DNA of 63,728 nt, filler included, from Octopus bimaculoides (GCF_001194135.2; 6 parts of 6 records of this genome joined end to end with filler, not necessarily neighbours in it), one strand, 5' to 3'; positions 1 to 63,728 are shown, counted from the whole stretch's first letter. Translations and numbers: made by a program. The notes: generated from the letters alone by a model not told the origin.

Positions 1-11628: not shown

Positions 11629-12636
11629 CAAATATTATTTATAACTAGTATAAATTCTAAGCATTTAGACAGGTTTCTCTTACTCAAATCATACAAATTC
11701 ACGAAATATATTTTGTAATAATTCTTTATTACAAACGTCAGCTCACTATATATTAGTGACATTTTAAGTTCTAAATTAAAATGCTCCTGTCGTGCCTGAT
11801 ATAACCATTACCGAATCGCAAAATTTAACAATCTGTACGCTACATTAAATCTTAAAATCAAATTTTCTGGAGCCACTCCACAGCAAATATTCGTACTACT
11901 CACCAACAAAAGTCAAATTACCTCACTAGAGCGTGGGATACATAAGGAAGAGAACGATGTATATATNNNNNNNNNNNNNNNNNNNNNNNNNNNNNNNNNN
12001 NNNNNNNNNNNNNNNNNNNNNNNNNNNNNNNNNNNNNNNNNNNNNNNNNNNNNNNNNNNNNNNNNNNNNNNNNNNNNNNNNNNNNNNNNNNNNNNNNNNN
12101 NNNNNNNNNNNNNNNNNNNNNNNNNNNNNNNNNNNNNNNNNNNNNNNNNNNNNNNNNNNNNNNNNNNNNNNNNNNNNNNNNNNNNNNNNNNNNNNNNNNN
12201 NNNNNNNNNNNNNNNNNNNNNNNNNNNNNNNNNNNNNNNNNNNNNNNNNNNNNNNNNNNNNNNNNNNNNNNNNNNNNNNNNNNNNNTATATATATATATA
12301 TATATTTATCAGTTGAATAAAGTTAAAGCATGATCTATGGTATTTTAACGTTAAAAAAATATTTTGTAATGCTAATAAATTTAAATTATCACTTTCATAC
12401 ATAGAGTAATGATCAAATTTCAAATGTGTTTAATTGACAGTTGAGTTCTTGACAATTTGAGTACTTCTTAGAACGCTTCAACAAGCTGAATATTTAGAAT
12501 ACGGTTTTAAACAATCCGCATGCATCTCAAACATCACAGTTGGCCAGGCGTACCACCGTTCTGTAATTTGTTTATATTTACAAGCTAGAGATATTTTGGA
12601 AATCCACATCATTAACTGGTTGTTATGTTATTGTTG

Positions 12637-13065
12637 TTATTTCCGTTCAGAACAGCTTTGAACATTTTAATAAAGGGGTTTTTTTCTTTTATATTTCTTT
12701 CAACCTCACTTGTGTCAGGTAGCTTGTGGAAAAAAACAATTAGAAACATTTTCTGACCCCCTGTCTCTATATATTCACCAATGGAATTTGGCGGATTTGC
12801 TGTTTATTGACTTGTGAGCGTTCCAGTAATGCATTCCCTGTCTCACCTATATGTAATTCCTCGCAGTTCGGGCATTTAATGCAGTAGATCAAATTTCTGC
12901 TTTTGCAGTTCATATCTGCATTTCAGAAAATCTGTCTACTTTCTGTTGTAATGGATCTACCAATTTGCATGAATTGACACATTCCACATTTGTTTTCATT
13001 ACACTTAGATATTGTTAAATGCTTTCTCCTGTTTGCTCATATTGAATTTTGCCTTTGTTAATATA
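12637..13065 (-). mobile_element. Penelope-like element GIY-YIG endonuclease relic
   Basis: LTKAKF...SKCNENKCGMC (linker knuckle)...NADMNCKSRNLIYCIKCPNCEELHIGETG...ER..V.KQQIRQ, with frameshifts. Confidence 0.8.
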
Positions 13066-13303
13066 GTATAGTCGTCCATTGTACTAAGCAGTGTTACTAG
13101 ATATGATATACACAGTACAGGTAGTGTAAAATTAAAGTAAACTCCTTTCTAATTATTTAGATAAGCTCCAATATATAGCAACCAAATACCTTTCACTATA
13201 ACAGTTATTTAGAAGACATTTTTGGAATGTTCCAAGTGTATTTGTAATAAAGAATTCCCTTGATGCTCCATTGTGGTCCAGCAAGTAAACACATATTCAT
13301 ATA

Positions 13304-13539
13304 CAGTAATCTCTCGCCATATCGCGGTTCACCTATCGCGATACTCATATCGCGATTTATTATTTAACCTTAGATCGATTCCTGTGTGGTGTTGTTTGGC
13401 ATTTATAATACAATACATATATACGATTTATAAAAATAATTTTAAAAATATACTGTACAGTACTGTTTCTACTTATTGGATTTTCATCTATAGTGGGGGG
13501 ATTTAGAAGGTAACACCCGTGATAGTCGACAGATTAGTG
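13304..13539. mobile_element. pogo/Tigger-type MITE
   Basis: Imperfect TIRs cagtaatctctcgccatatcgcgg / cccgtgatagtcgacagattagtg, with TA on both flanks. Confidence 0.7.
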
Positions 13540-13652
13540 TATGTATGCATGTATGTATGTATATATATATATATATATATAATACCTGCATATACATACA
13601 TACACACACACACACATATATATATACATATGCATATGTGGGTTGCATGTAC

Positions 13653-13685
<33 letters not shown>

Positions 13686-13712
13686 CGTGTGTACGTGTAT
13701 GTGTGTGTGTGT

Positions 13713-13747
<35 letters not shown>

Positions 13748-16161
13748 CGTTGATCAGAAACTACAACTTCATTGATAATACTCCGGATTTCCTCTTGTCA
13801 AATATCGTTCTGCTATGGAAATTCGGAAATAGTTATACCGGATTATATCTGACCGATTTCCTGGCCGTTATAATGAATGAAAGTAGAAATACCATTAATG
13901 AAAGTATACTACACTTGATAAATGCTTCATGTCATGGTATAATGTGTGTGCTTCATGTAGCACTAGTATAATAATAATAATAATATAAAACATACGTAGT
14001 AATTTTTGTTAAATAAAGTCACATTATGTGAAACAATACAGAATCTATCTTCGCATATGCATGATTTGGATTACGTAATATTCTGAAACAACTTTGTGGA
14101 TATACGCACAAATATAGATATGTTATATATGGTGAAATATAGACGACTACCAATGTTAACACGTAGTGAATTTGAACCAGAGACCTCGAACTTTCGAAGT
14201 GAAATTTTTAATCAATCTGCTATTCTGCGTGTACATCATATAATTGAAGTTAGTCTGTTATATTTCCTAGGTAGACTCATTTTCTCAATTCGGATTTTTG
14301 CAAGGTGGATTCCTGTTTTCCAGAGATCATTAATATGACAGAGAAATATTTTGGAAAAATGCAGTTACAAATAAGAGGAAGTATTATGTTATTATTGTCT
14401 ATAATATTCCTGTGGAAAATATTACTTGAACTGGAAAGGGTTGATGGACCTCGAAAACTTGCGTAAATAAAGTTGCTGACATAAGATGTATTGTTATTTA
14501 ACTGTTGATTGGATCCATGATATATCAGATGTTGTTATGATATTACATTTAAGAAGCTTATGATGGTAAGTACTTGAAACTCTAACTAAAAGCCGTAGTG
14601 TATCATAAATATGCGGCTTATGGTTACAATACAGTCATTTCATTTTATTATAAATGTCAAGCCGTTATTATAGAGATAATTATGAAAAACATTACAGAAT
14701 ATCTCCTTTATCTGAAGATGAGTAGATAATCGGTTGCTCTATAATGTGGAATAAATATTATTGGGTTTTAAATCCTTATTTATATAAAATAGCCTTGTAT
14801 TAGTTCGGTAATTTTAAAATGTTCTTTTCTAAACTTCATGCGGTACCTTTGAAATGAACTGCGCTAGTATTATGACATGATGATCTTTGAAGAAGATTTG
14901 CTTTCGTAATGCACCAGATTCATTACACATTAAGCTTTGCTTGACAGTAACCCAATCCACTCATTAAAAATCTCGCCGAATCACAAAAAGAAACATATAA
15001 AAGCGTTAAAATCAATGAATTCCAATAACTTCACACAATTCTGCAGGGTGTTGTCCTTCCATGAAAAAACTGAACAATTCGTTTTTTTAAAGTAAGTTTA
15101 GTTATCAAGAAACAAACTAGCTATTCTTATGTGCATAACGACTTTCGCATCAAAGTCCCTGTTAGATACAACAATAGTGAGCAATAGTAAAACATTTAGC
15201 GGGAAGTAGTTATTTTAGCTGTTTAGAAATAAAGGATATGAAATTCTGTGAATACATGCTCTTCTTGGTCATAAGTTTGGAACATATGTTTGAATATTAG
15301 AACTTTTTTCATTAAATGTTCAAAGTTATATTTGAATCGAATAGTATTTGGGCATAACAATTCTAATTAAGAAAAAAAACTTCCGAATTTTGGCCACGTC
15401 TCTACATTATTCTCTTACAATGGATCTGTTTTTTTTTTTCCATAAACGGAGAGAAATATATCTTGTTCTAAATAAAATGGATTTCAAAATGTGCATGCTG
15501 TATACGCCTATTTAGATCATTCCGTCATTTATTACTCGTGAATTCGAATATTCATAGTTTTTGCATAATACATAATGTACGCAGAAGAATAAGCTGGAGA
15601 ACTGTTAGCATGCTGGGTAAAATGCTTAGTGGCATTTTGTCCTTCTTTGCATATTGAGTTCTATCGCCAACGACAATTACTTTGCCTATCATCATTTACT
15701 GGGGCTGATAAAATAAGTGCTAGTTGAGCACTGTTGTCGAAGATATCGTTGATGCTGAAACAATATATTTAGCTACAAAAAGTTTGCATTGGCGCAGCGT
15801 TGTTGTTATAACAATGTAAGGGGAACGAACGACAATCTTTTGTACGTGTTTGAGTTATAGTCATGAAGTCCGCTTTTGTCGAGTTTCCAAGAGCTTACAT
15901 ATTAACAGCATTGGAAATTGTGTTTCAAATATGTAGATGGCTTAGTCTCTTTGCTAGCATTTTCATGTTAAAATGCAGAATATGCATGACTCCTCTGAAC
16001 TCATTACTTTAACATTAAGTGCATTCCGTGTATTTTTCGACAACAAACGTGTTCTCAATGAGGAATATGAGGTGATACTTTTGTCAGGTAGACAAAGCTA
16101 AGACATTTGACAAATAAATATTTAGATACTGTCCTTACGGTATTATCACATTTTCTGCGGA

Positions 16162-16207
<46 letters not shown>

Positions 16208-16310
16208 TATAAATTTGTAAATAAACACGAAGGCTGTAAAATACGGAGAAACCCGACCATATAGGTCTATTTATAATAACTGTAAGTATATATTATTTAC
16301 ATTAAATATA

Positions 16311-16484
16311 TATGTTCCATTTAGAGCGACTAAACCTGAAATATTGGCTGATAAATGATGGGAAGAACCATTGGGATTTGAACACAACATCAATATTTAT
16401 ACAGCTCCGTGCGCACCCAATTTTCCACATAGCTCACCCAATTTCAGCCAGTTGTTTAGGTCTAGTCGCTCTAAATGGAGAATA
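16311..16484. mobile_element. MITE with ~40-bp imperfect TIRs
   Basis: tccatttagagcgactaaacctgaaatattggctga is the inverse of tcagccagttgtttaggtctagtcgctctaaatgga. AT-rich flanks. Confidence 0.75.
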
Positions 16485-19448
16485 TATCTGGCTGGCCGCA
16501 AAAATTATAAGCTAAGAGCAATAAATTTTTTGGAAGAGAGCAAGCGAATGTGTACAACCACAAAGACCAAAAAATACGGAGAAAATGTTACACATTTCAA
16601 ATACAAACATCAAGAAGGTAGCAGCAGGTGTCTTTCGTCCAGTAAAGACAAATCAAGTTGAGCTGGCATGTATAGAGTGAAAGCCATAAGGCAGGGACGT
16701 AAGAGATGAAAATAAGATATGAAAATCCTGAGATAGGAATATAAGAGATGCTTGGAGCGAAGAAAGAAAGATCATGCTTGGCCGAACACGAGGAACGTGG
16801 AAGGAAAGGAGAAAGGTTGGGTCAGAAGGATTGAAGAATTAGGGGAAGAACGAGAAAGAGAGGAAATCAAAGGAACACAGAGAAAGGTACAAAGGAGGAT
16901 AACGTAGAGGGAATGTAGGGAGGTTAAGGGAAGAGATGGCCACGATTAATGAGAGAGGAGAAGCGAGAAAAAGAAAAGAGGAAAGAAAGAATTCAGGAGG
17001 CGAACTAAAAGAGTCATGCAGAATTTAGATACATACTTCCATACAAGGTGAGCCGCTATATGTATATTTAAATTTTTAAAAAAGAATGCAAGAGACCACA
17101 ATANNNNNNNNNNNNNNNNNNNNNNNNNNNNNNNNNNNNNNNNNNNNNNNNNNNNNNNNNNNNNNNNNNNNNNNNNNNNNNNNNNNNNNNNNNNNNNNNN
17201 NNNNNNNNNNNNNNNNNNNNNNNNNNNNNNNNNNNNNNNNNNNNNNNNNNNNNNNNNNNNNNNNNNNNNNNNNNNNNNNNNNNNNNNNNNNNNNNNNNNN
17301 NNNNNNNNNNNNNNNNNNNNNNNNNNNNNNNNNNNNNNNNNNNNNNNNNNNNNNNNNNNNNNNNNNNNNNNNNNNNNNNNNNNNNNNNNNNNNNNNNNNN
17401 NNNNNNNNNNNNNNNNNNNNNNNNNNNNNNNNNNNNNNNNNNNNNNNNNNNNNNNNNNNNNNNNNNNNNNNNNNNNNNCACACACACACACACAAATGCA
17501 TGCACGTATGCAATCTAAACGAATACTACCTTGGTCACTATATATGCGTATTATATATTTCCATGCGTTACACCGATCAGAACTTTCTTTTTCTTTGTAA
17601 ATTATCATAAAGGGATGAATTGTAACCGGCACCTCCTTTAAGAGATACAACTTGTACTATCTCGCCTTTAGAAACATCCCAATGTTGACCATCCAGTCAT
17701 TTGTGAAAATGACAAACTAGAATGATTATGTATTGAATTTTACGCTAAGTCTCGATTTCCTTTTGTCCTTGTGACGATAATTCACTAACATATAATGGAC
17801 TCGAAGTAGATTATTACCAAATAGATTTTTGAAATTTCTCCCGATACTCATTTACAGGAAATTGTCACGATTTGTAGTTAACTGAAATATTCCAAAACTT
17901 TTGGCATTATGTGATACATGAATAACATTATGTGTATTTGAAATATATTTTCCTACATACATTTGCAGATACAAATTAATGCTATATAAAATGCTACCTA
18001 ATAATCGGTGATTAATTAAATGTATTCGGTATATATATAACCGTTTCGACTACAAACGGTTATATATATACATTGATCGCTAAAACGCTGTTATTGATAT
18101 CAGTTCAGAAAACGATGCTGTATTAGTTAATGAACTATAAATTTCATTAACGTGCATAAATATGTGGAGATGTTTCTAGAGCATGGAACATTACATAGGC
18201 CAATCAGTAGGTAACTATGATCGTGGTGTGTGTTTGTTGCTCTATGTATGCTTGTAAGTGAAATAAAATAACAGAGACATAAAGACACTGAAAATATAGC
18301 AAAAGAGAAAACTGCCCATATATCACAACACCTCTGTACACACATACATTTGTGTGTGTGTGTGTGTGTGCGTGTATGCATGTAAATGTGTATGTATATA
18401 TTTGTATATTCATATATATATATNNNNNNNNNNNNNNNNNNNNNNNNNNNNNNNNNNNNNNNNNNNNNNNNNNNNNNNNNNNNNNNNNNNNNNNNNNNNN
18501 NNNNNNNNNNNNNNNNNNNNNNNNNNNNNNNNNNNNNNNNNNNNNNNNNNNNNNNNNNNNNNNNNNNNNNNNNNNNNNNNNNNNNNNNNNNNNNNNNNNN
18601 NNNNNNNNNNNNNNNNNNNNNNNNNNNNNNNNNNNNNNNNNNNNNNNNNNNNNNNNNNNNNNNNNNNNNNNNNNNNNNNNNNNNNNNNNNNNNNNNNNNN
18701 NNNNNNNNNNNNNNTATATATATATATATAAACACGCAAACGCAGCAGACATATGTGTGTGAATGTGCGTGTGTATTCATGTATCAAGGTATGTACGTAC
18801 ACGTATTCGTTTTCGTGAATATAGACTTGTATAGGTAGTTTATGTTAGCGAATAATTGAGAAAGTATAGATGGTTGACATATTGGTTTTAAGTTTGATTC
18901 CGGCTTTCCTATCACTTCCTTTGTTTCAATGAAATTGTATGAAAATGTGTTTGTTAGAAATCTTTCTATTGTAAGCAGCTAGGATGCAATTTCTGCATGA
19001 CTTCACACAATCCATATACGAATGCTTAAACGTCAGTCTCAATAAACACCAATCTGGCTTACAGAACTTGCCGAAATCTGATGATGCTATACAAATATTT
19101 TCTATTCATTCTACCGTAAGCTCCCTATAGACCCAAATATTTGAGAGGAACGAAGTTAAATGTAAGCGGTCTCTGCAAGAGCAGTGTCTATGCTCAAGTA
19201 TTGATCCACGCATTCGACATGTTGAGAGCTGACCAATTACTAATTCAAGTGATGTATACATTAACGTTTTATTGAAGTTTCATAGAAAAACTTCCATAGA
19301 TGCATTCAGAATCTATAAAAGTATGTATTTTCCTATTCATAAGATAGGAGAACTGACCTGCAACAATTTACATTTAATACACACAGACACGCGCACTCGC
19401 ACACACACACACAACCAAACACACACACACACACGCACACACGCACAG

Positions 19449-19503
<55 letters not shown>

Positions 19504-20335
19504 TTCAAAAAAACAAAAACATAAAAAACAACAAAGTGAGGACGTGATACGGATAGTGTTATTGGACGCTCAGGAAAGGAAACACACATATGTATATATA
19601 CACATACATTGTTTTTTATTCTTTTATTTTCTTATTTGTTTCAGTCCATGCTGGAGTATTACCTTAAGTTGAACAAATGCCGCCCCAGCACGTATTCTGT
19701 AAACCTAGTACTTATTCTATCGNNNNNNNNNNNNNNNNNNNNNNNNNNNNNNNNNNNNNNNNNNNNNNNNNNNNNNNNNNNNNNNNNNNNNNNNNNNNNN
19801 NNNNNNNNNNNNNNNNNNNNNNNNNNNNNNNNNNNNNNNNNNNNNNNNNNNNNNNNNNNNNNNNNNNNNNNNNNNNNNNNNNNNNNNNNNNNNNNNNNNN
19901 NNNNNNNNNNNNNNNNNNNNNNNNNNNNNNNNNNNNNNNNNNNNNNNNNNNNNNNNNNNNNNNNNNNNNNNNNNNNNNNNNNNNNNNNNNNNNNNNNNNN
20001 NNNNNNNNNNNNNNNNNNNNNNNNNNNNNNNNNNNNNNNNNNNNNNNNNNNNNNNNNNNNNNNNNNNNNNNNNNNNNNNNNNNNNNNNNNNNNNNNNNNN
20101 NNNNNNNNNNNNNNNNNNNNNNNNNNNNNNNNNNNNNNNNNNNNNNNNNNNNNNNNNNNNNNNNNNNNNNNNNNNNNNNNNNNNNNNNNNNNNNNNNNNN
20201 NNNNNNNNNNNNNNNNNNNNNNNNNNNNNNNNNNNNNNNNNNNNNNNNNNNNNNNNNNNNNNNNNNNNNNNNNNNNNNNNNNNNNNNNNNNNNNNNNNNN
20301 NNNNNNNNNNNNNNNNNNNNNNNNNNNNNNNNNNN

Positions 20336-20394
<59 letters not shown>

Positions 20395-21842
20395 ATATAT
20401 ATATACACACACGCACACACATACACATATATATATACATATATTTATACTGTATATATAGAGATAGTATATATATATATATGTATATACGCACATGTAT
20501 ATAGAACGAAGGGCTGTATGTATAGAACGTAGGGCTGTCCACGTACTCTATGATTCAGTATGAATGAGCTTCTAGTAGTCCATATTTTCTAAATTCTTCG
20601 ACGATCATTTTTGATATTATGTGCCCCCGTCACTGAATTTTGTGAACAATTAATCCCTTAAACCTGTTTTCTACTTCGCAAATTTAAATTGCTACAATCC
20701 CATTCTTTTATATACGTTTACCCCATTGATAAACAAAAATTTCTTGAAAACATTTTGGCATGTATGTAAATAAGTTTTTCAAGTTCAGGTGCATTTTCAA
20801 AGAAAAATTCTAATGTGTGTGTGTGTGTGGTGTGTATGTGTGTATATATGTCTGTGTCTGTATGTGTTATTACTGTGTGTGTGTTTGTCTGTCTGTCTGT
20901 GTATGCGTGTACACATTGGCATTTCAGACTTCATTTACAGCCGAAAATGAACTGAAACCACTTTTTCTGAGTTATATACAAAATTATAATCCTCAATATG
21001 TTGCTGTGCAATTTGCACAACTTAAGTAGAAAAGAAGTATACATTGTGTCAGACGTAGATGTAATAATATAAACAGTATCGATGTCGCATGTGTGCTTGT
21101 TTAATCGACTTTAAGCTACGGTACTTTGCCCAGGGTGAGTCCCTTTGGAGATGTGGAATATTCGAAAAACAGTATACCTCAAAAACCAGCGAATCGAATC
21201 GTTCCGGTGGTGATCGATAACGACACATATCGATATTTTTCTGTTGTTTAAGTTAATTGGTTCCGCATATTCGAGTCACTATGTAAACGATTTCAAATCA
21301 CTAGCCTGGCGTATATATTTTCTTCCAGCATAAAATTCACCTCTTCAAATCGCAATAAATTGGTAAGAAACATTGAAATAAATAAAATAAAATTTTGATA
21401 ATAAGAGTTCATATATTTTTCTTAAATGATATAGTGCTATATTTCGTGTCCTGCTTGTTGCTGTTCCTTCTTATCCTGGTAGTTGCTACTTTTAACAACC
21501 AAAAAGACAAGAAATACAGAAACAAGTGATTTCATAAGAAAAATATGTGTACTTGCAAAACTGATATTATGAAATAATAATTTATTCCAATTTTCTTTCC
21601 ATTTAATTCCGGCATGAAGAGATCATCTTAAATGGCCGAAACAGCTGTATATTTCCTTTCCAATTTCCTTGATAAGTTTTCTCAGAATTTTCATTTCCTT
21701 CTTAGTTTTCAATGTATATCTACTCGTGTGTAACAGGTATATGTGTGTGTAAATGTGTGTGTGTATGTTTGTGTATGTGCACTTGCGTGCATGGGTATAC
21801 ATGTATTTATACAGGCATGGAGGCATAGTGGACGTTAAACGA

Positions 21843-21880
<38 letters not shown>

Positions 21881-22671
21881 NNNNNNNNNNNNNNNNNNNN
21901 NNNNNNNNNNNNNNNNNNNNNNNNTTAATTAATTAANNNNNNNNNNNNNNNNNNNNNNNNNNNNNNNNNNNNNNNNNNNNAAAGGAAAATAGGACATCTA
22001 TGGACAACTGCTTCGAAACCTGCAGCTTCTATGTCCAGATTATGAATTTATATTCATACCAAAAATAATTGGAGCACTAGGTTTTGTTAGTAAATGCTTA
22101 AAGGAAAATCTGGNNNNNNNNNNACTGGGATTTTCAGAAAGAGAAATCGATCGGCTAATTCGTATATTACAAGGGCAATCTGTGAGTGGAACATTAAAAA
22201 TATGCAAGACTTTTCTCAAGTTCTAAATGTGAATTTNNNNNNNNNNNNNNNNNNNNNNNNNNNNNNNNNNNNNNNNNNNNNNNNNNNNNNNNNNNNNNNN
22301 NNNNNNNNNNNNNNNNNNNNNNNNNNNNNNNNNNNNNNNNNNNNNNNNNNNNNNNNNNNNNNNNNNNNNNNNNNNNNNNNNNNNNNNNNNNNNNNNNNNN
22401 NNNNNNNNNNNNNNNNNNNNNNNNNNNNNNNNNNNNNNNNNNNNNNNNNNNNNNNNNNNNNNNNNNNNCATGTGTCAAGAAATTACACTCACAAGGTATT
22501 GTTTGATGTACTCCCGCGGCATTGAGCTTTAGCTGACCGCATTCACGCAGTGGTTCTGAGTCCTTGACCACCTCTGCTCAATCAAGAATAACTTGGGGGT
22601 GGAGATTAAGCAACAACAACAACAATAACAACAATAGTCACATTAGTATTCAGTGTCCAATTAGACGATTG

Positions 22672-22677
22672 TTTATT
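22672..22677 (-). promoter_or_regulatory. Polyadenylation signal AATAAA of the CAP-ShKT gene
   Basis: AATAAA about 130 nt downstream of the stop codon on the minus strand. Confidence 0.6.
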
Positions 22678-22806
22678 AGCATCTTACAGAAGATTTCGTT
22701 TCGTTAAGTATTTGCAACTAGTGTTACAAATTTAAAAAATCTACTCTGCGACTGAAGGACTTAGATTCTTCTTGCCTAACCAAAGACCGTCAATGTCACT
22801 TCTGCT

Positions 22807-22919
22807 TCAGCAAGTCCTACATGATTTCCTGCAGTTCGTTCTCATATAATTTGGGTTATTGTTGCATTCTCCCATATCTGCCCACATTTTGCAGCTCTCG
22901 TTAAGGTCAGGACAAGGAT
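22807..22919 (-). CDS. Terminal coding exon, ShKT (ShK toxin-like) domain of a CAP/CRISP-like protein
   Basis: Acceptor ttttaatttctttttaaag|AT, phase 1. (D)PCPDLNESCKMWADMGECNNNPNYMRTNCRKSCRTC* has the 6-Cys ShKT consensus C..C.WA..GEC..NP.YM..NC.KSC..C. Confidence 0.92.
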
Positions 22920-23555
22920 CTTTAAAAAGAAATTAAAAGTCGTTTCACAGTACTATTAATAGAATTACCAGGCTGAATGAAATTCTTTTATCTCAATATT
23001 TCAATTCTTTCTAATGTATTTACTTAGAATTTCATTATTTCATACTGTGTTTGTGTATGTGCGCACGCAATGCAACTGAGATGATTCCTCTTTGTTCCCT
23101 TAGTATTTGNNNNNNNNNNNNNNNNNNNNNNNNNNNNNNNNNNNNNNNNNNNNNNNNNNNNNNNNNNNNNNNNNNNNNNNNNNNNNNNNNNNNNNNNNNN
23201 NNNNNNNNNNNNNNNNNNNNNNNNNNNNNNNNNNNNNNNNNNNNNNNNNNNNNNNNNNNNNNNNNNNNNNNNNNNNNNNNNNNNNNNNNNNNNNNNNNNN
23301 NNNNNNNNNNNNNNNNNNNNNNNNNNNNNNNNNNNNNNNNNNNNNNNNNNNNNNNNNNNNNNNNNNNNNNNNNNNNNNNNNNNNNNNNNNNNNNNNNNNN
23401 NNNNNNNNNNNNNNNNNNNNNNNNNNNNNNNNNNNNNNNNNNNNNNNNNNNNNNNNNNNNNNNNNNNNNNNTTTAAACTGCTTCTGGAAGTAGAACTTTG
23501 CTTCAGGAATTCTAAGGTTTTGAGGAGAGTGGAATCACCTGTTATCCATCATCTG

Positions 23556-23775
23556 AAGGCGCGTGGCTTAGTGGTTAAGGTAATGGATTCATGATCGCAA
23601 GATTGTAGTTTTGATTCCTGGGCCGGGCGACACATTGTGTTCTTGTACAAAACACTTTATTTCACGTTGTTCCAGTTTACACGGCAAAAATAAGTAATCC
23701 TGCGACAGACTGGTGTCCAGTCCACGAGGGGAACATATACGCCATGCAAACCGGGAAACCGGCCCTTATCAGTCG
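23556..23775 (+). mobile_element. tRNA-derived SINE
   Basis: A box TGGCTTAGTGG and B-box-like gttttgattcct, followed by a conserved SINE body. Confidence 0.75.
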
Positions 23776-23839
23776 ATATGATTCGAGAAGGTAAATTTAC
23801 CTTACTTTTGATAGCCACCATTGTTTCCAGTTCTACCCC

Positions 23840-24262
23840 GACCCGCAGTGGAAGCATCTGTTAGGGTCTCAGGTATGGCTTAATTAGCACATTAGGGCTT
23901 GCCTACCTGTGCTTGTGAAAGACTGAATCTGGCAGACTCTACAGAAGAAGCCTTCATGGTTCCAAGGCGGGAAAGATGGCTGCAACAATGTATTATGCAA
24001 TACAGAGANNNNNNNNNNCGGGAAAGATGGCTGCAACAATGTATTATGCAATACAGAGAGCAAGATGAGCCAAGCCAGACATCTTGGTCATCCACTACAT
24101 CCGTCTCCATCCCCAGTCGTCTTGACCTCGTCTTGCCACTGGACTGAAGATANNNNNNNNNNACAGTGAGGTTGATGGTGTGCAACTTTTCTTCACTTCA
24201 AAGTCGCTGTGCAAGTCATCGGTCATCCTTAACGATGACTGAATGGTCCTCGTCTCTCCGAC
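23840..24262 (+). mobile_element. Probable RTE-clade LINE 3' UTR fragment
   Basis: GC-richer block (ccagtcgtcttgacctcgtcttgccactggact...gtgaggttgatggtgtgcaac...gtgcaagtc) resembling recalled RTE 3' ends. Contains a gap-overlap duplication. Confidence 0.5.
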
Positions 24263-24344
24263 GAAATATGTATATGTATATATAAAAGTGTACGCGTGTG
24301 TAACTTAGCCATGGTGTCAGCGTTCACATAGCTTGAGATTGCCA

Positions 24345-24476
24345 GGCTGTCGTTTCGATGTTTCTATGGGGAGCTACAGCGGGGATGAGATCGCCGACCT
24401 CGTCGGGTTATTTATCTTGGATACCCTCAAGAAAAGCATTCACCCACACAAGTCGGCCCTTTCCAGGGACGACGGA
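24345..24476 (+). mobile_element. Naiad-type PLE reverse transcriptase fragment (motifs B'-C)
   Basis: FDVSMGSYSGDEIADLVGLFILDTLKK...LSRDDG versus family pattern FDV.MGSYDGAE.CELVGL.IL..L...GLYRDDG. Confidence 0.8.
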
Positions 24477-27017
24477 GAATGTAAACTCGTACAAGTTTAC
24501 ATTCTCCTAAAAGGAAGTTCTTATGAAAAAAAGGGGTCATTCACTCCCAGTGGTTTCTATGTTAGTTAAGCCATAGGTGGAAACCTAACTGGTGTTATTA
24601 CTCAGGGTCAGAGTAGACCTGGGAACCACAGNNNNNNNNNNNNNNNNNNNNNNNNNNNNNNNNNNNNNNNNNNNNNNNNNNNNNNNNNNNNNNNNNNNNN
24701 NNNNNNNNNNNNNNNNNNNNNNNNNNNNNNNNNNNNNNNNNNNNNNNNNNNNNNNNNNNNNNNNNNNNNNNNNNNNNNNNNNNNNNNNNNNNNNNNNNNN
24801 NNNNNNNNNNNNNNNNNNNNNNNNNNNNNNNNNNNNNNNNNNNNNNNNNNNNNNNNNNNNNNNNNNNNNNNNNNNNNNNNNNNNNNNNNNNNNNNNNNNN
24901 NNNNNNNNTGTGTTTACGCCCCTGTAACTTAGCGGTTCGGCAAAAGAGACCGACAGAAAAGGTACAAGGCTTAAAAATAAATAAATACTGGGATTGATTT
25001 GTTCGACTAAAAACCCTTCAAGGTGGTACTCCAGCATGGCCGCAGTCAAATGACTGAAANNNNNNNNNNNNNNNNNNNNNNNNNNNNNNNNNNNNNNNNN
25101 NNNNNNNNNNNNNNNNNNNNNNNNNNNNNNNNNNNNNNNNNNNNNNNNNNNNNNNNNNNNNAGGTGGTACTCCAGCATGGCCGCAGTCAAATGACTGAAA
25201 CAAGTAACAGAATACAATGTTAGCTCCAAATATTTTTACCTGATCTAATTCTGATATATGATGGCATCGACATAAAGTTGCCCAATACTTTATTACCAAT
25301 ATATAATCTCGGCAAATGGGAAATGCTACCCGTTTTCCCCATCAAAAGAGAGTATCTAGTTCACCATATGATACATGAGAAGACTTACCCATGGCTGCTA
25401 CATCANNNNNNNNNNNNNNNNNNNNNNNNNNNNNNNNNNNNNNNNNNNNNNNNNNNNNNNNNNNNNNNNNNNNNNNNNNNNNNNNNNNNNNNNNNNNNNN
25501 NNNNNNNNNNNNNNNNNNNNNNNNNNNNNNNNNNNNNNNNNNNNNNNNNNNNNNNNNNNNNNNNNNNNNNNNNNNNNNNNNNNNNNNNNNNNNNNNNNNN
25601 NNNNNNNNNNNNNNNNNNNNNNNNNNNNNNNNNNNNNNNNNNNNNNNNNNNNNNNNNNNNNNNNNNNNNNNNNNNNNNNNNNNNNNNNNNNNNNNNNNNN
25701 NNNNNNNNNNNNNNNNNNNNNNNNNNNNNNNNNNNNNNNNNNNNNNNNNNNNNNNNNNNNNNNNNNNNNNNNNNNNNNNNNNNNNNNNNNNNNNNNNNNN
25801 NNNNNNNNNNNNNNNNNNNNNNNNNNNNNNNNNNNNNNNNNNNNNNNNNNNNNNNNNNNNNNNNNNNNNNNNNNNNNNNNNNNNNNNNNNNNNNNNNNNN
25901 NNNNNNNNNNNNNNNNNNNNNNNNNNNNNNNNNNNNNNNNNNNNNNNNNNNNNNNNNNNNNNNNNNNNNNNNNNNNNNNNNNNNNNNNNNNNNNNNNNNN
26001 NNNNNNNNNNNNNNNNNNNNNNNNNNNNNNNNNNNNNNNNNNNNNNNNNNNNNNNNNNNNNNNNNNNNNNNNNNNNNNNNNNNNNNNNNNNNNNNNNNNN
26101 NNNNNNNNNNNNNNNNNNNNNNNNNNNNNNNNNNNNNNNNNNNNNNNNNNNNNNNNNNNNNNNNNNNNNNNNNNNGGCAAAATGTTTTAGCTCGTCTTCA
26201 CGTTCTGAGTTCAAATTCAGCCGAGATCGAATTTATCTTTCATCCTTTTGGGGGTCAATGAAATAAGTACCAGATGAGCACAAGAGTCGATTAAATTGAC
26301 TTACGCCCTCCTTCGGAATTGCTTGCCATGTGCCAAAATTTGAAATCTATTATTGCTTTCGTTATCTATAAAAGCCAACGTATTTTGTCTTTATGCACAA
26401 TAATATCTTCTGTTAAACGTTTGCGGGTGTTGTTCGATTAATTCTACACGCAGCACAAGAAACATATTTTCATTCCTTAAATCAACCAGATACCAGTGTA
26501 ACTAACAATAACAACAACACCCACACAACAATGTTTACATACATACATACATACTTATTTTGTGGCTGTGTCGTAAGTAACTTACTTACCNNNNNNNNNN
26601 NNNNNNNNNNNNNNNNNNNNNNNNNNNNNNNNNNNNNNNNNNNNNNNNNNNNNNNNNNNNNNNNNNNNNNNNNNNNNNNNNNNNNNNNNNNNNNNNNNNN
26701 NNNNNNNNNNNNNNNNNNNNNNNNNNNNNNNNNNNNNNNNNNNNNNNNNNNNNNNNNNNNNNNNNNNNNNNNNNNNNNNNNNNNNNNNNNNNNNNNNNNN
26801 NCGCTTGACAACCGATGTTTGTGTGTTTACGTCCCCGTAACTTAACGGTTCGGCACAAGGAGTCCGATAGAATAAGTATTAGGCTTACAAAGAATAAGTC
26901 CTGGGGTCGNNNNNNNNNNGTCGATTTGCTCGACTAAAGCCGGTGCTCCAGCATGGTCGCAGTCAAATGACAGAAACAAATGAAAGAATAAAAGAATAAA
27001 TATGAAATGTCTCTTAC

Positions 27018-27109
27018 CGTTACATAATCTGTTAGAACATCTATTAAAGTTAGCTGGACACATGGAGCAGGCACTACCACTTGTGTATATATTATTGCCA
27101 ATGTTTCCC
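27018..27109 (-). CDS. Internal coding exon: CAP (SCP/TAPS) domain C-terminus plus CRISP-type hinge
   Basis: Acceptor ctctgtctctctgtcatttttag|G and donor AACG|gtaaga. 92 nt, phase 2 to phase 1. GNIGNNIYTSGSACSMCPANFNRCSNRLCN matches CAP/CRISP GN....Y..G..CS.CP....C...LC. Confidence 0.9.
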
Positions 27110-28454
27110 CTAAAAATGACAGAGAGACAGAGTTACATGTGGGTTTCTTTGAGTGGCTGCAGGTAGTGTTGTCAGTGTTTATGTATGAGGATATATATAT
27201 ATTCAAAACTGTTCGTATATACACAGATAGACGGAGAGACGAACGGACGGACAGACAGTGAGACAGACAGACAGANNNNNNNNNNGACAGACAGACAGAC
27301 GAACGAATGGACAGACAAGCGGATGGACAGGCAAACAGACGGTCGGATAGACAAACAGCTGGATAGACAAGTAAACAAGTGAATGAAGGNNNNNNNNNNN
27401 NNNNNNNNNNNNNNNNNNNNNNNNNNNNNNNNNNNNNNNNNNNNNNNNNNNNNNNNNNNNNNNNNNNNNNNNNNNNNNNNNNNNNNNNNNNNNNNNNNNN
27501 NNNNNNNNNNNNNNNNNNNNNNNNNNNNNNNNNNNNNNNNNNNNNNNNNNNNNNNNNNNNNNNNNNNNNNNNNNNNNNNNNNNNNNNNNNNNNNNNNNNN
27601 NNNNNNNNNNNNNNNNNNNNNNNNNNNNNNNNNNNNNNNNNNNNNNNNNNNNNNNNNNNNNNNNNNNNNNNNNNNNNNNNNNNNNNNNNNNNNNNNNNNN
27701 NNNNNNNNNNNNNNNNNNNNNNNNNNNNNNNNNNNNNNNNNNNNNNNNNNNNNNNNNNNNNNNNNNNNNNNNNNNNNNNNNNNNNNNNNNNNNNNNNNNN
27801 NNNNNNNNNNNNNNNNNNNNNNNNNNNNNNNNNNNNNNNNNNNNNNNNNNNNNNNNNNNNNNNNNNNNNNNNNNNNNNNNNNNNNNNNNNNNNNNNNNNN
27901 NNNNNNNNNNNNNNNNNNNNNNNNNNNNNNNNNNNNNNNNNNNNNNNNNNNNNNNNNNNNNNNNNNNNNNNNNNNNNNNNNNNNNNNNNNNNNNNNNNNN
28001 NNNNNNNNNNNNNNNNNNNNNNNNNNNNNNNNNNNNNNNNNNNNNNNNNNNNNNNNNNNNNNNNNNNNNNNNNNNNNNNNTAGAGACAGATGGATATGTG
28101 CGCATGCGCGTGCACACAAACATACTCATACACATGCATACACCCATGCACAAACACACATACTAACACATATGTACATACACGCANNNNNNNNNNNNNN
28201 NNNNNNNNNNNNNNNNNNNNNNNNNNNNNNNNNNNNNNNNNNNNNNNNNNNNNNNNNNNNNNNNNNNNNNNNNNNNNNNNNNNNNNATTTGACTGTGGCC
28301 ATGCAGGAGCACCGCCTTTTAGTCAAGCAAATCGACACCAGGACTTATTTTTTGTAAGCCTAGTACTTATACATATATATGTATACAGGGAAATATATAT
28401 TAATTTCATACAAGAGAGTGCTGAATAGTTCTTGGCTTTGAGGATCAGCTGATT

Positions 28455-28701
28455 CTTTTATTCTTTTATGCATTTATTGGTTTCATTCATTTGACTGCAG
28501 CCATGCTGGAGCACTACGTTTAGCTGAACAAATCGATCCCAAGATTCATTCTTTGTAAGCCTTGTACTTATTTCTATCAGTCTCTTCTGTCGAACTGCAA
28601 AGTTACAGAGATGTAAACACACCAACATTGGTTGTCAAGCAATGGTGGAGGAGACAAACACATACACAAAAAAACACACACACATGCACACACACACACA
28701 G

Positions 28702-28736
<35 letters not shown>

Positions 28737-28875
28737 GGGCTTCTTTCAGTTTCCATCTACCAGATCCACTCACAAGGCCTTGGTTGACCCAAGGCTATAA
28801 TAGAAGACACTTGCCCAAGGTGCCACACAGTGGAACTGAACCTGGAACTATGTAGTTAGGAGCAAGCTTCTTACC
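28455..28875 (-). mobile_element. SINE family A, near full length with internal (CA)n
   Basis: gtttcattcatttgactgcagccatgctggagc...ggttgtcaagc...(CA)n...gggcttctttcagtttcc...gaagacacttgcccaagg...gaacc. Confidence 0.85.
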
Positions 28876-28884
28876 TGTGCCTAT

Positions 28885-29027
28885 TCCATGTAATCCTCTC
28901 TCAGATTCACACTTTTTGCAGCAGTCCTTCAGTTTTTCTAATCCATGTAAAAGAACTTGGAAGACTGGGCCTCCAACCAAGACCTTGGCAACACCCTTAA
29001 AGCCAGGAGCTTTTGAGCATACCTTCA

Positions 29028-29028
<1 letters not shown>
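28885..29028 (-). mobile_element. Partial mariner-derived MITE (same family as 50543-50760)
   Basis: Reverse-complement homology to 50545-50690, including the TIR ...aaaagctcctggcttt. Confidence 0.75.
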
Positions 29029-29070
<42 letters not shown>

Positions 29071-29555
29071 NNNNNNNNNNNNNNNNNNNNNNNNNNNNNN
29101 NNNNNNNNNNNNNNNNNNNNNNNNNNNNNNNNNNNNNNNNNNNNNNNNNNNNNNNNNNNNNNNNNNNNNNNNNNNNNNNNNNNNNNNNNNNNNNNNNNNN
29201 NNNNNNNNNNNNNNNNNNNNNNNNNNNNNNNNNNNNNNNNNNNNNNNNNNNNNNNNNNNNNNNNNNNNNNNNNNNNNNNNNNNNNNNNNNNNNNNNNNNN
29301 NNNNNNNNNNNNNNNNNNNNTATATATATATATATATATATATTAATTCATGTATATATTGATATTATCTCGGTTGAAAAAACTTCGATAATGTAAATAT
29401 GTTAATGGTTACCAGTGAAGCAAAAAGCACACTAAAACTGGGATATCATACCCGTTTAATAGGTAGAAATACCAAGTTAAAGTGATGTATTTTGAGTAGA
29501 TATAAAGAATAATAATAAATGGAGCAAAACGCATATAATCAATAAGATCCTTTAA

Positions 29556-29642
29556 TTCCTACATATGTTTCAAAATATATGTACACTCTACTCCAAAGAA
29601 GTAAGAGGTGCTGGAATTGCACATAAATTCATCCTCAGGGAA
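29556..29642 (-). ncRNA. Type-I hammerhead ribozyme with extended stem II
   Basis: UUCC-CUGAGGA-U-[~13-bp stem GAAUUUAUGUGCA/UGUACAUAUAUUU plus distal hairpin UACUUC-UUU-GGAGUA]-GAAA-CAUAUG (palindromic stem III)-UA/GGAA. Confidence 0.8.
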
Positions 29643-30327
29643 CCAACATACAAAAGCAAGACTTGCGCTAAATGCTAAGGTTGCGTACGAGTTATAACAT
29701 TATATAGCTAAGTAAATGACCGTTGGTTTACAGGGAGCTATTAAGGGAGAGATGCTGAGAACACTATACTAAAAGTTTAAATTAGAGGAAGGCATAATGG
29801 ACCGCAGTAAAATCCCAAAATCTAAATTAAAAAAAAATGGTAAACAATGGTAAACAAAAAAACTCAGTAAAGGAGGAAGGGAGAGAATCCAATGAATTCA
29901 TTATATATTATTACTCCTTGTGTAAACAAACTTACATACTGAGGTAGAACTAAGCAAAGATTGTAAATATAAGAAATTAAACAACCATAGCATTGAATCG
30001 TATTAAGATACGGTTATTAATCTAAATAAATGGTAATACAAGGTACAAAACTATAGTGTGATGAAATAATAATAATAAACATGCTTACGAGAACAAGATC
30101 AAAATTATGTAAGTAAAAAACCAGTATGCTTCAAACTCAACGAATGTAGCTTTACTGGGAAAGACTGGCTGAACCAACTATGGAAGGGGAAAGAGTAAAT
30201 ATAACTAGTGTTGGGATTAGATATAATTGTTATTTAAGATAATATTTTAATGATATTCCTGTTATTGTTATTATCATTATTATAATAAATATAAAAATAA
30301 ATTAAATATTATCATTATTACTATTAT

Positions 30328-30550
30328 TAAAGAATAAAAAGTTTAGGAAGGTATAACAATGCAATATAGAACAAAAAATGGACTGTATACCTGTATATTT
30401 ATAGCAGAGACTCCAGCAAATTAAGATCTGAAGAAGGAATTCTAATTCCGAAATATCATCGGACTACAGTTTACCAAGTTACAACAGGTATACAGTCCAT
30501 TTTTTGTTCTATATTGCATCGTTATACCTTCCTAAACTTTTTATTCTTTA
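30328..30550. repeat. 67-bp near-perfect inverted repeat (1 mismatch) enclosing an 89-nt loop with an HHR motif
   Basis: Arms 30328-30394 and 30484-30550 are reverse complements except at one position. Confidence 0.95.
30425..30460 (+). ncRNA. Minimal hammerhead motif inside the hairpin loop
   Basis: GAU-CUGAAGA-A-GGAAU(UCUA)AUUCC-GAAA-UA-UC/AUC. Core and 5-bp stem II perfect. Stem I 3 bp. Stem III only a 2-bp palindrome, so dimer-dependent. Confidence 0.65.
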
Positions 30551-31648
30551 CAAACAATACACAATGCTTCAAGCGAACTACAATACTCTCCTATTACTAT
30601 TATTGTTATTGTCTAAAGTTAAGGGTAAATACTAAGCTGGGACATTGTACATACCACTTGTAAGGCGGACGTCCACTAGCGAGAATGTCATGGTGAAAAA
30701 AAAAAAAATAATAATAACTAAAATTGGTAAGAAGGATGAAATTAACGATAAGAACTGAAGGTGTGTTTCCTCCAATGCTGGCATCTGTATGCTCTCTGTG
30801 TTATCTGGTTTACTAAATTATTTTTGGAAAACAGAATGTGGAATAGCTCCAAGTTACAAAGAGGACAAAATTCTTTACCCTTGTCGTAGGGTATTGGGGT
30901 AGCCAGTATTGACCATTCCAAAGAGAATTGTTTATTGCAATCCTTAAGTTTCCAGATTAATTTACTTAGACCAGTACTATTAATTTTATTCCTATCCCTA
31001 AAGGAAGAATAATGGCTGGAAATTCTCTTGGAGACCTGCGTCGAGGAGCTACCCACATAATGCGAGACGTCTGTGTTAGTCATTACCTTACATTGATAAA
31101 CCACATTTTTGGTCCTGGCATTCGCACTTAAAAACTTAATTCTATTACAATTAGATTCCGAGATACTAATCTTATTGTTGTTACACTGATTGCTATATTT
31201 ACTAATGTTGTACTTATTACCTTTATTTTTTACCTAAATAACTTTTGCCACCATATGATGTGTTAAATTACTGGAGTAATTATTATTATTATTATTGTTA
31301 TAAACATTACTATTATTATCATCATAATTGGGATGGTTGACTGAAATTATAGGAAGATATTATCTGTAACAAATTTTTAGTATTAGAAAACCAAAATCTA
31401 ACCTTATGTGTGTTGATGATTGGGTAATAGTGAGAACCCCTAGGAAAGTTCCTATTCACCGCGTCGCGGAACTGCAAAACCAAATTGGATTTAACTTGTT
31501 TCCCGAACGGGACGATGAACCAGATATTTTCATCAGATCTAGGTACAGTGTTAGTATAGTTGAATAAATTAAGTTTTCTGTTTTTATTAAGGTGTTTAGA
31601 GCCAGTTAGGCCTCCTCCCTTATGTGAATGATTATAAGTATGTGCCAC

Positions 31649-31734
<86 letters not shown>

Positions 31735-32100
31735 NNNNNNNNNNNNNNNNNNNNNNNNNNNNNNNNNNNNNNNNNNNNNNNNNNNNNNNNNNNNNNNNNN
31801 NNNNNNNNNNNNNNNNNNNNNNNNNNNNNNNNNNNNNNNNNNNNNNNNNNNNNNNNNNNNNNNNNNNNNNNNNNNNNNNNNNNNNNNNNNNNNNNNNNNN
31901 NNNNNNNNNNNNNNNNNNNNNNNNNNNNNNNNNNNNNNNNNNNNNNNNNNNNNNNNNNNNNNNNNNNNNNNNNNNNNNNNNNNNNNNNNNNNNNNNNNNN
32001 NNNNNNNNNNNNNNNNNNNNNNNNNNNNNNNNNNNNNNNNNNNNNNNNNNNNNNNNNNNNNNNNNNNNNNNNNNNNNNNNNNNNNNNNNNNNTATGTAAA

Positions 32101-32645
32101 TTAATAATATCAAGGGTAATGAGAAATATTAGAAATTTCTACTACCAGTGGCCTAACGTGTAAAAATTTAGTCAATAGACTATATATTATTCATATAAAT
32201 ACAATGTACATTTAAACACATAAGAGGTATCCATCATAGGATTCCTTGCACGCTAGAAAGAACAGCTAAGTTCCAAACCACTATTAGGGATAAAATAGGG
32301 AATGAAAAATAAAAACATTTACCATTTAGCTCCTAGATCATGGTTTCTGACTTATTTTAGCAAATAAAATAACTTGCCAGGTGAAGTCTTCTTCAGCAGG
32401 TACACCCAGATTAAACATATATTCACGAGGCAATCCCGTATATGCCCCATGCTTATACATTCTAATTTTTCAGATCTACCGCACAAGCGCAGCTGCTTGT
32501 TGGCAATAAATGAAAAATGCCGGTGTTTCAATTCGAAAATTATCCAGAAAAATTTATCAATAATTAATAACGTCAAGGGTAATAAGAAATATTAGAAATG
32601 TCTACTACCAGTGGCCTAGCGTGTAAAAATTTAGTCCATAGACAT
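32101..32645 (-). mobile_element. ~463-nt HHR-containing monomer flanked by ~80-bp direct repeats (pLTR or retrozyme-like)
   Basis: ttaataa..tcaagggtaat.agaaatattagaaat.tctactaccagtggccta.cgtgtaaaaatttagtc.atagac at 32101-32180 and 32564-32643. Degenerate HHR at 32332-32400 on the minus strand. Confidence 0.7.
32332..32400 (-). ncRNA. Degenerate type-I hammerhead ribozyme
   Basis: CCUG-CUGAAGA-A-GAC...GUC-A-GAAA-CCAUGA-UC/UAGG. Extra A before GAAA and a broken CCAUGG palindrome. Confidence 0.55.
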
Positions 32646-32654
32646 ATATATATA

Positions 32655-33395
32655 TGTATGTGCTACATCCTCGCCAGAAAAAGGGGAAAAGGGCTGCTTA
32701 TAAATGCCAAAACTTTCCCAGGCGAAGAATGTACCCCTCAACATAGATTAGTAGTTTGCGACTTCAGGATCAGGGCTAAATGGATGCCCAGAAGTAGACC
32801 AGCTTGGAGGAGAAGGATCTGGAAGCTTAAAGATCCTGCAAATGGACAGAGATTTAGAGACGTATTACTCGAAGCCTTCGACGAAATAGAAGGGGATATA
32901 GCATCGCATAATGTGGAAGACAACTAGAGGTTTCTACGGGACAACCTGCTGAGAGCCACTGACCAGATATGTGGATGGTGCAAAGTCTCCTCTCGATCCA
33001 AAGTAACGTGGTGGTGGAACAATGTGGTTGACAGGGCTGTTAGACAAAAGAAACAGGCTTGGAAGGACTGGAATAACGGAGGTAGCAGGGAATTGTATCA
33101 GACTGCCAGAAAGGAAGCTAGGAGACAGGTTTATTTAGCCAGAGGGGAAGCAGATAAGAAAAGATTTGCCAATGTTCTGCACCGTGAGGACCAAAGACTT
33201 GAGGTATTTCATGTTGCAAGACAGTGTGTGAGAGAGAATCGTGATGTTGTAGGAGAGAAATGTGTCCGCATGGATGATGGTTCACGTGCACTAAACGAGG
33301 CTGCAAAGAGAGAGGTTTGGAGATGCCACCATGAAAGGTTGCTTAATAAAGAGAATGAATGGGAGTAAGAGAGTCTGCCGAATGTCGACCCAACA
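32655..33395 (+). mobile_element. RTE-clade LINE fragment (APE C-terminus and linker)
   Basis: NAKTFPGEECTPQHRLVVCDF...IWKLKD...TWWWNNVVDRAV..KKQAWK.W...REVW..H.E.LLN.ENEW. Confidence 0.9.
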
Positions 33396-34651
33396 GGGTC
33401 TTTTCTCGCCGGTCCGTCCTAGCCCGTTCTCTTGGATGTGGTTTCGCTAGNNNNNNNNNNAAGAGAGTCTGCCGAATGTCGACCCAACAGGGTCTTTTCT
33501 CGCCGGTCCGTCCTAGCCCGTTCTCTTGGATGTGGTTTCGCTAGACAGTGGACAGGGACAGTGGGAATCTCGTTGATCCACTCATGCGCGTCACTAATTA
33601 GACGACGAGGATTAATCAACGAAATACAGTGTCTGCAAGTTGATGGGTACCTCATATTCCCCTCCATTATCTAAAACTGGAATTTCCGTTTATAGATGNN
33701 NNNNNNNNNNNNNNNNNNNNNNNNNNNNNNNNNNNNNNNNNNNNNNNNNNNNNNNNNNNNNNNNNNNNNNNNNNNNNNNNNNNNNNNNNNNNNNNNNNNN
33801 NNNNNNNNNNNNNNNNNNNNNNNNNNNNNNNNNNNNNNNNNNNNNNNNNNNNNNNNNNNNNNNNNNNNNNNNNNNNNNNNNNNNNNNNNNNNNNNNNNNN
33901 NNNNNNNNNNNNNNNNNNNNNNNNNNNNNACACCCAGTCTAATGCTGGCAGCAGCGCAGCACGTAGAACTAGGACTAGGAAAGTTTTGTGGTTCAACCCA
34001 GCTTTCAATATGGCCGTAAGAACTAATATAGGTAAGGAATTCTTAAAATTGGTCACTAGGCACTTTCAACCTGATCATAAGTTTTACAGAATATTTAATA
34101 GAAGAACGCTTAAGATTAGCTATTCTTGCTGCAAAAACTTCGCCTCTTCGATCAGCCAGCACAACAATAAGATAATTGCCAAAAACAATAATGCCGACTC
34201 ACTTACAAAGAGCTATAATTTCAAAGATCGAACCTCCTGTCCGTTGGAAGGGAGATGTCTAGAAAAGGGTATCGTGTATAGGACCAAAGTCCAGATAGAA
34301 GCTCGCACGATTATAGAACTTATACAGGGGCTACAGAAAATTCTTTTAAAACCAGGCTGTATTCGCACAGCAATTCTTTTAGATACCCTGAAAATAGGAC
34401 AAAGACGAGCCTGGCAAAATANNNNNNNNNNNNNNNNNNNNNNNNNNNNNNNNNNNNNNNNNNNNNNNNNNNNNNNNNNNNNNNNNNNNNNNNNNNNNNN
34501 NNNNNNNNNNNNNNNNNNNNNTCTTTTCTCTCATATGTTCATATGTTGTGACGGAGAAAAACACAAGAGTATTATCATAGTAGACATCACCATGCTTGAT
34601 CGCTAAATCCACAGGTTTTTTTATTCTCTCTCTGTTTATTTTCTCTTATTC

Positions 34652-34687
34652 CTTTCTGTTGAAGAGCGTAGGCTTGAAACATAAAAG
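34652..34687 (+). ncRNA. Variant or decayed minimal hammerhead motif in the Naiad pLTR
   Basis: CUUU-CUGUUGA-A-GAGC(GUAG)GCUU-GAAA-CA-UA/AAAG. A6U variant, plus two changes explicable as CpG decay. Confidence 0.55.
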
Positions 34688-34702
34688 ACCTTCTCACCTT
34701 TC

Positions 34703-34800
34703 ATATTGATACTTAACATACCATTGACTCAAATGCTTTTAACAATTCAATATCAACAGAAGATTGGCATTACAGGTGTTTGTGTTAGTGTGTGAGCATA
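34703..34800. repeat. 98-bp perfect inverted duplicate of 38218-38315
   Basis: Base-by-base reverse-complement identity, extending into the flanking microsatellite. Confidence 0.95.
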
Positions 34801-34844
<44 letters not shown>

Positions 34845-35149
34845 TATGCATATATGTGTACACCTGTCTTCATCTTTTGTTTCTCTGTAAATTTTAAATA
34901 TATACTTATGTATGTATGTATATATGTATGTATGTATGCATGCATGTATGTATGTATGTATGCATGTATGAATAAATGTACATATGTATGTATGACGGGC
35001 TTCTTTCAGTTTCTGTCAACCATATCTATTCACAAGATTTTGGTAAGCCTGTAGCTATAGAAGACACTTGCCCAAGGTGCTAAACAATGGGACTGAACTC
35101 AGAACCATGTGGTTGGAAAGCAAACTTATTACCCCCCAACCACACCTGC

Positions 35150-47582: not shown

Positions 47583-47894
47583 TACATACATACATACATA
47601 CATACACTATCAGTTGTTGTTTCATTCTGCTCTCTTCCTGGTTTCCTGGTTGTATAAATAGATTTGACTTTTGATGAAAATATAAATTTTGTTGACAGAA
47701 ACGCTTCATATGTTTTCTGCGACAGATGTCTTCGACGATAAAAGACCAGTTCTTTACAAGAATATTAATTTACACAAATTTCGGCGAAAAGAAAAAAAAT
47801 GAAAAATAGAGTTTAGGAAGGAAAGGATATACGAATTTTTTATTTTTCACGCACAACTTGAAAAATATTTTTAAATGGCTATACAAATAGCTGG

Positions 47895-48080
47895 TTGCTG
47901 TTGTTATCATTAACTACTACTACTGCTACTGCTGCTGCTGCTGTCGCAACTACCACTAATACTACTACATCTACTATCACTACTACCACCGCTACCACCA
48001 CCACCACCATCACTAACAGCAACAGTATTACTACCGCCACCACCACAATTACTACGAAGACCACCACAACTACTACTTCA
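47895..48080. repeat. Compound trinucleotide low-complexity tract (ACT/ACC/GCT)
   Basis: Seen directly. Explains the poly-Thr and poly-Val ORFs. Confidence 0.9.
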
Positions 48081-48279
48081 AAAATATTGAATTCAAGTAA
48101 AATAAATATAGAAAATATCTTTAAAAAATGTTTTCTTGGATCTTCAGCAAGAACTGGCAATTACCGTTGGCATCGGTGCTCAACATTCAAAGAGAAAAAA
48201 ATGAAGAATCTTACATTCACTGAATATTCATTCCTTTTTTTCCAATCTACCTCAACCAGATAAATATTTCCTACAGTTA

Positions 48280-48710
48280 CGCAAACACACACACGCACAC
48301 ACTCGGGGACACACACACACATACTGACACACATTAACACACATAGATATACATACGCACACATGCATATATCTATACATGCACAAACATACACATACAC
48401 GCGCTCGGACACACACAAATGCACACATACGCCTACACACGCACATATACACACAAACACAAATACACATGCTTACACACTAACATAAACACACATACAC
48501 ACGCAGATATACATACGCACATATGCATATATCTAGACACATACACACACTTGGACACATAAATGCTCACATACACACTAACACAAATACACATGCTCAC
48601 ACGCTAACATAAACACACATAACTGCACGCACATCTACACACAGAGATATGTATACACACACACATCTACATACACATACACACACGCTAATGTCCACAC
48701 ACACATTCGA
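48280..48710. repeat. Degenerate CA-rich minisatellite with higher-order units
   Basis: Recurring gatatacatacgcaca.atgcatatatcta, ct.ggacaca.a.aaatgc and acacaaatacacatgct.aca.ctaacataaacacacata. Confidence 0.7.
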
Positions 48711-50542
48711 GAATATCCGTGAAGTATTGAAGGACTTTGATAACTTTACATTAAAAAAAACCTAATGTTCGGGATTGCTCTTTGCCATTCTGTTATTCGG
48801 TGGAATTTGAACTCAGAACGTAAAGACAGACGAAATACCGTCAAGCATCTCGCCCGGCGTGCTAACGTCTCTGCCAGCGCGCCGCCTTAATTCTGTTGTT
48901 TCTCGAAACCAATTTAGTTTACTGACGCTACAACTTCTAGCTTGCTCAGCTCTAAAATCTGTGACATTGTGTTTCTATAAGAAATCAATGTTACTCTTCG
49001 AGTCGAAGTCCCTGACATTAAACAGAAAATAAGCAACAAACATTACAGAATGAAATCTCAAGATGCTGCCCACTCAAGGCCAGCATGTTTTTATACCAGT
49101 TGAGATAGCGTAATAGACTACGTAGAGCAGTCAGTGATAGTAGCATGAGGGCGAGCACTGTAACAGCGCCTGGCTGCATTCACCATTCGTTGGTGATTTT
49201 TTGCTACTCTTGGCAGACGAGTCCTTTGCACCACCCAGACGACAACGCTCCGACCCATGAGTCTGTATGGGTGGTCGTTACTGGTGAGGGTTTTACGAGG
49301 TCGGAGGGCAAGTCCTAATTCAACGTCTTTTTTTATGTCACGCAGAGGAAACATTAGGGTCTATTCTTTGACATGCGGATCACCACACAGCACTACAGCA
49401 ACGTGGAAAGAAGAAAGTATTTTGCTCAAGAACACAACACGCCGCCTGGTCGGGGAATCGAACCCTCAATCTGGCGATCGAGAATGCAACGCCCTAATCA
49501 CAAATCACAAAGCTATGCGCCTTTACTGTATATAACTGAGCCCTTCATGGAATCGTTAAGAACTTATCGATCACAATCATGTGATTTTTTAAAATAAAAT
49601 TATAAAGTATAATCAATAAAAAAATGTCTTGGTTTAAAACAAATAATTCCTTCGTTCTTTTGAGTCATTGTGGTTTCTTAAGAAATATTGAAAGAAATTT
49701 AATGAAAATACTTAACGAAATTCATAAAGGATAATGAACATTGTCGTATTATACAGATATAGTCGGAATATTTAATGTTAATCGACCCCCTTGAATAGTC
49801 ACATAGTTACCCAGGGGTCCATATTAACAACTTTGCCGACCCAGATTTAATTCATCTCGAAGAAAAAAGAATCAAATAATACCGGCTTCTAATTTAAGCA
49901 CAGGGCTTATAATTTTCAGGGGATAGGATTCTGATTTTCCGTTTATTTTGTTATTGTTTAAACAGAACAAGAAATTGTTCCTACCAATCCAAATACTTCA
50001 ACAAAATTTCTATAAAATAACATCTGTTTTCCATTAAATAAATGAAATATTTGTTTCTTCTATTGTATGCCTCTCCAACGGTTTGAAGATTAGTAAGCCT
50101 ATCATCATAATGACAGTGCACACGCTGGTTAATCAATTTAAATGTTGAACTCATTTTAACTCGTAATTCTACTTCGCTTATTTTGGCTTTGAGTTGCGTT
50201 TGAAAATGAACTCACTGTAGTTTCAAGTTGAGTAACCTCTCTCCTTCATGTTACTCGAGGTTCTGGTATTCAGCACATCACTTAATTTAATCATTAATCC
50301 ATTGGGAATGTAAATAGAAAGCCATTTATTGATTACTGAGAACTATAATTACATAAACCATTTATTTTCACTGCGCAAGCATTACATAAGTCAATTAACT
50401 TCGAATGGTTCTGCAGTTAAGTCACGAAACATAAAATAATTTTGCAGTAAACTCTATTTATGTGTTTATTCTGATTAGATCACTGTTAGGAAAATCATAA
50501 GAACATTTTGATAAACTATGTTTGTTTAATTAAAATTATCTA

Positions 50543-50760
50543 CGAGGAGGTGGTGAAAACTCCCTGGCTTTAAAGGTGGCGCGAAAGGCCTGGTTGGAGG
50601 CCCAATCTTCCGAGTTCTTTTACAGGGCTTAGAAAAAGAGAAGGACTGCTGCAATAAGTGTGAATCTGGAAGGGAAATACGTTGAACAATCATAATTAAC
50701 TGATCCTCCTGTATATTTATTTTTTTTACCCAAAGCCAGGAACTTTTCAACACCCCTTTG
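50543..50760 (+). mobile_element. Mariner-derived MITE (TIRs plus transposase C-terminus)
   Basis: TA-flanked. TIRs cgaggaggtggtgaaaactccctggcttt / aaagccaggaacttttcaacacccctttg. Internal WLEAQSSEFF...GLEK...KC..LEGKYVEQS* after frameshift repair. Confidence 0.8.
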
Positions 50761-50774
50761 TATAAGTATCTTTC

Positions 50775-51170
50775 AAAGGCTCAGTACACACCACCCGAGG
50801 TCGACTTTGCCTTTCATCCTTTCGGGGTCGATAAATTAAGTACCAGTTGTGCACTGGGGTCGATCTAATCGACTGGTCCCCTCCCCCAAAAATTTCGGAC
50901 TTTGTGCCTAGAGTGGAAAAGACTATTATAACGTCTAAAGGCGGTAAGTTGGCAGAATCGTTAGCACGCCGGGCGAAATGCTTAGTGATAGTTCGTCTGT
51001 CTTTACGTTCTGAGTTCAAATCCCGCCGAGGTCGACTTTGTCTTTCATCCTTTCGGAGTTGATGAAAATAAGTACTGGCTGAGCTCTGGGATCAATGTAA
51101 TTGATTTGCCCACCCCCTCAAACTTGCAGGCTTTGTGCCAAAATCTAGAACCAATATTTCTTCTGGTTGA
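50775..51170 (+). mobile_element. Tandem SINE family B
   Basis: Near-consensus copy with A box tggcagaatcg and B box gagttcaaatccc. Confidence 0.9.
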
Positions 51171-51239
51171 CGGCAGTGCGCTGGCAGAATTGTAAGCACG
51201 CCAGACAATACGCTTAACACGCCAGACAATACACTCCTT

Positions 51240-52030
51240 TTATTCTTTTTTACTTGTTTCAGTCATTTGACTGTGGCCATGCTGGAGCGCCGCTTTAAAG
51301 TGTGTTAGTCGAAGAAATCGACCCCACGACTTATTCTTTGTAAACCTAGTACTTATTCTATCTGGATCTCTTGCCGAACCGCTAAGTTACGGGGACATAA
51401 ACTCACCAGCATCGGTTGTCAAGCGATGGCGAGGAGACAAACACACAAATGTGTACATATATATATATATATANNNNNNNNNNNNNNNNNNNNNNNNNNN
51501 NNNNNNNNNNNNNNNNNNNNNNNNNNNNNNNNNNNNNNNNNNNNNNNNNNNNNNNNNNNNNNNNNNNNNNNNNNNNNNNNNNNNNNNNNNNNNNNNNNNN
51601 NNNNNNNNNNNNNNNNNNNNNNNNNNNNNNNNNNNNNNNNNNNNNNNNNNNNNNNNNNNNNNNNNNNNNNNNNNNNNNNNNNNNNNNNNNNNNNNNNNNN
51701 NNNNNNNNNNNNNNNNNNNNNNNNNNNNNNNNNNNNNNNNNNNNNNNNNNNNNNNNNNNNNNNNNNNNNNNNNNNNNNNNNNNNNNNNNNNNNNNNNNNN
51801 NNNNNNNNNNNNNNNNNNNNNNNNNNNNNNNNNNNNNNNNNNNNNNNNNNNNNNNNNTATATACATATATATATATATATACGATGGGCTTCTTCCGGTT
51901 TCCGTCTACCAAATCCACTCACAAGGCTTTGGTCGGCCCAAAACTATAGTAGAAGACACTTGCCCAAGATTCCACGCAGTGGGACTGAACGCAGAACTAT
52001 GTGGTTGGGAAACAAGCTTATTTATTTCAT
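51240..52030 (-). mobile_element. SINE family A, full length across a gap
   Basis: Both halves present around an internal (TA)n/gap. Confidence 0.85.
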
Positions 52031-53044
52031 TAGATTGGCCATAAGGCCTTACAAAGAAGTGCAAGAAGCAAAGCGGGCTGGACGCATACATTAATGAAAT
52101 GAGAGATGATGAAATATGAATGATATAAATGAGAGGTGTATTCGGCGTCCGCCGACCGAAAACCCCTCGAAATCACTGTTGGAAGAAACAAGCTTCTTAC
52201 CATACAGCTACGCCTGCGCCTGAATTCAAGTTCTGTTGAAGTTGACTATGCCTTTCCTCCCTTTCAGGGTCGATAAAACAAGTACCAATTGAACACTGGC
52301 ATCGATATAATCGACTAACCCCATCTCCTGAAATTCCTGGCCTTGTTCTAAAATCTGAAATCAATATTTCTTCCGGTTCTGAGTTCAAATCCCACTGAGG
52401 TCAACTTTGCCTTTCATTCTACTGAGATCGATAAAATAAAGTACCAGTCAAGTACTGGGTCGACGGAATCAACCAGTCCCCGCCCCTCAAAATCAGAAAC
52501 CATTAATAAAGAGTTGGGAGTGGGTTTCATTATGAATCAGAGGGGAGGAGCTTAACACTTGTCAATCTCAGAACCACAGTTGTAAGTGAACCAGCGAGCA
52601 TTCTCTCAACTGATGTTGTTGTTGTGGATATTGCTCCGGTTCTTATTCCTGTAATGCGTACATTATTTCGTTGTTGTTGTTGTTGTTGTTGTGAGCATAA
52701 AATTTTTTGTATCTATTGTTGTTATTGCGACTTTGATATAATTTAACACTCCATTAGTAAATTATTACTGAAACCATCCGGAAAACAACCGAAAAAACTT
52801 GTGTGGCAACATCAAAGCAATTATATACCGAGTGAGTGGGACTACCATCCCGGTAGGCTTCACTTTGCATATGAATATATGATTCGGGTAGATTTGACGT
52901 GACATGGCGGTGTGCGGTTTATGGTAAACGTTACGAACCAATTCATACCATTGTGTTCATATAAGCGTGTGGTTTTCTAATCGATTTCTAATTAGCGTAA
53001 CATTAGGCTTGACTAAAGTGGCGTTAAAACAGGATTTTGAAAGA

Positions 53045-53076
<32 letters not shown>

Positions 53077-53526
53077 ACACGCACACACACACGCACACAC
53101 ACACACACTCACTCACACACACACACACACACTATAAAGAGGAATTTATAAATATCTATAAAACGCAAAATGTGTGTGTGTGTGTGTGCGAATGTGTGTG
53201 TGCGCGCGCGAGCGTTTATGCTTTTTATGCTTTTCCATACTTTTCATCAGATTTTGATGAAATTTATTGCATTAAATGGCAAATTTACCCGGACAGGTCA
53301 CTGCTGCATTACCGACGCCTAGAGATACCCACTTCTTAGAGAAAAATAAANNNNNNNNNNNNNNNNNNNNNNNNNNNNNNNNNNNNNNNNNNNNTTAATT
53401 AATTAANNNNNNNNNNNNNNNNNNNNNNNNNNNNNNNNNNNNNNNNNNNNGAAGTTTGTTGTCATGTATACGTACATGCATAAATATGCATACATCTTTG
53501 TGTATGAGTGTGTGTATGTGCGTGTG

Positions 53527-53566
<40 letters not shown>

Positions 53567-53789
53567 AATACTACATACACACCGCTCTCTCACTCTGTCT
53601 CTGACACATACACACGCACACATACATCCAAAAATGATGGATGTATATGATGACACACACCTTGACTCACTCACACTGTCTCTTACAAACACAAACATAC
53701 ATAAATATATAAAAACATATTTACAAAGACACACGTGTGTATGCGTGCGCGCGTTCTACGTCAATACCGGAAGTTGACATTGCAATATA

Positions 53790-54687
53790 TAATTCAACTG
53801 ATTCCGTCCATGATTTGATGTATGGAACACTTCCTAATCTTCTTCATAATTACAACAACACAGATTAGAACGGTGACAGAGCTATCCTAGCTCAAAAATG
53901 TTCCTCCACATACCATTAATAATATGCTGTTGAATAAAGTTCCAGAAGTCTTCACTTATAACTCGGTTGACAGTGTTGTTGATAATCAGGATACTGTAAA
54001 CTACACCATCGAATTCTTTAGCTCACTACAACCACCAGGTACAGCTCCTGATTGTCTTCAGTTGAAAAATGGACTCCTATTATGCTATTATATATTTTGT
54101 CTCAACCAAAATTATGCAACGGTACAAGATTAATTGTGCACAAACTTTATTCAGCCAATAATTCTCAATGATGTAGCAAAGGTTTAAGTACTCCGAAATG
54201 AAACACAAAACATTATTCGTACAAAAATATTCATTCTTAATGCAACACGAATACTTCTATAACATCATTTACCATTATTAATATCATTACATTCAAGAAT
54301 GGTAAATTACCTAGTTCAATGAACTGTATTATATTATTGTCATTACTGTATTGATAAATAAAAAAATATATATATCTCACAGGTAATAAACTTCGGGTAT
54401 AAAAAATTATCTTTTTCCTACTTCAATCATTACATGTTTTGCACTTATAATGATATTTCCATGACTGTGGAGTAAAACAAAATATAACACATACAAGGCA
54501 CATATCATAAACAAATACAAGTTCATGTATGATATTGATCTTTCTTCTACTTCAATTATTACGAGGTTTTGTCTTCTAAAAATACACACATGAAGGAAAA
54601 GAAAATATACATAAAATAATATTTTTAATATGGCTTTCAATAAACAGTAAAAGTAATTACTCGATAAACGATGGGTATTTCTGCTAG
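53790..54687 (+). mobile_element. Helitron relic (Pif1 helicase fragment and 3' terminus)
   Basis: DRAILAQKN...INNMLLNKVP..FTYNSVD.V...VNY.IEFFSSLQPPG.APD.LQLK.G, PKLCNGTRLIV. 3' end gggtatttctgCTAG|T at 54684-54688. Confidence 0.85.
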
Positions 54688-55302
54688 TATATATATATAT
54701 ATATATAGAGAGATATATTATAATAATAATAAAGGAGTTACTACGCAAAAACGTATATATTCAAATGAACATATTTATCTTCTTCAATATATATTTCAGT
54801 ATAAATAATTCATTAAGGCACTTAATAAATCAAAATTACTTTACACATCATTCAGGAATAAATAAAACATCAGAAAAAATAAATTCGGTTTAAAAAACAC
54901 AAACCGTTCCTTGCACACACACATACACACACATACACATACACACATTCGCCTACTTCCCTTTTACATACGCGCATATATTCACATACACACATATATT
55001 CACATACACACATTCACACATATATTCACACTGGAGTTGAAACGCTGACTTTTGTCACCCCTTGCTTCGTTATTCACCTATCACCCCTTCCATTCTTACA
55101 GGTTGTGACGGAGCAGGACAGAAGATACCCGACGCGGTCTTTGCCACTTCCTTTCTCTCATTGCTATTACATTCTCTCACTCCCCCTGAGTTAAGGGTCT
55201 TACTCTGATTACTTCTTCACTGAATTACTATTTTATCTCTTCTCCCTCTATTTATACCACTCTTTTTCCTGCTCCGTCCTGAGGCATTTTGGACAAATTA
55301 AT

Positions 55303-55333
<31 letters not shown>

Positions 55334-55444
55334 CACACACATACACGCACACGCACACGCACACACGCACATACACGCACACACACATGTATATGCAATT
55401 ATATAAAACCATTACGCTCATTATTATATTAGGAAATATAGAAA

Positions 55445-56140
55445 AGTTCTGATTAATAAGCATCCGGACTGGTCCTGTAGAAACAAAACTACAACACGTA
55501 CCAATTTGGCATTTAATCTCCTTCAGAATAGTCCTTAAATCTTTTTCCTTTCAAGCGGGATTTGATTTTTTGAAAGAGGACAAAAGTTGCAACAGGCAAG
55601 ATCTGGTGAATACAGTTTCTGTCGGACATGGGCAATGTTGTACTTAGCCAAAAAGCAGTGCACAAGCTGCACTGAATGGGCAGGTCCCTTATCAGCTGAA
55701 AGCGCTTTTACCACAAACTTGGAACGCACACATCACATACAAAACTCTTCAGTGATTTTCCCTCAGAGTTGCACGTACACAAGCGATGTTTTTCTCACTT
55801 CTGTTGGTCGCGTGTCTCCTAGAAAGTTCGCCTTTATCTAGATTCTTCGACTCATACACTTATCCCATTACACATTCTACAATCTTGCGTAGGCCTCTGA
55901 GTAGGTTTCGTCATGCTTTTGGCAAAATGCCATGCAGATTTATGGTCAATGCGATGTTCACAAGCTCCACACCTTTCTTCCAAGCACTGCTGAAAACAGC
56001 GGACGTGATCTAGAACGATAAGACTTAGTGTCCATGCACAGCAGAACAGTCAATTTCAGCCAAGCGGCTTAACTCTGGGTGATTTAGCTTCGTTAATATG
56101 GCAACAGACCGCAAAATTATTGATGCGACTATTTGTAGAT
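55445..56140 (-). mobile_element. Internally deleted mariner (DD34D-type) transposon
   Basis: DKGPAHSVQLVHCFLAKYNIAHVRQKLYSPDLACCNF versus DNAPAH...YSPDLAPCDF. HTH-region remnants. Degenerate TIRs (aataagcatccggactg / cagaccgcaaaattattgatg). Confidence 0.85.
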
Positions 56141-57663
56141 ATGAATGTGCTTGTGTGCTTGTGTGTGTGTCAGACAGCGAGAGAGAGATAGAGAGAACGG
56201 TGGGGAGAGAGCAAACAAAAAGGCACTACCAGAAATATGCACATACATATATACTTATTGATAGGATTCCGGGTTCGATTCCAAGATCGGCCATTCTACT
56301 GAGCCCATTATCAAGGCAATTAATCTCCCGTTAGCCTGTAACAAATGAATACCTTAAACTAACCGATCATTCCGAACGTACAGCTGTCATATTCTGGAAG
56401 TTTTGCTGCATTAAATGTGAAAGTCTTGAGAGGGTATCATGATTTATCTATTCTAGTCAATGACAGAAAATATTTAGCGAAACTATGGTGCACGCTCACA
56501 TGTCAACTCTGATTTCATGTCAACCTCTTTATGTATAAGTGCCTCTGTGTATGTATATANNNNNNNNNNNNNNNNNNNNNNNNNNNNNNNNNNNNNNNNN
56601 NNNNNNNNNNNNNNNNNNNNNNNNNNNNNNNNNNNNNNNNNNNNNNNNNNNNNNNNNNNNNNNNNNNNNNNNNNNNNNNNNNNNNNNNNNNNNNNNNNNN
56701 NNNNNNNNNNNNNNNNNNNNNNNNNNNNNNNNNNNNNNNNNNNNNNNNNNNNNNNNNNNNNNNNNNNNNNNNNNNNNNNNNNNNNNNNNNNNNNNNNNNN
56801 NNNNNNNNNNNNNNNNNNNNNNNNNNNNNNNNNNNNNNNNNNNNNNNNNNNNNNNNNNNNNNNNNNNNNNNNNNNNNNNNNNNNNNNNNNNNNNNNNNNN
56901 NNNNNNNNNNNNNNNNNNNNNNNNNNNNNNNNNNNNNNNNNNNNNNNNNNNNNNNNNNNNNNNNNNNNNNNNCTGTAGTATCAATGTTGTTATGTTTGTG
57001 TGAAATCGCCTGTATCGCTGTGTGTGTTTTTGTTGTATTCTGTTCCGATATTGATGATTTTTTTGTAAAAGTTGGTCTACAATACATAAAATATATTATT
57101 TACATACCATTTACGCTTACTATTCAAAACTCAATGGATAGCAGTTGTTGTACAATCATCGGTAACACACACACTGAACGTAATTAAACTTACTTGGCAG
57201 CACACTAAAGTCAGTGTCGTCATTATTGTTTCAAGAGAAGTCAAAGGTGCCAAACGTCAAATTAACAATAATTTAAATTAATTACCTAAATATAATGTTC
57301 GGAAGATCGTAATAAGTTAAACTTACACTAAATATATGTTGCCTTACATTTTTGAAAAGCCATAGTGATAATCGATATCAATCTGTCTGATAGTACGTAA
57401 GTCTCTCTCTCTCTCTCATTCTCCCACATTTCTCTGTATATGTGTATGTGTATACATACACACACAGGTATTTATGTATTTATACGTTTATATATACATA
57501 TATATATATAGATATATATATGCAGTAATATCNNNNNNNNNNNNNNNNNNNNNNNNNNNNNNNNNNNNNNNNNNNNNNNNNNNNNNNNNNNNNNNNNNNN
57601 NNNNNNNNNNNNNNNNNNNNNNNNNNNNNNNNNNNNNNNNNNNNNNNNNNNNNNNNNNNNNNN

Positions 57664-57702
<39 letters not shown>

Positions 57703-57879
57703 TCGATAGATAGATAGATAGATACATACATATATACATAGATAAACACATACTTTCATAGATACCTAAGTACATACACATTGAGAGGCAGCGAGATTAG
57801 GCTATTATTTATATATGTATAAGTGAAGATATAGAAATACTTCTTCTGCTAGCTATAGAATTATATGTGCCACACAGAC

Positions 57880-57937
<58 letters not shown>

Positions 57938-58621
57938 CCACACACATACACTCACACACACATGTATACACTGACAATATTATCCATGATAAATACATTA
58001 TGATCAGGCTACTCTCAAAGGAAATTACATTTCAAATCTGTTTCAGTTTCAGAAAACGTGCAGATATAATGGCGTGAGTAGAGATACACAATCACGCCCA
58101 AATCCACACCAATACTCACTCACACATAGGCGCACATACGCACACACAGATACATAAACACATATTCTCATGACCATGTATATTTAGGTGCGTAGTTGTG
58201 TGTGTGTGCGTGTGTGTCTATGAAGAAATTGAAAGAGATAGCGACAGCGAGAGAAGAAAAATCACAAAATATGAACTAGATTATGAAAGTAAGTAAAATA
58301 CAGATTGCTATAAAGAATGGACACGAAGAAAAAATAATAGAATGACAGATTCTTTTTTCAAAAATTCTTTAATATATTACAAATCTCAGGAAACATATTA
58401 TGCGAAGCTAGGAACAAAATTTAGAAGAAATATATATTCAAATTGATAATATCATGAATTCAGTATGAATATATAAAATATAAAATGTATGTTTAAATTA
58501 TTGTTGTGTGTGTTTTTGCTTTATATATTTCATGTTTACGCGACAATAAACTTCTCCAAGATCCGAACGCTTGCTATCAGACGATTATTCGCATATTCTA
58601 CGTTAGTATTCCCGTTTTCCA

Positions 58622-58662
<41 letters not shown>

Positions 58663-59044
58663 NNNNNNNNNNNNNNNNNNNNNNNNNNNNNNNNNNNNNN
58701 NNNNNNNNNNNNNNNNNNNNNNNNNNNNNNNNNNNNNNNNNNNNNNNNNNNNNNNNNNNNNNNNNNNNNNNNNNNNNNNNNNNNNNNNNNNNNNNNNNNN
58801 NNNNNNNNNNNNNNNNNNNNNNNNNNNNNNNNNNNNNNNNNNNNNNNNNNNNNNNNNNNNNNNNNNNNNNNNNNNNNNNNNNNNNNNNNNNNNNNNNNNN
58901 NNNNNNNNNNNNNNNNNNNNNNNNNNNNNNNNNNNNNNNNNNNNNNNNNNNNNNNNNNNNNNNNNNNNNNNNNNNNNNNNNNNNNNNNNNNNNNNNNNNN
59001 NNNNNNNNNNNNNNNNNNNNNNNNNNNNNNNNNNNNNNNNNNNN

Positions 59045-59079
<35 letters not shown>

Positions 59080-59089
59080 CATCATTACG

Positions 59090-60380
59090 GTGGCGAGAAG
59101 GCAGAATCGTTAGTACGCGGGTCAAAATCTCTGGTTGCATTTCGTCCGTTTACATGTTCTGAACTCAAATTCCACCTAGGTCTACTTTAACTTTCATCCG
59201 CTCAGGATCGATAAAATAAATTAAATGCCAGTTATACACTAACATCGATGTGAAACCGTTATTAATATCATTATTATAATTATTTGGCTAGAGAGCAGTC
59301 AGATGTGTTTGCTTGGTAGCTTTTCGTCCGACTTCACGCCGTCAGTTCGAATTCCGCTGTAGTCAGCTTTACTTTTCATCTTCTCGTAATGCATATAATA
59401 TACACAATTCCTCACTGCAGTCAATATAATAGATATTCCCCTTCTCCTGAAATTGCTGTCCTAATGCCAAAATTTGGAATCATTATGGCNNNNNNNNNNA
59501 TCGCTGTCCTAATGCCAAAATTTGGAATCATTATGGCCATAAGTGTTACTAGAACGGCATAAGAGGTTGGTGCGATCTTAAGATCGCCGAGGAAATTTCC
59601 TTACGCAATTTATTACCGCTCTGTCCTCTCTGGCTCCAGATCTGTAAATTTCAATTTGTCCGCGTCATCTTCTCGCCTTAATACCCTAAAAAAAATTAAT
59701 AATAAATGCACCTGCCAAGTATGCGTTCGATTTTAACTGTGAATTTTCTCTACATAATAGCAATCAATAATCTTTAACACAGCAAAGTAATTAATGTGGT
59801 ATAAAGATTTTCGTCGATCATTCTAATTTCAAAAAGAATGTATTTGTGGCATTTGTTCCGTCTCTTTATGTACTATGTTCAAACCACATCAATAATCAGT
59901 AGGAGCCGTCGTTAAGCCGGCGTATCGTCTGTTTTCGCGTTCTGAGTTCAAATTACTTCAAGGTAGACGTTGCCTTTCATCCTTTGGACTTCTGTGAAAT
60001 AAATACAAATTGAGTACCAGTTGAGGAGACAGGGTTTAGTTAGTTTAGTGCCAAAATTGGAAATCAATTTTATCACTGAGTGAAAGATGAAGATAAATCA
60101 TCACTTGAGTAAGTTGAGCTTATCGACTAATGTTGTCCCTAATACTTTAGGTGTTGTATTGAGGCGAGCTGCCAAAAGATGTTACCGCGCCGGGCAGTAT
60201 GCTTAGAATCATTTTGTCGTCCGACTTAACACTCTGACTTTAAATGCCACTGTGGTCAAGTTTACCTTTCATCCATTTGTGATTGAAAAAAAACACCAGC
60301 TGATCACTGGGGGCGATGTATTCCATTTACCTTTCCCACTCAGCTGCTGACCTTGTCCCCGACATTTGAAATCTATATTT
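59090..60380 (+). mobile_element. Cluster of old SINE family B copies
   Basis: At least four degenerate copies of gcagaatcgttag...ctgagttcaaatt...tttcatcc. Confidence 0.7.
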
Positions 60381-61534
60381 TAGGCATTGTACTTATGATA
60401 GAAACAACTCTAATTGGCGTGGTTTCTCGAAAATGGTAATATATACTGATTTCTCATTCTGATTTTCATTTACTCTTAACATTTCGTTTATATAATAGTG
60501 TTATCATTTGAACTAGGGTACTGATTCTGGGAATCGCTGTTGAATACAGACGGGTGAATGTATTCGGCTTAACTATACCATTAAGATGCTCTCAGTTCAA
60601 CATCAAAAATTTGAACGAGTGCTTGTGAAATTAACATGGAGAACAAGAAAGCTGAGCACGTTTTGTTCACGGTAAACTTGACAGATTGTGTCGAATATAT
60701 TTAACGAATACAAGTTTCTTAGAAGTGTATTACAACTGTCAGATGAAGAAGAGCATTTTATGTTGTGTAAGCTCTATTAGGAAATGGTGTGAGTAGGCTG
60801 GACACCGTTTATAAAATAAATCCAATAGCTTTCAATGATACAGAAATGTGGTTATTGCTGAAACAAGCGCCTTTGGTTTGTATAACTGATATGACCAACA
60901 AATATGCGATTCAACCCAAATAGTGTTGCAAATTGATTATTGTTCAATTGACTTGTGATCCTAGATATAAATTTAAATGTAATGATGGATTCACATACAG
61001 AGCGTAATGGACGGCCTTATAGCAATCGGTATATATCGAAGAGGTAGAATATTTTCAATACAGTCTACCTAAATTATTGGCTAACATTGGGGAGCCGATT
61101 ATATTCTTGTGTTGACACTTCAAGTCTCATTGCATCAACGCGTCTCTTTGATTTATCCTCAATTCATCCTCCTCCTTTGGAATCTAGAAATGCGTTGAGA
61201 AGTTACCTGCGTGGGATCCATGTGACATCGAAAATAAGAAGTGTTGCTTCAATCAGAATGAATATATGTATTATATATATATAAATATAAATATATATNN
61301 NNNNNNNNNNNNNNNNNNNNNNNNNNNNNNNNNNNNNNNNNNTTAATTAATTAANNNNNNNNNNNNNNNNNNNNNNNNNNNNNNNNNNNNNNNNNNNNTA
61401 TGATGGCCGTCTACTCGTGACCGAGGAAGACCATTGCTGACCTTCAGGGACATTGTGAGCTCTAGGACTAACTTGTATTTTGCATTTGCGGCTCCGTTGG
61501 TGGTTAATGAGCCCTGCTCTTGACGTGTGTGTTT

Positions 61535-63728: not shown

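What the first reader, a model, noticed from the sequence alone, without database searches (positions are those of the whole stretch)
22672..27109. Hidden CRISP-architecture gene: CAP + hinge + ShKT, largely missed by the ORF track
Seen: two minus-strand exons with canonical splice sites and compatible phase (AAC G|AT) splice to ...GNIGNNIYTSGSACSMCPANFNRCSNRLCNDPCPDLNESCKMWADMGECNNNPNYMRTNCRKSCRTC*, followed by AATAAA. Established: 4 hinge Cys plus 6 ShKT Cys is the 10-Cys cysteine-rich domain layout of vertebrate CRISPs. CAP proteins have been reported from cephalopod posterior salivary (venom) glands, and ShKT folds include K+-channel modulators. The ShKT here is the canonical invertebrate WA..GEC..NP.YM..NC.KSC..C type. 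Inference: a secreted venom, immune or reproductive CRISP-like protein, possibly unannotated because its upstream exons fall in gaps.
Basis: partly seen in the sequence, partly recalled or inferred. Interest (0 to 1): 0.75.

Follow-up and report, generated by a model that had tools for sequence, protein, structure and literature searches.

The report
Octopus CAP-ShKT gene, 3' half
The two exons are real and form the tail end of an ordinary, already-known octopus secreted CAP-ShKT (CRISP-like, venom-gland type) gene, which looks "hidden" only because a gap-bounded piece of the Octopus bimaculoides assembly is flipped and cuts the gene model in two.

Summary
Both exons are at the stated places, with the stated splice sites, peptide, stop codon and AATAAA. 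The peptide has a ShK domain (Pfam E=4e-10) and a 4-Cys hinge that aligns to a snake CRISP.

The window is Octopus bimaculoides chromosome CM046628.1 (100% identity). The exons are coding exons 4 and 6 of the orthologue of O. sinensis XP_029653452/XP_029653443. Those are 237-aa signal peptide + CAP + hinge + ShKT proteins, 87% identical to the window peptide. Introns and 3'UTR are collinear with O. sinensis at 70-93% identity.

- A 30-nt in-frame mini exon (GGHSGDVAAM) lies between the two exons. Its 3' end is at 25389-25405; the rest is in gap 25406-26175. The direct 27018/22919 junction is therefore probably not the main one.
- The CAP exons are not upstream in this piece. Exon 1 and half of exon 2 lie about 8-10 kb beyond the ShKT exon's end of the block, on the opposite strand. 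They are annotated as the truncated 88-aa LOC106878583. Exon 3 is missing.

The block holding exons 4-6 sits between two exactly 100-N gaps and is inverted. This is most likely a scaffold orientation error. The biology is ordinary; the result is a useful annotation fix.

The parts
27018..27109 (-). Coding exon 4 of 6. The first base completes an Arg codon. It then encodes GNIGNNIYTSGSACSMCPANFNRCSNRLCN, which is the end of the CAP domain (tail of the CAP2 motif) plus the 4-Cys hinge. It ends in phase 1 (AAC G|).
   Evidence: Sequence and splice sites. tblastn with P0054 residues 160-191: E=5e-14, 81% identity. Same exon borders as O. sinensis L001 17433-17524.
25389..25405 (-). The visible 3' end (17 nt, ..T GAT GTA GCA GCC ATG G|gtaagt = DVAAM) of the 30-nt mini exon 5. 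In O. sinensis this exon encodes GGHSGDVAAM. Its acceptor and first 13 nt fall in gap 25406-26175.
   Evidence: O. sinensis exon L001 19890-19919 (cag|GAGGACATTCAGGTGACGTAGCAGCCATGG|gtaagtc). The blastn block L001 19904-20149 = window 25405-25162 is 92% identical.
22807..22919 (-). Coding exon 6: DPCPDLNESCKMWADMGECNNNPNYMRTNCRKSCRTC plus the TGA stop. This is a complete 6-Cys ShKT domain.
   Evidence: Pfam ShK 40.5 bits, E=4e-10. tblastn with P0054 residues 201-237: 92% identity, E=4e-23. PDB 2mcr ShK-type domain E=9e-8. Stop coordinates.
22672..22806 (-). 3' UTR ending in AATAAA (22672-22677). The UTR and the signal are both conserved in O. sinensis.
   Evidence: aligned UTRs, AATAAA in both. 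The blastn block L001 22035-22665 = window 23109-22470 is 89.6% identical.
21981..28186 (-). Block collinear on the minus strand with the 3' half of the O. sinensis gene plus 0.7 kb beyond it (L001 23043 back to 16548). It is the part of a roughly 10.4-kb segment, bounded by two 100-N gaps, that lies inside this piece. The segment is inverted relative to the 5' half of the same gene.
   Evidence: collinear blocks, 70-93% identity. (in L003 the 5' half is '+' collinear and this block is '-' collinear). (a further '-' match in the same segment).
28187..28286 (.). An exactly 100-N gap where homology to the orthologous gene ends. It is probably a scaffold join. Exon 3 (O. sinensis L001 about 15772-15886) belongs to the interval L001 14977-16547, which has no counterpart in the assembly.
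   Evidence: tblastn finds no exon 3 in the piece or in L003.

Best explanation
The finding is the last three coding exons of the Octopus bimaculoides orthologue of the octopus CAP-ShKT gene. These are exon 4, the 3' end of a 30-nt exon 5, and exon 6 with its 3' UTR. The orthologues are O. sinensis XP_029653452/XP_029653443 and O. vulgaris CAI9743039-41.

The full protein in sister species is 237 aa. It has a signal peptide, a CAP domain, a 4-Cys hinge, a short flexible Gly-rich linker (exon 5) and one ShKT domain.

In the O. bimaculoides chromosome assembly, the roughly 10.4-kb segment holding exons 4-6 lies between two 100-N gaps. It is inverted relative to exons 1-2. Exons 1-2 are about 8-10 kb away on the other strand and are annotated as the truncated 88-aa LOC106878583. 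Exon 3 and the first half of exon 2 are unsequenced. Wrong orientation of a small scaffold is the most likely cause, so the gene is probably intact in the animal.

Inferred function: a secreted salivary (venom-gland) CAP protein. By analogy with CRISPs, the hinge + ShKT module would bind an ion channel or another surface target while the CAP domain anchors or presents it. That mechanism is an analogy and has not been shown.
For: Shown:
- The exons, splice sites and peptide are as described.
- The peptide has a ShK domain above the Pfam cut-off and a hinge + Cys-rich alignment to stecrisp.
- The closest protein is P0054, at 87% identity over the whole peptide, with a 10-residue insert exactly at the exon A/B junction.
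- O. sinensis has a six-exon structure with identical borders.
- The mini-exon end is visible in the window.
- Introns and UTR are collinear at 70-93% identity.
- The window is 100% identical to O. bimaculoides CM046628.1.
- Exons 1-2 are '+' collinear and exons 4-6 are '-' collinear. The two homology blocks are complementary and do not overlap (they end at L001 14976 and start at L001 16548). Both breaks fall at exactly 100-N gaps.
- No stops or frameshifts are present, all 10 Cys are kept, and there are about 11 nonsynonymous against about 8 synonymous changes over 164.5 and 36.5 sites, giving pN/pS of about 0.3.
- The orthologue model has pLDDT 88.5 and matches GLIPR1 and snake CRISPs at E=1e-13 to 5e-16. 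The exon-5 linker has pLDDT of about 53.

From the literature and by inference:
- CAP is among the most abundant families in the O. vulgaris posterior salivary gland proteome (PMC7693380).
- ProteinGroup 654 of that study has 79.6% identity over 157 aa to the H. maculosa partial CAP. This is the same figure as P0054 against P0152, 125/157.
- CAP-ShKT proteins are ancestral and widespread in molluscs (PMC6409789).
Against: - No RNA evidence from O. bimaculoides was available, so expression, the exon 4-5-6 junctions and the link to exons 1-2 are inferred from orthologues.
- Exon 3, half of exon 2 and 13 nt of exon 5 cannot be inspected, so a disabling mutation there cannot be excluded.
- An inversion whose breakpoints sit in gaps could still be real.
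- Matches between window >28286 and the region downstream of the O. sinensis gene are only repeats, so the right-hand flank's orientation is not established.
- No cephalopod CAP-ShKT protein has a demonstrated molecular target.
Confidence: 0.8

Rival explanations
1. The inversion is real. In O. bimaculoides the gene was split by a roughly 10-kb inversion. The window's exons are then the dead, or separately transcribed, 3' remnant of a CAP-ShKT gene.
For: The chromosome assembly shows the two halves on opposite strands. Both NCBI models of the 5' half are truncated. No gene is called over the ShKT exon.
Against: Both breakpoints coincide with exactly 100-N gaps. The missing interval (L001 14977-16547) is simply absent rather than rearranged. 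The exons are intact with all Cys kept, splice sites and AATAAA are conserved, and pN/pS is about 0.3. That ratio also reflects constraint on the O. sinensis lineage, so it is only weak evidence. The truncated models are explained by gaps inside exon 2 and at the join.
Confidence: 0.12
2. This is a two-exon 3' end spliced directly 27018 to 22919, giving a vertebrate-like 10-Cys domain with no linker, and the CAP exons lie in the gaps upstream (28-47 kb) on the minus strand of this piece.
For: The phase is compatible and skipping exon 5 stays in frame. With exon 5 skipped, the spacing LCNDPC matches LCTNPC of stecrisp. An oyster homologue has a shorter linker.
Against: All four 237/253-aa models in O. 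sinensis and O. vulgaris include the mini exon, and its end and donor are conserved in the window. No CAP exon is found in 20 kb of upstream sequence. The intron homology that is clear downstream (84-93%) is absent upstream of 28186. Exons 1-2 are found elsewhere. The upstream gaps nearest the exons total about 1.4 kb, while about 7.4 kb of gene would need to fit.
Confidence: 0.04
3. The window holds a separate, 5'-truncated second copy (a partial duplicate) lying tail-to-tail with LOC106878583, rather than the other half of the same gene.
For: O. sinensis has two near-identical copies on one chromosome. A further CAP paralogue (P0208) lies about 85 kb away in O. bimaculoides.
Against: The two O. 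sinensis copies are about 138 kb apart and in the same orientation. In O. bimaculoides the two homology blocks are exactly complementary, with no part of the gene represented twice.
Confidence: 0.04

Closest known systems
[quoted passage not shown]
   Same: The window peptide is 87% identical. Exon borders, the mini exon, the 3' UTR with AATAAA and the intron sequence are all shared. Pfam finds CAP + ShK. These are the orthologues.
   Different: There are nine amino-acid differences, all outside the cysteines. The window's gene is split and partly unsequenced in its assembly. The NCBI name is misleading, because no LCCL domain is recorded.
Octopus bimaculoides LOC106878583 (XP_014783316.1, 124 aa, and the 88-aa model P0261), 'uncharacterized protein'
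   Same: It lies on the same chromosome, about 8-10 kb from the window's exon 6. It holds exon 1 and the 3' half of exon 2 of the same orthologue: signal peptide, FHNDLR and CHYTQ.
   Different: It is on the opposite strand in the assembly. The model runs into intron 2 and lacks exons 3-6, so no Pfam domain is recorded for it.
Molluscan type I CAP-ShK proteins (Gerdol et al. 2019, PMC6409789), including CreCAP-ShK1 and the partial Hapalochlaena maculosa CAP (ACJ22636.1)
   Same: All have a signal peptide + CAP + canonical ShKT. CreCAP-ShK1 is a profile hit at E=1e-60. P0152 (157 aa) is 80% identical to the octopus proteins. It is inferred, not shown, to be the H. maculosa record, from its length and the 79.6% figure.
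   Different: The octopus proteins carry one ShKT where Cumia carries two or three. I did not compute the phylogenetic placement in type I.
Vertebrate CRISPs (snake-venom stecrisp 1rc9, triflin 1wvr, natrin, pseudechetoxin; mammalian CRISP1-4)
   Same: They share the three-part layout of CAP, 4-Cys hinge and 6-Cys C-terminal domain. There is a sequence match to 1rc9 over hinge + Cys-rich domain, and full-length fold matches of the orthologue model.
   Different: The Pfam Crisp model is below its cut-off, while the ShK model fits. A 10-residue flexible linker sits between hinge and ShKT. The high rmsd of 6-8 Å reflects a different domain orientation. Per PMC6409789, ShKT recruitment to CAP may be independent in different lineages.

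Membership tests
ShKT / ShK-like domain (Pfam PF01549) | A domain of about 36 residues with six cysteines in the C..C..C..C..C..C pattern that scores above the family's gathering threshold | tested here: met
   Residues 32-67 of the spliced peptide cover profile positions 1-37 of 37, at 40.5 bits against a cut-off of 20.9, E=4e-10. All six Cys are present. PDB 2mcr ShK-type domain E=9e-8.
CAP superfamily (Pfam PF00188) | A CAP/SCP domain with the CAP1-CAP4 motifs | tested here: inconclusive
   The window itself holds only the last residues of the domain (R-GNIGNNIY, the tail of CAP2). No CAP motif or exon was found elsewhere in the piece. The rest is inferred. Exon 1 and half of exon 2 of the same gene are in L003 with FHNDLR and CHYTQ. 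The full-length orthologues carry PF00188. Exon 3 and the GRGENL part of exon 2 are unsequenced.
CRISP hinge | Four cysteines directly after the CAP domain, aligning with the hinge of solved CRISPs | tested here: met
   C-x2-C-x6-C-x4-C is present in exon 4. phmmer aligns YTSGSACSMCPANFNRCSNRLCNDPC to stecrisp 160-185. The hinge has pLDDT 89-96 in the orthologue model.
Vertebrate CRISP subfamily (CAP + hinge + Crisp/ICR domain, Pfam PF08562) | A C-terminal domain matching the Crisp model above its threshold and abutting the hinge | tested here: not met
   PF08562 scores 14.9 bits against a cut-off of 27, E=0.042. The orthologues insert a 10-residue linker, encoded by exon 5, between hinge and ShKT. 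The overall fold of the orthologue still aligns to snake CRISPs over 225-229 columns. So the protein resembles a CRISP but does not belong to the vertebrate family as Pfam defines it.
Molluscan CAP-ShK type I (PMC6409789) | A secreted protein with a CAP domain followed by 1-4 canonical ShKT domains, falling in the type I clade | tested here: inconclusive
   The architecture is met through the orthologues. CreCAP-ShK1 is a strong profile hit. The paper places the partial H. maculosa protein in type I. No tree was computed here.
CRISPLD2 (the name NCBI gives the O. sinensis orthologue) | Two C-terminal LCCL domains | tested here: not met
   The precomputed Pfam record for P0054 lists only PF00188 and PF01549, and the protein is 237 aa. 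The name reflects only a best hit on the CAP domain.
K+-channel-blocking ShK toxins | A functional Lys-Tyr dyad and demonstrated channel block | not tested
   By eye, the segment between the third and fourth Cys reads NNNPNYMRTN, so a Tyr is present but no Lys is adjacent to it. Activity would need electrophysiology.

The most novel reading that the evidence does not exclude
The most novel reading not excluded has two parts.

First, the 30-nt exon 5 and its downstream intron may act as a switch. Inclusion would give CAP-hinge-linker-ShKT. Intron retention would give a 211-aa CAP-hinge protein without ShKT; this matches O. vulgaris model CAI9743041 and the inferred length of the salivary-gland transcript behind proteinGroup 654. 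Skipping would give a vertebrate-like CRISP spacing. One octopus venom-gland gene would then produce products with and without the channel-binding module.

Second, the inversion may be real, and O. bimaculoides may have lost this venom CAP-ShKT gene.
Probability: 0.15. Interest if true: 0.35.

Novelty: already known. Interest (0 to 1): 0.15.

Why it matters
The main value is for annotation. A salivary-gland (venom-type) CAP-ShKT gene of the reference octopus O. bimaculoides is represented only by an 88-aa 'uncharacterized' stub, because a small gap-bounded block is flipped and one exon is unsequenced. Comparative counts of venom gene families that rely on this annotation will therefore miss the gene or misclassify it. 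That agrees with a 2020 O. vulgaris proteome study, whose best database hit for this protein was a partial blue-ringed-octopus sequence rather than any O. bimaculoides protein. Nothing here changes what is known about CAP or ShKT biology.

Tried and rejected
- The word-index homologue search with the 67-aa peptide found nothing. This was a false negative, because P0054 shares long exact stretches with it. The exhaustive HMMER search found P0054.
- PROSITE-style CAP motif regexes over six frames gave only chance hits. The 'HNDFR' at 46895-47203 has no CAP support.
I used tblastn with the orthologue instead.
- Pfam on ten long ORF segments of the piece gave nothing above threshold.
- The first structure prediction, with a 6-row alignment, was poor (pLDDT 56.8). 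I repeated it with 61 rows.
- A literature search for the orthologues' accession numbers found nothing. Two cephalopod venom papers had nothing on CAP, and a third only lists cysteine-rich secretory proteins among gland proteins.
- I tried to show that window >28286 is collinear with the region downstream of the O. sinensis gene. Only repeat matches came back, so this is unresolved.
- The look-up of the older 124-aa model P0253 is not on record.
Full report
**1. Observation**

On the minus strand there is an exon at 27018-27109, with acceptor tttttAG|G and donor AACG|GTAAGA. A terminal exon starts at 22919 after tttaaAG|AT. Joined in the stated phase, they read GNIGNNIYTSGSACSMCPANFNRCSNRLCN|DPCPDLNESCKMWADMGECNNNPNYMRTNCRKSCRTC*. 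The TGA stop is at 22807-22809 and AATAAA at 22672-22677. The cysteine count is 4 + 6.

Pfam finds a complete ShK domain at 40.5 bits against a cut-off of 20.9, E=4e-10. The vertebrate Crisp model scores only 14.9 bits against a cut-off of 27. Against PDB sequences, the ShKT part matches a ShK-type domain (2mcr, E=9e-8). The whole hinge plus Cys-rich stretch aligns to the snake CRISP stecrisp 1rc9, residues 160-214, at E=0.005.

**2. What it belongs to**

An exhaustive HMMER search returned mostly multi-ShKT proteins. One single-stretch hit covered the entire peptide at 87% identity: P0054, 237 aa. P0054 is Octopus sinensis XP_029653452.1. There are near-identical copies, XP_029653443.1 in O. 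sinensis and CAI9743039-41 in O. vulgaris. It carries Pfam CAP + ShK and has a hydrophobic N-terminus that looks like a signal peptide (by eye).

Related CAP + ShK proteins occur in Argonauta, oysters, abalone, scallops and many gastropods, including CreCAP-ShK1. Gerdol et al. 2019 describe CAP-ShKT proteins as ancestral in molluscs. They place a partial Hapalochlaena maculosa gland protein in their type I clade (PMC6409789).

**3. Gene structure and the missed exon**

tblastn of P0054 on its own locus, L001, shows six coding exons. The window's two exons are exons 4 and 6, with identical borders.

Between them, O. sinensis has a 30-nt exon: cag|GAGGACATTCAGGTGACGTAGCAGCCATGG|gtaagtc, encoding GGHSGDVAAM. 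The window shows its last 17 nt and donor at 25389-25405 (TGATGTAGCAGCCATGG|gtaagtc, DVAAM), directly after gap 25406-26175. Its acceptor and first 13 nt are in the gap.

All four 237/253-aa sister-species models include this exon. One O. vulgaris model (P0157, 211 aa) instead reads on into the following intron and lacks the ShKT. The direct 27018/22919 junction is therefore probably not the main one.

In a confident AlphaFold model of the orthologue (61-row alignment, pLDDT 88.5, pTM 0.81), the hinge and ShKT are well ordered. The exon-5 residues form a low-confidence linker with pLDDT of about 53. Foldseek against the PDB gives human GLIPR1 at E=5e-16. It then gives snake-venom CRISPs (pseudecin, triflin, pseudechetoxin, natrin, stecrisp) at about 1e-13, over 225-229 aligned columns.

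**4. Gap test**

blastn of the O. sinensis loci against the piece gives one collinear minus-strand chain from L001 16548 to 23043, equal to window 28158 down to 21981, at 70-93% identity.

- Every gap inside the finding is intronic and is spanned collinearly. The exception is 25406-26175, which cuts exon 5.
- Gaps 24009-24018, 25060-25161 and 27276-27285 are flanked by exact duplicates of 41, 39 and 14 nt. They are unmerged overlaps, not missing sequence.
- The 691-N gap 27390-28080 corresponds to about 24 bp in O. sinensis.

**5. Where the CAP exons are**

tblastn with P0054 finds nothing for residues 1-159 anywhere in the piece. Unique homology to the O. sinensis gene stops at the 100-N gap 28187-28286.

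A profile search turned up two truncated O. bimaculoides models of LOC106878583: P0261 (88 aa) and P0253 (XP_014783316.1, 124 aa). They contain exon 1 and the second half of exon 2, then run into intron 2.

The locus of P0261 is L003, GCA_001194135.2 chromosome CM046628.1, positions 8503069-8525078. It is 100% identical to the window over three stretches, with window = L003 + 2850. This identifies the window as O. bimaculoides.

- In L003, exon 1 (10001-10165) and the exon-2 fragment (11885-11989) are on the plus strand. The ShKT exon is on the minus strand at 20070-19960.
- L003 7059-14822 is '+' collinear with L001 5732-14976. An exactly 100-N gap follows (14823-14922). The sequence from L003 19131 onward, which is window 21981-28186, is '-' collinear with L001 23043 back to 16548. 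It ends at the second exactly 100-N gap.
- A small extra '-' match inside the same segment agrees.
- The two homology blocks are complementary and non-overlapping. The interval between them, L001 14977-16547, contains exon 3 and is absent.

The simplest reading is that one small original scaffold of about 10.4 kb was inserted in the wrong orientation during chromosome scaffolding, with exon 3 lying in the join. A real inversion cannot be excluded with these data. No gene is called over the ShKT exon in the collection's annotation of this assembly.

**6. Is the copy functional?**

The visible exons have no stops or frameshifts. All ten cysteines, the splice sites and the AATAAA are conserved. 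Against O. sinensis there are about 11 nonsynonymous and about 8 synonymous changes over 164.5 and 36.5 sites, so pN/pS is about 0.3. This indicates constraint. The sample is small, and the ratio also reflects the O. sinensis lineage.

**7. Function**

In O. vulgaris, CAP proteins are among the most abundant families of the posterior salivary gland proteome (PMC7693380). In that study's tables, CAP proteinGroup 654 (TRINITY_DN13140_c0_g1_i2) has as its best hit the 157-aa partial H. maculosa CAP ACJ22636.1, at 79.6% identity and 74.4% coverage. That is the same identity as P0054 against the 157-aa P0152, 125/157. The coverage implies a query of about 211 aa, which is the length of P0157.

I infer that this gene family is the one detected in the gland. 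The mechanism is inferred only by analogy with CRISPs and ShK-type domains: a CAP domain as carrier or anchor, and a hinge + ShKT module acting on an ion channel. It is untested in cephalopods.

**8. Verdict**

The gene is an ordinary member of a known, annotated molluscan family. Its 'hidden' state comes from gaps and a flipped block in the O. bimaculoides assembly. Interest is low, apart from the annotation fix.

Noticed in passing
window 24009-24018, 25060-25161, 27276-27285: These three assembly gaps are flanked by exact duplicates of 41, 39 and 14 nt, so the contig ends overlap and nothing is missing. The 691-N gap 27390-28080 corresponds to only about 24 bp in O. sinensis.
   Followed up: yes
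window 25342-25405 (minus strand): Reading on from exon 5 into the intron gives DVAAMGKSSHVSYGELDTLF*. The O. vulgaris model CAI9743041 (211 aa) ends the same way (DVAAMGKSSPVYIMLK). This suggests an intron-retention isoform without the ShKT domain, and the O. vulgaris salivary-gland transcript behind proteinGroup 654 appears to be 211 aa long.
   Followed up: partly
L004 (O. bimaculoides CM046628.1 8598844-8640482), about 85 kb from the window: A paralogous CAP gene (P0208, 'peptidase inhibitor 15-like', 160 aa) has the same exon 1-3 structure. Its model stops right after exon 3. No hinge or ShKT exon was found within 10 kb downstream, but 44% of that locus is N. It is either another truncated model or a CAP-only paralogue.
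   Followed up: partly
window 30745-31233 (-) and 33932-34420 (+): Two 163-aa open frames that by eye resemble a GIY-YIG-type nuclease module of a mobile element (VVYQCKV...HYVGSS...R...H; CPLC). They have no Pfam hit above threshold. A LINE-like open frame lies between them at 32586-33365 (+).
   Followed up: partly
window 24909-25059, 26802-27000, 28287-28370, 28454-28875, 36947-37317: Multiple copies of an octopus short interspersed repeat (tttcagtcatttgactgcggccatgctggag...) lie in the introns and flanks. There is also a 174-bp unit in 2.1 tandem copies at 36947-37317. The same repeats occur many times in the O. sinensis loci.
   Followed up: no
window 34422-34521: A further exactly 100-N gap, probably a scaffold join like the one at 28187-28286. 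The order and orientation of sequence beyond it are not verified.
   Followed up: no
L003 11570-11884 (outside the piece): A 315-N gap removes the first half of exon 2 (the WSKQLATEANKW...GRGENLAFDS part) of LOC106878583. This is why the NCBI models splice exon 1 to a mid-exon position.
   Followed up: partly
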